A DNA stretch of 64,000 nucleotides from a virus (lineage: Duplodnaviria; Caudoviricetes). The position numbers and the translations under genes were made by a program. Positions 1 to 64,000 of this stretch are shown here, one piece after another. Position 1 is the stretch's first letter. Every line of letters starts with the position of its first letter. The notes beneath the pieces were generated by a model, which worked only from the letters and a program-made list of their open reading frames with translations, searched no databases and was not told the origin of the DNA. The stretch lies in the IMG/VR virus record IMGVR_UViG_3300010355_000898, positions 205,548-269,547 of that record; one strand, written 5' to 3'.

Positions 1-328
1 TATTCATTGATAACAAAACTTGATTTGGTAATGGGTATGCAGTTGCAGTCCATTCACTACCATCAATGTATGCTACCTTTTCCCATGCATTTATATTGTT
101 CAAAAGATTGTATTTTGGTGGTGAATTATCTCGAACTTTTCCAAAAAAAGCAAAAATGTAATCACAATCTTTTGCATATTGAATAAATTCATAATCATTC
201 AAATTCTGTACACAACCATTACCAGAATTTGAAACCTCAAATTGTATATTAGCACTCTTTAAGCCAGACAATACAGTTGAAACAAGATAATCATGTTTCC
301 TATCTGGCGTTATGCAAGCTATTCTCAT
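1..328 (-). CDS. Putative glycosyltransferase-related protein (N-terminal part; runs off window)
   Basis: Hand-translated MRIACITPDRKHDYLVSTVLSGL...YIDGSEW; ATGA overlap with the upstream GT gene; function inferred from operon context. Confidence 0.5.
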   Translation of the reverse strand, partial: MRIACITPDRKHDYLVSTVLSGLKSANIQFEVSNSGNGCVQNLNDYEFIQYAKDCDYIFAFFGKVRDNSPPKYNLLNNINAWEKVAYIDGSEWTATAYPLPNQVLLSMN

Positions 329-1245
329 AATGCATCAATTATATTCATGAATTCATTACAACATTTTTCAATGTCAAGATTTCTGTAAATGATCTTTTTT
401 CTGTATTTGTCAATATCATTTGACATGATCTTCAGTTTTTGAATGAAATCATCAAAATCTTGATACATTTCACCATGATGTTTACATACGTCTACGATTG
501 CACCACCATCTCTGTGATAGAGAACTGGTAATCCACAACTTGCACCCTCTATATGATGCATTCCACAAGGCTCATATCTTGATGCTGTCACATATATGTC
601 ACATTTTTGCAATTCTTTTCCAAGATTTTCACCATAAAGTGGCTCAATTAACTTTGTTGATTTTGGACGATATTGAGAATTATATCTTCCAATGTATGTG
701 AATTCAAACTGATTGTTATCAGTAACAAATTGATCAATCTGATTATAGATGTCAAATCCTTTCATCCAATTGTCAGACCAATGATGTGTAACCAATCTAA
801 TCTTTTCATTATTGTGTTCAATTGGTTTGAATATTGACTGATCACAACCATTATAGATGACATGTGATTTCTTGTTGTATCCAAGTTTTATGAAATATTG
901 TTGTAACCATTCACTGATGAAAACAACTTCATCAGATACATTCATTGATTTCATAACAACATTGTCAATATCGTTGGTGCCTTTTCTTGCGTCACATTCA
1001 TTGACTCTGTACAATATTTTTGTTCTTGGATTTTTTAGTTTGTAATCATAAATTTCATTGATTGATAATGAACCATCACCATCATATCTTGGATCAATCA
1101 TAAAGATAACATCAATGTCATTTTCAAAATGATGCACAACTTTGTGACCATGTTGAATCAAAAAATCAACCATCGCAGTCAAAAATTGTGATCCACCACC
1201 CCAAGGTGTTTTGCGAACATTTCTGTTGAAATATATCTTTTTCAT
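325..1245 (-). CDS. GT-B (family 4-like) glycosyltransferase
   Basis: GGG N-terminal loop, VIYNG, EPCGMHHIEGASCGLPV (E-x7-E) motif; start placed at the ATGA overlap at 1245. Confidence 0.85.
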   Translation of the reverse strand: MKKIYFNRNVRKTPWGGGSQFLTAMVDFLIQHGHKVVHHFENDIDVIFMIDPRYDGDGSLSINEIYDYKLKNPRTKILYRVNECDARKGTNDIDNVVMKSMNVSDEVVFISEWLQQYFIKLGYNKKSHVIYNGCDQSIFKPIEHNNEKIRLVTHHWSDNWMKGFDIYNQIDQFVTDNNQFEFTYIGRYNSQYRPKSTKLIEPLYGENLGKELQKCDIYVTASRYEPCGMHHIEGASCGLPVLYHRDGGAIVDVCKHHGEMYQDFDDFIQKLKIMSNDIDKYRKKIIYRNLDIEKCCNEFMNIIDAL

Positions 1246-1988
1246 ACAAAATTTTCCCATGGAGCACCATTTGCAACATAACCACGATTTCTTATGAAAT
1301 CGGCTTCCATTTTTTGGAATTTTGCATCATCAGTTTGAAACGTTTCTGGTTTCACGTCAATTGTGTAATGATACATTACCCTTGGTATGAAAACATTTTT
1401 TCTTGATTGATGAAGAACCGGAAGATAGAGGGCCTGATCTCCACAACGTTTTACTGGATCACCGTTGTGATTTGAGAAATTTTCCCATGGAATATTTGTA
1501 AGCAATTGTTTTCTGAATGTTTTGAGATGACTTGTTACCCATGGTTGAACATATACACTAATTCCCTCTTTTAGAGGAGCAGATATGTTGAAATCTGACA
1601 TGTCCCAACGATGTTTTGACCAAGCACAATCACATCCAGTTTGTTCATAACATGCATTAAATTGATACAATGCATCCAAATCACAAAGATAATCATCAGC
1701 ATCAATTCTGCAAATGATATCATCATCATTACACTGTTTAATACCATTCAGAACATTAACAGTTTCCCATTTCTTTTTGTCATTCCAAACTGTTATGATT
1801 TTGTGTTCATAACAGTTGAACTGTTTCAAAATTTCAATACATTTTTGTTTATGTTCTGCATCAGAAACATCATCAATCAGTACTAACTGCCAATTTTCAT
1901 ATGATTGACCAGCTAAACTGTGTAACATTCTTGCAAGTGTTTTGCTTGCATTATACATTGGTGCAATGAAAACAAATCGATTATTCAT
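1242..1988 (-). CDS. GT-A (family 2) glycosyltransferase
   Basis: FIAPMYN, LIDDVSD and IDADD (DxD) motifs. Confidence 0.9.
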   Translation of the reverse strand: MNNRFVFIAPMYNASKTLARMLHSLAGQSYENWQLVLIDDVSDAEHKQKCIEILKQFNCYEHKIITVWNDKKKWETVNVLNGIKQCNDDDIICRIDADDYLCDLDALYQFNACYEQTGCDCAWSKHRWDMSDFNISAPLKEGISVYVQPWVTSHLKTFRKQLLTNIPWENFSNHNGDPVKRCGDQALYLPVLHQSRKNVFIPRVMYHYTIDVKPETFQTDDAKFQKMEADFIRNRGYVANGAPWENFV

Positions 1989-3906
1989 GATTAGTCCAAG
2001 AATTCATAATTTTGGGTTCAGATTCACTGATTGTAATCCAAGGAGTTGGACGATTAAAATCAATCCTTGTGTGAAAAATCCAACCACCAAGATCATTTTT
2101 CATTCTTGTGGCCAATTTTTCAATTTCATCATCTGTAACTTCTGACCAAGATTTTTCGAAAAACATATTATTTTCTGGTATGTCAGTTTGAACTTTGTTG
2201 AAGAGTGACATCCAATGTTTTGACCAATAATTTTTGTATGTGTGTATTTTTCGCTCAATATTGAACCATGAATAATGATAAATGCTTGGAACATTTTTGA
2301 TCAAATTTTTTGCCCAATTTTCATATATTTTCAATGCTGATGCATTTCCATTCAATGCATCAAGACGAATTTTTTCAACATCTTGATGATAGAATGTTGC
2401 AAATGGAACGCTTTCAAATGTGTCACAGAAAATGTAATCACATCCATCAGATCCCAAAGAATAGAGCTCGCCATTTTCATCATATGCTCTGTGATTTTTT
2501 GGTATGCCATGTGTAATATTTGACACATTTCTTGACAATCTCCATTTCCATGGATTTACATCAACTCTAACCTTTTCATGACCACCCCAATATTCAATCA
2601 CTGGCAATGCAATGAGATCACATTGTTCTGGGAAGTTTTTTGCAATATTTCTGATCTTTTCATAATCATGTTCATTAACAACTTCATCAATATCCTGCTG
2701 CCAACAATATTTCCCTTTACACTGTTCTCTTGCATACGCTTTCTGTTGACCATCAAACAATGCAAATCTTTTATCATTCCAATCCCTTTTTAGTTGTTTC
2801 AATATCAATTTTGGTTCTTCAACTGACCATTTTTGCAATTCTTCCCATGTACCATCAGTTGAACCACCATCAATGACAACAACTTCATCACAAAATCCCA
2901 ATAGTGAAATTATTGATTGTCGCCAAGGATATTTTTGTTCAATACAATTTCTTGTTTGAGTATATCCTGACAAAAGAATGTCATTTTTTGCATCATTAAC
3001 AGAATTCCAAAACACATTTTTTGCATTTGTAAGATGTTCAATCATGTCATGATTTTCACCATTGAACCATTGTTCATTTTTATGTTGAACATGATCATTG
3101 ATGATCAGTTTACAATTGAGCATTTTTGCTTCAATTACCATTCTTGGACATGTGTCACCACCATTTGGCAAATAAACAAATCCTTCTGCTGATGCAATTT
3201 TTTTCAATGTTTCATCATATGAAAGACCCCAAATTATTTCTGGATTTATGTTTTTTGATCTGCACCAATTGAGTGCATTTTCATATCCTTTGACCCAAGA
3301 TTGTGATCCAAGTACAATCCACCCAGATTTTTTTTCATTCTGTAATTCAAGTTTCAGTTTACTGATTGAATTCAGAGTATCATCTGAAAATACACTTGAC
3401 AGAATGATGTTTTTTGTATTTGAAAGATATGAAAATCTTGTATGATATATGTTCTTTTGTGTTTCAGACATCCAAAACAGAATCTTTGCACCCTTATACA
3501 GTGATGCAATCATTTTTCCATGTTCTGAATTGTGACAATTGCATGGAACATGCTCTAAAAACATATGCTTTTCAATTGATCTGTGTACACAAAACTTGTA
3601 ATCATATTCAATGACACAATAGTTGAGCATGCTGATAATGCTGGGGATTAGGTTATTGTTCATTGTTGAACAATTGCAGAAGATCCAAAATTTGTCCCTA
3701 TTCTGCTCTATGATCTTTTTTGTGAGATTTTTTGCTTTCAATCTTGTGACTGAACTTGAACTTTTGGCGCTCTGTATGAGCGCCTCTGTGGTCAATTCTG
3801 CACCACCAGAATATTCATCTGCAAAAAGATCAGCAACAAAAATATATTCAGCTTCCTGTGGAATCTGTTCCATGACATCAAATAATGATTTTGAAAAATC
3901 AAACAT
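1981..3906 (-). CDS. Fused GT-B-like + GT2 glycosyltransferase
   Basis: N-half has GGAE and DTCPRMVIEAKMLNC; C-half has VVIDGGSTDGT and QDIDE. Confidence 0.8.
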   Translation of the reverse strand: MFDFSKSLFDVMEQIPQEAEYIFVADLFADEYSGGAELTTEALIQSAKSSSSVTRLKAKNLTKKIIEQNRDKFWIFCNCSTMNNNLIPSIISMLNYCVIEYDYKFCVHRSIEKHMFLEHVPCNCHNSEHGKMIASLYKGAKILFWMSETQKNIYHTRFSYLSNTKNIILSSVFSDDTLNSISKLKLELQNEKKSGWIVLGSQSWVKGYENALNWCRSKNINPEIIWGLSYDETLKKIASAEGFVYLPNGGDTCPRMVIEAKMLNCKLIINDHVQHKNEQWFNGENHDMIEHLTNAKNVFWNSVNDAKNDILLSGYTQTRNCIEQKYPWRQSIISLLGFCDEVVVIDGGSTDGTWEELQKWSVEEPKLILKQLKRDWNDKRFALFDGQQKAYAREQCKGKYCWQQDIDEVVNEHDYEKIRNIAKNFPEQCDLIALPVIEYWGGHEKVRVDVNPWKWRLSRNVSNITHGIPKNHRAYDENGELYSLGSDGCDYIFCDTFESVPFATFYHQDVEKIRLDALNGNASALKIYENWAKNLIKNVPSIYHYSWFNIERKIHTYKNYWSKHWMSLFNKVQTDIPENNMFFEKSWSEVTDDEIEKLATRMKNDLGGWIFHTRIDFNRPTPWITISESEPKIMNSWTNHE

Positions 3907-3942
3907 AGTATCATTGTACGATCAAATGATCAACTATGTACA
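3907..3942 (-). promoter_or_regulatory. sigma70-like promoter TGTACA-N18-TACAAT, 6 nt before ATG
   Basis: Minus strand reads tgtaca tagttgatcatttgatcg tacaat gatact ATG. Confidence 0.55.
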
Positions 3943-4003
3943 AAATAAATCACTAATGAAAAAAAGTTCCTTTACAAGTCATTTTGGGTTTGTAGATATC
4001 TAT

Positions 4004-4063
4004 TCAGTGGTCAGTGGTCAGTGGTCAGTGGTCAGTGGTCAGTGGTCAGTGGTCAGTGGTCAG
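4004..4063. repeat. Heptamer tandem repeat (TCAGTGG) x8 plus partial copy
   Basis: Counted directly; perfect copies 4004-4059. Confidence 0.97.
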
Positions 4064-4217
4064 AGATACTAGATCTAAAGATTACTAGAGATACTAGATC
4101 TAAAGATTACTAGAGATACTAGATCTAAAGATTACTAGAGATACTAGATCTAAAGATTACTAGAGATACTAGATCTAAAGATTACTAGAGATACTAGATC
4201 TAAAGATTACTAGAGAT
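4062..4217. repeat. 25-bp tandem repeat AGAGATACTAGATCTAAAGATTACT x6 plus partial copy
   Basis: Perfect copies at 4062, 4087, 4112, 4137, 4162 and 4187; no spacers. Confidence 0.97.
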
Positions 4218-4882
4218 CAGTCTCTATTGGATTTTACTGAGTACATGGTACCTGAGCCTGAATTTTTCTGTTCAGAACTTTTTAAAAGATCTTTGTCTAA
4301 TATCTCAACAATCCCCAGATATCCCATTAGGGATGATTTTCTGTTCTTGATTGAGAAAGATCTCAATCGAACGTTTACGTATCCAATTTCAGAATTGCCC
4401 ATTTTGCATTTTGTTTCAAAATCTCTGTGCTGCTCAATGGCTTCTTTCCACTCAGCATATACACGATCTCTGTCTCTGTCTGAGATTCCCATTACCCATC
4501 CATTACCATTCGCTTCATAGGGCATTAATCCTGTTAATTCACACATTTTTTTTGAAGCCCATGTTATTTCACCATCAACATTTGCTTCAAAATATCCAAT
4601 GTTCAGGTGTGCAATTATTGCACCCATTTTGCTGTCATTCAATGTTGCCTGAGCTTCAATACGTTCTATGAGATCTCTCAAAGAATTACCACCATTGGGT
4701 CGGAATTCTTTTGACATCATATCAAGAGTTCCAGCATATTCATCAAATTTTGCAACAAATAGCATCATTTTTTTTGCAAATTTGATTGCAGGTCTTATCA
4801 TATACTTCCATAAACCAGCAACTACAGTTCCTGCAGAAATCGCTATTGACAAATATAGAAGTATCAAATCCATTTGTTGCAT
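4217..4882 (-). CDS. Membrane-anchored PAS-domain protein
   Basis: N-terminal hydrophobic helix, PNGGNSLRD linker, PAS-like GYFEANVDGEITWAS...GNGWVMGISDRDRDRV..EWKEA; AGGA before ATG 4882 (start could be 4873). Confidence 0.75.
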   Translation of the reverse strand: MQQMDLILLYLSIAISAGTVVAGLWKYMIRPAIKFAKKMMLFVAKFDEYAGTLDMMSKEFRPNGGNSLRDLIERIEAQATLNDSKMGAIIAHLNIGYFEANVDGEITWASKKMCELTGLMPYEANGNGWVMGISDRDRDRVYAEWKEAIEQHRDFETKCKMGNSEIGYVNVRLRSFSIKNRKSSLMGYLGIVEILDKDLLKSSEQKNSGSGTMYSVKSNRD

Positions 4883-4923
4883 TATCCTGTACATAACTAT
4901 CACAAATTTGTAATTTGAATTGT

Positions 4924-6138
4924 ATGCATGCGAATGATGTCATTTTTGGTAAGGATTTGATTGATTGTGTCAAACAAGTTATTGAATACGTACATAGAAT
5001 GACATCAATTGATAAAAGTATATTCATTAATGAAAAATTGAATATTCAATCATCAATCAGTACAGCTGCAAAATTTAAGCCAAATCAATCACAACAAAAG
5101 AACATATATGATATCATAATGAATGCTGCAATCAGAGCAGAGATGATATCTCCTGGATCTTTTGAAAAGACACTCAATTTAATCGTCAATTCATACAGTG
5201 GTAACCAACATTTGAATGACAAAAAGAAAATTGGGGTCAATCTGGATGGTAAGAATGATATGTTGGTGAGGCACCAATCAACCACTGATTGGGAAACTGT
5301 TGTCAATAGATTTATTGCAACGTTGGGATCTGATTTTGACATGTTTATGGATGCAATCAAACTTGCAGGATTTGCAGGAAAAATTCAGATTGAAAAATCT
5401 GTCAATGAATATGATATCATTCATAAACGTTCAGGTTTCAATTTCAGTCTTCAAACGTTTGGAAACATTAAACGTTTACTTAACACAAAAATTGTGATCA
5501 TTGATGGTTTGATTGAGAACGTATCAGAAGTTCACAATATGTTGTCTGTTTGTGCTGAAACAAAATGTCCATTAACAATTGTTGCAAGAGGATACAGTGA
5601 TGATGTTTTGAACACAATCAATGTTAACAATTTGAGAGGATCATTTCAGGTATTGCCATTGGCTGCAAAATTTGATATTGCAACTGCAAACACATTGGTT
5701 GACATTGCAGTCATTTCAAAAAGTGATATCATTTCATCATTGAAAGGTGAGTTGATTTCAACTGTCAAATTTGATACGCTGAAATATGTTGATGAGATCA
5801 ATGTGAATGGTGACATTGTTACAATGAAAAATTGTGTTGACGTCACAACACATATCAAACAATTGCAAAAAAAGAGGGAAGAAGTTGATGAAAGTGTTCA
5901 ATATGTGTATGATGACAGAATAAAATCATTGTCACAAAATCTTGTCATATTGAAATTGAAAAATGACATCAACTTTGTGAATAGAGCACAAAAATTTGAC
6001 GTTGCAATCAGAACACTGCAATCATACATAAAATTTGGAATTTATGAAGATGAATTGGCTGCAACCCAATATGCTTCTGAAGTGTATTCAAGATCATGTT
6101 TAAGGATGATTAACAGTTTGGGTGCAATCATTTCATAA
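4924..6138 (+). CDS. Divergent GroEL/Cpn60-like chaperonin lacking ATP-binding motifs
   Basis: Apical-domain-like GFAGKIQIEKS, PLTIVARGYSDDVLNTINVNNLRG, LVDIAVI, DRIKSL; no GDGTT or TNDG. Confidence 0.65.
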   Translation: MHANDVIFGKDLIDCVKQVIEYVHRMTSIDKSIFINEKLNIQSSISTAAKFKPNQSQQKNIYDIIMNAAIRAEMISPGSFEKTLNLIVNSYSGNQHLNDKKKIGVNLDGKNDMLVRHQSTTDWETVVNRFIATLGSDFDMFMDAIKLAGFAGKIQIEKSVNEYDIIHKRSGFNFSLQTFGNIKRLLNTKIVIIDGLIENVSEVHNMLSVCAETKCPLTIVARGYSDDVLNTINVNNLRGSFQVLPLAAKFDIATANTLVDIAVISKSDIISSLKGELISTVKFDTLKYVDEINVNGDIVTMKNCVDVTTHIKQLQKKREEVDESVQYVYDDRIKSLSQNLVILKLKNDINFVNRAQKFDVAIRTLQSYIKFGIYEDELAATQYASEVYSRSCLRMINSLGAIIS

Positions 6139-7051
6139 CTGATTTTAAGTCTTCTGGCGTTATTTTACCATTTGCAATCATTTGCACTAATGATTTTGCA
6201 CTTCTTGGCATTTTTTCAATATTTGCCATCAATTTACCCTTGTCAACATCAGACAATTTTGATGTATTCTGTTGAATTGTGCCATTTGTTTGTGCTGTTT
6301 GTTGCCTTTTTTGCAAAATTTCTTGGCTATTTTTGAATGTATTGACAACTGAATACAAATCTTCAATTGGTTTTCCCATTAATTCTTTCACATGCGCATC
6401 AAGTTTTTGTTCATCAAATATGCCCTTGAATACGCTGAGAATATTTTTGAGATCAGCACTGAAAGCTTTTTTCAATAGTAACGCAACCCTTTGACTATTT
6501 TTTCCACAAGCAACTGCAATTGGTAACTGTTTTGCAATAACTTTACTCATGTTTGGATTTTGTATGTTATATTTGATGATCTTGAAATCATTTGCAATCT
6601 TCAATATATGTTTTTTGTCAAGTTTTCCAGATTTGATCATATTTTGTAAACTTTCAGCATCATATTGACTAAAATTTTCAACAACTTTTACTGACTGTTT
6701 ATATCCTCTTTCAAGAAATAGACCAAAATTTACAACACTGTCACTTACAGATTTTCCAATCATTTGTCTTGCAAAACTTTTCAAAACATTTGAGTCTGCA
6801 ACATGTGATATGACATCATCAATTGCTGTTGCAACAACTTCTGTACACCCAGGCTGTTTTTTTACAACATCAAGAATTCTTTTTGCTGAATTGATTTTAT
6901 CAAGATCGTTCTGATTCAATTGAAATCTGAATGCGTCCTTTACCCTATCACCAATTCCAGCTTCATTCAATATCACATTTGAAGCTTCAGTTATTCTTTC
7001 AAGTGCTTCAGGATGTTTTTTGATTGTGTACAGTGTTTTTAGAGAACTCAT
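6128..7051 (-). CDS. Hypothetical protein, possible internal head protein
   Basis: 307-aa ORF; late-type motif upstream; ITE/LNE putative maturation sites near the N-terminus. Confidence 0.5.
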   Translation of the reverse strand: MSSLKTLYTIKKHPEALERITEASNVILNEAGIGDRVKDAFRFQLNQNDLDKINSAKRILDVVKKQPGCTEVVATAIDDVISHVADSNVLKSFARQMIGKSVSDSVVNFGLFLERGYKQSVKVVENFSQYDAESLQNMIKSGKLDKKHILKIANDFKIIKYNIQNPNMSKVIAKQLPIAVACGKNSQRVALLLKKAFSADLKNILSVFKGIFDEQKLDAHVKELMGKPIEDLYSVVNTFKNSQEILQKRQQTAQTNGTIQQNTSKLSDVDKGKLMANIEKMPRSAKSLVQMIANGKITPEDLKSVMK

Positions 7052-7055
7052 AACG

Positions 7056-7063
7056 TTAAATAT
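7056..7063 (-). promoter_or_regulatory. Putative late promoter ATATTTAA
   Basis: Same motif as upstream of structural genes; 4 nt before ATG. Confidence 0.5.
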
Positions 7064-7073
7064 TCATTTACAA

Positions 7074-7102
7074 TTTACATAAGAACATTTCAGTTCTATA
7101 AT
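7074..7102 (+). promoter_or_regulatory. sigma70-like promoter TTTACA-N17-TATAAT, 7 nt before ATG
   Basis: Direct reading; no Shine-Dalgarno between -10 and start. Confidence 0.65.
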
Positions 7103-7109
7103 CATCAAT

Positions 7110-7319
7110 ATGAATAAGAATGAAAAAATTAAGGAATTGTGGAATGTTTTTCTTTTCACAAAGGAATTGACGTCAAAAAATTTGACTGAAGCTGTTTCAA
7201 CCGGTAAACTGAAAGTTGATCCACAAACTCTTCAAACAATTATTGGTCTTGTTTCTTCAACTATCGATCAAGGATACAATAAAACATACCAGAAGACAGT
7301 CAAACTCTTTGATGAATAA
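7110..7319 (+). CDS. Hypothetical protein
   Basis: First ORF after a promoter, co-oriented operon. Confidence 0.6.
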   Translation: MNKNEKIKELWNVFLFTKELTSKNLTEAVSTGKLKVDPQTLQTIIGLVSSTIDQGYNKTYQKTVKLFDE

Positions 7320-7327
7320 ATTGTTGT

Positions 7328-7789
7328 ATGTTGACAGCACAAAAACATCTGATAAAATGTAAGTGTATACTTCCACAATTTAGAAAACAAAAAAATCCAC
7401 CAAATCATCAATTTACTGTTATGTCAATATTGGAAGATGATGTTGTTAAACAAAAATTTGTGCAGTGTACAAATTGTGGTGTTATTCACAAAATTGTTGA
7501 CATTTGTAAATCAGAAATTATGAATGGTGTTGAGAATACGTCACTGATATCAATTGATGACATCAAAATGTCAATATCAGAAAAGTATTCAAAAATACTT
7601 GAAGCAAATTTTGCAGATCTTCCAACCTGGGAAATGGTTCAATTTATACTTGAGAATGAACAGTGGGGAAATTATGTGATCATTCAATCTGAAAAAATTG
7701 ATGATCAGAAACAGGGTAAATTATTGCGCATATTGGGTGAAAATCTTTGTAAGATTGAACCTTTTACAACTGGAGATGTTATCAAATGA
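7328..7789 (+). CDS. Putative Zn-ribbon protein
   Basis: CKC ... CTNCG motifs. Confidence 0.55.
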   Translation: MLTAQKHLIKCKCILPQFRKQKNPPNHQFTVMSILEDDVVKQKFVQCTNCGVIHKIVDICKSEIMNGVENTSLISIDDIKMSISEKYSKILEANFADLPTWEMVQFILENEQWGNYVIIQSEKIDDQKQGKLLRILGENLCKIEPFTTGDVIK

Positions 7790-8037
7790 ATGACACGTAT
7801 AATCAGTTACAGTCTGAAAAAATTGTTGAAGAGAATGAACAATGCAGATTGATTCTGAGCGAAATAAACAATTTTGGTATCTCTGACAGACAGAGACAGT
7901 ATTTGATTTATCTACTTGCACTTGAACTTGAAAATCATGATTGTTTAAGAATAATGATTGAAGCAACAAAGGAATGCAATCAATTGATTTGTGAACAACA
8001 AGGAAAAATATTTCTATTGCCTGAAGAGGAAAAATAA
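7786..8037 (+). CDS. Hypothetical protein
   Basis: ATGA and TAATG coupling to both neighbours. Confidence 0.6.
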   Translation: MNDTYNQLQSEKIVEENEQCRLILSEINNFGISDRQRQYLIYLLALELENHDCLRIMIEATKECNQLICEQQGKIFLLPEEEK

Positions 8038-8615
8038 TGGGAAGAATATCTGGTAATAAGTTTTCAATTGGATCATATGATGAGCCCGTAATTATGGGAT
8101 CAAATGATGGTGCAAGAATTGTCATGTTGCATGGTGATGTAACAGAATATTCAATCGCCGCAACAATAATGCAATTGATTGCATATGCAAATATGAACAA
8201 TAAAAAACCAATAACATTGGTCATATCAACATACGGTGGATCTGTTGATGAAATGTTCAGTTTATATGATGTGATAAAATTTCTACCATGCCCAGTTCAT
8301 ACACTTGCATTGGGTAAAGTCATGTCAGCCGGTGTTCTATTGTTGGCTTCTGGAAAAAAGGGTCACAGAACCATTGGCAGTAATGCCAGAATTATGATTC
8401 ATGCAATATCTGGGGGTGTTGGTGGTAATGTATTGGAAATTCTAAATCAGAGTGATGAGATCAAGAGAATGCAAGAACAGATGACAAAAACAATTCTTGC
8501 TGAAACAAAATTCACTGAAAAAGAATTGTCTGACATCATGAATAGTAAAGGTGATGTGTACATTACACCTGAACAAGCAGTCAAATTTGGTATTGTTGAT
8601 CAAATCATAAAATGA
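8037..8615 (+). CDS. clpP: ClpP-like protease
   Basis: ISTYGG, VMSAG (catalytic Ser), RIMIH (His), GDVY (Asp), AVKFGIVD. Confidence 0.9.
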   Translation: MGRISGNKFSIGSYDEPVIMGSNDGARIVMLHGDVTEYSIAATIMQLIAYANMNNKKPITLVISTYGGSVDEMFSLYDVIKFLPCPVHTLALGKVMSAGVLLLASGKKGHRTIGSNARIMIHAISGGVGGNVLEILNQSDEIKRMQEQMTKTILAETKFTEKELSDIMNSKGDVYITPEQAVKFGIVDQIIK

Positions 8616-8619
8616 TTTG

Positions 8620-8647
8620 TGTACATATGACAGATCGTATGTATGAT
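8620..8647 (+). promoter_or_regulatory. Promoter TGTACA-N16-TATGAT, 8 nt before ATG
   Basis: Direct reading of the intergenic gap. Confidence 0.55.
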
Positions 8648-8655
8648 GTTTCATC

Positions 8656-10290
8656 ATGTATAATGTTACGTTTGATCAATGTAAGCAATATTTTCCACTG
8701 AAACAAGCAAGACATTCACAACAAACAGCAATTGAATTTGCAGTGAATGCTTTCAATAGTGGAAAAAAATTTGTAATACTTGAATTACCTGTTGGCTGTG
8801 GAAAGTCTGCTGTTGGTGTAACAATTGCAAACTATTTCAATTCAAATCCAATTGGAAATCAGTCAGGTGCTTACATTTTGACAACACAAAAAGTTTTACA
8901 GGATCAGTATGTTTCTGATTTTGGTCCCAAAAGTTTGAATATTTTGAGATCAATAAAATCAAGTTCAAATTATCAATGTTTACATAATAGAGATCAAACT
9001 TGTGCTGAAAGCAGAAGAGTTCTATTTCAATTGAGAGAACAATTGGCAGGAACCGAATATGCAAAAGTTTGTGGTTGTAAATGTAGTTACAAACTTGACA
9101 AAGATAAGTTTATTCAGTCTCTGATTGGTGTTACAAACTTTTCATATTTTCTTGCTGAGACAGCATATAAAGGTGATTTGACGCCAAGACAATTGTTGAT
9201 AATAGATGAAGCACACAATATTGAAAGTGAATTGTCAAAAGTGATTGAAATTTCATTTTCAGAAAAGGTTGCAAAAAAATTGTTGGGATGTAAATTGATG
9301 AAAAAACAACCAACGCAAGAGAATGTTTACAAATGGTTGACAACTTCATACATTGTAGCGCTCAAAAAATATATTGCAAATCTTCAAATCAAATTGAGTA
9401 ATGCATTGAGAACTGCAAATACAGTTCTTGGGAAAGAGTATGCTCAACAATTTGAGAAACTTGATAAACATATTTGTAAGGTTAATCGTTTCATTGATGA
9501 ATATAATCAGGAAAATTGGATTTTGAATGTAAGCATTGATGAAAAAACAAAATTGAAAAAATTTGAATTCAAACCAATTGATGTGTCAACTTATGGCAAT
9601 GACAAATTGTACAAATTTGGTGAAAAAGTTTTGTTAATGTCAGCGACAATAATCAATAAAGAAGCATTTTGTGAATCAATTGGTATACCAATGAATGATG
9701 TCGAATTTTTGAGTTTACCTTCAACATTTCCAGTTGAAAATAGACTTATTCATTTTATGCCAGTTGGAAGTATGTCAAAGTCAATTATTGATATTACATT
9801 GCCAAAAATGGCAAAAGCAATTGAATACATTCTTGACAATCATCAAGAAAAAGGAATTATTCATACTGTGAATTACAGAATTGCTCAATACATTGTTGAG
9901 AATGTAAAATCAGATAGATTACTATTACATGATGCAACAAATAGAGAAGATGTTCTAAAAAAGCATATTGAATGCAGTGAAAATACTGTATTGATTTCAC
10001 CTTCAATGACAGAAGGTGTTGATCTCTATGATCAGAACAGCAGATTTCAAATTATATGTAAGGTACCATTTCCATATTTGGGTGATGAAATGGTAAAACG
10101 CCGTATGGAAAGAAGCAAAATTTGGTACAATTTTCAGACAGCAAAAACATTGATTCAATCATTGGGAAGATCAGTGAGGAATGAAAATGATTATGCAATA
10201 TCATACATACTTGACAATGATTGGGAAAAATTCTATAAATTGAATCAATCAATATTTCCAAATGATTTCAAACAATTATTGAGGATGTAA
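8656..10290 (+). CDS. DinG/XPD-family SF2 helicase
   Basis: Q motif, PVGCGKS Walker A, Cys cluster, DEAH, MSAT, EGVD, QSLGRSVR. Confidence 0.88.
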   Translation: MYNVTFDQCKQYFPLKQARHSQQTAIEFAVNAFNSGKKFVILELPVGCGKSAVGVTIANYFNSNPIGNQSGAYILTTQKVLQDQYVSDFGPKSLNILRSIKSSSNYQCLHNRDQTCAESRRVLFQLREQLAGTEYAKVCGCKCSYKLDKDKFIQSLIGVTNFSYFLAETAYKGDLTPRQLLIIDEAHNIESELSKVIEISFSEKVAKKLLGCKLMKKQPTQENVYKWLTTSYIVALKKYIANLQIKLSNALRTANTVLGKEYAQQFEKLDKHICKVNRFIDEYNQENWILNVSIDEKTKLKKFEFKPIDVSTYGNDKLYKFGEKVLLMSATIINKEAFCESIGIPMNDVEFLSLPSTFPVENRLIHFMPVGSMSKSIIDITLPKMAKAIEYILDNHQEKGIIHTVNYRIAQYIVENVKSDRLLLHDATNREDVLKKHIECSENTVLISPSMTEGVDLYDQNSRFQIICKVPFPYLGDEMVKRRMERSKIWYNFQTAKTLIQSLGRSVRNENDYAISYILDNDWEKFYKLNQSIFPNDFKQLLRM

Positions 10291-10544
10291 TGCCAAGGAA
10301 CAAAAAAGTTGTAAATAATGTTGGTGTTGAAAGAACGCTTGAAAAATGGGAAGAGATAAAAATCTATATTCAAGCTTGTGATTTGGATGTGCACAACAAT
10401 TTATTGAAAGGTAATCTGTCTGCTGGTAGAAGGATCAGAAATGCTTTTAGAGAGATAAAAAAACTTATACATCAATTTCAGATGGAAATCATGACAATTG
10501 ATAAGAATAGAATTGAGCAAAAAGAAAACAAAGCTGATAAATAA
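10290..10544 (+). CDS. Hc1/histone H1-like small protein
   Basis: KGNLSAGRRIR resembles the KGNKAAxxRxR motif of the Hc1 family. Confidence 0.6.
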   Translation: MPRNKKVVNNVGVERTLEKWEEIKIYIQACDLDVHNNLLKGNLSAGRRIRNAFREIKKLIHQFQMEIMTIDKNRIEQKENKADK

Positions 10545-10560
10545 ATTAGAGGAAAAAGTA

Positions 10561-10875
10561 ATGCCATCATCTAGAGCAATTCTTTCAGATATTTTGCATA
10601 AAGGTTTAGATCCAAAAACATCATACACATCAACTGGCAAAGATGGAAAATTGATGCATCATATTTCTGTTGAACAAAAGATTGAGCAACCTGAACAAAA
10701 AATTGTTGAACAGGATGAAGAAATTGTTATTGAAGATATTGATGAAAATATTCAATCTGAAATTGATCAACAAAGTGTTGTTGATATCATAATTGAAGAT
10801 GATGAAAATAAAAAGCCCATTTTGAATTCAAAACAGGCTGAAAAGAATGCACAAAAGAAATCAAAGAAAAAGTAA
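10561..10875 (+). CDS. Hypothetical acidic protein with basic tail
   Basis: GAGGA RBS before ATG 10561. Confidence 0.55.
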   Translation: MPSSRAILSDILHKGLDPKTSYTSTGKDGKLMHHISVEQKIEQPEQKIVEQDEEIVIEDIDENIQSEIDQQSVVDIIIEDDENKKPILNSKQAEKNAQKKSKKK

Positions 10876-11115
10876 TTAGGTTTCTTTTTTGATTTTTGAG
10901 AAAACGTTTTTTTCAATTTGACATATTCTCATTCTTGTTAATGAGAACCATTTTCCTATTGTTTGAAGTGTGTGTGGACCATTTTGTGCTGCTATCATTA
11001 TGCAATTATGATTGTCTTCGCAATTTAACCAATGTTTACATTGTGTTCTTTGACAATGAACATTGTGTTTCATATGAGCGCCAAAACAAGTTATTCCTTC
11101 AACAATATTGTTCAT
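10876..11115 (-). CDS. Stand-alone sigma70 region-4 HTH protein with N-terminal Cys/His cluster
   Basis: HTLQTIGKWFSLTRMRICQIEKNVFSKI aligns with sigma70 4.2 ([27 protein letters not shown]). Confidence 0.75.
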   Translation of the reverse strand: MNNIVEGITCFGAHMKHNVHCQRTQCKHWLNCEDNHNCIMIAAQNGPHTLQTIGKWFSLTRMRICQIEKNVFSKIKKET

Positions 11116-11181
11116 AATTTAACCATCTATGATATAATGTAATTAACGCCTCTGAACATGTTCATTGGCTATGGAGATACA

Positions 11182-12543
11182 GTGAGTAAAAAAACATACG
11201 TTCTTGATACAAATGTTCTTTTGAGCGATCCAAACTGTTTACATGCTTTTGAAGAGAATGATATCATAATTCCAATGGCAGTATTGGAAGAACTTGACAA
11301 ACAAAAAAGTCGTCAAGATGATACAGGCAGAAATGCAAGAATTATTTCAAGAATGTTGGATGATCTTAGAGATGGTTCAGGTATACTGAAAACAGGTGTT
11401 TCACTTGGAGAAAATTTTGGTAAGTTGAATGTTGCAACAATGCAATCTGACTATATGAAAAACTTACCACCAGAAATGGTTGCATCAAAAGTTGATAACG
11501 TAATCATTGCATTCATGTTGCAATTGAAAAATAATAAACAGGAAGCAATATTGATATCAAAAGACATCAATGTTAGACTTAAATGTGACAGTTTAGGTGT
11601 TAAATGTGAAGATTACAGAAAAATGAAAGTTGCTTCTGATAGGACGATGTTGTATACTGGAGTACAAGTTGTCGACATATCAAATGAAATGATAAATGAA
11701 TTCTATCAGAACAGATCATTACCAATTAAGGGTATTACTGAAACAGCACATCCAAATGAAATGTTTGTTTTGAAATGTGAAGGATCACAGAGTGCATTGG
11801 CAAAATGTGTTAATCAAAGTTTGGTTCCAATTTTGGATATCAAAAAGGTGCATGGTTTAACACCAAAAAACAAAGAACAAAAATTTGCACTAGACCTACT
11901 ATTTGATCCCAACATAAAGATGGTTTCATTGATAGGAATTCCAGGTTCTGGAAAAACAATATTGGCACTAGCTGCAGGTTTGGATCAGTTGAACTCAATA
12001 GCATCAAATGGAATGTCAAGATATGAGAGAATAATTGTTACAAAACCAGTCTTACCAGTTGGACATGATATTGGATTTTTGCCCGGATCTCTTGAAGAGA
12101 AGATGGAACCATGGGTTGCGCCAATCAAAGATAATCTGAATTTTTTGATGTCAAATTCAGAACATGATGCAAGAAAAAAGAAGTTTGGTTTAAAGAGTGA
12201 AAGGAATGAATACATGTCAATGATGCTTGACAAGGGTCTCATAGAAATTGAGGCAATTACATTCATTAGAGGACGTTCAATTCCAAATTCTTATATCATA
12301 ATAGATGAAGCACAAAATATATCATTGCATGAATTGAAGACAATCATAACTCGAGTTGGTGAAGGGACAAAAATAGTTTTGACTGGTGATATTGATCAGA
12401 TAGATAATGTGCATTTGGATGCATACACAAATGGTTTAACATATGCTGCAGAAAAATTTAAGAATGTTTCAATTGCTGGACACATAAGTCTCATTAAGGG
12501 TGAAAGATCTGAGTTGGCAACACTTGCAGCCAATATTCTTTGA
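11182..12543 (+). CDS. phoH: PhoH2-type PIN + PhoH ATPase
   Basis: YVLDTNVLL (PIN), GIPGSGKT, GFLPG, RGRS, IIDEAQN, GDIDQID; GGAG before GTG 11182. Confidence 0.93.
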   Translation: MSKKTYVLDTNVLLSDPNCLHAFEENDIIIPMAVLEELDKQKSRQDDTGRNARIISRMLDDLRDGSGILKTGVSLGENFGKLNVATMQSDYMKNLPPEMVASKVDNVIIAFMLQLKNNKQEAILISKDINVRLKCDSLGVKCEDYRKMKVASDRTMLYTGVQVVDISNEMINEFYQNRSLPIKGITETAHPNEMFVLKCEGSQSALAKCVNQSLVPILDIKKVHGLTPKNKEQKFALDLLFDPNIKMVSLIGIPGSGKTILALAAGLDQLNSIASNGMSRYERIIVTKPVLPVGHDIGFLPGSLEEKMEPWVAPIKDNLNFLMSNSEHDARKKKFGLKSERNEYMSMMLDKGLIEIEAITFIRGRSIPNSYIIIDEAQNISLHELKTIITRVGEGTKIVLTGDIDQIDNVHLDAYTNGLTYAAEKFKNVSIAGHISLIKGERSELATLAANIL

Positions 12544-12576
12544 CATCAAGATGCCCTCAGAGAATACTTTAATGTT

Positions 12577-13545
12577 ATGAGTGGAATACTTGACAGCAAA
12601 ACAAGAGTTATTGATACTGTCATTACAGATGAAGGCCGTAGGCAAATTTTGCAGGGCGGCCTTCAGGTAAAATATGTGTCATTTAATGACATTGGAATTT
12701 CTTATGAAGAAGATATTGTAAGTGGGTCAGTTGATCCTGCTGGAAAGATATATCTTGAGGCATCAAAACTTCCTTGGGACATGATTGTTTTTGAAGCTGA
12801 TGATTCTGGAAAAATAACAACTGCACTGAATGGTGTAATGTCACAGAACAGTACACTCATAAACAATGGAAATATTGTTCAGACTGAAAACATATCCGGA
12901 TCAATTGTTTCAACAATATTGTCAGGTTCTGAATTTGCATCAACTGCGGGTGATATCATTTCCATTACAACAAATTCAGTACAGAAGATGCAGCAACTTG
13001 GATATGATGACAATCAGTATGATGATATCAATATAGATCTTATTCCAAATGCGTACAGTTTCAAAAAAGATTTGCAATTACAAAATGCATATGATCAATT
13101 GAATATTGATGTAATGGATACAATGATCACAGATGGAAAATTGAGAGGAAAAATCAATTTTCAGTTTTTGCCACCAATCAATTCAACTGATGGAAAAGTC
13201 ATTGGAAAATATACAGACGTTAGATCATATGTTTCTCAACAAAAGGCAATCCCTTTTCAGGATGGTGGAAAATATATGAAAGCAAGCCTATTTCAAGAAT
13301 TGAAAAATCTTGATGATAATGGTATGAAAAAAACATTTGCAATAGAAAAAGTTTCAAGAACAAATAATATTGCATTACAAATTTATGAAATCGAGAATGA
13401 TACCATAACAAAACTTGATATGATTTCATTGGTTGATGATGATAACCAATATTTTGGCGGAAGATCAGTCTATTCAATTGGCAAAGTTTTTCAAAATAGT
13501 TTGGAACAAGATGTTTTCGTGAATATATTCAATCTTGTGATATGA
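12577..13545 (+). CDS. Putative baseplate/tail structural protein (paralog of 21098 ORF)
   Basis: N-terminus GILD...DTVITDEGRRQI...F.D shared with the 21098 ORF; SGS motifs. Confidence 0.5.
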   Translation: MSGILDSKTRVIDTVITDEGRRQILQGGLQVKYVSFNDIGISYEEDIVSGSVDPAGKIYLEASKLPWDMIVFEADDSGKITTALNGVMSQNSTLINNGNIVQTENISGSIVSTILSGSEFASTAGDIISITTNSVQKMQQLGYDDNQYDDINIDLIPNAYSFKKDLQLQNAYDQLNIDVMDTMITDGKLRGKINFQFLPPINSTDGKVIGKYTDVRSYVSQQKAIPFQDGGKYMKASLFQELKNLDDNGMKKTFAIEKVSRTNNIALQIYEIENDTITKLDMISLVDDDNQYFGGRSVYSIGKVFQNSLEQDVFVNIFNLVI

Positions 13546-13564
13546 ATAGATGGAGTAATAGAAC

Positions 13565-15859
13565 ATGTTTGTAAATTTGACAGATCTGAAACAAACAAAT
13601 TTGCTCACTGTCGGTGATGGAAATTCATTTGCAGATTTGATCAATATTGCTGATATGAATGCTGAATTCAATCTATTTTGTAGCATAAACAAAGAATTGG
13701 CAAAACAGGTTAATGCAACAAAAATAACTGTTTCGATCAAAAAGAACACAAATCCAGTACCAGGTACAATTGCAGCAAGTATTGAAGGTGGTGTTATCAA
13801 TTCACAAAAATTGATTGATAATGCTGTGATGCAATACAAAAAATCTGTTGATGAAATGGATAAAGCAAATGTTAATGTTGCAATACAATCAGTAGCTGTC
13901 AGTCAAGTTGTGAATGCGAATACAGTTTCAAAAAAGTTATCATTTGAACAGAACAGTGCCATATCACTTGAAACTATGAAACAATTGTATGATGTTGCGC
14001 CATCAAAACAGGCATTCATTGATCTGATCAATGACGGCATTGATCCATCAACAATTGTGCAAATGAATCATTACAGTTCAACAGCACAACACAATATTTC
14101 TGGTCTTACAACTACAATAAAGAGTTCAAATTTGAACAAAAAACAGACAGATTTGTTGAATATGATGTTGAATGGTGTGTTTACAAATTCAAATACATTT
14201 CTAAATCAAACATTTGATATAGTGAATGATATTGATGGTGAATTTGAATTCAATGTTTTGCTGCCAACCTATTTGGGAAATTGTACAGTTGTTTTCACTG
14301 TGTATGATAATAGGTCAACACAATTGAAAAAAGTTGAGAGACAACTGAACATTTCATCATTTATTGAAAACTATTTGGTTCCAAAAACTGCACCAATTGT
14401 GAAGAAAAAATCAGTATCAAATGGTACATTTCTCAACATAAAACAGACATCAAATGTTGCAACCGGTGTACTAATTTTTAGAAAAAATGTAACATCACTT
14501 GAAAATTATGAATTGATTGACAATATCAAATTGACAGCATTGAATGACATCAATTATAAGATTGATGAAATCAGATCAAATACCATGATCTATAGGGTTG
14601 TGTCATATGGTCCTGATGAACGATATATTTCATCAACATATACAAATGTTGTTGCATTGAAAAATCTTCAAAAGAATTATCTTTCTAGTATACTATCATT
14701 CAATATTTTCCAATCAGACAATAGTGTTAAGTTTTCATTATCAGGTTTGAGCAAAAGCAAATATCAGATTGCCGGAATTCAATTGTTTAGAAGAAATCTA
14801 ACATTCAAAGAGACTGAATATACATCGATAACAGAAATTGAACCAATAGATGGAGATCTTTATGAAAAGATATCATTGGTAGAAAAATATGGATATGTGT
14901 ATGAATACTATCCGCGAATATTTTTTAAGAATGGAACAAAGTATGACTTTATTACGAAAGTCATTGATCTAATCGAACCAAATCCAGATAAAATTGACAC
15001 AAAAATTTCAAACTTTGTAATCATTGATCAGGGTGATCTTGAATTGAATGTTCAATTTGATGTCATTTCAAATTATGTTGACAATTCAATTCAAAACTTG
15101 AAAAATTTGTTAACTGATAATGGTGTGTATGATCTGTATGCAACACTTTTTGATGAACAGAAAATTCAATTATCAGATGTGATTGCACATCATATTCAAA
15201 GAGTTAACAACACAACGGGAGATGTTGAATATCTTGGAATTATTGATAATGGAAAATTTGATGATATTGCACAATCAAAAAAATCATCTGCAAAATCATT
15301 GAATTCAGAACATTCATATACATATGAAATTTTTACGTTATTGAAATCTGCTGAAACGTTATTTGAGACAAATATAAAATTGCAAACAGATACAATATCA
15401 AATAAGAAATTCATCTTTAATGTTCCAAAATATAGAAATAGTGAAACATTGAAATCTGGATGTGTTTATACTTTGCAAGGATTAGATTTGAAAATTGGAA
15501 AAGATCATTTCAATTATGGAATAATTGGTGAACCAATTGTACAAACTGTTGATTTCAAAAGAACAACTGCAACAATAACTCAACAATCTGTTGTGAGAGC
15601 AGAAACTGATTTGAATATCATTACATGGGAAGTTGTTGGTGATATCAAAACAATTGATCATTTCATAATCATGAAATGTAATGACGTAACAAAAACAATA
15701 ATTGATGTAGTTCATTCTGGCTTTATTGGAAATTCTTGTTTTTATCAACACAAATTGCATCCAAAATATGACACAGGAGAATTTCAATATTTCATAAGAC
15801 CAGTATTCAATACATATGATATTGGCGCACCAACCTATACAGATAAGGTGACCATATAA
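13565..15859 (+). CDS. Large hypothetical protein, probably beta-rich virion protein
   Basis: 764 aa; FN3-like strands (YRVVSYG, YEYYP, YFIRPV). Confidence 0.45.
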   Translation: MFVNLTDLKQTNLLTVGDGNSFADLINIADMNAEFNLFCSINKELAKQVNATKITVSIKKNTNPVPGTIAASIEGGVINSQKLIDNAVMQYKKSVDEMDKANVNVAIQSVAVSQVVNANTVSKKLSFEQNSAISLETMKQLYDVAPSKQAFIDLINDGIDPSTIVQMNHYSSTAQHNISGLTTTIKSSNLNKKQTDLLNMMLNGVFTNSNTFLNQTFDIVNDIDGEFEFNVLLPTYLGNCTVVFTVYDNRSTQLKKVERQLNISSFIENYLVPKTAPIVKKKSVSNGTFLNIKQTSNVATGVLIFRKNVTSLENYELIDNIKLTALNDINYKIDEIRSNTMIYRVVSYGPDERYISSTYTNVVALKNLQKNYLSSILSFNIFQSDNSVKFSLSGLSKSKYQIAGIQLFRRNLTFKETEYTSITEIEPIDGDLYEKISLVEKYGYVYEYYPRIFFKNGTKYDFITKVIDLIEPNPDKIDTKISNFVIIDQGDLELNVQFDVISNYVDNSIQNLKNLLTDNGVYDLYATLFDEQKIQLSDVIAHHIQRVNNTTGDVEYLGIIDNGKFDDIAQSKKSSAKSLNSEHSYTYEIFTLLKSAETLFETNIKLQTDTISNKKFIFNVPKYRNSETLKSGCVYTLQGLDLKIGKDHFNYGIIGEPIVQTVDFKRTTATITQQSVVRAETDLNIITWEVVGDIKTIDHFIIMKCNDVTKTIIDVVHSGFIGNSCFYQHKLHPKYDTGEFQYFIRPVFNTYDIGAPTYTDKVTI

Positions 15860-18800
15860 TGCCAAATGTTAACACAATTGTTTACAATTCAACATCACAA
15901 ATAGCTTCTGCAATCAATACAAAACAGTATGAAGTTGTCGGTATTAACACAGATACGCCAACAGTGATATTGTTGTCTGAGTTCAAACCATTGTATGATT
16001 ATAAGGACGGCGGCTATTCATTAACAAATGAAGGACAATTTCTTCAAAAACAGTTGTCAACACAAAATGTGTTGAATACATCAATCAGAAAATTGTTGAA
16101 AAATTTGAAAACAAATACATCAACTTCAAAAATGACAATTCAAACAGTAATAGATCAAACATTGTCATTATTACAAAGTGCGCAATTGGTTGAACCATTT
16201 TTTGACATAAAATCATTGAAAACAAATGCAATCGTATATGCAAAGTCTCAAACTGCATACAACAATCAATTGGAAATTGAATCAATATATTTGAACAGAA
16301 TTCCTGCAATCATACCATCAGAGATCACAATTTCAGATCTGTTGAAAACGTTTGGTTATACTCAAATTGAAAAATGGTCACCAATGAAATTGTATCAACA
16401 ATTGTTGGTCGAATTGAGACATTTAATTGTGTCACAATCACCAGTTTTTAGTTTTGAAACTAATTCAAGAACAACATCAATATCATTAACAAATCATCAA
16501 AATGGAATATTCATTCCAAATGATATTGTTCTGATACCACCATGGCCTGTTAGTGATGTGCAGAGATTATTGTATAGCAATCTTGTTGTTGGTACAACAG
16601 ATTATTCATCAAATGATCTAATCAATTATGCAAAAGGTGTTGTCAATTCATTAATGCCCTATAAATCAAAATTTCAAGGTGATAAATGTATTTGTCAACT
16701 TGCAATGATGTTATCAAAAGAATTCAATATTTCAACAGCACTAAATTCAAAAGAAGTTTTGAGTGCATTGGCTGGTAAATGGATGCCTCCACCACTTGAG
16801 AATGTTGAAAATGATTATGCTGTAATTGATGCAATAATTGGAAAATTTATCACTGATGTAAATCAACCACACAATACGTTGGATAATTCACTCATAAATT
16901 CAGCATATACAATTGATTTTGATGGAAACTATGTAACAAACATTTCTGGTGGTTCTGATTGTGTACTCAAATCACCACAACAACATTATATTGATGAAAC
17001 ATTTTCAAACGTAACAAAAGACAATAATGGTAACACGAAGTTTGTAACAACAAATTGTGATGCAAGAATTAAACAATTGGATGATAATTTGAATACATTA
17101 CAAACATTTGCGAAGTATTCAAATTTGTATGGCGCAAAAACAAAATTGAAATATAAGCTATCAACTGGTGGTAGTCTTGTTGACGTTCAAACAAATTTAA
17201 CAAATCATACAAAATTGTTTGAAGACATTTTCAATATGATGTATCAATTGAGTTCAACACAAAATGTTGATGGCACAAAAACATACTATGTTGATGAAAT
17301 TGACAAATTGACAGCAGTGTATGTTGACAACAAGATTGAAAAAGTATCAAAATCATTATCATTCAAGCTGTTATGTTCAGCAGCATTGGCAGATGTGACA
17401 ACAATGACAAGATTGATGGCACTCATTTTGTGGAAAATGAACATAAATCCAGCAAATACATTTGCAAATAACAGAATGAAAGATATTGTAACTCAACTTG
17501 TTAGTTCTGTTTTTGTTTCTCAAGGTACATATAAGCTCAGCAATAAACAACAATTTATGTATGCAAGTGCAAATTATGCATCTACATACAAGATGAAATC
17601 ATTTGTTGAATCAACAACAAAAGTACTCATGTATGGTGCAGACACACAAGGAATTGATGTTTTTGAAAACGTTGTGTCATATATAAAAGCAATGTTAAGT
17701 CTGTATGAAAATAATGCATGCAGATCAACAACCACTGGTTTCAAAACGAGCAGATTTGGTGGTTATTCAATGTTATTGATTGCATTGTTGATGACAAATT
17801 TGGTGATAAGAATTACAGCACAATTTTCACCATATTCATTGCAAGCTTCTGTTGCAACAACAGATACTCTTGGTAATGGTTTAGTTGTACAGATTGACAG
17901 TCAAAAAACACTTTATGGAACAAAGTATCAAAATATTGAGAATATTCTTGAAAAAGAATATGGGTACATGACACAAGCTCTGTTTTCAATTGAAGATATG
18001 ATCCAAAAAACAAGATCTCAACTGTCAGGATTTATATCTTCAATAAATGGAATTTCTGTTGAAAAGAATGAATTTAGAAATTTGTTATCAACAATTGGTG
18101 GTGATTTGATCAAATTTGCATCACCAATATCACGATCACATTTTAACATAGTCAAGGATACACAACTATCATTACCTAAAAATTTTGATCCAATGAAATC
18201 ACAATCTGTTGATGAATTGTTGGATTTGATTGATACAACCGATTATGGTACTGATTTTTACAATCTATTGTTGTCACATTTTAAGCAACAGGATTATTCA
18301 ATTTCTAACAAATCATTCAATAAAAAAATCATATCAGTTGGAATTCCAAATGGTATGGCAGAGAAATTGAGAAAAGCTTCATATTATGAAAATGATACGT
18401 ATGAAAATGATATCATATCAATTATGATAACAAAGATTGACAATTTTCAAAAAGACATTGTTTTCAACAAGAAAGAATATATGTTTGAATTGTCAAGATT
18501 TGTGAAGCGTGATATGACATCGATTAAGTCAGTGAAAGATTTGACATCATCAGATGATGTGATCACAAATATACAGACATACAATTTTGCAAATTTGGAT
18601 AATCAAAATTATCAGGGAAAAACTTACCCTGAAAGTCTTTCAGAACAACAATATTCAAATTTGACACAAACTGGTAAAAAAAACATGATTTATAATCATA
18701 TCATGAGTTTCTTTTTATCAATCTATATGCAAAAATTCACTGGTGTAAAACTTATGGAAGAACAGTATTCATTGGTCGACAACACTGTTGATACACAACT

Positions 18801-19152
18801 TTCATCTCTCATTGCAAATCAATTTGCAAATACAAATCTTATTTCGCCAAAATTTGTTTCAGAAACAAATGATTATCTAACAAACAGATTGAAGTCTGTT
18901 GACAACCAATCACTCATTATGCAATTGATGACACCAAAAAAGTTTGATAGAATATTCAATATTATTTTTGATCCAGATGATTTTACAATTGATCTCATAA
19001 AAACAGCATCAACTGATGTTGGTAAAAAAGTTTTGAATCAATTGTTGACAACAGGAAAAATGCAACAAAAATCTGGCGTTGGTATCCTTTCTAAAAAAGG
19101 AAAACAAGATATATCATTTGATAGTTACTTTGTAACAGTGAGAAACGTCTAA
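15859..19152 (+). CDS. Large hypothetical protein (putative virion)
   Basis: 1097-aa ORF coupled to its neighbours within the structural operon. Confidence 0.45.
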   Translation: MPNVNTIVYNSTSQIASAINTKQYEVVGINTDTPTVILLSEFKPLYDYKDGGYSLTNEGQFLQKQLSTQNVLNTSIRKLLKNLKTNTSTSKMTIQTVIDQTLSLLQSAQLVEPFFDIKSLKTNAIVYAKSQTAYNNQLEIESIYLNRIPAIIPSEITISDLLKTFGYTQIEKWSPMKLYQQLLVELRHLIVSQSPVFSFETNSRTTSISLTNHQNGIFIPNDIVLIPPWPVSDVQRLLYSNLVVGTTDYSSNDLINYAKGVVNSLMPYKSKFQGDKCICQLAMMLSKEFNISTALNSKEVLSALAGKWMPPPLENVENDYAVIDAIIGKFITDVNQPHNTLDNSLINSAYTIDFDGNYVTNISGGSDCVLKSPQQHYIDETFSNVTKDNNGNTKFVTTNCDARIKQLDDNLNTLQTFAKYSNLYGAKTKLKYKLSTGGSLVDVQTNLTNHTKLFEDIFNMMYQLSSTQNVDGTKTYYVDEIDKLTAVYVDNKIEKVSKSLSFKLLCSAALADVTTMTRLMALILWKMNINPANTFANNRMKDIVTQLVSSVFVSQGTYKLSNKQQFMYASANYASTYKMKSFVESTTKVLMYGADTQGIDVFENVVSYIKAMLSLYENNACRSTTTGFKTSRFGGYSMLLIALLMTNLVIRITAQFSPYSLQASVATTDTLGNGLVVQIDSQKTLYGTKYQNIENILEKEYGYMTQALFSIEDMIQKTRSQLSGFISSINGISVEKNEFRNLLSTIGGDLIKFASPISRSHFNIVKDTQLSLPKNFDPMKSQSVDELLDLIDTTDYGTDFYNLLLSHFKQQDYSISNKSFNKKIISVGIPNGMAEKLRKASYYENDTYENDIISIMITKIDNFQKDIVFNKKEYMFELSRFVKRDMTSIKSVKDLTSSDDVITNIQTYNFANLDNQNYQGKTYPESLSEQQYSNLTQTGKKNMIYNHIMSFFLSIYMQKFTGVKLMEEQYSLVDNTVDTQLSSLIANQFANTNLISPKFVSETNDYLTNRLKSVDNQSLIMQLMTPKKFDRIFNIIFDPDDFTIDLIKTASTDVGKKVLNQLLTTGKMQQKSGVGILSKKGKQDISFDSYFVTVRNV

Positions 19153-21021
19153 ATGGAAACATTGCCATCTTCACAAATTGTTGATATTGATATTCCAAAT
19201 TATGAAGATCAGTTTAACGTACAGTTTGTATACAATTTTTTTGTTGAAGATGAGATGGTGAATACTGTAAATGACTCACAATTGAATTCATCATTGAATA
19301 ATAAGATTTCATCCACAAATCAGAATGTATATGAACAATCATATTTGAAAAGAAAAGTACCAAGATATGTAAAAATTCAAATCTGTAACACTTTACAACA
19401 GTCTGGAAAAAATTCACAAGCTGAAATCTATTACACACAATTGAAATCTTTAAATGGGTTGATCAAATCAAATCTTGACAGATTGATTGATGAAGATGTT
19501 GCAGCAACGTTCAGATACTATAGTGTAAACTATTATGATGTTAGCACAGATGCAAGAAACAATTATGTGATTTCCGGATCATACACCATGTTGAAAGCGA
19601 CAGATGTGTTTGCGCCAATTTCACAAACAAAAACTACTCAACAACAATTTTTGAATGCTCTATCACCAAAAGCACACAATGAAATATCAAACAAATATAA
19701 CAATTATGATCAGAATGCATTCATAAACTTAAATGTAAAAGTGAATTCACAATTGTTATCAAAGGTCATTGACGATAATAATAGCAGATTTGTGGTGAAC
19801 ACAAATATGAATACAAATACGCCAATTGACAATTTGCAAGGAGTTGGCATAAACAGTTTTCAATTATCTGAAGCAGATTATAGATTGATACTCAAACCAA
19901 TTAGTGTTTCAACACTACAGCATGGCAATGTTCAAATTTCATCATATCAAACAAATCTTGTTGGCTATGTCATAACAAAAAAAAGAATAAATTTAGATGG
20001 AACATATGCTTCATTTGAACAGTTGACAGTTGAGACACCAGATATATCAACGATATACGATACAGATATTTTGTTTGGTGCAGTGTATGAATACACAATA
20101 AGTTCTGTGTACAAGATTGATATTCCAGCTATTGATATTTTAACAGGTGAAGGAGTGTATGCTTCATTTCTATTCAAATCAAAACAATCATCAACCAAAA
20201 CAGTGATTTGTGATGAGATGATACCACCTAAGCCACCAACAAATTTGATGTTTATTTGGGACAATATGTCAGGTGTTGAGAATGTTTTACAGTATGATCA
20301 GCTAACAAATGAATATGTGAATTCTCCAACGTCAAGAGGAAGATTGATCATTTCATGGTCATTTCCAATTGGAACGCAATTGGATGTGAAACAATTTCAA
20401 ATTTTCAGAAAAAAGAAACCAAGATATGGAACTTTTTATGACATTCCATATGAGCTGATAAAAGTGTACAATTTTGACAATTCAGTCATTCCAATGAAAA
20501 GTGATGACAATAATGTTGATACAAAATTGATTGAAAAAATGTCAAATCCAAAAACATTCTTTATTGATGAGGAATTTGATAAAAATTCAGATTATGCATA
20601 CACAATTTGTGCAGTTGATGCGCATGGCTATACTTCAAACTATTCATCACAATTTGAAGTTTGGTTTGATCAAACTTCAGAAAAATTGAAGAAACGATTG
20701 TTATCAATTCAGGGTGCACCAAAAGCATATCCAAACATATATGCAAATTTTGATATGTTTAATGACCTGATTAGGGTAAATGGTCCTAGAGCGACAAAAT
20801 TTGATCTATATTTTAATCCAGAAGTTTACAAAATTCAGAAGGGTGACGATATTGTTGATGCTATAGCAACAATTCAAGATAATGTCTTGAAAGACAACAA
20901 TGCAAAACGTTATTTGATTGATGTCGTAAATACAGATACAGCAACAGGATGTGATACCAGTGTGTACATAACAACACAAAATGTTGTATCACCAATCATG
21001 TCATTTGCAATGAGACAATGA
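19153..21021 (+). CDS. Hypothetical protein with FN3-like domains
   Basis: PPKPPTNL..W, LIISW, YAYTICAVDAHGYTS. Confidence 0.5.
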   Translation: METLPSSQIVDIDIPNYEDQFNVQFVYNFFVEDEMVNTVNDSQLNSSLNNKISSTNQNVYEQSYLKRKVPRYVKIQICNTLQQSGKNSQAEIYYTQLKSLNGLIKSNLDRLIDEDVAATFRYYSVNYYDVSTDARNNYVISGSYTMLKATDVFAPISQTKTTQQQFLNALSPKAHNEISNKYNNYDQNAFINLNVKVNSQLLSKVIDDNNSRFVVNTNMNTNTPIDNLQGVGINSFQLSEADYRLILKPISVSTLQHGNVQISSYQTNLVGYVITKKRINLDGTYASFEQLTVETPDISTIYDTDILFGAVYEYTISSVYKIDIPAIDILTGEGVYASFLFKSKQSSTKTVICDEMIPPKPPTNLMFIWDNMSGVENVLQYDQLTNEYVNSPTSRGRLIISWSFPIGTQLDVKQFQIFRKKKPRYGTFYDIPYELIKVYNFDNSVIPMKSDDNNVDTKLIEKMSNPKTFFIDEEFDKNSDYAYTICAVDAHGYTSNYSSQFEVWFDQTSEKLKKRLLSIQGAPKAYPNIYANFDMFNDLIRVNGPRATKFDLYFNPEVYKIQKGDDIVDAIATIQDNVLKDNNAKRYLIDVVNTDTATGCDTSVYITTQNVVSPIMSFAMRQ

Positions 21022-21097
21022 ATTTACATTTTTGATTGATGCAAATTTTGTAGTATTGATATGAGATAGAGACGTATAAGTAAATAATGAGTTACAT

Positions 21098-21799
21098 ATG
21101 GGATTTCTTGACAACAGCACAAACAACATAATTCTTGATGCAGTTTTGACTGATACAGGACGTCAATTCATTGCAAAACAGGATGGATCATTTTTGATTC
21201 ATAAATTTGCTTTTAGTGATGATGAGGTCGACTATTCAATTATTCAAAAGTATGGAAGACAAATTGGTAGAGAAAAGATTGAAAAGAATACACCAATCTT
21301 TGAAGCAATAACAAATCAATCACAATCTCAAAAATATAAGTTGGTTAGCATATCAAATCCAAATTTGACAAGATTGCCAAAACTTGATCTGATTAACACA
21401 ACTTCAAATACAATTACGTTAGGCAGAAATAACAAAAAATATTCAGCAATATCAATTGAGCAATCAATTCAGGATGGTTCGACAATAGATGTTGAATTGA
21501 GAGATCAAACATTTACTGTTGAATTGAATAATCTGTTTCTTGAAGTTCAAAAAGAAGTTCCAGAATTGATTGATGGATATCAGAAAGCAACATATCTTTT
21601 GACAAGATCATCTTCAGTTACATCAGCTTCAGGATCAAAACTTGAATTCACCATCAATGTAAAATCAATAAGTGATACACTTTTTACAACATATGGAACA
21701 ACACAAAATAAATCACAAATAAAAACGTATGTTAAGGTTGTTGGTTTACAATCAGGCGCTGTGAAAGAATTTACAGTTGTGATAGATAAGAACGTATAA
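21098..21799 (+). CDS. Putative baseplate/tail-collar structural protein
   Basis: MGFLDN...DAVLTDTGR...KFAFSDDEVDY, typical of tail-collar-like N-termini in large myoviruses. Confidence 0.55.
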   Translation: MGFLDNSTNNIILDAVLTDTGRQFIAKQDGSFLIHKFAFSDDEVDYSIIQKYGRQIGREKIEKNTPIFEAITNQSQSQKYKLVSISNPNLTRLPKLDLINTTSNTITLGRNNKKYSAISIEQSIQDGSTIDVELRDQTFTVELNNLFLEVQKEVPELIDGYQKATYLLTRSSSVTSASGSKLEFTINVKSISDTLFTTYGTTQNKSQIKTYVKVVGLQSGAVKEFTVVIDKNV

Positions 21800-21813
21800 C
21801 GAGAGAATATTCA

Positions 21814-23022
21814 ATGGCAACCTATAAAGAACTTTTACCAAACAATATCAAAACTGCTAGAACACAATTATCACAAATTGTTGATGTGTTGCAAGAGGAT
21901 ATAAGCGGTTCTGTATCAAGAAAAAAGTATCAACATTTTGTTACGGGTGGGATTGGACCAGGTGTTACATCATCACTTTTTCAAACAGTTTATGATCAAG
22001 ATTTCACAATGCAAACTGCAAACGCTGTATTTGATGTGACAGTTGGTCTATTTGAGGGTGGCGCAACTGTTTTAAACAGTACAACTGGAACTGATGCCGC
22101 TGGAAAATTGCTTTTCCCATCATCATCATTGATGATGAGAGAAAAGATTGACAATTATAAGCAATTTGCTGGTACACTTTTGGGTGATACAACAGCACAA
22201 TTCACGGCACCGTTTGACAGTACAGACACAAGTGATAACATTGATGTTGCAGCATTTTTTGCAATCAAACGTTTGTTTGCAAGAGATCAGATAAAGAGAG
22301 AAACATTTGCTCTAAAATTTTATCAGACTGCTTCACTCAGTAAATATGATGGTGGAACATCAATATCAAATTTGTACAAATCTTCTGAATTGGGTGCTGC
22401 AATCTATACAGATGTTGGCAGTGCAACAAATAAATTGTCAACATTTGGTGGTCAAGTTGGAAATGTTGTGAATGCTGCAGACGTAACCCAAACTGTCGGT
22501 TTGCTATTTTATGATAGAGGAGTATTGGTACTTGATCTTGAAAAATGTACTTCAGGATCACAATTTGTGTCAGGAACAATTGATGCAATGAACAGCTTGG
22601 GTTATCAAACTCTTGGTGCTACAGGAACTGAAACAGCGTTAACATCAAAATTTATACCTGATTTTATTGTTTCAGGTTCAATTGACAACATTGTTGATCA
22701 TCTTTGCTATTCAAGATTTCAATCAGGTTCATATTCAGCAATGTTGTTTCAGAATTCAACAAACATAAACAGTTCACTGATCTATTGTACCGGTGAAGCT
22801 GATGAATTCAACTACAGTTCAAATCCAACATTTACAGATGAAAATGATAGAATAGTTGTTATTGATGAAGGTCAAGAAGATGTTCAACAAACGTTTTCAT
22901 ATATAACAGGTGTTGGACTGTATGATGCAAATGATAATCTGCTTGCAATGGCAAAAACATCAAGACCAATTGAAAAAAGTCCTGAAAGACAAATTACATT
23001 GAGAGTAAGATTGGACGCATAA
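21814..23022 (+). CDS. Putative baseplate/tail structural protein
   Basis: C-terminal FNYSSNPTF...YITGVGLYD..LLAMAKTSRPIEK. Confidence 0.55.
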   Translation: MATYKELLPNNIKTARTQLSQIVDVLQEDISGSVSRKKYQHFVTGGIGPGVTSSLFQTVYDQDFTMQTANAVFDVTVGLFEGGATVLNSTTGTDAAGKLLFPSSSLMMREKIDNYKQFAGTLLGDTTAQFTAPFDSTDTSDNIDVAAFFAIKRLFARDQIKRETFALKFYQTASLSKYDGGTSISNLYKSSELGAAIYTDVGSATNKLSTFGGQVGNVVNAADVTQTVGLLFYDRGVLVLDLEKCTSGSQFVSGTIDAMNSLGYQTLGATGTETALTSKFIPDFIVSGSIDNIVDHLCYSRFQSGSYSAMLFQNSTNINSSLIYCTGEADEFNYSSNPTFTDENDRIVVIDEGQEDVQQTFSYITGVGLYDANDNLLAMAKTSRPIEKSPERQITLRVRLDA

Positions 23023-23042
23023 AGTTTTGATAGTTATGCAAC

Positions 23043-25532
23043 ATGTCATTCTTTAATTTCAATAGTGATGATCTTGAAGTATTTACACTGATAACATATC
23101 CAAGTAGACTTTTTAGCTCAAGCTCAAATGGAGTTATTGGAAGTGTAAATGTTTTCAACAGACGATCACAAATTGAAAAAGATATTGATCCAATATCATC
23201 ATGTGTTAACAGTACACATGATGATGCTGACATATCAAATCAATTGCAATCAATCACTTCAAAATGTGGAGTAAAAGTATCACTAAAACAGTCAATATAT
23301 GATGAGATGACGTCATATATGAATGCTGTGAATTCTCAAAAACAGTCAATCAAAAAACAGAAACAACTTGAAATTTTGAGATCTGTACCGGGAAATGTAT
23401 ATGATACATCTTTTCAAAAAAAGATAATTGCAAAAAATTTGCAATCACATTATAGGGTTGAATATTCTCACAATGATTGGAAATATAACAACTATTGTAG
23501 TCTGAATTTTTATTCAGGATCATCAGTTCCAGAACAGTCTGCACTCCTGTATCCAGATCCAGGAGAGAATCCAAATTCTTCATTGTATGAAGGTTATGTA
23601 ACAGGAACATACAGTCTGCTTGGACCATTCAGCTTTGAATTCTATATCAATCCAAAATATAAACAAGAATCTGAACATTTTAACGCAGGAACAATTTTTC
23701 ATCTTTCATCTTCATACGCTATATCACTTATTTCTGGATCAAAAAGGGACGATTTTGGCAATGCCGAAATGTTCAGATTGCAATTGCAATTGAGCGCTAG
23801 CGCTGATATTAGACCAGATCTTGCTGTTCCTGGAAGTCATCCAAATAATTTCACATTTTTGTCTGATGACAACAGCCTTCAATGGAATAAATGGCATCAC
23901 GTTGTCATCAGATGGGGTACAAGTGATGTTGAATATGGGACCGGTTCTTTTGTTGTTGATGGAGAAGTTAAGGGAACATTTGTTATACCATCACAATCAA
24001 TAGCGCCAAAATTGTTCAAAAACAGTGATAATCCTGCTCTGTTGACAATTGGAAATTATTATGTTGGAACAAATGCTGGCAATAGTTCACAAACAAGATT
24101 TTTTTCATCATATGTATCATACACTGAAGGTCTCAAAGAATTGTCTGCGTTGTCAGATAATCAACCTGAACAGTATGGATTTACAAATCCACTCAATGCT
24201 GAATTGCATGATTTGTCAATAAAGAGATATTACGTAACTGATGATGAAATTATTCAGAATGGTGGTAGAGGACCAGAGATATCTGATGTAATTGATACAG
24301 AAAAGTATGCATTCTATCTTGGGCCACAATTTCATGAATTGTCACCAATTAGAAAAAAGTATGTTAATGATTATGCATCACCCGGTGGATATAAGATCAC
24401 ACCAGTAATGAATATTGACGGTTCAACAAAAACACCTTTTGGAACATTTATGTCAGGTATTGGTGGTAATTACATCAATATTGAAAATCATGTTGTTGAT
24501 GCAACAAATTCAAATTGGCCAAGATGTCACCTGATGTCAAGCTCAATAACTGTTGAAGCATCTGATAATATTGTTGATTGCAATGAAATTCTTTATCAGG
24601 ATGAATTCATTAGGAGAAGAAATACGCTGATACTTCCATGTGATGATGGAAATTTTGTTCCATCATATGTAATTGCACAATTGAATTCAAACAATAACAG
24701 TATGCACACTGATTACGTTGGAAATGTTGACTATTCAATGGTTCAACTTGGAAATGTGTATACATCAAGTTCATTCATAATTTCATCACAATTGTATGCA
24801 GCTCAAGAAGGAACACAAACATTTGCTGATGATCTCATAGGACCAACACCTGAACACCCATTGAGAGCATATGGTCCTGCACTATCTTCATATATGAAGA
24901 GCTTGTACAGAGATGCACACTCTTCTGATGGGTATCAATACTCAAAAGTTTATGCTGAACCAAATGTAATCTATTCCAGAACATTTGATAAGGCTTCAAA
25001 TAATGTTACACTATTCAATATTAGTAACCTCTATTATGGGATGAAGATTAAACCTGGGTCATTTTCAATTAAAGATGTATCCATTACAGGCTCAAATGGT
25101 AGATATGGTATAACGTTGCATGATGATGGGTTTGGTGGGTTGTACAGATCAGATTGTTATGGTAAACAGGCAACCACAAATACAGTTGGAACAGTATTCT
25201 ATGATGAAGGATTGATTGCCATCATAAATCCATATTTGAACCTTTTTGGAAAAGATCAGTTTGAAATATCATTCAAAGGTGTACAAAATGTTCATGTTGC
25301 AAAATATAGTGTGACAGCAAATGCAAATACATTGAACAGCTCAAAAAATCCTTCATACAAATTGTTGTCTGCATCACTCAATGCAAATGATCAGAATTCA
25401 AAATTTGTTGCAATATCAGGTATCAATTTTCATGATGACAATTACAATATTGTTATGAAATCTCAATTGGCACAACCAATTGTTAAGAGAACAACAGATA
25501 CAATAACTTTCAAAGTGAAGTTTGATTTTTGA
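23043..25532 (+). CDS. Putative structural protein with LamG-like domain
   Basis: FSFEFYI, WHHVVIRW, LTIGN; C-terminus paralogous to the 21814 ORF (SKNPSY...LAQPIVK). Confidence 0.55.
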   Translation: MSFFNFNSDDLEVFTLITYPSRLFSSSSNGVIGSVNVFNRRSQIEKDIDPISSCVNSTHDDADISNQLQSITSKCGVKVSLKQSIYDEMTSYMNAVNSQKQSIKKQKQLEILRSVPGNVYDTSFQKKIIAKNLQSHYRVEYSHNDWKYNNYCSLNFYSGSSVPEQSALLYPDPGENPNSSLYEGYVTGTYSLLGPFSFEFYINPKYKQESEHFNAGTIFHLSSSYAISLISGSKRDDFGNAEMFRLQLQLSASADIRPDLAVPGSHPNNFTFLSDDNSLQWNKWHHVVIRWGTSDVEYGTGSFVVDGEVKGTFVIPSQSIAPKLFKNSDNPALLTIGNYYVGTNAGNSSQTRFFSSYVSYTEGLKELSALSDNQPEQYGFTNPLNAELHDLSIKRYYVTDDEIIQNGGRGPEISDVIDTEKYAFYLGPQFHELSPIRKKYVNDYASPGGYKITPVMNIDGSTKTPFGTFMSGIGGNYINIENHVVDATNSNWPRCHLMSSSITVEASDNIVDCNEILYQDEFIRRRNTLILPCDDGNFVPSYVIAQLNSNNNSMHTDYVGNVDYSMVQLGNVYTSSSFIISSQLYAAQEGTQTFADDLIGPTPEHPLRAYGPALSSYMKSLYRDAHSSDGYQYSKVYAEPNVIYSRTFDKASNNVTLFNISNLYYGMKIKPGSFSIKDVSITGSNGRYGITLHDDGFGGLYRSDCYGKQATTNTVGTVFYDEGLIAIINPYLNLFGKDQFEISFKGVQNVHVAKYSVTANANTLNSSKNPSYKLLSASLNANDQNSKFVAISGINFHDDNYNIVMKSQLAQPIVKRTTDTITFKVKFDF

Positions 25533-25924
25533 TGAAAAAGAAGAAAAAGAAATCAGCAAAATTTACAAATGGTATGCACCATTCAACCAAAACAGGTATG
25601 ACATACAACTATAAGAGCAGTTGGGAATTGGCATACATGAAATTTCTCGATAAATCTGATGATGTTAAATCATACCAATATGAACAGGTTATCATAATGT
25701 ATGTATGCAAACTGAAAATGTATAATCTGAGAAAATATCTTCCTGATTTTTTGGTTGAATATTTGGATGGTAGAAAAGAATTGATTGAGATAAAACCTGC
25801 ATCAAAAGTGAAAGACTATCAGGTTGCTGAAAAAGCAAAAATTGCAGAACAGTGGTGCAGAGAACACAATGCAACATTCAAATTTATGACAGAAGTTGAT
25901 CTCAAAAAAATTGGTGTACTATAG
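25532..25924 (+). CDS. TnsA-like endonuclease / T4 gp4-like head completion protein
   Basis: YKSSWE, YLPDFLV, LIEIKP, FKFMTE. Confidence 0.8.
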   Translation: MKKKKKKSAKFTNGMHHSTKTGMTYNYKSSWELAYMKFLDKSDDVKSYQYEQVIIMYVCKLKMYNLRKYLPDFLVEYLDGRKELIEIKPASKVKDYQVAEKAKIAEQWCREHNATFKFMTEVDLKKIGVL

Positions 25925-25931
25925 TGTACAT

Positions 25932-26513
25932 ATGTCTCATTTAATTGGATTTGATATATCAACAACATACATTGGAATAACTGTTCTGAATGCAAATAGA
26001 GATTTTGGCAGTGATGGATTAAACATTGCAAAGCTTGAACACATTGATTTCAAAGATTGCAAAACATTTTGGGAAAAGGCTGACAAAGTTAAAAGTCTTT
26101 TTGAACAATGGAAATTGACAAAACCATTCGATGATATCGAAGAAATATATGTTGAGGATGCCGCAAAAAGGTATTCAACTGGTAAAACTAGTGCTGACAC
26201 AATTGCAACATTGCTAAAGTTCAATGGGCTTGTTTCATATTTTGCAAGATGTGTGTGGAATTGTGAACCTGAAATGATATCGGTTGCACATGCAAGAAAA
26301 TTGTGTGGTTTGAAAATGCAACAGTCAAAAATTTGTCAAAAAACTCATAAAGAACAAACATTTGAGCAGATGATGAACACTGATTTGAAACATATCACTT
26401 GGGAAAAAAAGAAAAAGAGTGAACGAATAGTTGATTGGGCCAATGATATTGTTGACAGTTATGTCATAGCAAAGGCAGGACACAAATCACGTAATCGTCA
26501 ATTTCAAACATGA
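25932..26513 (+). CDS. RuvC-like Holliday junction resolvase
   Basis: IGFDIST..G, IYVED, DIVDSYVIA (RNase H-fold acidic residues). Confidence 0.75.
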   Translation: MSHLIGFDISTTYIGITVLNANRDFGSDGLNIAKLEHIDFKDCKTFWEKADKVKSLFEQWKLTKPFDDIEEIYVEDAAKRYSTGKTSADTIATLLKFNGLVSYFARCVWNCEPEMISVAHARKLCGLKMQQSKICQKTHKEQTFEQMMNTDLKHITWEKKKKSERIVDWANDIVDSYVIAKAGHKSRNRQFQT

Positions 26514-26527
26514 ACATTTGAACATAT

Positions 26528-26555
26528 TGTACATTCAAATGTAATACACTATAAT
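26528..26555 (+). promoter_or_regulatory. Promoter TGTACA-N16-TATAAT, 7 nt before ATG
   Basis: Direct reading. Confidence 0.6.
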
Positions 26556-26562
26556 TGCATCA

Positions 26563-27528
26563 ATGCTTCAGACTACGACGGCAAAAATCAGGTTTATAGA
26601 AAGCATTTTTGGCAAAGGAAATTTGGCTGGCGATGGCATCAATTTTGATGTTAGATGTCCATTTTGTGCGCCAAATGATCACAAAAAAAAGAAACTGGCA
26701 ATCAGACTTGTTGATGATGCAAATCATTGTTGGACTTGCGGGTGGAAATCGAGAACATTAGCACCACTTTTGAAAAAATTGGGTTTAAACCTGCAACTGA
26801 ATGATTATTTGAAAGATTTTCTGAATTCAGATATCTTCATCAGTGAAGAGGTGAAGAATGAAATAAGATTGCCAAAAGATTTCAGATTGATTGTTTTTGG
26901 AAATGATCATGATCCAGATTGCATTGCAATTAAACGATATCTCAATAAACGTGGACTCACAGATGATGATCTGTGGTATCATAAAATAGGCTATTCAAAT
27001 GAGCCAAGGTGGTACAGAAGAGTGATAATACCCTCATATGATGATAGAGGAAATCTGAACTATTTTGTATCAAGAGCAATTGATGCAAACAAAAAACCAA
27101 AATATGATAATCCAAACATTGACAAAAATTTGATCATTTTTGGTGAGCAGAATATAAATTGGTTGAAACCTATCATATTGTGTGAAGGTGTATTTGACGG
27201 TATGAAATGTGGAACAAATTCAATCCCATTGTTGGGAAGTGATTTGAATGAAGATGCATATCTTTTCAGCAAAATATTGGCATATTCACCCAAAATTATA
27301 ATTGCACTTGATGGTGATATGTGGTCAAAGAAAACACCTAAATTGGTAAAAAGTTTGGAAAAATTTTGTATTGATGTCGTTGTCGCAGACACAAGAAGTA
27401 TCATTGATCCAGGATCAGAAACCAAAAGTGTTATGGCAGAGATCATCAATAATGCACAATGTATGACATGGGACAATATTTTTCATGAAAAATTGAATAA
27501 CGCCTCAAGAACAAAATTGTCAATTTGA
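26563..27528 (+). CDS. DnaG-like DNA primase (Zn finger + TOPRIM)
   Basis: CPFC...HCWTC, YLNKRG, RVIIP, KYDNP, CEGVFD, ALDGD. Confidence 0.85.
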   Translation: MLQTTTAKIRFIESIFGKGNLAGDGINFDVRCPFCAPNDHKKKKLAIRLVDDANHCWTCGWKSRTLAPLLKKLGLNLQLNDYLKDFLNSDIFISEEVKNEIRLPKDFRLIVFGNDHDPDCIAIKRYLNKRGLTDDDLWYHKIGYSNEPRWYRRVIIPSYDDRGNLNYFVSRAIDANKKPKYDNPNIDKNLIIFGEQNINWLKPIILCEGVFDGMKCGTNSIPLLGSDLNEDAYLFSKILAYSPKIIIALDGDMWSKKTPKLVKSLEKFCIDVVVADTRSIIDPGSETKSVMAEIINNAQCMTWDNIFHEKLNNASRTKLSI

Positions 27529-27565
27529 ATTGAACAAACAGCAATAAAATGTTGACTATCTTATA

Positions 27566-28213
27566 GTGATAAAGATTGCACACATAAGTGACATTCATAT
27601 CAGAGGTAGAAGTAGACTTGATGAATATCAAGAAATTTTGAGCAAATTCAATTCTGATGTTGAGCGTTTAAATGTTGATCATATATTCATAGGTGGTGAT
27701 ATTTTTCACACAAAAACACAAGGAATAACGCCCGAGTACATTGATTTTCTTGTGTGGTGGTTGAAATCAATGTCATCAATTGCACCAGTCCATATGATAT
27801 TGGGTAACCATGATGGAAATCTTGTTAACTTATCAAGATTGGATGCAATAACGCCAATTGTTGAAGCAATTGGGGATGAAAATATACACTTATATAAGAA
27901 TTCAGGAGTGTATGAATTCCATCCTGGATATACATTCTGTGTCTTTTCAATCTTTGATACAGAAAATTGGCATAAAGTGCTTCCAATTAGTGGAAAAACA
28001 AATATTGCATGTTATCACGGTCCAGTTCATGGTTCAACAACAGAAGTTGGATGGAACATTGAGGGTGAATTGAATGTTGATACATTTAAAGAATTTGATT
28101 TCTGTTTTTTGGGCGACATTCATAAAAAACAGTTTCTTGGTTTTAGAGATGTTGAAATTGAAATTGATGAAAATGATTTGTCAAAATACCCGGGTGCTGA
28201 GGTAATAGAATGA
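27566..28213 (+). CDS. SbcD/Mre11 (gp47-like) nuclease, N-terminal piece
   Basis: SDIH, GDIFH, GNHD, YHG and GDIH motifs; the following YPGS-type motif is in the next ORF. Confidence 0.85.
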   Translation: MIKIAHISDIHIRGRSRLDEYQEILSKFNSDVERLNVDHIFIGGDIFHTKTQGITPEYIDFLVWWLKSMSSIAPVHMILGNHDGNLVNLSRLDAITPIVEAIGDENIHLYKNSGVYEFHPGYTFCVFSIFDTENWHKVLPISGKTNIACYHGPVHGSTTEVGWNIEGELNVDTFKEFDFCFLGDIHKKQFLGFRDVEIEIDENDLSKYPGAEVIE

Positions 28214-30795
28214 GCAATAAAAAGATCAGAATAAGGGTAAAAAAGCCCTGGATAGGATATCCAGGTACTCCAATTCAACAAAATTATGCCGAAGATTTGG
28301 AACATGGATATTTTGTATGGGACATTGATAATGCAAAAAAATTTGATGTCAAATATCATCAATTGCCAAACACAAAACCATTTGTTACGTTGAAATGGAC
28401 TGATGATGTTGAAAAAACATTTGAACTTGCAAAAAAATATCCTCAAGGATCAAGATTTCGAATTGTTAGTGATGTGCACATCATTCAGCGAGATATACAT
28501 GAATTGACAATGAAATTACGACAAGATTTGTGTGCTCTTGAGGTGACATACAAATCTGATGCAGATTTGAGTTCAAAAAATGTCAAATTCACAAATTCAA
28601 ATATTCAACAGGATGATTTGCGCAATATTGATGTTCAATTGAAATTGCTGAAAGAATATCATAAGAATTCATCAATAGATACAGAAGAATTTGATAAAAT
28701 TTCAAATAAGATTAGAGACTATTTGAAAATTGTTGCAACTGGCGATGACACAATAAGAAACACTCAGTGGTCACTTAAAAGTTTGAAATTTGACAATATG
28801 TTTTCATATTGTGAAGACAATTACATAAATTTTGAGAATTTGAATGGTGTAGTTGGAATTTTTGGTCAAAATAGAACTGGAAAATCATCAATTGTTGGTA
28901 CGTTAATGTATGCTCTGTACAATGCAACAGATCGTGGTCCAATCAAAAATTTGCATGTAATCAACGTTAGAAAGGATAAATGTTCAGTTAGGGCAGTTAT
29001 TCAAATCAATGGTGTTGATTATGTCGTTGAAAGAATTACTGAAAAGAATGAAACAAAAAAGGGAGCAATATTTGCACCCACAACATTGAATCTCTATTCA
29101 ATTGATGATAGTGGTGATGCTCACATTATGAATGGTGAGCAGAGAAATGATACTGAAAAAATGATCAGAAAACTGATTGGAACACAGGATGATTTTCAAA
29201 TCACATCATTGGCAGCACAGGATGATCTGAAACAGTTCATCAATCATGGATCAACAAGACGTAGACAAATCTTGTCAAGATTTCTTGATCTTGATATTTT
29301 TGACAAAATGCATGAACTTGCAAAGAATGATTTGAATTTCATCAAGGCGCAATATAAGAATGTATCAAAAAAGGACTGGAAACAGACTGAAGATATATTG
29401 CTAACCAATATATCAAATTGTGAACAGGAACTTCAAACAATTGATGATAAGATCAGTTTTTGCAGAAGTGAATTGTCAAAATATGAAATTGAACTATCAG
29501 CACACCACAATTCAAATCCTGTAACACAGTATGACATTGATCAGTGTAATGAACAATTGAATTCAACAAACAGAAATTTGACAAATGAACTCAAATGTGA
29601 AAGTGATTATCAACACAAAATTGATGATTTGAAAGGTAAAATTCAAAAAATTGATATTGCGTTAAAGAGTGTTGATGTCAATGATCTGAAGAATAGAAAA
29701 GAACAGATCAGAAAGCTCGAATTGTTAATCAATGATGTGAAACATGATTGTGATGTTTCAGCAACAGAAATCAAAAGACATAAAAAATCACTTCAATTAT
29801 TGAATGACATCCCATGTGGAGAAAAATATCCAACATGCAAATTCATTAAAGATGCAATTGAATTGAAACCAGAATTGCTGAAAGAAGAACAGAAATCAAC
29901 ACAACTTACTGAAAAATTGCAAAATTATGTTGACAATATGAAAAAGTTGACATATGAAAATGTTGATGAAAAACTTGACAAATTTCAAAAACTTCAACAG
30001 ATGAAATCAAAATTTGAGATTGAGGTTGAAAAATTCAATCATTCATTACACGTTTCAAAAGAAAAAATTGTCAGATTGAATGAAAAGATTGAATTGTTAA
30101 CTGAACAATTGCAAAAATACATTGAAGCAATCAAGAATGATGATAATGTTACAATTGTCAACATAAAGACAGAAATTGATAGAACAAAAAAACTCATAAA
30201 GAAGTATGATAATGATAAGATAATTTCAGCAACTGAAATTGGAAGATCAAAATCTCAACTTGAAAAAGTTTTGAATGAAAAGGCTGAATATGATGAAGCT
30301 TTGAGTAAACTGAAAATTTATGAGTTGATAACATCTGCATTTTCAAAAAAGGGAATTCCACAGCTGATTATGCAATCACAATTGCCAATGTTGAATGAAG
30401 AGGTTACAAAATTATTGCATGGAATTGTTGATTTTACAATAGAACTTGGCGCAGATGATGAAACTGACAGTATGGAAATATACATCAATTATGGTGATAG
30501 TAAACGTCCAATTGAGTTGTGCTCAGGAATGGAAAAAACAATTGCATCAATTGCTTTGAGAGTTGCAATGATCAACATATCATCATTACCCAAATCTGAC
30601 GTATTCATAATTGATGAGGGTTTTGGTGTTTTTGATGAGAGTGGTATTGATGCAGTCAATAGACTGTTGGGCGTTCTGAAAACATATTTCAAAACTGTTC
30701 TTATCATTACGCATATTGATGGCATAAAGGATGCAACAGATCAAATTGTTGAAATATCAAAACGCGAAATTGATTCGTATGTATATTTCGAGTGA
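28210..30795 (+). CDS. SbcD C-terminal piece fused to SbcC/Rad50 (gp46-like) ATPase
   Basis: YPGTPIQQNYAE then GQNRTGKSS Walker A, coiled coil, CSGME signature, IIDEGFG Walker B, ITH. Confidence 0.88.
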   Translation: MSNKKIRIRVKKPWIGYPGTPIQQNYAEDLEHGYFVWDIDNAKKFDVKYHQLPNTKPFVTLKWTDDVEKTFELAKKYPQGSRFRIVSDVHIIQRDIHELTMKLRQDLCALEVTYKSDADLSSKNVKFTNSNIQQDDLRNIDVQLKLLKEYHKNSSIDTEEFDKISNKIRDYLKIVATGDDTIRNTQWSLKSLKFDNMFSYCEDNYINFENLNGVVGIFGQNRTGKSSIVGTLMYALYNATDRGPIKNLHVINVRKDKCSVRAVIQINGVDYVVERITEKNETKKGAIFAPTTLNLYSIDDSGDAHIMNGEQRNDTEKMIRKLIGTQDDFQITSLAAQDDLKQFINHGSTRRRQILSRFLDLDIFDKMHELAKNDLNFIKAQYKNVSKKDWKQTEDILLTNISNCEQELQTIDDKISFCRSELSKYEIELSAHHNSNPVTQYDIDQCNEQLNSTNRNLTNELKCESDYQHKIDDLKGKIQKIDIALKSVDVNDLKNRKEQIRKLELLINDVKHDCDVSATEIKRHKKSLQLLNDIPCGEKYPTCKFIKDAIELKPELLKEEQKSTQLTEKLQNYVDNMKKLTYENVDEKLDKFQKLQQMKSKFEIEVEKFNHSLHVSKEKIVRLNEKIELLTEQLQKYIEAIKNDDNVTIVNIKTEIDRTKKLIKKYDNDKIISATEIGRSKSQLEKVLNEKAEYDEALSKLKIYELITSAFSKKGIPQLIMQSQLPMLNEEVTKLLHGIVDFTIELGADDETDSMEIYINYGDSKRPIELCSGMEKTIASIALRVAMINISSLPKSDVFIIDEGFGVFDESGIDAVNRLLGVLKTYFKTVLIITHIDGIKDATDQIVEISKREIDSYVYFE

Positions 30796-30799
30796 GAAT

Positions 30800-31066
30800 A
30801 TGAAAACATATCATATAATTTCAGACTTCAATGATGAAGAGAAAACAATTCCGCTATTTTGTCCACATTGTGGACAATTGATGAAAACATATGATGATCA
30901 GAATGCTTTCAATCAGTATGAATGTTGTGATTGGTGTGCAATGAAATGGGCACATCCAAATTCTGGACAGTGGAAGAATGGCTGGCGACCTGAGAAGAAT
31001 ATTCTTGAATTTGAGTTAAAAAATAGACCTCCAATGATGTTGAATCTTCAACTCAGAGTTGAGTGA
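30800..31066 (+). CDS. Small Zn-finger protein
   Basis: CPHC...CCDWC, GWRP. Confidence 0.6.
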   Translation: MKTYHIISDFNDEEKTIPLFCPHCGQLMKTYDDQNAFNQYECCDWCAMKWAHPNSGQWKNGWRPEKNILEFELKNRPPMMLNLQLRVE

Positions 31067-31073
31067 TATTTAA
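31066..31073 (+). promoter_or_regulatory. Putative late promoter ATATTTAA
   Basis: Recurrent motif at the start of the packaging operon. Confidence 0.55.
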
Positions 31074-31081
31074 GAGTTGTC

Positions 31082-31465
31082 ATGGCAGAACAAATAAATT
31101 ACAATGCTTTGGGTCAAGCAATTGATACGACCTGGGGTAGAAGTTCAACTCCACTCACATCTGGTTATTCAGTCAAATTTTCACTCTTTGGTGAAACTGG
31201 CATGATTGCTTCATACACAGCAATTGTCAATTTTGGCACAGAAAAACAGATGATTGATATGAAATTGCGTTATCAGGATGAGGCAAACAGAGTTGTCAGT
31301 GAATATGTTAAAGCCATAAAAGAGAGATATAAGTCGTTGACTGGAAAAGCAATAAAAATTGTTGAAAACAATTCCAGTGATTCAATTGAAGTGATTGGCT
31401 TTGGAGTACACAATCCTCGTAGAACAGCGTACTATAGAAAAAAGTTAGTCTTTGAATTGGGCTGA
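31082..31465 (+). CDS. Hypothetical protein upstream of terminase
   Basis: 127-aa ORF following the late motif. Confidence 0.6.
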   Translation: MAEQINYNALGQAIDTTWGRSSTPLTSGYSVKFSLFGETGMIASYTAIVNFGTEKQMIDMKLRYQDEANRVVSEYVKAIKERYKSLTGKAIKIVENNSSDSIEVIGFGVHNPRRTAYYRKKLVFELG

Positions 31466-31466
31466 A

Positions 31467-34265
31467 ATGGCATTAACAGGAAATCCAACAAAAAGTGATC
31501 AGGTAAAAGAGATAATCAGGTGCGGTAAAGACCCAGTCTATTTCATAAACAGTTATGTAAAAATTCAGCACCCATTGAAAGGAACCATACCTTTCAACAC
31601 ATATCCATTTCAGGATGAATGTTTGAAATCATATGAAGAAAATCGTTTCAACATAATCTTGAAATCAAGACAGCTTGGTTTATCAACTGTCAGTGCTGCA
31701 TATGCAGTGTGGCTGGCAATTTTTCATAAAGACAAGAATGTTCTCATCATTGCAACAAAACTTCCAACTGCACAAAACTTTGTGAAAAAATGTTTGGTTG
31801 CTGTTCAAAACTTACCAAAGTGGTTACTTTTGCCAAAATATCAACCATCAAAACAACAGATAGAATTCAGTAATGGGTCAGTGATTAAGGCTATTCCAAC
31901 ATCTGAGGATGCTGGTAGATCAGAAGCTTTGTCATTGTTGATTGTGGATGAATGCGCATTCATACGAGACTTTGATACGATTTGGACAGGTATTTTTCCA
32001 ACAATAAGCTGTTTAACAGGTGATACAAAAGTATTGACTGATTTGGGATGGTCAAATATTGATGAATTGTGCAAAGGAGATATTGGAACATTTTGTGATG
32101 CAAAAGATTTGAATGTTTATGCAAAGAATGGATTTGAATCGGTTTCACATACATACATTTCGCCAAAATCATCATTGAAAATTATCACAACGTCAAGTGG
32201 TAAAAAATTGAAAACTACATTTGAACATCCATTGTGGACCTTGAGAGATGGAACAATTGGAATGATCAAAGCAAATCAATTGAAAATTGGTGATCATTTG
32301 AAATTGAAATTTGGTACACAACAATTTGGCAAAATTGTTGATGAAAATGCATACATTAGTGGTGTGATCTTATCTAAGTCATTCATTAATGATAATGAAA
32401 CATGTGTACAGAATGATGATGTACAAATAGGAGAACGTTTACTTGCAGTAGGGTTTCAATACAATGATGGTATATTCAGATCAGAACGTCAAGAACACAG
32501 ATTGAATTCAATTCCAAATTCAGTTTGGAAAGGTAATAGGCATACGCAATCTCAGTTTTTGAGAGGGTTTTTTGATGCAAATTCACACATAGGCAACACA
32601 ATAATGACATATTCTCATAACAGAGAATTGATGAATGAAATTCAACTGTTGTTGCAAAATTTTGGAATTGTGTCAAAAGTTTATGAATATTCTGATTTGA
32701 AATCAAGGTTATCAACCCCCCCAGTTGAAAACCAAACCAATTGGGTTCTTGAATTGAACAAATATGGCTCTGAATTGTTCAAGAATGACATTGGAATAAC
32801 TGTTGAAAAGAAAATGGGGAAACTATTAAAGTTGTCAGAAAAATATTCTGGCGATGAAAGAATGCAATTTATATTGTCAAAAAAGTTGCAAAGTGTTGTT
32901 GAAACAATGTTGAGAAATGTGATTGACTATCAGAGAACAAGGATATCAAATCACAAAAAATATTCATACATTTCTGATCTGATAGGAAAATTGAGATATC
33001 AGGTTCTTGCAAACAGAATTCTTGAGGATGATTTTGATCTGTCTGAGGATGAACAAACATTCTTTCATGAAATTGGAGAAGAGAGTGTTCTGTGGGATGA
33101 AATTGTTTCAATTGAATGTGGTGATGATCAGATAACATATGATTTCACAGTTCCTGGAACACATACGTTTTATCAGAATGGTATATTGGGAAGCAATACA
33201 GGTGGTCGAGCAATTCTGCTGTCGACGCCAAATGGCGTTGGTGGTCAATATTACAAATTGTGGGTCGATGCAGAAGCAGGTGTCAACAATTTTAATGCAA
33301 TAAGATTGCCATGGACAGTTCATCCAGAACATGATCAGGATTGGTTTGTTAATGAGACCAGAGGATTCACGAAAAAGAAAATTTCACAAGAATATGTGTG
33401 CGACTTCGTAGCAAGTGGTGACACGTTCTTAACGTCAGAAACACTCGAATTGGTTAGACAAGACATAGAAGTACCTTACAAAAAGTCAGAAATTGACAGA
33501 AATGTTTGGATATGGAAAGACCCAGTACCAGGAAAGAAATATATCATTTCAGCAGATGTATCAAGAGGTGATGCAAGAGATTTCAGCGCATTTCATGTTA
33601 TTGACGAAGAAAAACTTGAAGTTGTTGCTGAATATATGGGAAAGATACCACCTGAAAAATTGGGTGATTTACTGAATGAAATTGGAAAATTGTATTGCAA
33701 AGCATTGATTGCAGTTGAACAGAATACGTTTGGATATTTCACTGCAACAAAATTGAAAACAATTGGTTATCCACATCTCTATTATCACAATGCAAGGGGA
33801 GATTACAGATCATATGTGCCATCAGAGGATGAGACACCCGGTTTTCCAACAAATCAGAAAACTAGAACACAAATAACAACAAAACTCGAAGAATTGTTGA
33901 GAAACAGACAACTTCATGTTAAGTCTCAACGATTATATGATCAATTGCAATCTTTCATCTGGAATGGAAATAAACCCATGGCTTCAAAGGATGCATATGA
34001 CGATCTTGTTCTGTCACTTGCAATTGGGACGTGGATGCTCGATGCTGGTGAAGGAAAGAATGCAAATGTTGACATAATGTATGCACTTCTTGGATCAACT
34101 GGTAAAATTGGATTGAAACAGAATGACATTCCAGGTTTCAGGAAAATTCATGATATGTCAATTCATTCAACTTACAAAAATATTGGTGTTGCAAAACCAC
34201 GACAAATGGATGATGTCACAAAAGAAAGACCTGATCTGCTGATTGATACAAGTTGGTTATTATGA
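31467..34265 (+). CDS. terL: Terminase large subunit (T4 gp17-like) with intein
   Basis: KSRQLGLST Walker A, LIVDE Walker B, LLSTPNG, SADVSRG, DDLV nuclease residues. Confidence 0.95.
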   Translation: MALTGNPTKSDQVKEIIRCGKDPVYFINSYVKIQHPLKGTIPFNTYPFQDECLKSYEENRFNIILKSRQLGLSTVSAAYAVWLAIFHKDKNVLIIATKLPTAQNFVKKCLVAVQNLPKWLLLPKYQPSKQQIEFSNGSVIKAIPTSEDAGRSEALSLLIVDECAFIRDFDTIWTGIFPTISCLTGDTKVLTDLGWSNIDELCKGDIGTFCDAKDLNVYAKNGFESVSHTYISPKSSLKIITTSSGKKLKTTFEHPLWTLRDGTIGMIKANQLKIGDHLKLKFGTQQFGKIVDENAYISGVILSKSFINDNETCVQNDDVQIGERLLAVGFQYNDGIFRSERQEHRLNSIPNSVWKGNRHTQSQFLRGFFDANSHIGNTIMTYSHNRELMNEIQLLLQNFGIVSKVYEYSDLKSRLSTPPVENQTNWVLELNKYGSELFKNDIGITVEKKMGKLLKLSEKYSGDERMQFILSKKLQSVVETMLRNVIDYQRTRISNHKKYSYISDLIGKLRYQVLANRILEDDFDLSEDEQTFFHEIGEESVLWDEIVSIECGDDQITYDFTVPGTHTFYQNGILGSNTGGRAILLSTPNGVGGQYYKLWVDAEAGVNNFNAIRLPWTVHPEHDQDWFVNETRGFTKKKISQEYVCDFVASGDTFLTSETLELVRQDIEVPYKKSEIDRNVWIWKDPVPGKKYIISADVSRGDARDFSAFHVIDEEKLEVVAEYMGKIPPEKLGDLLNEIGKLYCKALIAVEQNTFGYFTATKLKTIGYPHLYYHNARGDYRSYVPSEDETPGFPTNQKTRTQITTKLEELLRNRQLHVKSQRLYDQLQSFIWNGNKPMASKDAYDDLVLSLAIGTWMLDAGEGKNANVDIMYALLGSTGKIGLKQNDIPGFRKIHDMSIHSTYKNIGVAKPRQMDDVTKERPDLLIDTSWLL
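32010..33197 (+). mobile_element. Intein with degenerate LAGLIDADG domain (396 aa)
   Basis: PTIS|CLTGDT...TTFEHP...FLRGFFDAN...TYDFTV...NGILGSN|TGG. Confidence 0.9.
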
Positions 34266-34268
34266 CAG

Positions 34269-34276
34269 ATACTTAA
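34269..34276 (+). promoter_or_regulatory. Putative late promoter ATACTTAA
   Basis: Intergenic recurrent motif. Confidence 0.55.
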
Positions 34277-34288
34277 CTGACAGGTATT

Positions 34289-34603
34289 ATGTCATCAAAA
34301 ATTCATATAGCAGAATTGAAACAGATAATTCGTGATGAATTGAAAACTTTGAAAGAAAATGTTGAAATTGATCATGAAGTTGCAAAGGATGTTGTTACCA
34401 AAGCAAGCAAACTTTTGTCAGCAATAAAAACATTCAATGATGGTCTGGGTGAATTGCCTCAAGTTATTGGTGCAGTGTCAATTGATCTCAAAAGAGTTGA
34501 GGATGCTCTCAAAGCAATGGTAGAAAATCCAGCATTGTATGCTGTGAAGAAAAAAACGCCAAAGGTTCAAAAAGTTTCTTTAACTTCAAAGAACAAAATT
34601 TGA
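34289..34603 (+). CDS. Hypothetical head-associated protein
   Basis: ELKQIIRDEL..LKE N-terminus; lies between terL and portal. Confidence 0.55.
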   Translation: MSSKIHIAELKQIIRDELKTLKENVEIDHEVAKDVVTKASKLLSAIKTFNDGLGELPQVIGAVSIDLKRVEDALKAMVENPALYAVKKKTPKVQKVSLTSKNKI

Positions 34604-34651
34604 TAAGATCAAACATATTTGTTGAGCCTAGGCTTATGAATAGGTGGGCAC

Positions 34652-37132
34652 ATGACCAATAAAAAGAACAGAGATTTATTTAAGCGTTTAACAAGACTAT
34701 TCAAATCAGGTCCAGTAGTAAAGAGAAAAATCAGATCTTATGATACAGTGATTGCATCGCCTGATCATGAAAAATCGTCAGCAGCGTTGCTTTTTCAGAG
34801 ATCTTTTTCTCCAACATATTCAAGAATAACAGCCAATGCTTACAATCTTTCTGAGAGATTGATGAGGTATCAAGACTTTTGTCTCACTGGAGATACATTG
34901 GTTGCTGTGTTGAATGATACAGGCTATATGCGTCTTGATGAAATTGTTGATAGATGGAATAGTGGTGATAGACACATATACACATATTCATATGATGTGC
35001 AAGATAATGTAAGAGTAGTTTCAAAAATTACTGGTGCAAAATACAATGGAAAACGTGAAATTTTACACGTTGTTCTTGATGACGGTACGGTGATCAGATC
35101 AACTCCTGATCACAGATTTATGTTACGTGATGGGACATATGTTGAAGCAAAGGATTTGACAAAAAATTCCAAATTGATGTCTATGAATTTGGAACGTTCA
35201 GTAAAAGAAATTCAAAATACTGATGAAATTGAAGATGTTTATGATATTGAAGTCGCTGACTATTCAAATTTTGCGTTAGTTTCCAATCTTGAAGAACATC
35301 CTTATTCAGTGTTTGTTCACAACTGTGAAATGGAACTTTTTCCTGAATTGTCATCAGCACTTGATATATTTGCAGATGAAGTTATGGCATGTGATGATAA
35401 AGGAAAATCATTACACATATATTCTGACAACGAAAAGATAAAAGAGCTTCTTGATGAACTGTTTTATGGTGTACTGAATTTTGAATTCAATGGAAGATTG
35501 TGGGCAAGAAATCTTTGCAAATTTGGTGATTTCATTCTGTACAATGATGTGCATCCTGAACGTGGAATTGTGAACGCTTTTCCAATCCCAGTGAATGAAA
35601 TTGAGAGAGAAGAAAACTTTGATAGAGAAGATCCATTTGCAATCAGGTACAGATGGGCAGGTGCTGGTAATAGAACACTTGAAAATTGGGAAGTAACACA
35701 TTTTAGATTGCTTGGTAATGATGCGTTTCTTCCATATGGATCATCAGTGCTTGATCCAGCCAGAAGAATTTGGCGTCAATTGATCCTCATTGAGGATGCA
35801 ATGTTGGTTTACAGAATTGTTAGAGCACCGGAACGTCGTGTATTCTATGTTGACGTTGCAAACCTACCTCCAGCTGAAGTACCAATGTACATTGAGGAAA
35901 TGAAAAAGAACTTGAGATCAAATCAGGTTATTGATCAGGCAACTGGAAGAGTTGATCTCAGATACAATCCGTTCAGTGTTGATGAAGATTTTTTGATCCC
36001 GGTGAGAGGTAATGAATCAGGCACAAAGATTGATACACTTGCTGGTGGACAGAACACAGCTGCAGTTGAGGATGTTGCATATATTCAGAAGAAATTGTTT
36101 GCAGCATTGAAAATTCCAAAAGCATACCTTTCATATGATGAAGGTGTAAGTTCAAAAGCAACATTGGCATCTGAGGATATCAGATTTTCAAGAACAATAA
36201 CATCAATACAAAAGATGATGATTGCTGAACTCAATAAGTTGGCAATTATTCATCTGTATGCACATGGATATTCTGGTGAAGATTTGGGAAATTTCAATCT
36301 CAAATTGTCAAATCCATCGTCAGTTGCCCAACAGCAAAAACTTGAATTGTGGCGTTCAAAGTTTGAAATTGCCGGAAATATGCCTGAAGGTATGGGTAGT
36401 AAAGAATTCATCTACAGAGAGATCTGGGGATTGGATAGTGATCAGATAAACAATATTGCAGATCAGCAATTGAGAGAACGTGTCTATTCAGTACAGCTTG
36501 ATAATGTGTCAGAACCAGATACAGAAGAATTGTTTGGTAATGCGGGTGGTAATATGGGAGGAGCCGGTTCAGAGGGCGGCGCTGAGGCGGGAGCTGAGGA
36601 ACTTGAAACTGCAGGTGAAGAACCGGAAGAAGAACAGGATCCTGATTTGGAATTGTTGATCTCTGGTGATGAACCAAGCCCTGATGAAAAACCAATTTTT
36701 GAAAAGGATGAACCGGTTAAGGTAAATTCTCAAATCAAGAGAACACAATATAATCGTTCAAGACAAAGAACACATGGAAGTTCAAAAACACACATCCCAG
36801 ATTTTGGAAAGATGACATCAGAATTTGATTCAAACTCTGATCCATATGATGATGAATACAGAAAATCAATCATAACAAATCCTTTCAAAGAAGGAAGAGA
36901 TTTTCAATATTTTGTTAAACCAGAATTTCCTGAACATGTCAAATTGGATGAAAATTTGAAGTGTGTTCTCAATCATCTTGATCAGAAATTTGGCTTTGGT
37001 AAGCGAATGAACAGCACAAAATTGATCAGTGAAGCAGTTGATATACAGGATGAAATTGATGGCAAAAATTTTGTCATTGACACAAAAAACATAGATTTAA
37101 CCGGAATATTTGATATTAGAGAAGAGGAATAA
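34652..37132 (+). CDS. Portal protein (T4 gp20-like) with mini-intein and acidic C-terminal extension
   Basis: SALDIFADE, LIEDAMLVYRIVRAPERRVFYVDV, EDFLIPVRG, IDTLAGG, LKIPKAYL, EDIRF. Confidence 0.95.
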   Translation: MTNKKNRDLFKRLTRLFKSGPVVKRKIRSYDTVIASPDHEKSSAALLFQRSFSPTYSRITANAYNLSERLMRYQDFCLTGDTLVAVLNDTGYMRLDEIVDRWNSGDRHIYTYSYDVQDNVRVVSKITGAKYNGKREILHVVLDDGTVIRSTPDHRFMLRDGTYVEAKDLTKNSKLMSMNLERSVKEIQNTDEIEDVYDIEVADYSNFALVSNLEEHPYSVFVHNCEMELFPELSSALDIFADEVMACDDKGKSLHIYSDNEKIKELLDELFYGVLNFEFNGRLWARNLCKFGDFILYNDVHPERGIVNAFPIPVNEIEREENFDREDPFAIRYRWAGAGNRTLENWEVTHFRLLGNDAFLPYGSSVLDPARRIWRQLILIEDAMLVYRIVRAPERRVFYVDVANLPPAEVPMYIEEMKKNLRSNQVIDQATGRVDLRYNPFSVDEDFLIPVRGNESGTKIDTLAGGQNTAAVEDVAYIQKKLFAALKIPKAYLSYDEGVSSKATLASEDIRFSRTITSIQKMMIAELNKLAIIHLYAHGYSGEDLGNFNLKLSNPSSVAQQQKLELWRSKFEIAGNMPEGMGSKEFIYREIWGLDSDQINNIADQQLRERVYSVQLDNVSEPDTEELFGNAGGNMGGAGSEGGAEAGAEELETAGEEPEEEQDPDLELLISGDEPSPDEKPIFEKDEPVKVNSQIKRTQYNRSRQRTHGSSKTHIPDFGKMTSEFDSNSDPYDDEYRKSIITNPFKEGRDFQYFVKPEFPEHVKLDENLKCVLNHLDQKFGFGKRMNSTKLISEAVDIQDEIDGKNFVIDTKNIDLTGIFDIREEE
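34880..35323 (+). mobile_element. Mini-intein (148 aa, no endonuclease)
   Basis: YQDF|CLTGDT...STPDHRF...VYDIEV...VFVHN|CEM. Confidence 0.93.
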
Positions 37133-37133
37133 A

Positions 37134-38012
37134 ATGTCTGCACACAATAAGAAAAGAAATGCTGGCTTACTCTATGAATTCCTGATCAAGGAAATTTCAA
37201 CATCACTTGTTGAAGGAGATAAGAAACGATCAAACACAGCACTCAAAATTTTGAAAACATATTTCAAACCTGGTACTGAATTGTATAAGGAATTCAGATT
37301 GATCAATTCTCTAATAAAGACGCATGTTTCTTCGCAGTCAGTTGTTCAATCAATTTTGTCAGAGGCAAAGAGGGCAGCAGAGAAGTATGATTTACAAAAA
37401 CTTGATCGTGAAAAATCACTTCTTATCAAGACCATCAATCACACTTTTGGCGTTAACAACACAATTTTTGATCACAATGTGAATGAATATAAAAAGTATG
37501 CAACTGTGCAAACATTGATAAATGATTGGCGATCAAATGATCATGACATATTCAGAATTGCAAAATTTGAGGATCAGCTGACAGGTTGGCTGCTTGAAAA
37601 TCCTGAGCAATGCACAGATGTTGTGATTGAAAATTCAGAAACGCCTGGGACCAATAGATTGGTTATGAAAATTTTGTCAAACAAATTGAATGAAAAGTAT
37701 GATAAAGTTTTGAATTCATCACAAAAAGATCTGATACGAGTGTATGCAATTGCAACAACAAATCAGGATGAAGGTCTTATTAGGGAAAAATTGCAACAAT
37801 CAAGAGAAACATTGTTGTCAGAAATGAAGAATTACATCAGTGAGCAGCGTAGTATGAAAGATGGCAGTACATATGTTGCTGATAAACTTGAAAAGTTATC
37901 TCAACAAATTGTTGAGGAAAGCATTGATGCCATTGATGATGACACAATCACAAAGTACTTATCATATATGAAACTCTATGAAGAGATCATTAAACCTGAG
38001 GAGAATGTATGA
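37134..38012 (+). CDS. Head-module protein between portal and protease
   Basis: HNKKRNAGLLYEFL N-terminus; GAGGA RBS; gene position. Confidence 0.6.
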   Translation: MSAHNKKRNAGLLYEFLIKEISTSLVEGDKKRSNTALKILKTYFKPGTELYKEFRLINSLIKTHVSSQSVVQSILSEAKRAAEKYDLQKLDREKSLLIKTINHTFGVNNTIFDHNVNEYKKYATVQTLINDWRSNDHDIFRIAKFEDQLTGWLLENPEQCTDVVIENSETPGTNRLVMKILSNKLNEKYDKVLNSSQKDLIRVYAIATTNQDEGLIREKLQQSRETLLSEMKNYISEQRSMKDGSTYVADKLEKLSQQIVEESIDAIDDDTITKYLSYMKLYEEIIKPEENV

Positions 38013-38611
38013 ATTTGAAACTTTTGAGCACCTATGAACCGGTTGACACAAATGGTCAACTGATTAGAGAGAATGTTAATGAGAATGGTGAAGAAAAATT
38101 GTTTCTCAAAGGTATTCTTCAGAGAGCAGATACACTCAATCAGAATGGCAGAATTTATCCAAAAGAAATTCTTGAGAGAGAAGTTAGAAATTATCAAAAA
38201 TTCATTGCAGAAAATAGAGCATTGGGTGAGTTAGATCACCCAGATTCAAGTGTAGTCAATCTCAAAAATGCTTCACACATCATCAGAGAGGCATACATGG
38301 AGGGTGATGTTGTGTATGGAACACTTGAAGTTTTAACAAAATTACCATCTGGTCAAGTGTTGAAAGGTTTAATTGAGCATGGAGTAAAAATTGGTATCAG
38401 TTCAAGGGGTGTTGGAACAACAAGAAAACAGGGTGATTATCAAGTTGTTCAGGATGATTTTCAATTGATCTGTTGGGACACCGTCTCTGAACCATCAACT
38501 CCAGCAGCATTCATGTTGCCAGAGGGCAGACAGTTGTCAGAGAGTGAAATTCACAGAGTTCTCAATAAATCTGATAGAATTGACAGAATTTTGAATGATA
38601 TATTGAAGTGA
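38009..38611 (+). CDS. Prohead maturation protease (T4 gp21-like)
   Basis: NQNGRIY, GELDHP, SH, GISSRG, D.VSEPS. Confidence 0.93.
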   Translation: MNLKLLSTYEPVDTNGQLIRENVNENGEEKLFLKGILQRADTLNQNGRIYPKEILEREVRNYQKFIAENRALGELDHPDSSVVNLKNASHIIREAYMEGDVVYGTLEVLTKLPSGQVLKGLIEHGVKIGISSRGVGTTRKQGDYQVVQDDFQLICWDTVSEPSTPAAFMLPEGRQLSESEIHRVLNKSDRIDRILNDILK

Positions 38612-38634
38612 TATCACCAATTCATGAATTCATT

Positions 38635-38663
38635 TTGAGCCACGAGAGTGGCTCAATCTGTTT
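38635..38663 (+). terminator. Stem-loop TTGAGCCAC-GAGA-GTGGCTCAA, probable terminator
   Basis: 9-bp perfect stem, GNRA loop, weak T tract. Confidence 0.6.
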
Positions 38664-38668
38664 CAGCT

Positions 38669-38676
38669 ATATTTAA
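38669..38676 (+). promoter_or_regulatory. Putative late promoter ATATTTAA
   Basis: Recurrent motif. Confidence 0.55.
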
Positions 38677-38693
38677 TGAAGAAAGAATAGTTC

Positions 38694-39083
38694 ATGTTAA
38701 ACAATCCAAAACCAGGTTATAATGCTCTCAATGAATATCAGGCATCTGCATTACCATGGGTAACCAGTTCATATGGTGCTCAAGGCGTAACATATGGATA
38801 CAATTTTGACTATGTTACAAAATTTGTTGTGATTAAGAATTTGACTTCAACATCTGGTAGCAATTTACGAGTTGGTTTTACAAAAAATGGTGTTGAAAAT
38901 TCAAACTATTTTCTTGTTGCACCAAGTGATCAGATAGATCTTGAATATCGGGTTAATGAATTGTATTTGAGAACTGATGGAGCATATTCAGTTCAGTATT
39001 CAGTGGCTGCAGGTTTGACTGCAATTGAATCACGATTTGCAGTACCAATCACCGGATCAAATGGATACAATGGAGTAGGATAA
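38694..39083 (+). CDS. Hypothetical virion protein
   Basis: Beta-rich, EYQASALPWVTSS, TSGS/ITGS motifs; in head operon. Confidence 0.55.
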   Translation: MLNNPKPGYNALNEYQASALPWVTSSYGAQGVTYGYNFDYVTKFVVIKNLTSTSGSNLRVGFTKNGVENSNYFLVAPSDQIDLEYRVNELYLRTDGAYSVQYSVAAGLTAIESRFAVPITGSNGYNGVG

Positions 39084-39097
39084 GTTTGAGGTAGAGT

Positions 39098-39514
39098 ATG
39101 AAAATCTCAAAACAATTGTTCAAAGAATATGTTAAAGAATGTTTGATTGAAATTTTGACTGAAGGATTGTCAAAGACAGAATTGAATGAGAGCATAAAAA
39201 AGAATTCTTCTGTTGTGTTTGGTTCTTCTGATAAACCGCGTACACAACAACGTTCTGTTGATGTTGAAAGTGGCAAAGTGAATGAATTGGTGAAATCTGC
39301 AACAAGTGATGCGAAATTTGCATCATTACTTGAGGACACTGCAAGGAATACATTGCCTGATATGTTGAAATCAGAACAGAGGAGTGCTCAACAGGTTTAT
39401 GCAAAAGGGACTGCAGAAGATATAGTTGATCAACATAATCCTGAAGAGCTTTTTGGTAATGTTGCAAACAATTGGTCAAATTTGGCATTTGCATCGAAGA
39501 AATTACCTGGCTGA
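39098..39514 (+). CDS. Hypothetical head-associated protein
   Basis: VKECLIEILTEG and LNES putative maturation sites. Confidence 0.55.
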   Translation: MKISKQLFKEYVKECLIEILTEGLSKTELNESIKKNSSVVFGSSDKPRTQQRSVDVESGKVNELVKSATSDAKFASLLEDTARNTLPDMLKSEQRSAQQVYAKGTAEDIVDQHNPEELFGNVANNWSNLAFASKKLPG

Positions 39515-39519
39515 TTGTA

Positions 39520-39527
39520 ATACTTAG
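39520..39527 (+). promoter_or_regulatory. Putative late promoter ATACTTAG
   Basis: Recurrent motif variant. Confidence 0.45.
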
Positions 39528-39549
39528 TGAATATCTTGGGTGATATAAA

Positions 39550-39801
39550 ATGAAACTTACAAAAGAACTGTTACAAAAGCTGATCATTGAAGAGAAGGAA
39601 AAATTTGGCAAAATCAGGTCAACTGAGGATGTTGCTGAAGAGACTGAAGAGGTTGATGCAGATGAATATGCTGACACTCTTGAGAAGCATGTTGATTTCA
39701 TCAAGGCATTAAAAATCAAAGAGAACAGATTGCGTTCACAATTGAGAAGAATTGGTGAAGCAAAAAAAGTTGTGATAACAAAAATCAAAAAGATGATCTG
39801 A
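39550..39801 (+). CDS. Small head-associated protein
   Basis: MKLTKELLQKLIIEE N-terminus; IKE site. Confidence 0.55.
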   Translation: MKLTKELLQKLIIEEKEKFGKIRSTEDVAEETEEVDADEYADTLEKHVDFIKALKIKENRLRSQLRRIGEAKKVVITKIKKMI

Positions 39802-39826
39802 TTGAAGATTTGAAAGAAATTGACAT

Positions 39827-40354
39827 ATGGCAATAACAAAGAAGAAAGCAACACCTGGCAGCGGAAAATACGGAAGATACGCTCCAAACAAGACTGATCC
39901 AAAATATACACTTTTGGCCAAGTGTTTCTCAAACACACCATATGTTAAGGATGGTGCTGTACTTGATGAGAACACATATGCGCAACAGGTGATTGACATA
40001 GCAACAGCACCATTCAGTAGTGGCAATCCTGGATTATTGCCAAGTGATGGGATTTCAGGTGCTGATCCTGATCTGTTTGCCAATGGTCAAGTTGCAACCG
40101 GTTATGGTAATGCACCAAATATTGGTGATGTAAAGTGGACAGAACCAGGTGGACCAGCAAATTCATATGTACCAGATGTAACGTCACCAGGACCAGGAAA
40201 AACAGAAGGTATTGACAAGAATAAGGATCCACAAATCGGATATAATGATATCAAACCGGCTTATGCAGGACCTGGAACAACAGAGGGCACTGCATTGCCA
40301 ACTGAAGCTTCAAAAACTATCATCAATGATAGAGGTTTTGCAAAGAGGTCATAA
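39827..40354 (+). CDS. Pro/Gly-rich hypothetical virion protein
   Basis: 175-aa ORF in head operon. Confidence 0.55.
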   Translation: MAITKKKATPGSGKYGRYAPNKTDPKYTLLAKCFSNTPYVKDGAVLDENTYAQQVIDIATAPFSSGNPGLLPSDGISGADPDLFANGQVATGYGNAPNIGDVKWTEPGGPANSYVPDVTSPGPGKTEGIDKNKDPQIGYNDIKPAYAGPGTTEGTALPTEASKTIINDRGFAKRS

Positions 40355-40390
40355 AAATCAATTTTTGTCCACTAGTTAAAAAAGGATAAT

Positions 40391-42271
40391 ATGTCAAAGC
40401 AATTATACGTTGAAGCATTAGCTGATGTCAAAAAATTGAAGGAAGTTGCAGAAAATAATGCAAAAAATGCAATTATTGAAGCTGTTACTCCAAGAATTAG
40501 AGAATTCATTGAAAATTCTCTTCAAGGAGAAATCGATGATCAAGAGGATGAAACTGATGACATAACTCCTCCTGGAATGCCCTCAGTTAATGGAGAAATG
40601 TTGACAGATGTTGACAATAATCCAAATGAGAAGAATGATTTGACAGTATCTGGTGAAGAACAACCACTTGAACAGATGACGGCTCCAACTCCACAATCAG
40701 AACAACCATTGATATCATCTCCTGATGAAGAAGGAAAAGTTACTCTTGATCTGAGCGGTCTTGAGGCTCCTCCTGGTGAAGTTGATGTTGTTGTGCCAAA
40801 TGTTGAGGATGTTGTTGTTGATGAAATATCTTCAGATGATTCAGAAGAAGAGTATGAATTGAGTCTTGAAGCAATATCATTGTTGGCGCCTCTCATTGGA
40901 AAGAAGAAGGCTGCCAATGAAAAAATGTTTGAATTGAATGTTTACAGAATTTCAGAAGCAGTTGATCAGTACAGGACCGCAAGCAAACTTTTGAGAGAAA
41001 CAAGAACATATCAGGATCAAATTTCAAAGATGATTGCTGCAGTGCAAAATATGTATGAATACTTGCAGGAAGCTGGTTTTGAACAGTCAAGGAAATCATT
41101 CCTTGAAGAAAAACTTGAGAAACTGCATGAGGATGTTAACAATCTCAAGAAACAGGGCAAAAACATGAAAAAACTTAATGAAGCAGAAGTTACTCTCAAA
41201 TTGACCGGCATGCCGGATGACATTGATCTTGAACAGATTGGTGTTGATCTCTTGACTGGTGAAGAGGAGGAAGGAACTGAAGAGGGTGAACCTGAGGACC
41301 TTGATATTGACATCACATCTGATGAGGATGAAGGTGGTGAAGAGGGCCAAGAGGGTGAAGATCTTGATCTGAACATTGATGCTGACGGTGAAGATGTTAA
41401 CGTCAAAGAAGAGGGTGAAGATATGGATGATGATCAGGTCATTGAGATTGATGAATCTGTTCTCAGAAGAGAGCTGATCAGAGCACGTAAACTCTTTGAG
41501 AGCGCTGCAAAAGCAAAGAGTGCAAAGGACTTTGGCGGTGGAAAGTCTGATGGCGATCCACTGAAAGAGGATGAAGAATTTGGCGGTGGAAAATCAGAGG
41601 GTGATCCTCTCAAGGAAGCAGATGGTGCTTCAGATGATGAGGGAACTCTGGTTGCAAATGAATCAGTTTGCGAAGAGGGTGATGAGATGGAAGAGGGTGG
41701 TCAAAAGGGTGAAATCAATGATCAACCAGAAAATCGTCAGATTGAGGAAGAACTTCAATTTGAGTCAAAATTGCGCTCATCACTTGCAAGGAGAGCTAAA
41801 CTGATCAGAGAGAGTTCAGTCAGTGGTTCAAGAGTGCGTTACAACAACATTGTGAAGCGTTTCAATGAATCACTCGCACGTTCAAAAGGATTGCGTGCAA
41901 AGATGTTAAAAGAGCACAACTCAAATAGTGGCTCAAGGTCTGAGGAGAGCAGGACCAACAGAAGTCTCCAAACAAAATTGGCAGAGACGAATCTCTACAA
42001 TGCAAAACATCACTTAACAAAGAAGCTGTTTGAAACTCGTGTTGTGACATCTGCTCAGAAGGCAGCAATTGTCAGAAGAATTGATGCAGCAAAATCTGTT
42101 GGTGAGGTTAGGGCTCTAATTGAGAATTTCTCAAAGAGACTTAGTGGTAAGACAATCAGTGAGAGTGCTGTCAAAGGCAGCGCATCACAACCCGCAAAGC
42201 AATCACAACCAGTCTTGACAGAAGGTGTCGAGGTTGATCGTTGGGGTAAGCTTGCTGGCATAATCAAGTGA
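40391..42271 (+). CDS. Prohead scaffold/core protein
   Basis: Directly upstream of capsid gene; ALADVKKLKEVA..NAK, very acidic middle, LAETNLYNAK, C-terminal RWGKLAGI. Confidence 0.75.
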   Translation: MSKQLYVEALADVKKLKEVAENNAKNAIIEAVTPRIREFIENSLQGEIDDQEDETDDITPPGMPSVNGEMLTDVDNNPNEKNDLTVSGEEQPLEQMTAPTPQSEQPLISSPDEEGKVTLDLSGLEAPPGEVDVVVPNVEDVVVDEISSDDSEEEYELSLEAISLLAPLIGKKKAANEKMFELNVYRISEAVDQYRTASKLLRETRTYQDQISKMIAAVQNMYEYLQEAGFEQSRKSFLEEKLEKLHEDVNNLKKQGKNMKKLNEAEVTLKLTGMPDDIDLEQIGVDLLTGEEEEGTEEGEPEDLDIDITSDEDEGGEEGQEGEDLDLNIDADGEDVNVKEEGEDMDDDQVIEIDESVLRRELIRARKLFESAAKAKSAKDFGGGKSDGDPLKEDEEFGGGKSEGDPLKEADGASDDEGTLVANESVCEEGDEMEEGGQKGEINDQPENRQIEEELQFESKLRSSLARRAKLIRESSVSGSRVRYNNIVKRFNESLARSKGLRAKMLKEHNSNSGSRSEESRTNRSLQTKLAETNLYNAKHHLTKKLFETRVVTSAQKAAIVRRIDAAKSVGEVRALIENFSKRLSGKTISESAVKGSASQPAKQSQPVLTEGVEVDRWGKLAGIIK

Positions 42272-42303
42272 ACAAATACAGAAAGCAAAAGAGAGAGAAA
42301 TAT

Positions 42304-44190
42304 ATGTCTAAAATGTTTACACTTGATCAGCTCTCAAAGGACGTTAAAGAACGTAACATTGGTGCTGATCGCGTTAGATTGGTAGAAAAATGGTCAAGAT
42401 CAGGTCTCCTGAGAGGCCTTGATGGTTACAAGCGTGAGTCAATGGCTCAATTGCTTGAGAACCAAGCAGCACAGGTTTTGAAGGAAGCTGCTGCAATCTC
42501 AACCGGTGGTGGTACAATGACCTCAACCGGTCAACTGCAAGGTTTCACAAACGTTGCATTCCCAATAGTTCGTAGGGTTTTCGGTGGTCTCGTTGCAAAT
42601 GAGCTGGTTTCAGTTCAGCCAATGACACTCCCATCTGGCCTTGTGTTCTATCTCGATTACACATATGGAAGTTATGTCGGTGGTGACAGCGATGCAACAA
42701 ACAATGTGTATGCAAAGGGTCAGTCATTGTACAGCAACCCAGCTGGTAGAGGTATCCAATCAGGATCTCTTGCAGCAGGTGGTATGTATGATATCGCTGG
42801 TGATGGATACTCAAGAGTTCATGCTGTGTCAGCAACCATCGCAACTGCATCAATTGGTGCATGGACCGGTGCTTCTGAAGCCTGGACAGTTGGTGGCATC
42901 GTTGCTTCACAAACTGATTTTACAGGTACAAACGCAAGAATGCTTCAATTTGATCCACAAGTTGAGGTTGACATTGCAAACAATGTTCTTGACGTTCAAT
43001 TCCTCCATGTCGCTGTCAGTGATTTGACAACTGGCATTGCAAAGGGTGACTTCCTCGCAATTGATCAGATTGCTTACTTTGGTCCAACGACCGGGAGCGT
43101 CGGCTCCGACGTCTGGGGTTCAACCTATCAGGGCGGTTCTGGCATCCTGAATCTCAGGAGACTGAACAAGCGTGGTACGTTCTCTGGTGGTGTGTTTACC
43201 GCTGATCCACTCAATGGTACATACATTCAGATGGTACTCAGGTTGACAAACGCTGCAACAACAGCAATCATCACCGGTGCTCAGGCTTCAAACTTGAAGT
43301 TCTCTGCTCCTGTCCAAGACAACCTCGCAGTTGACAGCAGCTCTGGCGGTACTCTCACGGTTCCAAGTTTTGAAAGCGATTTTGGTTCTTCACCAACGCC
43401 TGCAATTCCTGAAATCGATATCAAGATTGAGAGCATTGCAATCACTGCAACAAGCCGTAAGCTCAGGGCTCGTTGGTCCCCTGAATTGGCACAAGATCTC
43501 AATGCGTACCACTCAATTGACGCAGAGGTTGAGTTGACATCAATCCTTTCAGAGCAGATTGCTCTTGAGATTGATCGTGAAATTCTTGGTGATCTTCTCA
43601 CACAAGCAAATGGCGCAATCATGTACTGGAGCAGAGCTCCTGGCAGGTTCGTCAACAAGTTGACCGGTGCTCCTGTTCAGTTGGCAAACAGCCTTTCAAT
43701 CGGACCACAATTCACTGGTACAGTCCGTGAATGGTATGAGACACTGATTGAGACAATCATCGATGTTGCAAATACAATTCACAGGAAGACCCTCCGCGGT
43801 GCAGCAAACTTCATGGTAACTGGCCCAGATGTTTGCACAATCCTTGAGAGCAGCGTGTTGTATAAGCCAAAGTTCTCAATTGATAGCGAAGGTCAGGTTG
43901 GCAGCCCATTCACCATTGGTGCAGAGGCTGTTGGTACGGTGAGCAACAGGTTCACAGTTTACAAGGACCCATACTTCCCAAGAAACAAGATTCTTGTTGG
44001 ATATAAAGGTGGATCATATTTGGAAACGGGATTTGTATATTCCCCATACGTTCCGCTGATAGTCACACCAACAATTTTCGCACCTGAAGATTTTACGCCA
44101 AGGCGTGGAGTGATGACAAGGTACGGAAAGAAGATGATTCGATCTGACTTCTATGGTGTTGTGAATGTCCTTGACATGAACATCATCTAA
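42304..44190 (+). CDS. Major capsid protein (T4 gp23-like)
   Basis: LLENQ, FPIVRRVF, VSVQPMTLPSGLVFYL, RKLRARWSPELAQDL, EIDREI, YSPYVPL, GVMTRYG. Confidence 0.96.
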   Translation: MSKMFTLDQLSKDVKERNIGADRVRLVEKWSRSGLLRGLDGYKRESMAQLLENQAAQVLKEAAAISTGGGTMTSTGQLQGFTNVAFPIVRRVFGGLVANELVSVQPMTLPSGLVFYLDYTYGSYVGGDSDATNNVYAKGQSLYSNPAGRGIQSGSLAAGGMYDIAGDGYSRVHAVSATIATASIGAWTGASEAWTVGGIVASQTDFTGTNARMLQFDPQVEVDIANNVLDVQFLHVAVSDLTTGIAKGDFLAIDQIAYFGPTTGSVGSDVWGSTYQGGSGILNLRRLNKRGTFSGGVFTADPLNGTYIQMVLRLTNAATTAIITGAQASNLKFSAPVQDNLAVDSSSGGTLTVPSFESDFGSSPTPAIPEIDIKIESIAITATSRKLRARWSPELAQDLNAYHSIDAEVELTSILSEQIALEIDREILGDLLTQANGAIMYWSRAPGRFVNKLTGAPVQLANSLSIGPQFTGTVREWYETLIETIIDVANTIHRKTLRGAANFMVTGPDVCTILESSVLYKPKFSIDSEGQVGSPFTIGAEAVGTVSNRFTVYKDPYFPRNKILVGYKGGSYLETGFVYSPYVPLIVTPTIFAPEDFTPRRGVMTRYGKKMIRSDFYGVVNVLDMNII

Positions 44191-44216
44191 GGTTAAAATA
44201 AGGTCAAAATAACTTT

Positions 44217-44246
44217 GGGCCTCCTTTTGGGAGGCCCTTTGTTTTT
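44217..44246 (+). terminator. Rho-independent terminator after capsid gene
   Basis: GGGCCTCC-TTTTG-GGAGGCCC followed by TTTGTTTTT. Confidence 0.85.
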
Positions 44247-44377
44247 CTGCAAAGTGCATCATGAACCATCAAAGGGTAAATGACTTTTTCATAAATGACT
44301 TTCACAAAGTCATCATCTCTGTTCTCAAGGGAACAATAGGGTGAATGACTACCACACAAGGGGTGAATGACAATTAC

Positions 44378-44416
44378 ATACTTAATTGTGTACAGTGGTC
44401 AATTGTGTTGTACAAT
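44378..44416 (+). promoter_or_regulatory. Tandem late motif (ATACTTAA) and TGTACA-N16-TACAAT promoter
   Basis: Direct reading upstream of the endonuclease gene. Confidence 0.5.
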
Positions 44417-44436
44417 AAAACTATGAAAGTTGTTTT

Positions 44437-45360
44437 ATGGAAATTTGTAAAGATTGTGGAATTGAATTAAAAAACATACGAGCGCTTGTATTACATGTGA
44501 ATAAACATCATCATGGATATGATTTATATGTACTCAACCATGATTACAATGGTGTAAGACCATTGTGCAAATGTGGATGTGGTCAAGAAACTCCTTGGAG
44601 TAAAAAGAAAAAGAAATACACTGAATATTCATATGGTCATATATTGCAAACACCATCAGTGAGGCCTAGGGCGTTAAAAGCTGCAGCAATTGCAATGAGT
44701 CGTCCTGAAGTTAGAGCAAAGAATTCTGAACGATTAAAGGAACGTTGGAAGAATGATGAAAAGTTCAGAGAACATCAAAAACAGATATCAAAAATGAATA
44801 TGCAGAAAATGTTAGAACACAACAAAACTCCAGAAGCTCGGGCAGCATCTTCACAGAGAAAAAAGGATTTTTGGGCATCTGAAAAGGGTGAACAACTCAG
44901 AGAACAGATGAAATCTGATGAAATGAGACAGAAGATATCAGAGGCAACTCAGACTGCATTTACCCCTGAAGTTAAACAGAGAACATCTGATGGCGTGAAG
45001 AGAGCAATCATGAGTGGAAAGTTTACACCATCAACAAGTTGGAAAAATCTTGATAGAGGATACGTTGACAACATTTGGTGTGACAGTGGACTTGAGAAAA
45101 GATTTGTTGAGAAATGTAGAGAACTGAATATTGTTTGTGAAAGAACATCCAGATGTCACAGAGTACAGTATGGTGATGGAAAAATATACATTCCAGATTT
45201 CTATCTTCCAGAACACAATGCAATCATTGAATTGAAGGGAAGAATTGTTGACATTGATTATGAAAAATGGAAAGAGGCAGAAAAAGTGTTCGAACATTTC
45301 ATTGTATTGAATAAAGATAATTACGCAAAATTTTTGGAGGTATTATGTCCCTCTACGTAA
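44437..45360 (+). CDS. Free-standing homing-endonuclease-like protein (Zn fingers, NUMOD-like helices, PD-(D/E)xK)
   Basis: C2H2 finger, CKCGCG, RQKISEA-type repeats, DSGLE...YIPDFY...IIELKG. Confidence 0.75.
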   Translation: MEICKDCGIELKNIRALVLHVNKHHHGYDLYVLNHDYNGVRPLCKCGCGQETPWSKKKKKYTEYSYGHILQTPSVRPRALKAAAIAMSRPEVRAKNSERLKERWKNDEKFREHQKQISKMNMQKMLEHNKTPEARAASSQRKKDFWASEKGEQLREQMKSDEMRQKISEATQTAFTPEVKQRTSDGVKRAIMSGKFTPSTSWKNLDRGYVDNIWCDSGLEKRFVEKCRELNIVCERTSRCHRVQYGDGKIYIPDFYLPEHNAIIELKGRIVDIDYEKWKEAEKVFEHFIVLNKDNYAKFLEVLCPST

Positions 45361-46502
45361 AGAAGACAGAGTTCTGTTGCAAGATTTGTGGTTGGCAAAT
45401 GAAGGACACAGAGAGAGCAGGAAAAGCATTCTCAGATCATCTCAGACGTCAACACGGTTTGAGTTCTCAAGAGTACACTGTCAGACATCTCCATAATGGA
45501 GTGAGACCAACCTGTCCAGTCTGTGGCAGTGAGACACGATACCTCTCTTTTGGCTTTAGGAAATACTGCTCTGAGCACCAGAAGTGTGCAATGCAGGAGG
45601 GTGGCAGGGGTGAACTGAGTTCTCCAAATGGGGCTGCTGCCGCGACAATGATTATGGTCAAACCGATCACAGCAAAAGAAAAGATTCCCAAGACAACTGA
45701 CCGGTCTTGGGAAGATCTGTACGCAGAATGGCAAACATTCATCAGGAAACAGCACAGGGGAACGTTCACCAAGGGTGACACACAATTCTCAGACTGCGGG
45801 AAGTGGGCATACAGACTGATTGACATCAGGAAGAATGTAGACAGGACAGAGTTGTCAAATCTGTACACTGCATTGGGCAACATTGGTTGCAGACTGACTG
45901 TGTACACCAGCGATGAATGGCGAGAAAAGGGTGACATCTGCAGACAACAGATTGGTCACATATTGGGTGAGAGCACAGTCAGGATTGGCGCACGACAGTG
46001 CCAGATTAGGCAGTTGACAACAGCTGAAAGACGTGATGTGTTCACCAAATATCACATTCAGGGTGACACTTCAGCAAAGGTTGCATATGGACTCATCAGT
46101 GGGGGTGAAATTGTTGGTGCTGTGAGCGGCAGAGTTCCAGTTCAGAAGAAGTGGGGACATGTTCTTGAGATTGCAAGGATGGTTTTCAAGAGTGGATATT
46201 CAGTCATGGGCGGCGCATCGAGGCTCATAAGGGCTCTTGAAGTGTGGGCCAAATTGAACTGCTTCAGTGGCGTCATTTCATATGCTGAGCTGCGTTATGG
46301 AACAGGTGGTGTGTACGGGAAGTGTGGGTACCAGAAGGTTGCTGTCACTGGGCAGAACTATTGGTATTCAGATGGAGTGAACAGGTATGACCGGTTTGCT
46401 TTCCGCGCCCATGATGGTAAGTCAGAAGCACAGTGTGCACTCGAGCATGGTGTTCATCCTGTTTGGGGAATTGGCAATGCTGTGTACCTGAAACTGTTCT
46501 GA
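45345..46502 (+). CDS. Hef-like homing-endonuclease-related protein, possibly degenerate
   Basis: CKIC..HLRRQH, CPVC..YCS, SDEW, IGARQCQI, HIQG, GGASRL, SYAELRYG; higher G+C than flanks. Confidence 0.6.
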   Translation: MSLYVKKTEFCCKICGWQMKDTERAGKAFSDHLRRQHGLSSQEYTVRHLHNGVRPTCPVCGSETRYLSFGFRKYCSEHQKCAMQEGGRGELSSPNGAAAATMIMVKPITAKEKIPKTTDRSWEDLYAEWQTFIRKQHRGTFTKGDTQFSDCGKWAYRLIDIRKNVDRTELSNLYTALGNIGCRLTVYTSDEWREKGDICRQQIGHILGESTVRIGARQCQIRQLTTAERRDVFTKYHIQGDTSAKVAYGLISGGEIVGAVSGRVPVQKKWGHVLEIARMVFKSGYSVMGGASRLIRALEVWAKLNCFSGVISYAELRYGTGGVYGKCGYQKVAVTGQNYWYSDGVNRYDRFAFRAHDGKSEAQCALEHGVHPVWGIGNAVYLKLF

Positions 46503-46583
46503 GCAATAGCCACATACAGTTCTGTCAACAGGTCCAGAATGACCCAGAACAATTTTTTGTCAGCACACCATAGATATAACTGT

Positions 46584-46817
46584 ATGCAGACTGACAAAGG
46601 TATTCAGGGGTTATTGAGGGAGATCAGGGATGTTCTCATTGATAAGGTTGATCAGGAGGAATTGGATGAGATCATCAGGAAGGTTGGCAACCGATGGGTT
46701 CTGTACACTAAGAAGAAGGATCCAAAAACAGGCAAACACAGGAGGTTGGGAACTCATACCTCAAAGAAGGGTGTAATTGATCAGGAATTGGCAATCAAGT
46801 ATTCACAAGGACAGTGA
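46584..46817 (+). CDS. Small basic hypothetical protein
   Basis: IRKVGNRWVLY...LGTH; LDE site. Confidence 0.55.
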   Translation: MQTDKGIQGLLREIRDVLIDKVDQEELDEIIRKVGNRWVLYTKKKDPKTGKHRRLGTHTSKKGVIDQELAIKYSQGQ

Positions 46818-47716
46818 ACATGCTGTTGACTGAAGCAAAATTTGGTTTGAATGATCTCAAAAAGTTTGGTTACAAACTGTATGTTGAGGATAATTCAAAT
46901 GGTGAGATCACAATCTATCTCATTGATGATGAGAATAGTACGCATGGCGTAATTGTGACAGAAGTGATTGGTTCATCAAAGAGCACAGTTCATGAAGTTG
47001 TTAGGGTTGCTGCAGATGGTGGTTGGGGTCCACTGATGTATGAGGCAGCAATGGCATACTTTTATCCACAATACATTAAACCATCTGGATACATGACTTC
47101 CACCTATGCGTCAGCAGTATGGGAAAAGTTTTTCAATAGAGATGATGTTGAAAAGTTGAAAATTGATTATGAAAGATTGGGTCCGAGAGCAGAATATCTG
47201 AATACTTTGTACAGAAAAAAGAACCCCATACTCAAGAACAGAATCGTTGACATATCTGAACATCCAGAATTCAATGTTGTTGATGAAATGTTCAGAGATG
47301 AAGTGAACCCAATCAAGGGTGATTATAAGAAATTCTTTGATAAAAAGTACAGTAAAGAAGTAAAAGCTGACAAAAGAGAATTTCATTGGAAAGAGAACAT
47401 TCTGAACGTTGAAGATTTGTTGAAACATATTATCCACTGGAAAAACTTTGATACAATGTGGGTTGATGAAGATGACGCCAAATCTTTTTTGAAAGATCTT
47501 CAAAAATTGCAGAATGACATTGAAGATTTGGGTATTGCAAAAAGGATTGATATCAACAATTGTGAAATGATTATTGATGAATTGAGTGATGCAATTGAGA
47601 TGGCATACAACACTGACAATGATAAAAATTTGAACAAATTGATCAAAGAATATGTTAAAGAACTGATTGAGGCTTTGAGAGATCTCATTTGGAACGTTAA
47701 AAATCTGCGTAAATAA
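46814..47716 (+). CDS. Hypothetical protein with GNAT-like motif, possible internal head protein
   Basis: LLTEA N-terminus; VAADGGWGPLMYEAAM...ASAVWEKF. Confidence 0.45.
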   Translation: MNMLLTEAKFGLNDLKKFGYKLYVEDNSNGEITIYLIDDENSTHGVIVTEVIGSSKSTVHEVVRVAADGGWGPLMYEAAMAYFYPQYIKPSGYMTSTYASAVWEKFFNRDDVEKLKIDYERLGPRAEYLNTLYRKKNPILKNRIVDISEHPEFNVVDEMFRDEVNPIKGDYKKFFDKKYSKEVKADKREFHWKENILNVEDLLKHIIHWKNFDTMWVDEDDAKSFLKDLQKLQNDIEDLGIAKRIDINNCEMIIDELSDAIEMAYNTDNDKNLNKLIKEYVKELIEALRDLIWNVKNLRK

Positions 47717-47800
47717 AGTTTTGAACTCTTTAACCGCCATTTGTTACATTACTGATATCAGCTAATGCTGCTAAACAGGATGAAATCAGAAGGTAAAATT

Positions 47801-48058
47801 ATGGCAAAGAAGTATATTCAGATCAACAAGAGTGCATCAATCAAGACCCGTTATGATCGTACGGGAAAGCTTAGGACTGAGACCGCCGGCAGGAATGCAG
47901 GTGTCAATGTTGCAGTGAGTACAAATGAGCGCAATGACAGCACAATGTTGTACGTTGACTTCCCAGATGGGAGTGTTGCTCAATTTGATGGTAGGTCAGC
48001 AAGAACACTCTTTAGGGTTCTCAGCAGACATTATGATGTGCAGGATAAATCACTCTAA
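47801..48058 (+). CDS. Hypothetical protein
   Basis: AAGG RBS; followed by a terminator. Confidence 0.55.
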   Translation: MAKKYIQINKSASIKTRYDRTGKLRTETAGRNAGVNVAVSTNERNDSTMLYVDFPDGSVAQFDGRSARTLFRVLSRHYDVQDKSL

Positions 48059-48080
48059 AAATCAGTAAATAAAAAGTGTG

Positions 48081-48120
48081 CAGTTCAAGGGATCAGAAAT
48101 GGTCCCTTGAGCTGTTTTTG
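48081..48120 (+). terminator. Rho-independent terminator
   Basis: 15-bp stem (two G-U pairs), GAAA loop, TTTTTG tail. Confidence 0.8.
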
Positions 48121-48135
48121 TTGTACAATCTGTGC

Positions 48136-48360
48136 ATGTTGAATGTTGAATTGTCATTGATTGAAGCAATTGATGTTGTAACTGTCCTATCACTCATCAG
48201 TGTTGAACAGTTTGAGAATGATAGGATACAGAACATAAAGAGTGTCATCAATCGCATCAGGTCTGCTGCAGGTGCTGATGACAGCATTGTGAAACAGTTT
48301 GATGTGTGGCGTAAACGTCAGGAAGAGATCATCAATTTGCGTAATCACAGTGCAGATTGA
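48136..48360 (+). CDS. Hypothetical protein
   Basis: TACAAT 6 nt before ATG. Confidence 0.45.
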   Translation: MLNVELSLIEAIDVVTVLSLISVEQFENDRIQNIKSVINRIRSAAGADDSIVKQFDVWRKRQEEIINLRNHSAD

Positions 48361-48378
48361 AGTGATAATATATCAAGT

Positions 48379-48585
48379 ATGGATAGAGAACATTTGTGGC
48401 AATTATCTCACAAAGTTGTTGGTATGACAATTGCTCAAGCATTCAAATGTGTTGTGTCAACAGGATGCAAATTCAGGATATACAGATACAATGGTGAACA
48501 GAACATCATGAATGAAATGTCTGAATTCAACACAATTGTTGTATCTGTCAATGATGGAATAGTTAAAAAATCATGGGTAGGTTAA
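48379..48585 (+). CDS. Small hypothetical protein
   Basis: VGMTIAQA...DGIV.K..VG, loosely I78-inhibitor-like. Confidence 0.45.
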   Translation: MDREHLWQLSHKVVGMTIAQAFKCVVSTGCKFRIYRYNGEQNIMNEMSEFNTIVVSVNDGIVKKSWVG

Positions 48586-48586
48586 T

Positions 48587-48799
48587 ATGTCAGCATACAC
48601 AGAGAATTTAGTTGAAGAGATCAAGAGACTTGAGAGCAAGATCAAACTGTTGAAAGAGAATGATGATCCCATAACAGATGAGGCTAATCTTCTGAATGTT
48701 TTACGAGAAAAATTGCAACAGGCAACCAACGCCCTGTCAGGAGGAGCACAATTGTTGAAGAGTTCTGTTGAACAGGGTCAACCTGTTCTGAAAGGATAA
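48587..48799 (+). CDS. Hypothetical coiled-coil protein
   Basis: Tightly packed ORF. Confidence 0.5.
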   Translation: MSAYTENLVEEIKRLESKIKLLKENDDPITDEANLLNVLREKLQQATNALSGGAQLLKSSVEQGQPVLKG

Positions 48800-48800
48800 A

Positions 48801-49022
48801 ATGATAGCAGATATAACTCAAACAGTCAGGGCAGCAAGACCAGCCCCCGCAGCGCCATTAACAATCATAGTTGAACAACCAATTGCTGGTACATTCACAC
48901 AAGTGGGTCCACAACAACATGTTGTCAAAACTGAACCATATGTCAGGGTGAGTGCTCTTTCACAACAATTGCAGGAAATGATCAGAAGAGAACTTGAATT
49001 GATGACTGCTGGATATAGATGA
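48801..49022 (+). CDS. Hypothetical protein
   Basis: AAGGA RBS; ATGA coupling to next gene. Confidence 0.5.
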   Translation: MIADITQTVRAARPAPAAPLTIIVEQPIAGTFTQVGPQQHVVKTEPYVRVSALSQQLQEMIRRELELMTAGYR

Positions 49023-49270
49023 GAGAACTGAAACTTGGCGATGTTGGCAGCGACGTAAGATTGTGGAAAGAATTTCTCATAACACTTGGCGGTCAATATG
49101 TCAATGTTGTTGTTGACGATACATTTGATGTGCAAACGCAACATGTTACACAATGTTTTCAGAGATCACTTGGCGTTGATCCAACAGGTGTTGTTGATCA
49201 GGTGACTGTTGGTTATGCTCTCTTGACAGGATATGATTGGTCAAGATTGCATGAAATTTTTGTTGATTAG
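49019..49270 (+). CDS. Stand-alone peptidoglycan-binding (PG_binding_1-like) protein
   Basis: LKLGDVGSDV...DTFD..T...FQRSLGV.PTGVVD..T. Confidence 0.7.
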   Translation: MRELKLGDVGSDVRLWKEFLITLGGQYVNVVVDDTFDVQTQHVTQCFQRSLGVDPTGVVDQVTVGYALLTGYDWSRLHEIFVD

Positions 49271-49298
49271 TTAGCTTGCAGGAACGGGTGGAGAAACA

Positions 49299-49826
49299 AT
49301 GACTGCAAAAAGAATTGTTACAGATCATAAAGAACTTGACAACATAGGTACACTGACACATGATCAGATTGATGTTGCTGTCAACAACACAGAGTGGATC
49401 ATAACGTCAAGTTCAGTTGAACAACCTCCAAATGCAAGAAAATTGACAGCCGGAACTGGAATTCAGATTGATGATCATGGTCCAGGAGCAGAGCTCATCA
49501 TATCTTCAACTGCATCCGGATCATCAGGTATTGATGAAAGTGTTCATGAAAGTTTGAATACACTTGCACACTATCCTGTGCAAAACGGTGTTGATGATGT
49601 TCAGTACAATACGTGGGGTGTTACAGACTACATTTTGTGGACAAATGGTTCAAGAAATGTCAAATTGCAGGATTACAAAATTACTTACAACAGTATTGGT
49701 TTGATATCACAATTGACTGGTAGCACATACAATTCTGATGGTACAGTGAAAACAAGATTATTGGAAACGCCAACATATGACAGTTTGAGAAGAATAGTTT
49801 CTATTGACAGGGTGAAAGTTGTGTAA
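49299..49826 (+). CDS. Putative tail-fibre-associated protein
   Basis: Contains a partial copy of the fibre repeat (PNARKLTAGTGIQIDDHGPG). Confidence 0.55.
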   Translation: MTAKRIVTDHKELDNIGTLTHDQIDVAVNNTEWIITSSSVEQPPNARKLTAGTGIQIDDHGPGAELIISSTASGSSGIDESVHESLNTLAHYPVQNGVDDVQYNTWGVTDYILWTNGSRNVKLQDYKITYNSIGLISQLTGSTYNSDGTVKTRLLETPTYDSLRRIVSIDRVKVV

Positions 49827-52800
49827 ATGCTGAATGTAATACAGATACAGATTAATGATTCTACCCCAAGAGTATTCACTGGACCTCAAACATATGATAG
49901 AGACAATGGTGGTGCACTTATAGTTCCAGCAGGATACAGTTTGCCAACTGGATCACTGATAAATGGTGAAGTTTTTTGGAACATCACAGAAAAGAAACTT
50001 TACAGATACAATTCAGGATCTCTGTCTTGGGAAGCATCTGGTGGAGCATATGCACCTGATGATGCACAGTATCTTGTTCTGTCTTCATCTGCAACATTGT
50101 CAAATGAAAGAATTGTTTCAATTGGAACAGGATTGATTGGTGTTGATGGTGGTCCTGGGTCTGCATTCAATTTCAGCATTGATGACAGCGTTGTTGCAAC
50201 GTTGAGTGGATCTGCATTCAGTGGTCCTGTTGTGGCAAATGGTGGATTGAGTGGATCACTTCAGAAATTGTCTGATGGAACGAGTTACATTGTTGCTGGC
50301 ACAAATGTGTCAGTGATTTCTTCATCAAATGGTCAGATCACAATCAGCACTCGGGATGCAGCAGACTTGAATGCCTCATATTTGGTGTTGAATGCAACCA
50401 GTTCACTCAATAATGAGCGAGTATTGACAATTGGAACAGGATTGAGTGGATCAGATGTTGGTGGAAATTATACAATCAGTATTGACAATAGCACCATTGC
50501 AACCATCTCAGGTTCAACATTCAGTGGTCCAGTAGTTGCATCAGGTGGATTGAGTGGATCATTACAGAAATTATCAAATGGAACATCATACCTTATTGCA
50601 GGTGCAAATGTAACAATTCAATCACAAAGTAATGGTCAGATTGTTATCAGTTCACAGGATGCATCAGATAAGAATGCATCGTATTTGGTGTTGAACACAA
50701 CCAGTTCACTCAATAATGAACGTGCATTGACACTTGGTGTAGGTATCAGTGGATCAGATGGTGGTGCAAATGGAAATTATGTGCTCAACATTGACAATGG
50801 CGTTGTTGCAACGATCAGCGGTTCAACATTCACAGGTCCAGTTATTGCTTCTGGTGGTCTAACAGGTTCACTCCAAAAACTTTCATCTGGATTGAGCTAT
50901 TTGGTTGCAGGTGGAAATGTTAACATTTTGTCACAAAGCAGTGGACAGATCACAATCAGTACAATCAATAGTGGAAGTGTGTTGGGACCGACAACATCAA
51001 CTGACAATGCATTGGCAAGATATGATGGAACATCTGGAAAAATTATTCAGAATTCAACAGTTACACTCAGCGATTCTGGAAGTTTTCAGAATGTTTACAC
51101 AATTGATTTCACACCAACAGATCCTGCAACTGTGCCAGATCTTGAAGGAAGGATATTCTATGACAGTCAAGATCATACGCTTGCAGTGAAGACAGACATC
51201 AGTGGGACAACACTTCAAGTTGGTCAAGAAATGTTTGTTCGTGTTCAGAACAAAACCAGTTCTTCAATTTTGAATGGTTCTGCTGTGTACATCAATGGTG
51301 CACAAGGAAATAGGCCAACAATTGCTCCTTCAATTGCAACTGACAGTTCATCAATAAAAGTCATTGGTCTGGCAACTGACAACATAGCAGTCGATGCTTA
51401 TGGATACATCACAACCAGAGGAATTGTAAGAGATCTTGATACACACAGTTACACTGAAGGTGATATTCTGTATCTGTCAACAACAGTAAGTGGTGGACTT
51501 CAGAACACAAAGCCAATTGGAACTGCTGCTGTGGTTGAGATTGGAACAGTACTGAGAGCACACCCAACTCTTGGTATGATTCTTGTCAATTTGCAACCTC
51601 CACAACGATTGGCAGATCTGTATGATGTTGGTAACGATGGACCAACTTTTGGTGCATATCTCAGGGGCGATGGAGCGTTTTGGCAAAGTAGAGATTTCAA
51701 TAGTGATGTCATTTCAGCAACAACTGGTAGTTTTGCTGACATCAATGTTCAATACGTTGTATTGGGTGTAACCAGTTCATTACCAAATGAGCGAGTTCTT
51801 ACAATGGGAACTGGACTGAAATCTGTTGATGCTGGGGCAGGTGGAAATTATACACTCAGCATAAATGATGGTGTTGTTGCAACAATCAGCGGGTCAACTT
51901 TCAGCGGACCAGTAAAAGCTTCTGGAGGGTTATCAGGATCACTTCAAAAATTGGTTGATGGTACAAGTTATTTGGCTGCTGGCAATGGAATAACAATTAA
52001 TTCTGGGTCATCCGGACAGGTAACAATTGCTGCCCTTATATGTGCACCAACAGGTGCTCAATATTTGACATTGGCAACAGATGCAACACTTTCAGCAGAA
52101 CGTGTTCTCACAATGGGTACTGGACTCAAAGCAACAGACGCCGGCGCCAATGGAAATTATACTGTCAACATAAATGACAGTGTTGTTGCAACAATTTCAG
52201 GTTCAACATTCACAGGTCCAATCATTGCAAATGGCGGACTCAGCGGATCACTTCAGAAGTTATCAAATGGTTTGAGTTATCTTGTGGCTGGAACAAACGT
52301 CACAATTGTGTCGCAAAGTAGTGGACAAATTGTGATCAATTCAACTGCAACAGGAACTGGAGGCGGAGATTCGGCTGCATCGTATTTGGTGTTGAATACA
52401 ACCAGCTCACTCAGTAATGAACGTGTTCTTACGTTGGGTACAGGCCTCAGTGGATCAGATGGTGGCGCAAATGGAAATTATACATTTGGTATCAATGATG
52501 CTGTTGTTGCAACGTTGAGTGGATCAACATTCAGTGGTCCAGTGATAACTTCTGGTGGTTTGACAGGTTCACTTCAGAAACTGCCAAATGGAACAAGCTA
52601 TCTTGTTGCTGGAAATAATATCACAATAGTTTCAGGTTCCGGAACAAATGGTCAGATTACAATCACGGGAGCAACACAAGCACCAGTTAGTGCTCAATAT
52701 CTCACTCTTGCTACAGATACAACTCTGACTGCTGAACGAGTGCTCACAATGGGAACTGGATTGAAATCTGTTGATGCAGGAGCAGGTGGAAACTATACAC

Positions 52801-54104
52801 TCAACATTGACAACGGAATTGTCGCAACAGTTTCTGGAACAAATTTTAGTGGTCCAGTGGTTGCCACTGGGGGTTTGAGTGGATCACTTCAAAAGTTGTC
52901 AAATGGTTTGAGTTATCTTGCAGCAGGAACAAATGTAACGATAGCATCACAAAGTAATGGACAAATTATTGTTAGTGCAACAACACAGGCACCTACAAAT
53001 GCTCAATATTTGACATTGGCAACAGATGCAACACTTTCAGCAGAACGTGTTCTCACAATGGGTACTGGAATTTCTGGATCAGATGCAGGCGCAAATGGCA
53101 ATTATACAATTGCCATAAACAATGGTGTTGTTGCAACAATCAGTGGTTCAACTTTCAGTGGACCTGTTATTGCTGGCGGTGGTTTAACAGGATCACTCCA
53201 AAAATTGTCATCTGGATTAAGCTATTTGGCTGCAGGTGCAAATGTAACAATCGTTTCACAAAGCAATGGTCAAATTGTTATTAGTTCAACTGCAACAGGA
53301 ACTGGGGGTGGTGATGCTGCAGCATCATATCTTGTTCTGAGTACGACTAGCTCACTCAGTAACGAGAGAGCCTTGACACTTGGTACAGGTCTCAGTGGTT
53401 CTGATGGCGGAGCCAATGGAAATTATACAATTGCAATTAACAATGGCGTTGTTGCAACGATCAGCGGTTCAACATTCACAGGTCCAGTTATTGCTTCCAA
53501 TGGATTGAGTGGATCACTTCAAAAGTTGTCAAATGGTTTGAGTTATTTGACACCATCTGGTAGCATTTCAATCACATCACAAAGTAGTGGTCAAGTTTCA
53601 ATTTTTGCGCCAAAAAGATTGTTAGCTGTCGAATTCTGTTTAACAGAAAACGTGAACAACTGTGAAAAGTATTTTTATGTGTGGAGAACAAATTCAGCTG
53701 CAACTGATTCTGAAAGATCTGGAAATAATGGTGGACTTCAGAATGCAAACAGTTGTTCACCATATCAGGTGCCATTTGATTGCACAATAAAGAAGGCAGT
53801 GTTAACACTCAAGGGTGCAGGAGTTCAGAATGGTTCTGTGTCATATCCAGTAACGTATCAGACTGATCTGTTTGATATTGGTTTCTATTCAGAAACAAAA
53901 ATTGCAGATATTGATTTTACTGACATAAATTCAGGTGTACAAACATATTCTCCTGGTAATACAGATTATAAGGGTTCAACAAATTTGAATGTTACTGCAT
54001 CTTTGGGTCAAATGTTGGGACTCAAATTCATAAATGGTAGTGCTGCAAATCTTGTTGGTCAGTCAAGAAATGCATTTGTTACATTAGTTATTGAGGAAAC
54101 ATGA
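49827..54104 (+). CDS. Long tail fibre-like protein with nine ~100-aa repeats
   Basis: Repeat YL.L....L..ER.LT.GTG...VATISGSTFSGPV...GGLSGSLQKL..G.SYL.AG occurs 9 times, with a non-repeat insert after copy 3. Confidence 0.75.
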   Translation: MLNVIQIQINDSTPRVFTGPQTYDRDNGGALIVPAGYSLPTGSLINGEVFWNITEKKLYRYNSGSLSWEASGGAYAPDDAQYLVLSSSATLSNERIVSIGTGLIGVDGGPGSAFNFSIDDSVVATLSGSAFSGPVVANGGLSGSLQKLSDGTSYIVAGTNVSVISSSNGQITISTRDAADLNASYLVLNATSSLNNERVLTIGTGLSGSDVGGNYTISIDNSTIATISGSTFSGPVVASGGLSGSLQKLSNGTSYLIAGANVTIQSQSNGQIVISSQDASDKNASYLVLNTTSSLNNERALTLGVGISGSDGGANGNYVLNIDNGVVATISGSTFTGPVIASGGLTGSLQKLSSGLSYLVAGGNVNILSQSSGQITISTINSGSVLGPTTSTDNALARYDGTSGKIIQNSTVTLSDSGSFQNVYTIDFTPTDPATVPDLEGRIFYDSQDHTLAVKTDISGTTLQVGQEMFVRVQNKTSSSILNGSAVYINGAQGNRPTIAPSIATDSSSIKVIGLATDNIAVDAYGYITTRGIVRDLDTHSYTEGDILYLSTTVSGGLQNTKPIGTAAVVEIGTVLRAHPTLGMILVNLQPPQRLADLYDVGNDGPTFGAYLRGDGAFWQSRDFNSDVISATTGSFADINVQYVVLGVTSSLPNERVLTMGTGLKSVDAGAGGNYTLSINDGVVATISGSTFSGPVKASGGLSGSLQKLVDGTSYLAAGNGITINSGSSGQVTIAALICAPTGAQYLTLATDATLSAERVLTMGTGLKATDAGANGNYTVNINDSVVATISGSTFTGPIIANGGLSGSLQKLSNGLSYLVAGTNVTIVSQSSGQIVINSTATGTGGGDSAASYLVLNTTSSLSNERVLTLGTGLSGSDGGANGNYTFGINDAVVATLSGSTFSGPVITSGGLTGSLQKLPNGTSYLVAGNNITIVSGSGTNGQITITGATQAPVSAQYLTLATDTTLTAERVLTMGTGLKSVDAGAGGNYTLNIDNGIVATVSGTNFSGPVVATGGLSGSLQKLSNGLSYLAAGTNVTIASQSNGQIIVSATTQAPTNAQYLTLATDATLSAERVLTMGTGISGSDAGANGNYTIAINNGVVATISGSTFSGPVIAGGGLTGSLQKLSSGLSYLAAGANVTIVSQSNGQIVISSTATGTGGGDAAASYLVLSTTSSLSNERALTLGTGLSGSDGGANGNYTIAINNGVVATISGSTFTGPVIASNGLSGSLQKLSNGLSYLTPSGSISITSQSSGQVSIFAPKRLLAVEFCLTENVNNCEKYFYVWRTNSAATDSERSGNNGGLQNANSCSPYQVPFDCTIKKAVLTLKGAGVQNGSVSYPVTYQTDLFDIGFYSETKIADIDFTDINSGVQTYSPGNTDYKGSTNLNVTASLGQMLGLKFINGSAANLVGQSRNAFVTLVIEET

Positions 54105-54421
54105 CGTGTTATAAGCAGGAAGTATTCTTAAACAATGATGGTGATATCACAATAGGTGATATGATAATTCCATCAAAAGGGAGTGTACAAATTTGGGATA
54201 ATTTGACGTTGATTGATGACGTTCTTTACAATTTTACAGAATGTAAAGATAACATAGCAAAATTTAATGAATATATTGGTACCGGTCAATTGACATTGAG
54301 TGATGGAACTGAAAAGACTGTTCAGGAAGCATTCAATATATTTGACAAAATGTTGTGTACTTATAATTGTTCTTTAATGGTTCTCGAACAATTACAAATA
54401 CAAGATTTTAGATGGAGTTAA
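54101..54421 (+). CDS. Hypothetical protein (possible fibre chaperone)
   Basis: ATGA-coupled to the fibre gene. Confidence 0.4.
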   Translation: MTCYKQEVFLNNDGDITIGDMIIPSKGSVQIWDNLTLIDDVLYNFTECKDNIAKFNEYIGTGQLTLSDGTEKTVQEAFNIFDKMLCTYNCSLMVLEQLQIQDFRWS

Positions 54422-54424
54422 GAT

Positions 54425-54784
54425 ATGGCAATTACACTTTCAACAACAGCGAGAAACGCAGCTAACGATGCGGTAACAGCATTAGCTAATGGTGGGCATC
54501 TAGTAATTTTAGCTGGAGCTACAGTACTTTGTACAATAAACTTATCTGCTACAGCATTTGCTGCATCAACAACTGGCTCTGCTAGTGCTAATGGTTTACC
54601 ACTTTCTGGAACGGCATCAAATTCAGGAACTGCTGATTCATATAGAGTTGAAACATCTGGATCAACTTCTTTATGGACAGGTACTGTTGGTGTAGGCTCT
54701 GGAGATTTACAGCTTTCAAGTTTATCAATTAGTTCGGGTCAGACAGTTACAGTAAATTCATGGGCGCACGCACAACCAGCATAA
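54425..54784 (+). CDS. Small Ser/Thr/Ala-rich virion/tail protein
   Basis: MAITLSTTARNA...SGTA...GTVG...GDLQL...GQTVTV; GGAG RBS. Confidence 0.6.
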   Translation: MAITLSTTARNAANDAVTALANGGHLVILAGATVLCTINLSATAFAASTTGSASANGLPLSGTASNSGTADSYRVETSGSTSLWTGTVGVGSGDLQLSSLSISSGQTVTVNSWAHAQPA

Positions 54785-54808
54785 TAATATAGGATAGGTT
54801 AATATAAT

Positions 54809-56641
54809 ATGTCTAATGCTTTTCGCATCAGTGGCGAACAGGACGTGTTACAATTAGCGACACGTACCAGTGCTTATCCAGCAACATTTATTGGCTGGGT
54901 AAAAATGAGAGCTGATAGAAATGCATATTCGGCAATATTTACAATAGAAGAAGGCGATGGACATTCGACATCATATAATGAGTTAATTACAGATAGCGAC
55001 GGCACTACTCTTGTTGTTTATGATACAAACGATATATGTGGAACTGTAGGGACATTAACTCAAGATGTTTGGTACAAGTTAGCTTGGGTTGTTGGTAATG
55101 GGACATTTTCTGTTTATTGGGGCACTGAAGGTACTGCCGGATTAACTTTAGCAACATCTGGATCAATTCAAAATGTCACTACTGTTGATTATAACGGAAT
55201 AGGATCATCAAACTATGCTTCAACTGAATGGTTTAATGGTTGTTTTAGTGGAGTTCGTGTTTGGACAGACACATTAACAAAAGAAGAAATTGAAGCCGAA
55301 TTTACAAGCGCCACACCAGTTAAAACAACCAACCTATTAGGTGCGTGGTTACCTCCTACAGTTACGGTCGATACAATATTAACGGCCATATCAGGCTCTA
55401 ATTTAATAGACGGAGTTGGCGGAGGAACACCAGATTATACCATTGAAGATGGTCCAACACTAGATCCATCAACCCAGCAAGCTCCAATTAATTGGCTTAC
55501 ATCAATGCCTCATATTTCTAGAGGAAAGCCAATTTATGGTACAGATGTTCCAAGCAGAATGAATGATGGTGTATATGGATATGTAGATACACCTGGGGCA
55601 TGGACTTGTACTGCTGGATCTTGGATTGCAATAAACTTAGGATCTGGACCAACTCAAATATTAGTAGCAATATCCAATGATCATGATAGTGCAGGTAGGT
55701 GGGTAACTACAGGTTTTAATAAGTACAGATTTCAAGTTTCATCAGATTCTACTAATGGAACAGATGGAACATGGACCACTTCCGTAACGGTTACTGATAA
55801 CTCTGCTATATGTCGTGAACATTTAATTAATTTTACTGGATATTCATGGATAAAGTTAATTGTTGATGAGGCCACTGGTGGACAGCTAGATGAACTTGAC
55901 GTTTGGGACGCGACTAATGGTACTCCGGATACATTTGTATTTATCGGTGATTCTTTAACAGATAGTGCGATACGAAGATTTGAATATTCTGGTGGAGGTT
56001 TACAGCCTTCATTTCAAGAAAATGTTTTATCAAATAATCCTGGACATTACCCATTACAAGTAAACTGTGGATATGCAGGAATGGGTGCCTCATATTGGCA
56101 GACTACAATATCAACAGCCTTAGCGTTATATCCAGACTGTAAATATTGGTGTTTAGATATTGGTATGAATGATGGCGCCTCAATGCCATCACAAATATCT
56201 TCATTCGTAGCATCAATGTCTGCAATTGTTGAAGCGATATTGGCTGCTGGCAAAATTCCAATTATTGCTAGAACGACATGGACTGGAGCCACTGGATATG
56301 GCGGAGGAGATTATAATACATGTGGTTTAAGATATCTTAATGATTATGGTATTGACGTTGTAGCGAATAATTATTCTATTAGAAAAGGCCCAGATTTATA
56401 TAAATTATTTTATGACAATAGTGCTACATATAATGTAACTACCGATCCCCACCCAAATGAAACCGGATATAAAGCATGGACAAAAGCTTGGGCAGATTCT
56501 CTTGGTATTGGGCCGATAGTACGAATATATCAGAAACTAATTCCAAACAAACTGACGCAATATATTCTGGACAAACACCAATATCAGCCACTGGTAACGA
56601 ATCAACATCAAGTCAAACGGATGCTATATCAGCAAGCATAA
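54809..56641 (+). CDS. LamG-like + discoidin-like + SGNH/GDSL esterase protein (5' part of a frameshifted gene)
   Basis: FIGDSLT, G.AG, IGMND and DPHPN blocks of SGNH hydrolases; W-rich lectin-like N-terminus. Confidence 0.7.
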   Translation: MSNAFRISGEQDVLQLATRTSAYPATFIGWVKMRADRNAYSAIFTIEEGDGHSTSYNELITDSDGTTLVVYDTNDICGTVGTLTQDVWYKLAWVVGNGTFSVYWGTEGTAGLTLATSGSIQNVTTVDYNGIGSSNYASTEWFNGCFSGVRVWTDTLTKEEIEAEFTSATPVKTTNLLGAWLPPTVTVDTILTAISGSNLIDGVGGGTPDYTIEDGPTLDPSTQQAPINWLTSMPHISRGKPIYGTDVPSRMNDGVYGYVDTPGAWTCTAGSWIAINLGSGPTQILVAISNDHDSAGRWVTTGFNKYRFQVSSDSTNGTDGTWTTSVTVTDNSAICREHLINFTGYSWIKLIVDEATGGQLDELDVWDATNGTPDTFVFIGDSLTDSAIRRFEYSGGGLQPSFQENVLSNNPGHYPLQVNCGYAGMGASYWQTTISTALALYPDCKYWCLDIGMNDGASMPSQISSFVASMSAIVEAILAAGKIPIIARTTWTGATGYGGGDYNTCGLRYLNDYGIDVVANNYSIRKGPDLYKLFYDNSATYNVTTDPHPNETGYKAWTKAWADSLGIGPIVRIYQKLIPNKLTQYILDKHQYQPLVTNQHQVKRMLYQQA

Positions 56642-58167
56642 GTACGCCAGCGTCATCATCAAAAGCGGCAGTATTTAATAGCAATTCTGGTATTTGTTCT
56701 ACAGGTAGGCCGCTTACATATTTTGCAATATGTAGATGGGTAAAATTTACATCATTGTCTGAAAACTATTACAGGGCGCCATTTCAATGGCGAGGTTCTG
56801 CTGCATCTGTAACTGATTATATCAGTGGTGGCGGATCTTATAGTCCTGAAGGCTCTGCCCTTCCAGCCAACGTATTAGACATACCCATGTCAAATAACAC
56901 ATGGATATTCATTGCGTATGTTTGGAACGGCACTGCATTTACAATATATACAGCGCATGAAGGTGATACTAGCCTAACAACACATACTACTGCAACTGCT
57001 GCAAGTAATCCTAATACATGGACAACATTCCAACCAGTATTAGGAATGAGATATTATGGTGTAACTGGTGATTGTGCGTTAAATATGCAATTAGCGCATG
57101 TTAGAATATTTACCAGATCTTCTGGAGCATATACTGCAGAAGAAATATTCAGCGAAGCAATGTCAAATACTCCTGTGATGACATCTGGTGTATTGTGTGC
57201 ATTTGAATTTGATAACAAATTAACTGATTCTGGACCGTCAGGTTTAACGTTAACAAACAATGGACTTGCTTTGCCATCAACTTATGTTGATGGGCCAACT
57301 TTATCATCAGGGACAGCGACACCAGATCCAGTAACTGTAACAATTTCAGAATCAACACAAAAACAGACAGATGAAATAAATGTAGCGTTATCATATCAAA
57401 CACTCACAGCGACAATTTCAGAAACAACGCAGAAACAATCTGATGTAATCGTCTCAATAGTAACAAATCCAATAATAACAGCAACGTTATCTGAGACAAC
57501 ACAAAAACAGACAGACACTATTTCAACATCAATTTCATATCAAGCAATCACAGCAACAATTTCAGAATCAACACAAAAACAGACTGATGCAATCATTGTG
57601 GGTTCTTCGGAACTTACCATGTACACTTATCAACTTGATGAATTGCCATTTAAACGTTTTGATGTGAACAGATTTAAGGCGGATATAGCCTATTCAAGTA
57701 TAACCAGCAATATGACATCAGTTTCAATTGTTAATGGCACAATAACATTACTGTTTGATAATCAGTTGTCAAAAAAGGAAGAAAAAATTCTTAGACAATT
57801 TATGATGAATCATACAGGTAAATCTCTGTTTGGAGATCAAACGCCATTGATTGATCAGACAATTCAAAATATTGTAAACAATTTTACTGCAACAAATTTA
57901 CAATCAGCAAGTGTCATTAAATTTGGCTGTACTGCTGACAGCACATTGACCGGAATTGATAGCACAGTTTTTTCAGATGGAAGATCAAAACTGATCATTA
58001 ATGATTCAGAATTTACATTGACAATTCAGAATAATAGTGCATTGAGCAATGCAGAAAATTGTTTCATAACAAGTGATGACGCGGATGTTGAACTGTCACC
58101 TGGTTATGCTGCAATTGTTTGGTATGATGAAAAATTGACAAAAATAAGAATATGGGATATACGTTGA
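56476..58167 (+). CDS. 3' part of the frameshifted gene: LamG-like domain plus ISE(S/T)TQKQTD repeats
   Basis: Overlaps the previous ORF by 166 nt in the -1 frame; coherent sequence begins near 56521. Confidence 0.6.
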   Translation: MDKSLGRFSWYWADSTNISETNSKQTDAIYSGQTPISATGNESTSSQTDAISASISTPASSSKAAVFNSNSGICSTGRPLTYFAICRWVKFTSLSENYYRAPFQWRGSAASVTDYISGGGSYSPEGSALPANVLDIPMSNNTWIFIAYVWNGTAFTIYTAHEGDTSLTTHTTATAASNPNTWTTFQPVLGMRYYGVTGDCALNMQLAHVRIFTRSSGAYTAEEIFSEAMSNTPVMTSGVLCAFEFDNKLTDSGPSGLTLTNNGLALPSTYVDGPTLSSGTATPDPVTVTISESTQKQTDEINVALSYQTLTATISETTQKQSDVIVSIVTNPIITATLSETTQKQTDTISTSISYQAITATISESTQKQTDAIIVGSSELTMYTYQLDELPFKRFDVNRFKADIAYSSITSNMTSVSIVNGTITLLFDNQLSKKEEKILRQFMMNHTGKSLFGDQTPLIDQTIQNIVNNFTATNLQSASVIKFGCTADSTLTGIDSTVFSDGRSKLIINDSEFTLTIQNNSALSNAENCFITSDDADVELSPGYAAIVWYDEKLTKIRIWDIR

Positions 58168-58595
58168 TTATGCAAAATGTTCATCAACATTATAAGCGTA
58201 ACCACCAAATTGTTGATCAGAATGTGTACAAAGAACAATTGGGTTCTGTTGGAAACATTCTGATAATGTCAGTTGACGGAGAGTACATCAGGGACAATAT
58301 TGATGTTGATTTTCTTATGGGCGGAAATCCAGGACCATACAAATATGTTCCAAATAATGAAGTTTGGATAGAATACAATTTGTCAGCAATTGATACAATG
58401 TCAATTCTACTTCATGAGCTGATTGAAATGTATCATATGAAATCTGGACATATGACCTACAATAGAGCACACAAATTGGCAGATCAATTTGAAGAACAGT
58501 TGAGAAATGTTTATGCAAATTCTGATATCAGCAAGAGTGAAGGGATTGAAATTGTTGAAAAATTTGTTGAAGCAGAAGGATTGATATCAAAATGA
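58152..58595 (+). CDS. Putative metal-binding (HExxE) protein
   Basis: GGN...YVP.NEVWIE...LLHELIE...YNRAH. Confidence 0.5.
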   Translation: MGYTLIMQNVHQHYKRNHQIVDQNVYKEQLGSVGNILIMSVDGEYIRDNIDVDFLMGGNPGPYKYVPNNEVWIEYNLSAIDTMSILLHELIEMYHMKSGHMTYNRAHKLADQFEEQLRNVYANSDISKSEGIEIVEKFVEAEGLISK

Positions 58596-59074
58596 GTTTT
58601 CAACAGCTGAGAAATGTTGATTTTGGAAAAAACAGAGCAAATGCAACAGGATCAAGTGGTGTTGGTTATACTCTGCTTGGGGACGATGGTTCTGTTGCGC
58701 AAGCAAGAACAACTACAGGAGTATATCAATTGTTGCCTGATAGTGGATTGTATGCATGTAATATTACGTTTCCTGACAATTGGCATGGTCAAATTGTTTG
58801 GGACACTGGAAGTGTATACACAACAACATATGCACTTGAACAGTACAATTATGAAGAGAACAATCCAAACAGCGATTTAACATTACAAATTGTACAAAAT
58901 ATTACCGGATCAGTGCAATTGATTAGGGATGTCACATGTGGAAGATGGAAGATTGTTGGAAATCAAATGATCTTTTATGCAGAAGACAATTTGACTGAAG
59001 TTTTACGTTTCAATCTGTATGATGACACAATGGCACCAACAATGGACAGTGTCTTTGAGAGGGTTAAGGTTTGA
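58592..59074 (+). CDS. Hypothetical virion protein
   Basis: TGS motifs; GRWKIVGNQMIFY. Confidence 0.55.
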   Translation: MSFQQLRNVDFGKNRANATGSSGVGYTLLGDDGSVAQARTTTGVYQLLPDSGLYACNITFPDNWHGQIVWDTGSVYTTTYALEQYNYEENNPNSDLTLQIVQNITGSVQLIRDVTCGRWKIVGNQMIFYAEDNLTEVLRFNLYDDTMAPTMDSVFERVKV

Positions 59075-59445
59075 TTGGTAATAGAATTGTAACAAGAGGA
59101 ATGGGAAGAAGTCTGGGGGTACCTGGGAGGTCAGGAATGGTAACTCAGGGTTATGGTGGACTGGCACAAATTATCATAAATGTTGCATCTGAAATTGTGC
59201 GAAAAGGCATAACGTATGGACGCAGTGCAACAAGAAAAGTTATTGAAGAATTTGAAACAATATTTGTGAGTGCAAAATTGATTGAGGTTAACAATTCTGT
59301 TCCAAAAAAATTAATCAAGGGTGAAATTGTTGTCAAGATGAAACGTAATGATGGAATTGTTGCAATTGCAAACTTTGTGAATTCAATTGTTGTTGAGACA
59401 GCAATGAGAGTCAAGATAGCCATTAAGAGAATATTTGGGAGATAA
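59071..59445 (+). CDS. Hypothetical protein
   Basis: IVTRGMG/MVTQGYG; TTGA overlap. Confidence 0.5.
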   Translation: MIGNRIVTRGMGRSLGVPGRSGMVTQGYGGLAQIIINVASEIVRKGITYGRSATRKVIEEFETIFVSAKLIEVNNSVPKKLIKGEIVVKMKRNDGIVAIANFVNSIVVETAMRVKIAIKRIFGR

Positions 59446-59455
59446 TTAGCAACAA

Positions 59456-59926
59456 ATGGAAAATTTAACTGAAGCGCTGAATTTGGATGTTGAAGAGCAG
59501 AATGAACTCTTGTTCAAGGTTGTTGTTGAGGGTGCAGAACAAGCACCAGCAAGCATTCGTTTGATTTGTGAAAATACAGATGGAATGTCATATATGTTCA
59601 AAGGAACGCCAATCAATGGTGAGGGTGTAATATCATTCAATCTTCCGCCAATGGTTGGAAAATTGAAAGAGGGAACATATGATGGCAAAGTTGAAGTGTT
59701 GATTGAGAATAAATGTTTCACTCCCGTTCAATTCAAAATGAATTTTAAGAAGACAGTCAAAGTTGTTGCTGAGGCAGTTGTTCCTGTGCAAAATAGAAAA
59801 CAGGAATTGAAAATTTCTGCACAACCAATTGTGAAAGTTGTTGACAGACAACATAAGCCTGATGTCAGGATTGCAACAAAGAATGATGTTGTTGACATAA
59901 CAAAAAAGATACTTGGCAAAAAATGA
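59456..59926 (+). CDS. Hypothetical protein
   Basis: 156-aa ORF upstream of the neck genes. Confidence 0.55.
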   Translation: MENLTEALNLDVEEQNELLFKVVVEGAEQAPASIRLICENTDGMSYMFKGTPINGEGVISFNLPPMVGKLKEGTYDGKVEVLIENKCFTPVQFKMNFKKTVKVVAEAVVPVQNRKQELKISAQPIVKVVDRQHKPDVRIATKNDVVDITKKILGKK

Positions 59927-59943
59927 TCGCATGATTTCATTCG

Positions 59944-59951
59944 ATATTTAA
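59944..59951 (+). promoter_or_regulatory. Putative late promoter ATATTTAA
   Basis: 4 nt before GTG of the neck gene. Confidence 0.55.
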
Positions 59952-59955
59952 GATC

Positions 59956-61161
59956 GTGCCAAAGTTTATCGAAACAATCAACCCAACGCCATTTCAATTT
60001 TTTGATGCAGATCAATCATTTCAGCTTGATGCTGATGGAATGGTACTGTTTGTGAAAAGAAAGTTGGGTGATGACGTACTGAGTGTTGAACTGTCAAATA
60101 AAGAAATTTGGTCATGTTTTGAAGAGGCAACATGTGAATATAGTCGTCTCATTCATGAAATGAAAATTCAATCAGAACTTGTCAATGTATTGGGGCTCCC
60201 AACTGGCAGCACAAATTTGACAAATATGTACCCACGCCAATCACTCGAATATCTCATAAGAATGGCTGAACCATATGCAAATGAGTCATTCGTAGGAGGA
60301 ACTCAAAATCCAGTTATTGGAGCAATTAATCTTGAATGGGGTCGTCAAGATTATGATCTGTACAATGAATTGAAACATACAAGTGGAAGTTTGACAGGCA
60401 CACTCGTTTGGGATACAATTCCCGATGAGAGAAAAACAAAATATAAGATTGTAGAGATATTTCATTTTGAACCAACAGCAGCACAACAGACATTATTGAA
60501 TGCGTCAAATATAACAAACTTCCTTGCAACGAATTTCAATTATGAATCATATGTCAACAGCACAGTGTTCTATGTATTGCCGGTTTTTGAAGATGTGCTC
60601 AGGAGAGGAATGCTCGAGTCAGCTTTCAGGGTGAGAAGATCACATTATAGTTATGAATTGCAAGGAAGTAAACTCAGAATATATCCAGTTCCAACAGCTG
60701 AATATCAATTGGGCAAATTGTTTGTCAAAATAATTGATCGACAAACTGATGTTCTTGGATCTCAATTTGGTGCAAGTGGTAGTGTTGGTGATGCATCAGT
60801 TTATGGAATATCAGGTCCATCAAATGTTCCACTTGACAATATTCCTTACACAACAATAACACAACCTGGAAGACAATGGATTAGACAATATACACTTGCA
60901 TTGTGTAAAGAATTGCTTGGTCTCATCAGATCAAAATATGACAGTATTCCAATACCAAATGGTGACGTCAAATTGAATGGTGATACATTGAGATCAGATG
61001 GTAGAGATGATCAAAAATTGTTGAAAGAACAGATGAAGGCGTGGCTTGAAAATTTGACAAATCAGAAACTTCAAGAACAGCAAGCATTATTGGCAGAGAG
61101 TGTCAACAAACAGTTGAAATATGTCCCAATGCCATTGGGCAAAGCAATATTCATAGGTTAA
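59956..61161 (+). CDS. Neck/head-tail adaptor protein (T4 gp13-like)
   Basis: KRKLG...VEL; WIRQYTLALCKELLG.IRSKY..IP.P...LNG. Confidence 0.8.
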   Translation: MPKFIETINPTPFQFFDADQSFQLDADGMVLFVKRKLGDDVLSVELSNKEIWSCFEEATCEYSRLIHEMKIQSELVNVLGLPTGSTNLTNMYPRQSLEYLIRMAEPYANESFVGGTQNPVIGAINLEWGRQDYDLYNELKHTSGSLTGTLVWDTIPDERKTKYKIVEIFHFEPTAAQQTLLNASNITNFLATNFNYESYVNSTVFYVLPVFEDVLRRGMLESAFRVRRSHYSYELQGSKLRIYPVPTAEYQLGKLFVKIIDRQTDVLGSQFGASGSVGDASVYGISGPSNVPLDNIPYTTITQPGRQWIRQYTLALCKELLGLIRSKYDSIPIPNGDVKLNGDTLRSDGRDDQKLLKEQMKAWLENLTNQKLQEQQALLAESVNKQLKYVPMPLGKAIFIG

Positions 61162-61162
61162 T

Positions 61163-61819
61163 ATGTCAAGACTTTATGTTTCAGGTAGAGATCTAAATTT
61201 CATTTCTGACATTTCAAAAGAAATTGTTAAGGATGTGATTGGTCAACAGATCATTCTGTATCCAATTTCAGAATTGAAAACATTAACACATGATGTTTAT
61301 GGTGAAGCTGTCAAAAAGATATTTGACAAGCCAATTGCTCTTGATGCAATTGTTGATGCACAACTTGAAATTGAGAACCAAACAACTGGATTTGGTTTTG
61401 ACAAGAAGTACAAAGTTGAACTCTTTCTTCACAGCAGAGATCTCATTCACAAAGGTATCAATGTGAACGTTGGTGATTTTTTCAAATATAGTAATGTATT
61501 TTTTGAGATAACACAAGTTCAGAGTTTGACAAAAGTGTTTGGTATCCCAGAACAATCAAATGGAATAAAAGTGACAGCAACCAATGCTCGTCAAGGTCAA
61601 ATTGATGAATTGATGCGTGGACCAACTGACATCAAGTATGCAGATGAGGATGCAGTTCAGGATACATTTGTTCAACAACATGGTGATGAGGATGATGACA
61701 AGAGAGATCTTGTTGACCATGGTGTTATTGAAAGAATTGACAATGCAAGAGAGGTATCACCAAGAGGTGGACAATTTGACAATTCAAACAATGGATCATC
61801 ATTCTATGGAGATGATTAA
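61163..61819 (+). CDS. Head closure/neck protein (T4 gp14-like)
   Basis: DVYGEA..K.F..P, GF, VGDFF; synteny. Confidence 0.7.
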   Translation: MSRLYVSGRDLNFISDISKEIVKDVIGQQIILYPISELKTLTHDVYGEAVKKIFDKPIALDAIVDAQLEIENQTTGFGFDKKYKVELFLHSRDLIHKGINVNVGDFFKYSNVFFEITQVQSLTKVFGIPEQSNGIKVTATNARQGQIDELMRGPTDIKYADEDAVQDTFVQQHGDEDDDKRDLVDHGVIERIDNAREVSPRGGQFDNSNNGSSFYGDD

Positions 61820-63087
61820 TGACCAACAGATTTGATGCAAAGCCAACAAAGAATTTTGGTGTCAATCCACTTCCAACTGGATATGATGGCAAAAGTACAG
61901 ATTATGTAATCCCATCATCCGGAATTGAGGATGTTGATAGGGCACTATTCAATCACATAAAGACCGGATTGCCATTACAGGTTTCAATGTCAGCAAAGAA
62001 TGTTGGTGATCTGAAAACAGTCCCAGTGATATTTGTTGGTGGAGAAAAGTGGGCACTTTCAAAACGTCATGTTCCTCACAGAGATGCCTCAGGTGCCATA
62101 ATCATACCTGCAATCTCAGTGTCAAGAACACAAATTTCACAAGACATTTCTGATATAACAACCCGTGGTATCAATCAACAGACCGGTGAGATTGTCATCA
62201 AGAGAAGACTTGATAAAATGGATAGAGGTTACCAAAATCTCATCAATAAGTTTTTTCTGGGTCAACAGAGTGACACTGCAGTGCCACTTTTGAATTCTAT
62301 TGATGGTCAACTTGCAACAGATAGAGTTGTTGGGCAGAACGTGTCTGATCCGAATGTGTATGATGGAGCAACGTTGAAACCCACATTGAAGAATAACATA
62401 TATGAATTCATTGTATTACCATCACCACAATTCTGTACGTTGAAGTATGAAATTACTTTTTGGGCACAATATCAGATTCAGATGAACCAAATGATTGAGT
62501 GTCTCATATCATCATTTCTTCAGCAAGGCAATTGTTGGAAATTGACGACTGATAAAGGATATTGGTTCATTGCTTCAGTTGAAGCAAATCAGTACACACC
62601 TGATACTAATGCAGATGACATATCAACAGAAGAAAAGTACATAAAGTACAAATTCAATGTGAATATCCCGGCATTCATATTTGCAACATCAACTCCCGGT
62701 GCACCAATTCCTGTTAGGAGGTATGTTTCAAGTCCTGATGTACACTTTTCTCTGTACACTGATGTACAAATTGATGACAATGTTGTTTCAACTGGAGAAC
62801 TTTTAGGAACAGATGATCCAACATTACCATTGAGTTTGCAACAGAACAGGAGAGATGATCAGCGATATGATGGCACAACAATGTTGAACAGAGTTGAGAC
62901 AAATGATCCTGCTCTAGGACAATTGAACAGAGGTGAAAAACCTCAAAAGTATAAAAGAGTTCAGTATTATGACAACAATTTGGGAAAAGTTGTGTCAAGA
63001 ATGATCAGAATAACTGCAGGTGATGTTGGTGAGACATCATATCATGGCATCATTTCAATTGATGACAATTTAATCATTGACGAATAA
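61819..63087 (+). CDS. Tail terminator/sheath stabiliser (T4 gp15-like)
   Basis: IEDVD, VPVIF..GEKW, IPAISVSR, YEITFW...QMNQMIE; located before the sheath gene. Confidence 0.65.
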   Translation: MTNRFDAKPTKNFGVNPLPTGYDGKSTDYVIPSSGIEDVDRALFNHIKTGLPLQVSMSAKNVGDLKTVPVIFVGGEKWALSKRHVPHRDASGAIIIPAISVSRTQISQDISDITTRGINQQTGEIVIKRRLDKMDRGYQNLINKFFLGQQSDTAVPLLNSIDGQLATDRVVGQNVSDPNVYDGATLKPTLKNNIYEFIVLPSPQFCTLKYEITFWAQYQIQMNQMIECLISSFLQQGNCWKLTTDKGYWFIASVEANQYTPDTNADDISTEEKYIKYKFNVNIPAFIFATSTPGAPIPVRRYVSSPDVHFSLYTDVQIDDNVVSTGELLGTDDPTLPLSLQQNRRDDQRYDGTTMLNRVETNDPALGQLNRGEKPQKYKRVQYYDNNLGKVVSRMIRITAGDVGETSYHGIISIDDNLIIDE

Positions 63088-63118
63088 TTTGTTAGTTTTC
63101 TTTCTTCTGGGAGGCATG

Positions 63119-63126
63119 ATACTTAA
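63119..63126 (+). promoter_or_regulatory. Putative late promoter ATACTTAA
   Basis: Intergenic, upstream of the sheath gene. Confidence 0.55.
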
Positions 63127-63160
63127 GATTTGCTAACTAGGAATTTAAGGAAACCTGATA

Positions 63161-64000
63161 ATGGCTGAGCAAATATACAAATCACCAAATTACTATGATC
63201 GTGAAATTGATCTCTCTTCTCCTTCTCCAACGGGTCCCGTTGGAACACCTGCAACAGTTGTTGGCACCTCAAACAAGGGCCCAGCATTTGTTCCTGTGAC
63301 TGTTGGAAATGTTGATGAATTTTATCAAGTTTTTGGAAGTCTTGACAACAAAAAATTTGGTCCATATGCTGCAAATGAATTTTTGAAGAACAGAAATTCT
63401 TTAACATATGTTAAGGTACTTGGTGCTGGCAGTGCAGCAACAGATGAGGATGTATTGCAAACACAGGTTTCTGGTAGAGTAAAGAATGCTGGTTTCAAAT
63501 TGCAAGGTGTCAGTGCGCCAAATGATGTTCAGGGTCGTCATTCACAAGCTGTCCAATTTCTTGTTGCAACTCACACAGTGACAGCAAATGAAGCACTCGG
63601 CATGCCAATTTTCACAGATAATGATTCATACACTGGATCAACAGCAAATCTTGTTAGGGCAGCAATCTTTTCAACAAATACATCAAGAGTGATGATATTT
63701 GATGGCAATGAAAATTTGGCAGGTAAGTTCACAGCAACGGGACCTGATGACACTGCAATAACAGATGCAAATGGTAAATTCAAAATTGTGATATCATCTT
63801 CACTTGGATCAACATACAGCAATTCAGATGGTATTCCTGGCATCAGGGTTTTGACAGCATCATTTGATCCAACTGCAACAGACTATGTTGGGAAAATTCT
63901 GAACACAGATCCAGAAAAATTCTATGATGAACAACACTGTTTATATCTTGATTTCCCAGTTGACAATGAATTGGCATCAACCACGTCAGCAGCTGTTTCA
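63161..64000 (+). CDS. Contractile tail sheath protein (5' part; runs off window)
   Basis: Hand-translated MAEQIYKSPNYYDREIDLS...VVGTSNKGPAFVP...EFYQVFG; AAGGA RBS. Confidence 0.85.
   Translation, partial: MAEQIYKSPNYYDREIDLSSPSPTGPVGTPATVVGTSNKGPAFVPVTVGNVDEFYQVFGSLDNKKFGPYAANEFLKNRNSLTYVKVLGAGSAATDEDVLQTQVSGRVKNAGFKLQGVSAPNDVQGRHSQAVQFLVATHTVTANEALGMPIFTDNDSYTGSTANLVRAAIFSTNTSRVMIFDGNENLAGKFTATGPDDTAITDANGKFKIVISSSLGSTYSNSDGIPGIRVLTASFDPTATDYVGKILNTDPEKFYDEQHCLYLDFPVDNELASTTSAAVS

Follow-up and report, generated by a model that had tools for sequence, protein, structure and literature searches.

What does a free-standing copy of the -35-reading part of a sigma factor do in a phage genome? 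The stretch of DNA analyzed here (the window; 64,000 nucleotides) covers bases 205548-269547 of a 269.5-kb IMG/VR record (G000) that is 74% complete and has 37% GC. It contains genes for a helicase, a PIN-PhoH protein, an SbcC-like protein, a large terminase and a portal protein. It also encodes a 79-aa protein that a sequence-only reading of the window described as a Cys/His cluster followed by a stand-alone sigma70 region 4.2 helix-turn-helix (HTH), and proposed as a possible substitute -35 reader that redirects the host holoenzyme to phage promoters. In textbooks a sigma factor is one polypeptide, and the few split sigmas described so far part sigma2 from sigma4. We found that the phage's own RpoD-like sigma lacks exactly the piece that the small protein supplies, which makes a two-polypeptide phage sigma a simpler reading than the redirection of host holoenzyme. 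On balance, the 79-aa protein is probably the trans-acting, detached region 4.2 (-35) subunit of such a sigma, carried on a four-Cys metal scaffold.

The 79-aa protein and its four-Cys module

The claimed open reading frame is present on the minus strand and is organized as follows.

10876-11115 (-), coding sequence of the 79-aa protein with a Cys4 module and sigma70 region 4.2, stop codon at 10876-10878
10981-11115 (-), N-terminal module, residues 1-45, presumed metal site with C10, C21, C26 and C38 (C-x10-C-x4-C-x11-C)
10879-10980 (-), region 4.2 HTH, residues 46-79, from Pfam, profile alignment to SigA/RpoD region 4.2 and Foldseek
10918-10938 (-), core of the recognition helix, T60-Q66 (TRMRICQ), corresponding to sigma70 T583-Q589 with E585M and R588C

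The protein passes the gathering threshold of Pfam Sigma70_r4 (PF04545; 27.5 bits against a cut-off of 24.1) with residues 42-77, which match only positions 15-50 of the 50-position model. The NCBIfam matches are likewise limited to the C-terminal ~30 residues of RpoD/SigA/SigB-type sigmas, and in PHROGs the protein corresponds to positions 690-724 of the 928-position ‘RNA polymerase sigma factor’ family (PHROG_351). Neither Pfam nor NCBIfam gives a region 2 match. The protein is thus not a complete sigma-70 family sigma factor, and both the stand-alone HTH and the absence of region 2 had been read correctly. Profile alignment places the small family on region 4.2 of SigA/RpoD, equivalent to residues 568-600 of E. 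coli sigma70, with ~40-48% identity over 30-37 residues to the primary sigma region (sigma70; M. tuberculosis SigA, PDB 7kuf/6ono) and the same predicted HTH fold. When the E. coli residue numbers, which we take to be T583-Q589, are laid on the aligned TRMRICQ, the helix changes are those claimed earlier: the equivalents of R584, R586 and Q589 are kept, while E585 is replaced by M and R588 by C. Unlike in primary sigmas, this region is free-standing, and the 4.1 helix is largely replaced by the Cys4 module.

The small protein is encoded by 221 IMG/VR contigs, within a jumbo-phage clade with genomes of 190-370 kb. Among known phages, DNA and protein comparisons with GenBank/INPHARED gave no close relative, and no close cultured relative emerged. 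About 60 homologues were obtained at 90% clustering, and an exhaustive profile search gave 443 family representatives at 50% clustering, almost all of 70-115 aa. All 60 homologues carry PF04545, and the recognition helix is their most conserved segment, with LTRMRICQIEK invariant in 60/60. In the wider family, positions 584/585/588 were read in 147 representatives and are R-M-C in 78, R-E-R in eight and F/H-V-K/C in 13. Positions 585 and 588 thus differ between clades (R-E-R, R-M-C, F-V-K), as expected of specificity residues. No fused form was found among proteins of 140-2000 aa, which is weak evidence.

The only invariant cysteines across the 60 homologues are C10, C21, C26 and C38, together with C65 in the helix. 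Of the Cys/His cluster described earlier (C-x3-H, C-x4-C, C-x5-C), all elements occur in this protein and the module as such is conserved, but H14 and C32 are not kept in the homologues. All four module cysteines are present in 121 of the 147 representatives, and the site presumably binds a metal, either Zn or Fe-S. WhiB-like (Wbl) Fe-S proteins are recognized by a C-x(n)-C-x2-C-x5-C cluster and a G[V/I]WGG turn, and zinc-binding anti-sigma (ZAS) domains by a conserved H-x3-C-x2-C. The spacing found here (C-x10-C-x4-C-x11-C) has no CxxC and is accompanied by no GVWGG turn, and no WhiB Pfam match was obtained at E <= 10. The C10-x3-H14 pair does not resemble a ZAS domain either, with H14 unconserved and CxxC absent.

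AF2 models the protein as a compact domain by itself (pLDDT 86; helices 10-17, 39-44, 50-56 and 61-78), with a pLDDT of 75-86 in the N-terminal module and of 75 when this module is folded alone. With the whole model as query, Foldseek matched sigma region 4 only, over the 30-37 residues of the HTH and at E > 1, and VIA-wide gave Z <= 2.8. No PDB fold match of the Cys4 module was returned by Foldseek or VIA-wide, with the whole model or with the module folded alone; the module model has 46 residues, a size at which an empty fold search establishes neither that the fold is new nor that a known fold is absent.

A truncated sigma in the phage clade and in a bacterium

A sigma-domain search of the whole 269.5-kb record gave one strong region 2 match, in a 289-aa RpoD-like protein. 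Its gene lies outside the window, 54 kb from the small gene and on the opposite strand. It is listed here with a bacterial sigma to which we return below.

G000:C1:161139-162008 (+), truncated RpoD-like sigma of the phage, 289 aa, with regions 1.2, 2, 3 and 4.1
L217:1498-3228 (-), truncated RpoD-like sigma of bacterium G027, 576 aa, from domain matches

The phage sigma scores 73.9 bits for region 2 and 35.3 bits for region 3, and only model positions 2-18 of region 4 are matched. After the sequence ...LSEKEEAILRLRFGL comes a non-HTH tail, and the protein ends where the 4.2 HTH should begin. On the Pfam region 4 model, the large protein occupies positions 2-18 and the small protein positions 15-50; on PHROG_351, the respective profile positions are 476-694 and 690-724; on E. 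coli sigma70, the large protein corresponds to residues 363-567/572 and the small family to 568-600. By domain matches and E. coli numbering, the two genes jointly supply sigma2 and sigma4 without redundancy, and on each of these three independent scales their products are complementary in domain content. The best 120 homologues of the large sigma (258-299 aa, on contigs up to 369 kb) all contain PF04542, mostly together with PF04539, and none contains PF04545 (0/120). They share the C-terminus LRLRFGLvEDxTNsxxYPITEEExxxVMxGKGLT, directly followed by the stop. Judged from these homologues, the loss of region 4.2 is a stable family trait. The division is not sharp, however: both proteins have some version of the 4.1 helix end, and part of the first HTH helix may survive in the tail of the large sigma. 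It is therefore possible that the small protein is a sigma4-like domain sufficient in itself and not a strict complement.

Complex prediction with residues 205-289 of the large sigma and the small protein gave a score of 0.52, compared to 0.07 for the best of three controls, with at least 80% of contacts agreeing between runs and a partner pLDDT of at least 73. In the calibration for this score, 58 of 80 solved complexes and two of 110 mismatched pairs reached the mark, and at scores of 0.60 or under only seven of those 80 did, together with both mismatches. The alignments were made for this analysis, and because the structure of intact sigma region 4 has been solved, likeness to it may account for part of the pass. 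The model gives weak support for an interaction of the C-terminal part of the large sigma with the small protein; in a split sigma, the two subunits would bind each other and core RNAP and would both be required for initiation. No canonical RNAP beta or beta' subunit was detected in G000 or in the complete relative G002, and the host core enzyme would therefore be needed.

Other sigma-like genes were noted in these phages. A gp55-like late sigma (phrog_234) is encoded at G000:C1:190470-191204(-), outside the window, and is common to the relatives and to T4-like marine phages. Record G011 contains a second, 229-aa sigma with a shortened region 4.2 (L095:1402-2088(-)), which keeps the recognition helix (VRERIMAIEAKALAKLK) and has no first HTH helix.

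The two genes are often found in the same genome. Of the 18 large IMG/VR records with the small gene, ten also encode the truncated sigma, among them all three whose completeness is 90% or higher (G001, G002 and G004). In the reverse direction, eight records have the truncated sigma without the small gene, and all of them are 15-63% complete. Co-occurrence within one phage clade is weak evidence; recurrence in a bacterium is an independent case. The 1.9-Mb bacterial chromosome GCA_037441565.1 (G027) encodes a distant family member of 98 aa (P0286; L201:10001-10297(+)), a Cys4 protein with region 4 positions 20-50 and a canonical TRERVRQ helix, with its gene between a 16S-23S operon, which directly precedes it, and a GTPase gene. 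In both G027 and the closely related G028, a 576-aa sigma contains regions 1.1, 1.2, 2 and 3 and only positions 1-18 of region 4. From these domain matches, the same break point and the Cys4 module recur in a cellular genome. The full-length small protein was found only in G027 and G028 among the 41 genomes searched (G027 and relatives). G027 also carries a second, intact RpoD (L205). A viral scan with P0282 for further lineages was empty, and the contigs of P0287, P0281, P0308, P0318 and P0324 are too short to show a partner.

Small proteins of the F-V-K clade abound in marine T4-like phages (more than 590 IMG/VR contigs), and the genomes differ in the sigma that accompanies them. No RpoD-like sigma was found in G068 (T4-like, 100% complete, with an F-V-K small protein); G069 contains only a gp55-like protein, and G070 an intact sigma including its own region 4. 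The absence of an RpoD-like sigma in G068 and the intact sigma in G070 indicate that the Cys4-sigma4.2 family needs no truncated partner. They also suggest a possible history, with a trans module that was already present letting the phage sigma lose its own region 4.2. On two marine metagenome contigs (L225 and L228), the F-V-K small gene overlaps the stop of a conserved gene of 112-118 aa (motif FFRALV.G..., FIE..KE).

A scan of genome contigs yielded no host link and returned only phage contigs mis-binned into unrelated MAGs, namely of Halobacteriovorax, Methylococcaceae, Flavobacteriales, Legionellales, Aenigmatarchaeota and Myxococcota. The -10 boxes of G002 (TAG(G/A)nT), the many leaderless genes and the best PDB hits, which are to region 4 of actinobacterial SigA, led us to consider an actinobacterial host, which is speculation.

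Non-canonical promoters and the surroundings of the small gene

According to the sequence-only reading, candidate promoters in the window keep ACA in the -35 box and never have G at position 3. Promoter-like sites in the window are listed below.

3913-3942 (-), TGTACA-N18-TACAAT, leaderless, ATG 6 nt after the -10 box
4888-4916 (+), TGTACA-N17-TAATTT, ATG 7 nt after the -10 box
7074-7102 (+), TTTACA-N17-TATAAT, ATG 7 nt after the -10 box
8620-8647 (+), TGTACA-N16-TATGAT, ATG 8 nt after the -10 box, helicase gene
26528-26555 (+), TGTACA-N16-TATAAT, ATG 7 nt after the -10 box
44389-44416 (+), TGTACA-N16-TACAAT, with a 20-nt leader

The four TGTACA sites named earlier and TTTACA at 7074 each lie directly upstream of a gene. 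TGAACA at 27531, credited with a near-consensus -10 box, has only a weak one, GACTAT at N17 or TATCTT at N20. Many sites have the ATG 6-8 nt past the -10 box, which implies leaderless mRNAs.

TGTACA-N16-18-TANNNT occurs ten times in the window compared to 2.6 +/- 1.7 times in shuffles, none of 100 shuffles reaching ten. Genome-wide counts were compared with first-order Markov simulations. In G000, TG[TA]ACA-N16-18-TANNNT was observed 64 times (30.7 +/- 6.1 simulated) and GTGAAA-N17/18-TANNNT 29 times (11.7 +/- 4.0 simulated), with nine cases of GTGAAA-...-N6-ATG (0.2 simulated). The GTGAAA class is concentrated at 60-150 kb, and sites of the TG(T/A)ACA class are scattered and, in the window, drive larger genes. 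TTGACA was rejected as a phage -35 class in G000: it is not enriched in the window (eight occurrences, 6.7 expected) or genome-wide (TTGACA-N16-18-TANNNT 30 times, 23.9 +/- 4.5 simulated). Late-type motifs, ATA(C/G/T)TTA-N4-7-ATG, occur 19 times in the G000 genome, with those in the window at 7063(-) and 23030(+).

The enrichment of non-canonical -35 boxes extends to G002, a complete, 369-kb relative with 56% GC whose small protein has the same invariant helix. GTGAAA-N17/18-TANNNT was observed 46 times in this genome (1.9 simulated), 31 times in the form GTGAAA-N17/18-TAnnnT-N6-ATG (0.1 simulated), and TG[TA]ACA-N16-18-TANNNT 18 times (4.5 simulated). The stereotyped class reads (A/G)GTGAAAG-N17-TAG(G/A)nT-N6-ATG; its sites mostly precede small genes at 19-100 kb, a region that includes the sigma gene of G002. 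Promoter boxes conserved across very different GC contents, together with an invariant phage-encoded helix, favor a phage-encoded reader. Exact TGTACA is unenriched in the relatives G002, G003 and G004; the looser TG(T/A)ACA and GTGAAA are conserved. In G068, neither TG(T/A)ACA nor GTGAAA boxes were found, only the TATAAATAG late motif and a slight TTGAC signal.

The claim that position 3 never holds G hinges on the choice of register. Shifted by one base, many sites become (G/T)TG(T/A)AC, and both -35 classes can be read as (G/T)TG(A/T)A(A/C), with the G at position 3 of TTGACA kept. A match of M585 and C588 to the loss of this G is plausible, but there are two -35 classes and their register against TTGACA is ambiguous. 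The small protein would read one of these classes through its altered helix.

The small gene itself is preceded by a putative promoter of this kind, back-to-back with that of the PIN-PhoH gene.

11136-11164 (-), putative promoter of the small gene, TGAACA (11164-11159), N17, TACATT (11141-11136), 20 nt to the ATG
11130-11138 (+), extended -10 box (TGATATAAT) of the divergent PIN-PhoH gene, read from sequence

The arrangement cTTG(T/A)ACA-N17-TAC(A/T)(T/G)T is conserved upstream of the small gene in relatives of 31-60% GC, and in 79 of 80 related loci its divergent neighbor is PhoH. The two promoters overlap in their -10 boxes (11133-11141), and a perfect 12-bp palindrome, TGAACATGTTCA, spans the -35 box of the small gene at 11153-11164 and is unconserved in relatives. 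Both sigma halves lie behind non-canonical promoters, TGAACA for the small gene and GTGAAC/TGAACA for the sigma operon, which poses a bootstrapping problem if they alone read them.

Some features of the surroundings were noted in passing. The small gene (-) converges with a gene for a 125-aa acidic protein (+); their stop codons abut at 10873-10878, with 0 intergenic bases and no intervening terminator. The likelier start of PhoH is GTG 11182, which follows a GGAG Shine-Dalgarno sequence (11172-11175), rather than ATG 11158; its homologues begin with MKKTYV. The 937-aa large terminase (31452-34265) matches terminase profiles at residues 13-325 and 685-860; its unrelated middle (~353-583) may be an insertion or an intein.

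Alternative roles and relation to known split sigmas

In the split sigma that we consider probable, the 289-aa large subunit would supply regions 1.2, 2, 3 and 4.1 and with them core binding and -10 recognition, ending in its conserved tail (YPITEEE...GKGLT) in place of a -35-reading HTH. The 79-aa protein would contribute the missing HTH on its four-Cys scaffold, presumably loaded with Zn or Fe-S, and the two polypeptides would come together at the beta-flap of the host core RNA polymerase. With its altered helix (E585M and R588C, R584 being kept), the small protein would read TG(T/A)ACA or GTGAAA 16-18 nt upstream of TAnnnT, and many of the promoters so read would drive leaderless genes.

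The existence of the module without a truncated partner keeps two rivals live. The small protein could act as a free-standing -35 reader with the host holoenzyme, taking the beta-flap in place of or beside host region 4 and directing RNAP to phage -35 boxes independently of the truncated sigma. The abundance of homologous Cys4-sigma4.2 proteins in T4-like marine phages, including the complete G068 without an RpoD-like sigma, speaks for this role, as do the conservation of the small gene's promoter from 31 to 60% GC and the compact domain predicted for the protein alone. It leaves unexplained why a sigma with its end precisely between 4.1 and 4.2 is retained in both the phage clade and G027, and the search, which left out AsiA-like genes, found no displacer of host region 4; we regard this role as unlikely. 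In the other rival reading, the small protein works with the gp55-like late sigma: like T4 gp33, but binding DNA, it would sit on the beta-flap in late transcription. The phrog_234 homologue is indeed the only sigma-like partner common to the phage, its relatives and the T4-like carriers. However, the late-type motifs (ATA(C/G/T)TTA here, TATAAATAG in G068) adjoin the start codon and show no evident -35 box, and bacterium G027 encodes its small protein together with a truncated RpoD; we consider a partnership with gp55 quite improbable.

We give a similarly small chance to a decoy or anti-sigma-like inhibitor, or to an ordinary HTH repressor, that would bind the beta-flap or an operator such as the TGAACATGTTCA palindrome. 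Such a role is favored by the overlap of this perfect 12-bp palindrome with the -35 box and by the small gene being a lone antisense gene, with promoters back-to-back to PhoH in 79 of 80 loci. Against this, the palindrome is not shared by the relatives, an invariant DNA-recognition helix keeping R584, R586 and Q589 would be needless for a decoy, and the complementarity with a truncated sigma would have to be a coincidence in two separate lineages.

Beyond the split sigma proper, it is possible, though rather doubtful as a whole, that Cys4-sigma4.2 proteins are a widespread and so far undescribed class of portable -35-reading modules that complete any sigma2-bearing partner at the beta-flap. 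Truncated RpoD-like sigmas would be their partners in these jumbo phages and in one or more bacterial genera; elsewhere, a gp55-like sigma or that of the host may take this place. As part of the same tentative reading, positions 584/585/588 would have diversified (R-E-R, R-M-C, F-V-K) toward new promoter classes, and -35 recognition would respond to metal or redox state through the four-Cys site and the Cys at 588.

Known split sigmas are B. subtilis SigO-RsoA, Tn916 Sig7-Sig8, T4 gp55-gp33 and SPO1 gp33-gp34 (bioRxiv 10.64898/2026.10.01.756105). As in these, two polypeptides here would share promoter recognition, jointly carry sigma2 and sigma4 functions and bind host core RNAP. In contrast to them, the break lies inside region 4 (4.1/4.2) of a group-1/2-like sigma that keeps regions 1.2, 2, 3 and 4.1, and the two genes are 54 kb apart. 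The small subunit also differs from gp33 in being a true sigma70 region 4.2 homologue with a four-Cys module. The T4 AsiA/MotA system resembles the proposed one in that the phage replaces -35 recognition to use non-canonical upstream boxes, but our small protein is itself a sigma region 4.2 domain with no apparent AsiA/MotA homology, and its partner would be a phage sigma without 4.2. For group 2 jumbo phages, Iyer et al. (2021; PMC7824862) noted gp33 and ‘minimal’ sigma factors with a single HTH, small proteins for which binding to the beta-flap was proposed. The phage studied here likewise lacks an RNAP and encodes a late sigma of the gp55 type; the pairing of a Cys4-sigma4.2 protein with an RpoD-like sigma that stops at region 4.1 is absent from that account. 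None of SigO-RsoA, Sig7-Sig8, gp55-gp33, gp33-gp34 or the minimal sigmas splits 4.1 from 4.2 or uses a Cys4-bearing 4.2 subunit, and we found no description of such a sigma in the open-access literature searched.

The findings thus point to a two-piece sigma with its break at 4.1/4.2 as an undescribed way of building a sigma factor, and the recurrence in a bacterium, with a canonical helix, suggests that the design is not merely a phage curiosity. If this is true, the pair would show, as a natural experiment, how much of region 4 has to stay attached to the remainder of sigma. The small protein would offer a compact module for studying and engineering -35 specificity, as positions 585 and 588 vary cleanly between clades. 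It would also show how an uncultured jumbo-phage clade runs non-canonical, largely leaderless promoters with the host core enzyme.

Follow-up and report, generated by a model that had tools for sequence, protein, structure and literature searches.

A phage SbcD-SbcC gene cut in two inside its nuclease fold, with oppositely charged peptides at the break

The locus described here raises two questions: whether a phage gene for the Mre11-Rad50 (SbcD-SbcC) nuclease is truly cut inside the nuclease fold, and what the oppositely charged peptides on either side of the cut may do. The window, by which we mean the whole analysed stretch of 64,000 nucleotides, comes from a jumbo phage, and all features given below lie on its plus strand. 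ORF1 (27566-28213; 215 aa, GTG start) encodes the N-terminal fragment of SbcD/Mre11, matching Metallophos in Pfam (5e-14) and the SbcD-like phrog_100 in PHROGs. The ligand residues of phosphoesterase motifs I-V (D9/H11, D45, N81-H82, H151 and D184/H186) are invariant columns in alignment A1, which identifies the protein as an Mre11/SbcD nuclease; motif V, the GDIH word (28112-28123, residues 183-186), is the last host motif ahead of an insert that begins with an acidic tail (residues 195-215, 28148-28210). ORF2 (28210-30795; 861 aa, ATG at 28210) opens with a basic head (residues 1-12, 28210-28245), followed by the remainder of SbcD (28246-28779; core beta strands at about residues 14-17 and 34-37, capping domain and helical linker) and, covalently fused to it, an SbcC/Rad50 ATPase with a coiled coil (28780-30795). 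The latter is recognised by AAA_23 at residues 191-409 and SMC_N at the C-terminus (Pfam) and by the SbcC-like phrog_77 (1e-49, PHROGs), in keeping with an ABC-type head whose N and C lobes are parted by a long coiled coil. Every metal-ligand motif is on ORF1; the capping domain and two of the core beta strands come from ORF2.

At the junction, read directly from the sequence, the TGA stop of ORF1 (28211-28213) overlaps the start of ORF2 in an ATGA (28210-28213), ORF2 being in the -1 frame relative to ORF1. A Shine-Dalgarno-like GAGGT (28199-28203) lies within the tail codons Ala-Glu-Val, 6 nt ahead of the ATG, and a TGA at 28198-28200 in the ORF2 frame means that the frames could be fused only by a shift within about 10 nt. 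The original prediction had taken this arrangement for coupled translation of two real halves, and this is upheld by four further loci that share the 4-nt ATGA/GTGA overlap. Direct ATGA/GTGA, TAATG or TAG-ATG junctions are present in L006, L009, L089, L091, L092 and L093, with purine-rich words akin to GAGGT preceding the start in L091, L093, L006 and L089. An RNA hairpin masking the ORF2 start was set aside, since the 121-nt junction RNA folds weakly (z = -2.1) and leaves the SD and AUG free of any stem.

That the frames would be joined by shifting a single base within 28201-28212 is the one point in favour of an error in sequencing or assembly, or of a pseudogene in decay, a reading whose probability we consider negligible. 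An independent ENA assembly, L085, has an identical junction in a sequence that differs by 4 SNPs in 191 nt, three of them synonymous and the fourth changing Arg to Lys, N fragments of 214-233 aa form 369 clusters, and the ORF1 and ORF2 fragments are conserved to the same degree as their fused relatives. The same junction in L085 together with more than 360 split clusters excludes a sequencing error; the break in the Mre11-Rad50 gene, within the part that encodes the nuclease fold, is real, as had been proposed.

It is very improbable that the halves are still made as one fused chain, through programmed frameshifting, stop read-through, ribosomal bypass or trans-splicing by a split intein, notwithstanding that the halves of L009 are parted only by an in-frame TAG and that bypass has a precedent in T4 gene 60, which an endonuclease cassette has likewise split. 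The halves are related by a -1 overlap, by TAATG, in frame, or across 200-940 nt of cargo, so that the frames differ although the split is kept, and the C part retains its own start codon at every locus compared; these two features rule out frameshifting, read-through and bypass, and no slippery heptamer is present at 28201-28213. A split intein was rejected as well: neither ORF1 nor ORF2 has a Hint/intein match in Pfam, the tails begin with Val, Ser or Ile, a Pro follows the head, and 21 plus 12 residues are far too short for an intein, in line with the earlier remark that splicing residues are lacking. Group I and II introns were likewise discarded, the insert (about 95 nt) being too short and Rfam giving no intron match in positions 27000-29000 of the window or in L002, L004, L015 and L086.

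Across a large group of environmental large phages, Mre11 and Rad50 are as a rule fused in a single chain, and most relatives of the present gene are a single fused chain with a short hairpin at the break site, in which GDIH and YPG[ST] lie 14-19 residues apart, confirming the close spacing that had been assumed; against these contiguous homologues the gene is split. Both peptides are always present in split versions, in a survey that took in 120 clusters with tails and 60 with heads (of the 120 best C-part matches, about 60 begin at the head), and they are missing in the short-loop fused relatives. All tails are acidic (mean net charge -6.1, range -10 to -3, n=120) and all heads basic (mean +4.9, range +3 to +7, n=60), so that the two fragments carry terminal peptides of opposite charge. 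The expectation that fused versions lack the peptides holds for nearly all of them, with the exception of five cluster representatives (P0212, P0219, P0306, P0308 and P0332) that keep the insert as a continuous loop, an outcome the original prediction had counted against a docking module. In these the N sides carry +2 to -2 and the C sides -1 to +2, the acid/base separation being lost in five of five, and this loss favours a role of the charge that is specific to the split state. The alternating Glu-Ile pointed out at first is not what is conserved in the tail, the conserved pattern being of the type E-[IL]-x-I-D-E-x-D-L-x-K-Y-P-G-A-E-[VI]. A second tail type (L002, P0399 and P0416) is without the YPG word.

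How the two chains may come together was approached by modelling. AlphaFold2 (AF2) models of the L009 read-through and of the natural fusion P0212 give the insert as a strand (189-201), a helix, a short strand and a further strand (221-233), with pLDDT of 88-95. The L009 read-through model matches 7dog_A (TM 0.53/0.67, E = 7e-13) and also the SbcD/Mre11 structures 6s6v, 3qg5 and 4lty, and thus has the nuclease and capping-domain fold, the two chains of the window having been modelled as a complex only. For that complex of ORF1 with ORF2 residues 1-195, the two-chain modelling originally suggested, ESMFold2 returned an ipSAE of 0.89, the best of three controls giving 0.00, which passes a mark that 58 of 80 solved complexes and 2 of 110 mismatched pairs also reach; the runs have at least 84% of contacts in common, with a partner pLDDT of about 70. 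As the chains are halves of a known fold, the score may in part reflect Mre11 structures that the predictor had memorised. The predicted interface includes ORF1 178-214 and ORF2 3-22. In the models, tail and head belong to a single arm of beta-alpha-beta plus beta form, the head as a beta strand running into the next core strand. The proposed beta pairing is therein partly recovered: tail and head are set side by side as strands, but the tail is predicted as strand, short helix and strand rather than as one long strand. On the basis of the models and of register extrapolation, tail and head would pair directly. The idea that the peptides reassemble the active site needs to be qualified, as the metal-ligand motifs are all on ORF1 and the most confident contacts are between core strands (ORF1 4-6 with ORF2 34-37; ORF1 179-182 and 190-191 with ORF2 14-17) and not those of the peptides.

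These core contacts lend some weight to a different reading, in which the split is real and the peptides are passengers, core beta-sheet complementation alone joining the halves, and the peptides being kept for the ribosome-binding site, the stop/start, A-rich initiation, and destruction of the homing site, which would give immunity to endonuclease-bearing relatives. Translation by itself can favour starts that are rich in Lys and in A. The conserved Ala-Glu-Val of the tail coincides with the ribosome-binding site of ORF2, the GAGGT lying in its codons, the Aeh1 NrdA heterodimer forms without its tails, and P0190, among the protein clusters, seems headless (N partner of 225-229 aa, 23-nt gap). 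Nevertheless, I200, L205, Y208 and P209 of the tail and I8 of the head are more than 90% conserved far from the junction signals, the sign of the charge is invariant across the surveyed clusters and is lost in the continuous forms, and the insert is modelled as an ordered unit. We consider it unlikely that the peptides are passengers; they would rather matter for assembly.

The insert behaves as a discrete cassette, as judged from sequence comparison. In the close pair L086 (split) and L088 (fused), whose N parts are about 80% identical, tail, a 314-aa ORF and head replace three residues between Arg and Pro. The cargo of L086 and that of L002 are both Zn-finger and TnsA-like_N ORFs, 42% identical to one another (2e-45), whereas their host genes are only 26-35% identical. 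The cargo of L004 is another kind of ORF, with matches among the homing/HNH endonuclease families of PHROG, and that of L015 is a 72-aa ORF without assigned function; in all, an endonuclease gene stands at the break in relatives L002, L004/L005 and L086/L087. In the gap of the window no endonuclease gene is present, the junction being the 4-nt overlap. A scan of viral contigs for the TnsA-like endonuclease gave two distant relatives only; the one examined, L095, is free-standing downstream of a capsid gene and offers no evidence of a portable clasp in other genes. The YPG word is doubled, in the tail and in the core strand, and was considered as a possible trace of a target-site duplication; the DNA similarity is weak, and the second tail type does not have the word.

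Split and fused states alternate on trees. There are 10-12 changes of state on trees of 184-205 rows and 16 on a 60-row IQ-TREE, of which at least 12 are forced by starred branches; the trees are from the C part alone, and recombination could inflate the count. P0231 (split) is sister to P0293 (fused) with a support of 100 within a fused clade, P0243 (fused) falls within a split clade (95-99), and L002 (split) is sister to the fused Mel-JY01 (100). One may ask whether the arm is an ancestral continuous hairpin of an SbcD subfamily that was later cut in place, the peptides being host sequence and the endonuclease genes having come afterwards into the new gap. Such an origin would accommodate the split basal lineages of a 131-row clade, the fused relatives with hairpins of 19, 24, 27-35 and 49-50 residues at the site, and the different cargo genes; indeed, as the gap holds endonucleases of two unrelated types and, in one relative, an ORF that is not a nuclease, it could be a landing pad formed after the split and not the scar of the causative element. 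However, the tree-placed continuous forms, both intermediate and full-length, are sisters of split forms or lie inside split clades, which suggests re-fusion; L086 carries tail, endonuclease gene and head within a short-loop clade; and similar tails with a homologous endonuclease occur in the very divergent host genes of L086 and L002. An ancestral hairpin is in our judgement as unlikely as a passenger role of the peptides.

The explanation that we prefer, and that we regard as quite probable taken as a whole, is that the gene is a "fractured" (genes-in-pieces) form of the phage single-polypeptide Mre11-Rad50. A cassette of about 21 codons and a stop, an optional cargo, and a start with about 11 codons would sit in a beta hairpin at the surface, after motif V and before the YPG strand; the cargo is a free-standing homing-type endonuclease gene in some relatives, and in the window it would be gone, leaving the ATGA junction alone. 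Coupled termination and initiation would yield both products, which would fold together, each completing the beta sheet of the phosphoesterase core, with the acidic tail and the basic head lengthening two flanking core strands into the small arm, and the opposite charges most likely steering and stabilising the association. The peptides would then travel with the endonuclease. More tentatively, and with a confidence that falls somewhat short of even, the clasp-coding flanks might be co-mobile with the endonuclease as a "split-and-clasp" element that breaks its target and repairs it non-covalently, that has spread among the SbcD-SbcC genes of very divergent large phages, and that persists after endonuclease loss because the scar destroys the homing site. 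If true, a mobile endonuclease could be tolerated by a third route that needs no splicing, in addition to introns and inteins, and the pair of about 33 residues would be a natural portable heterodimerising tag.

To our knowledge, functional recovery of an endonuclease-broken enzyme without splicing has been shown in one system only, the NrdA of Aeromonas phage Aeh1, and we know of no structure of its tails. The SbcD family offers hundreds of variants (short-loop fused, split with or without an endonuclease gene, re-fused with full or trimmed insert) in which the charge pattern tracks the covalent state, so that the proposed mechanism is directly testable; the small natural tail and head could also serve as a docking tag for split proteins.

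The Aeh1 gene, split as nrdA-a / mobE / nrdA-b, was reportedly also described by Friedrich in 2007. Its oppositely charged, mobile-element-derived tails are essential (Crona et al. 2011, PMC3045599); they are dispensable for heterodimer formation and needed for higher assembly and activity (PMC3045599). In both systems an essential enzyme of DNA metabolism is cut in a functional domain, in Aeh1 by insertion of a free-standing endonuclease, each fragment ends in a peptide of its own that is missing in contiguous homologues, the two being opposite in charge, and the proposal is that function returns with no splicing of RNA or protein. The differences are that the host enzyme is SbcD-SbcC instead of a ribonucleotide reductase (RNR), that the polarity is reversed (acidic N-fragment tail, basic C-fragment head), that the window is without an endonuclease gene, that SbcD is split in hundreds of lineages as opposed to one phage, and that the SbcD peptides, known from sequence and models, are predicted as a defined beta arm.

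Among the fractured genes of Dassa et al. 2009, one "SbcD-like" Lake Gatun locus has no split intein, and its two broken ends carry 25 and 9 additional residues, the other 26 loci using split inteins that ligate the halves (PMC2677866). The layout is the same, host N part, free-standing endonuclease and host C part with overlapping coding ends, and this locus very probably belongs to the same insert family as L004; a PDB sequence search with the L004 cargo ORF gave no match that would tie it to the Vsr-like/EDxHD family which Dassa et al. describe. Loss of the endonuclease gene is step III of their model (PMC2677866). The SbcD split differs from the other fractured genes in having no intein; the authors gave the extra residues no role, and their account does not include the ATGA form that lacks an endonuclease gene, the pattern of charges, the re-fusions or the breadth of the family. 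The T4 topoisomerase genes 39/60, with mobA and a 50-nt bypass cassette, and the split gene 43 of Aeromonas phages 25 and 44RR (PMC2988022) are likewise phage replication or repair genes split by endonuclease-associated insertions, whose pieces rebuild an active enzyme; T4 gene 60 differs by ribosomal bypassing, and no charged clasp peptides have been described for either case. Naturally split inteins such as cyanobacterial DnaE also have an acidic N part and a basic C part, with long antiparallel strands steering association (PMC2677866), a polarity shared by SbcD; the SbcD insert, of 33 residues, has no Hint fold and no catalytic Cys/Ser/Asn, and its association would stay non-covalent. The concept of charged tails is thus already known (PMC3045599, PMC2677866), and the SbcD split takes its place as a HEG-less, widespread addition to the known type of split genes with interaction tails.

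The SbcD-SbcC gene, single-copy in the 269.5-kb IMG/VR virus record of which the window is the final 64 kb, is divided between two open reading frames. ORF1 (27566-28213, 215 aa) encodes an SbcD-type calcineurin-like phosphoesterase on which all the metal-ligand motifs I to V are found (alignment of 119 relatives), and ORF2 (28210-30795, 861 aa) encodes the SbcD remainder in its first ~190 residues and then the complete SbcC/Rad50 ATPase. The split with an acidic tail on ORF1 and a basic head on ORF2, described in the original prediction, was confirmed, and the junction features that it named, an ATGA overlap, a GAGGT 6 nt upstream of the ATG and a stop in the ORF2 frame near 28201 (TGA, 28198-28200), can be read directly in the sequence. 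It had also been proposed that the split is genuine and no sequencing error; this is borne out by an independent ENA assembly (L085), whose junction is identical although SNPs change 4 of 191 nt (three of them synonymous, the fourth replacing an Arg of the head by Lys), and by 369 clusters (90% identity) of N fragments of 214-233 aa that end in the tail. Of the 120 best relatives of the C part, roughly half open with the head.

In bacteria, T4 and T5, SbcD (Mre11) and SbcC (Rad50) are two subunits; the whole phage group places them in one polypeptide of ~1045-1200 aa (window 28210-30795; L001 3953-7150; L003 5001-8609), and JGI labels for these fusion proteins combine both subunit names. At the coiled-coil apex (~545-560 of ORF2) the window clade has two Cys six residues apart in a conserved Pro-Cys-Gly...Pro-Thr-Cys-Lys-Phe context, possibly a modified form of the Rad50 zinc hook; Mel-JY01 and the related locus L002 carry a hook-like CxxC at this position.

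A single chain is the gene's normal state. The majority of 80 viral-contig loci are SbcD-SbcC fusions, and the best 150 representatives (50% clustering) are mostly fusions of 1030-1090 aa with loops of 14-26 residues. Microcystis phage Mel-JY01 and uncultured phage LR756501 have single fusions of 1066 and 1202 aa, respectively, with 15-16 residues from GDIH to the YPG/YPS strand. Among split loci the junction is ATGA or GTGA (window, L085, L089, L091, L092, L093), TAATG (L006) or TAG directly followed by an in-frame ATG (L009, 1275-1280). Since the frame relation of the two ORFs varies between loci while the C part always keeps its own start, a conserved frameshift or bypass is excluded. No intein domain was found in ORF1 or ORF2, and no Rfam intron in window 27000-29000 or in the cargo-bearing L002, L004, L015 and L086. 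In L009 the TAG and ATG alone separate tail and head, and any read-through of the stop would yield a fused chain. Further variation is seen in P0190 and its contigs, where an 852-aa C part begins at the core strand without the basic head and the N partner (225-229 aa) is followed by a 23-nt gap, a variant whose break point may have moved to after the head; the split C parts of P0124, P0134 and P0148 (962-963 aa) exceed the usual 857-876 aa by ~100 residues.

Across loci the insert behaves as a discrete cassette that frequently carries an endonuclease gene. Split L086 and its close fused relative L088, whose N parts are ~80% identical, differ precisely in that tail, ORF and head take the place of three residues flanked by a conserved Arg and a conserved Pro. 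The cargo between tail and head is a Zn-finger and TnsA-like nuclease ORF of 305-314 aa in L086/L087 and L002 (a relative of Mel-JY01), or a 289-aa ORF matching PHROG homing/HNH endonuclease families in L004/L005. The nucleases of L086 and L002 are 42% identical (2e-45), against 26% for the C parts and 35% for the N parts of their host genes, and a second tail type is common to L002, P0399 and P0416 in different host clades. A 72-aa ORF without Pfam or PHROG match (L015 4645-4863; also L016 and L078) overlaps its neighbours at both ends, indicating that the gap is able to hold non-nuclease cargo.

Elsewhere in the window, a 131-aa TnsA-like_N nuclease gene (25529-25924; Pfam 1.5e-15) shares 32% identity with the L002 cargo ORF over the latter's nuclease domain; the order nuclease, ~190-aa ORF, primase, SbcD is kept in L085, L089 and the P0212 contig, so this may be a resident or domesticated endonuclease. 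The large terminase subunit (31452-34265) is interrupted by a LAGLIDADG-bearing intein (Pfam Intein_splicing 1e-14, LAGLIDADG_3 1e-8), and the terminases of L086, L089 and L091-L093 are intein-free (532-548 aa), which points to a genome region rich in mobile insertions.

The tail has a conserved pattern, several positions being >90% identical, and a net charge of -3 to -10 (mean -6.1, 120 clusters); that of the head is +3 to +7 (mean +4.9, 60 clusters). Five cluster representatives (P0212, P0219, P0306, P0308, P0332) keep the complete insert in one uninterrupted loop of 49-50 residues, with net charges of +2 to -2 on the N side and -1 to +2 on the C side. Strong charge separation thus accompanies the non-covalent state. 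No other comparative evidence speaks as well for an electrostatic role, with the caveats that the GAGGT ribosome-binding site lies inside the tail's Ala-Glu-Val codons and that translation can favour Lys-rich, A-rich starts.

AF2 models were made of the L009 read-through (TAG as Gln) and of the natural fusion P0212, and the read-through model as a whole matches SbcD/Mre11 structures. In both, a strand of 13 residues leaves the core and enters the tail; a short helix and a strand of 5-7 residues come next, the chain turns tightly where the split lies, and another 13-residue strand leads out of the head to rejoin the core (insert pLDDT 88-95). When ORF1 and ORF2(1-195) were modelled together with ESMFold2, the complex had an ipSAE of 0.89, whereas the best of three controls had 0.00; 58 of 80 solved complexes reach that mark, as do 2 of 110 mismatched pairs. 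As the two chains are halves of a well-known fold, this score in part reflects resemblance to solved Mre11 structures. Runs shared at least 84% of contacts (partner pLDDT ~70), and the predicted interface joins ORF1 1-11 and 178-214 with ORF2 3-22 and 33-56. The reading of the peptides as a possible docking module, put forward in the original prediction, is well supported in silico. The most confident of the predicted pairs lie between core strands (ORF1 4-6 with ORF2 34-37; ORF1 179-182 and 190-191 with ORF2 14-17). Extrapolating the antiparallel register from 190/191-15, tail Glu197, Glu199 and Asp201 would face head Arg9, Arg7 and Lys5, respectively.

Trees of the C part alone, with head columns removed, need 10-12 changes between split and fused states (FastTree, 184 and 205 rows); a 60-row IQ-TREE needs 16, of which starred branches force at least 12. 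With no established root, the directions of change are inferred. Endonuclease-bearing P0231/L086 is sister to fused P0293/L088 at 100 within a short-loop clade and looks like a gain of the split. Several others look like re-fusions: fused P0243 (loop 35) is nested in an all-split clade, and a split form is the sister, at 91-99, of each of P0248 (loop 31), P0289 (28), P0212 (50) and P0284 (24).

The phenomenon is of a known kind. In a single locus from Lake Gatun, Dassa et al. 2009 (PMC2677866) found SbcD-like N and C ORFs on either side of a Vsr-like endonuclease gene; as in the present gene there is no split intein, and at the break of their locus they noted 25 and 9 extra residues. Endonuclease gene loss is part of their model. 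For phage Aeh1, Crona et al. 2011 (PMC3045599) showed that the mobE-split NrdA requires its oppositely charged tails to be active, and proposed such tails as a general means to neutralise gene fragmentation; related T4 and phage 25/44RR cases are listed in the Edgell review (PMC2988022). New relative to these precedents are the scale on which the split occurs, the ATGA form that lacks an endonuclease gene, the apparently repeated gains and re-fusions, with charge separation lost when the halves re-fuse, and a structural model in concrete form.
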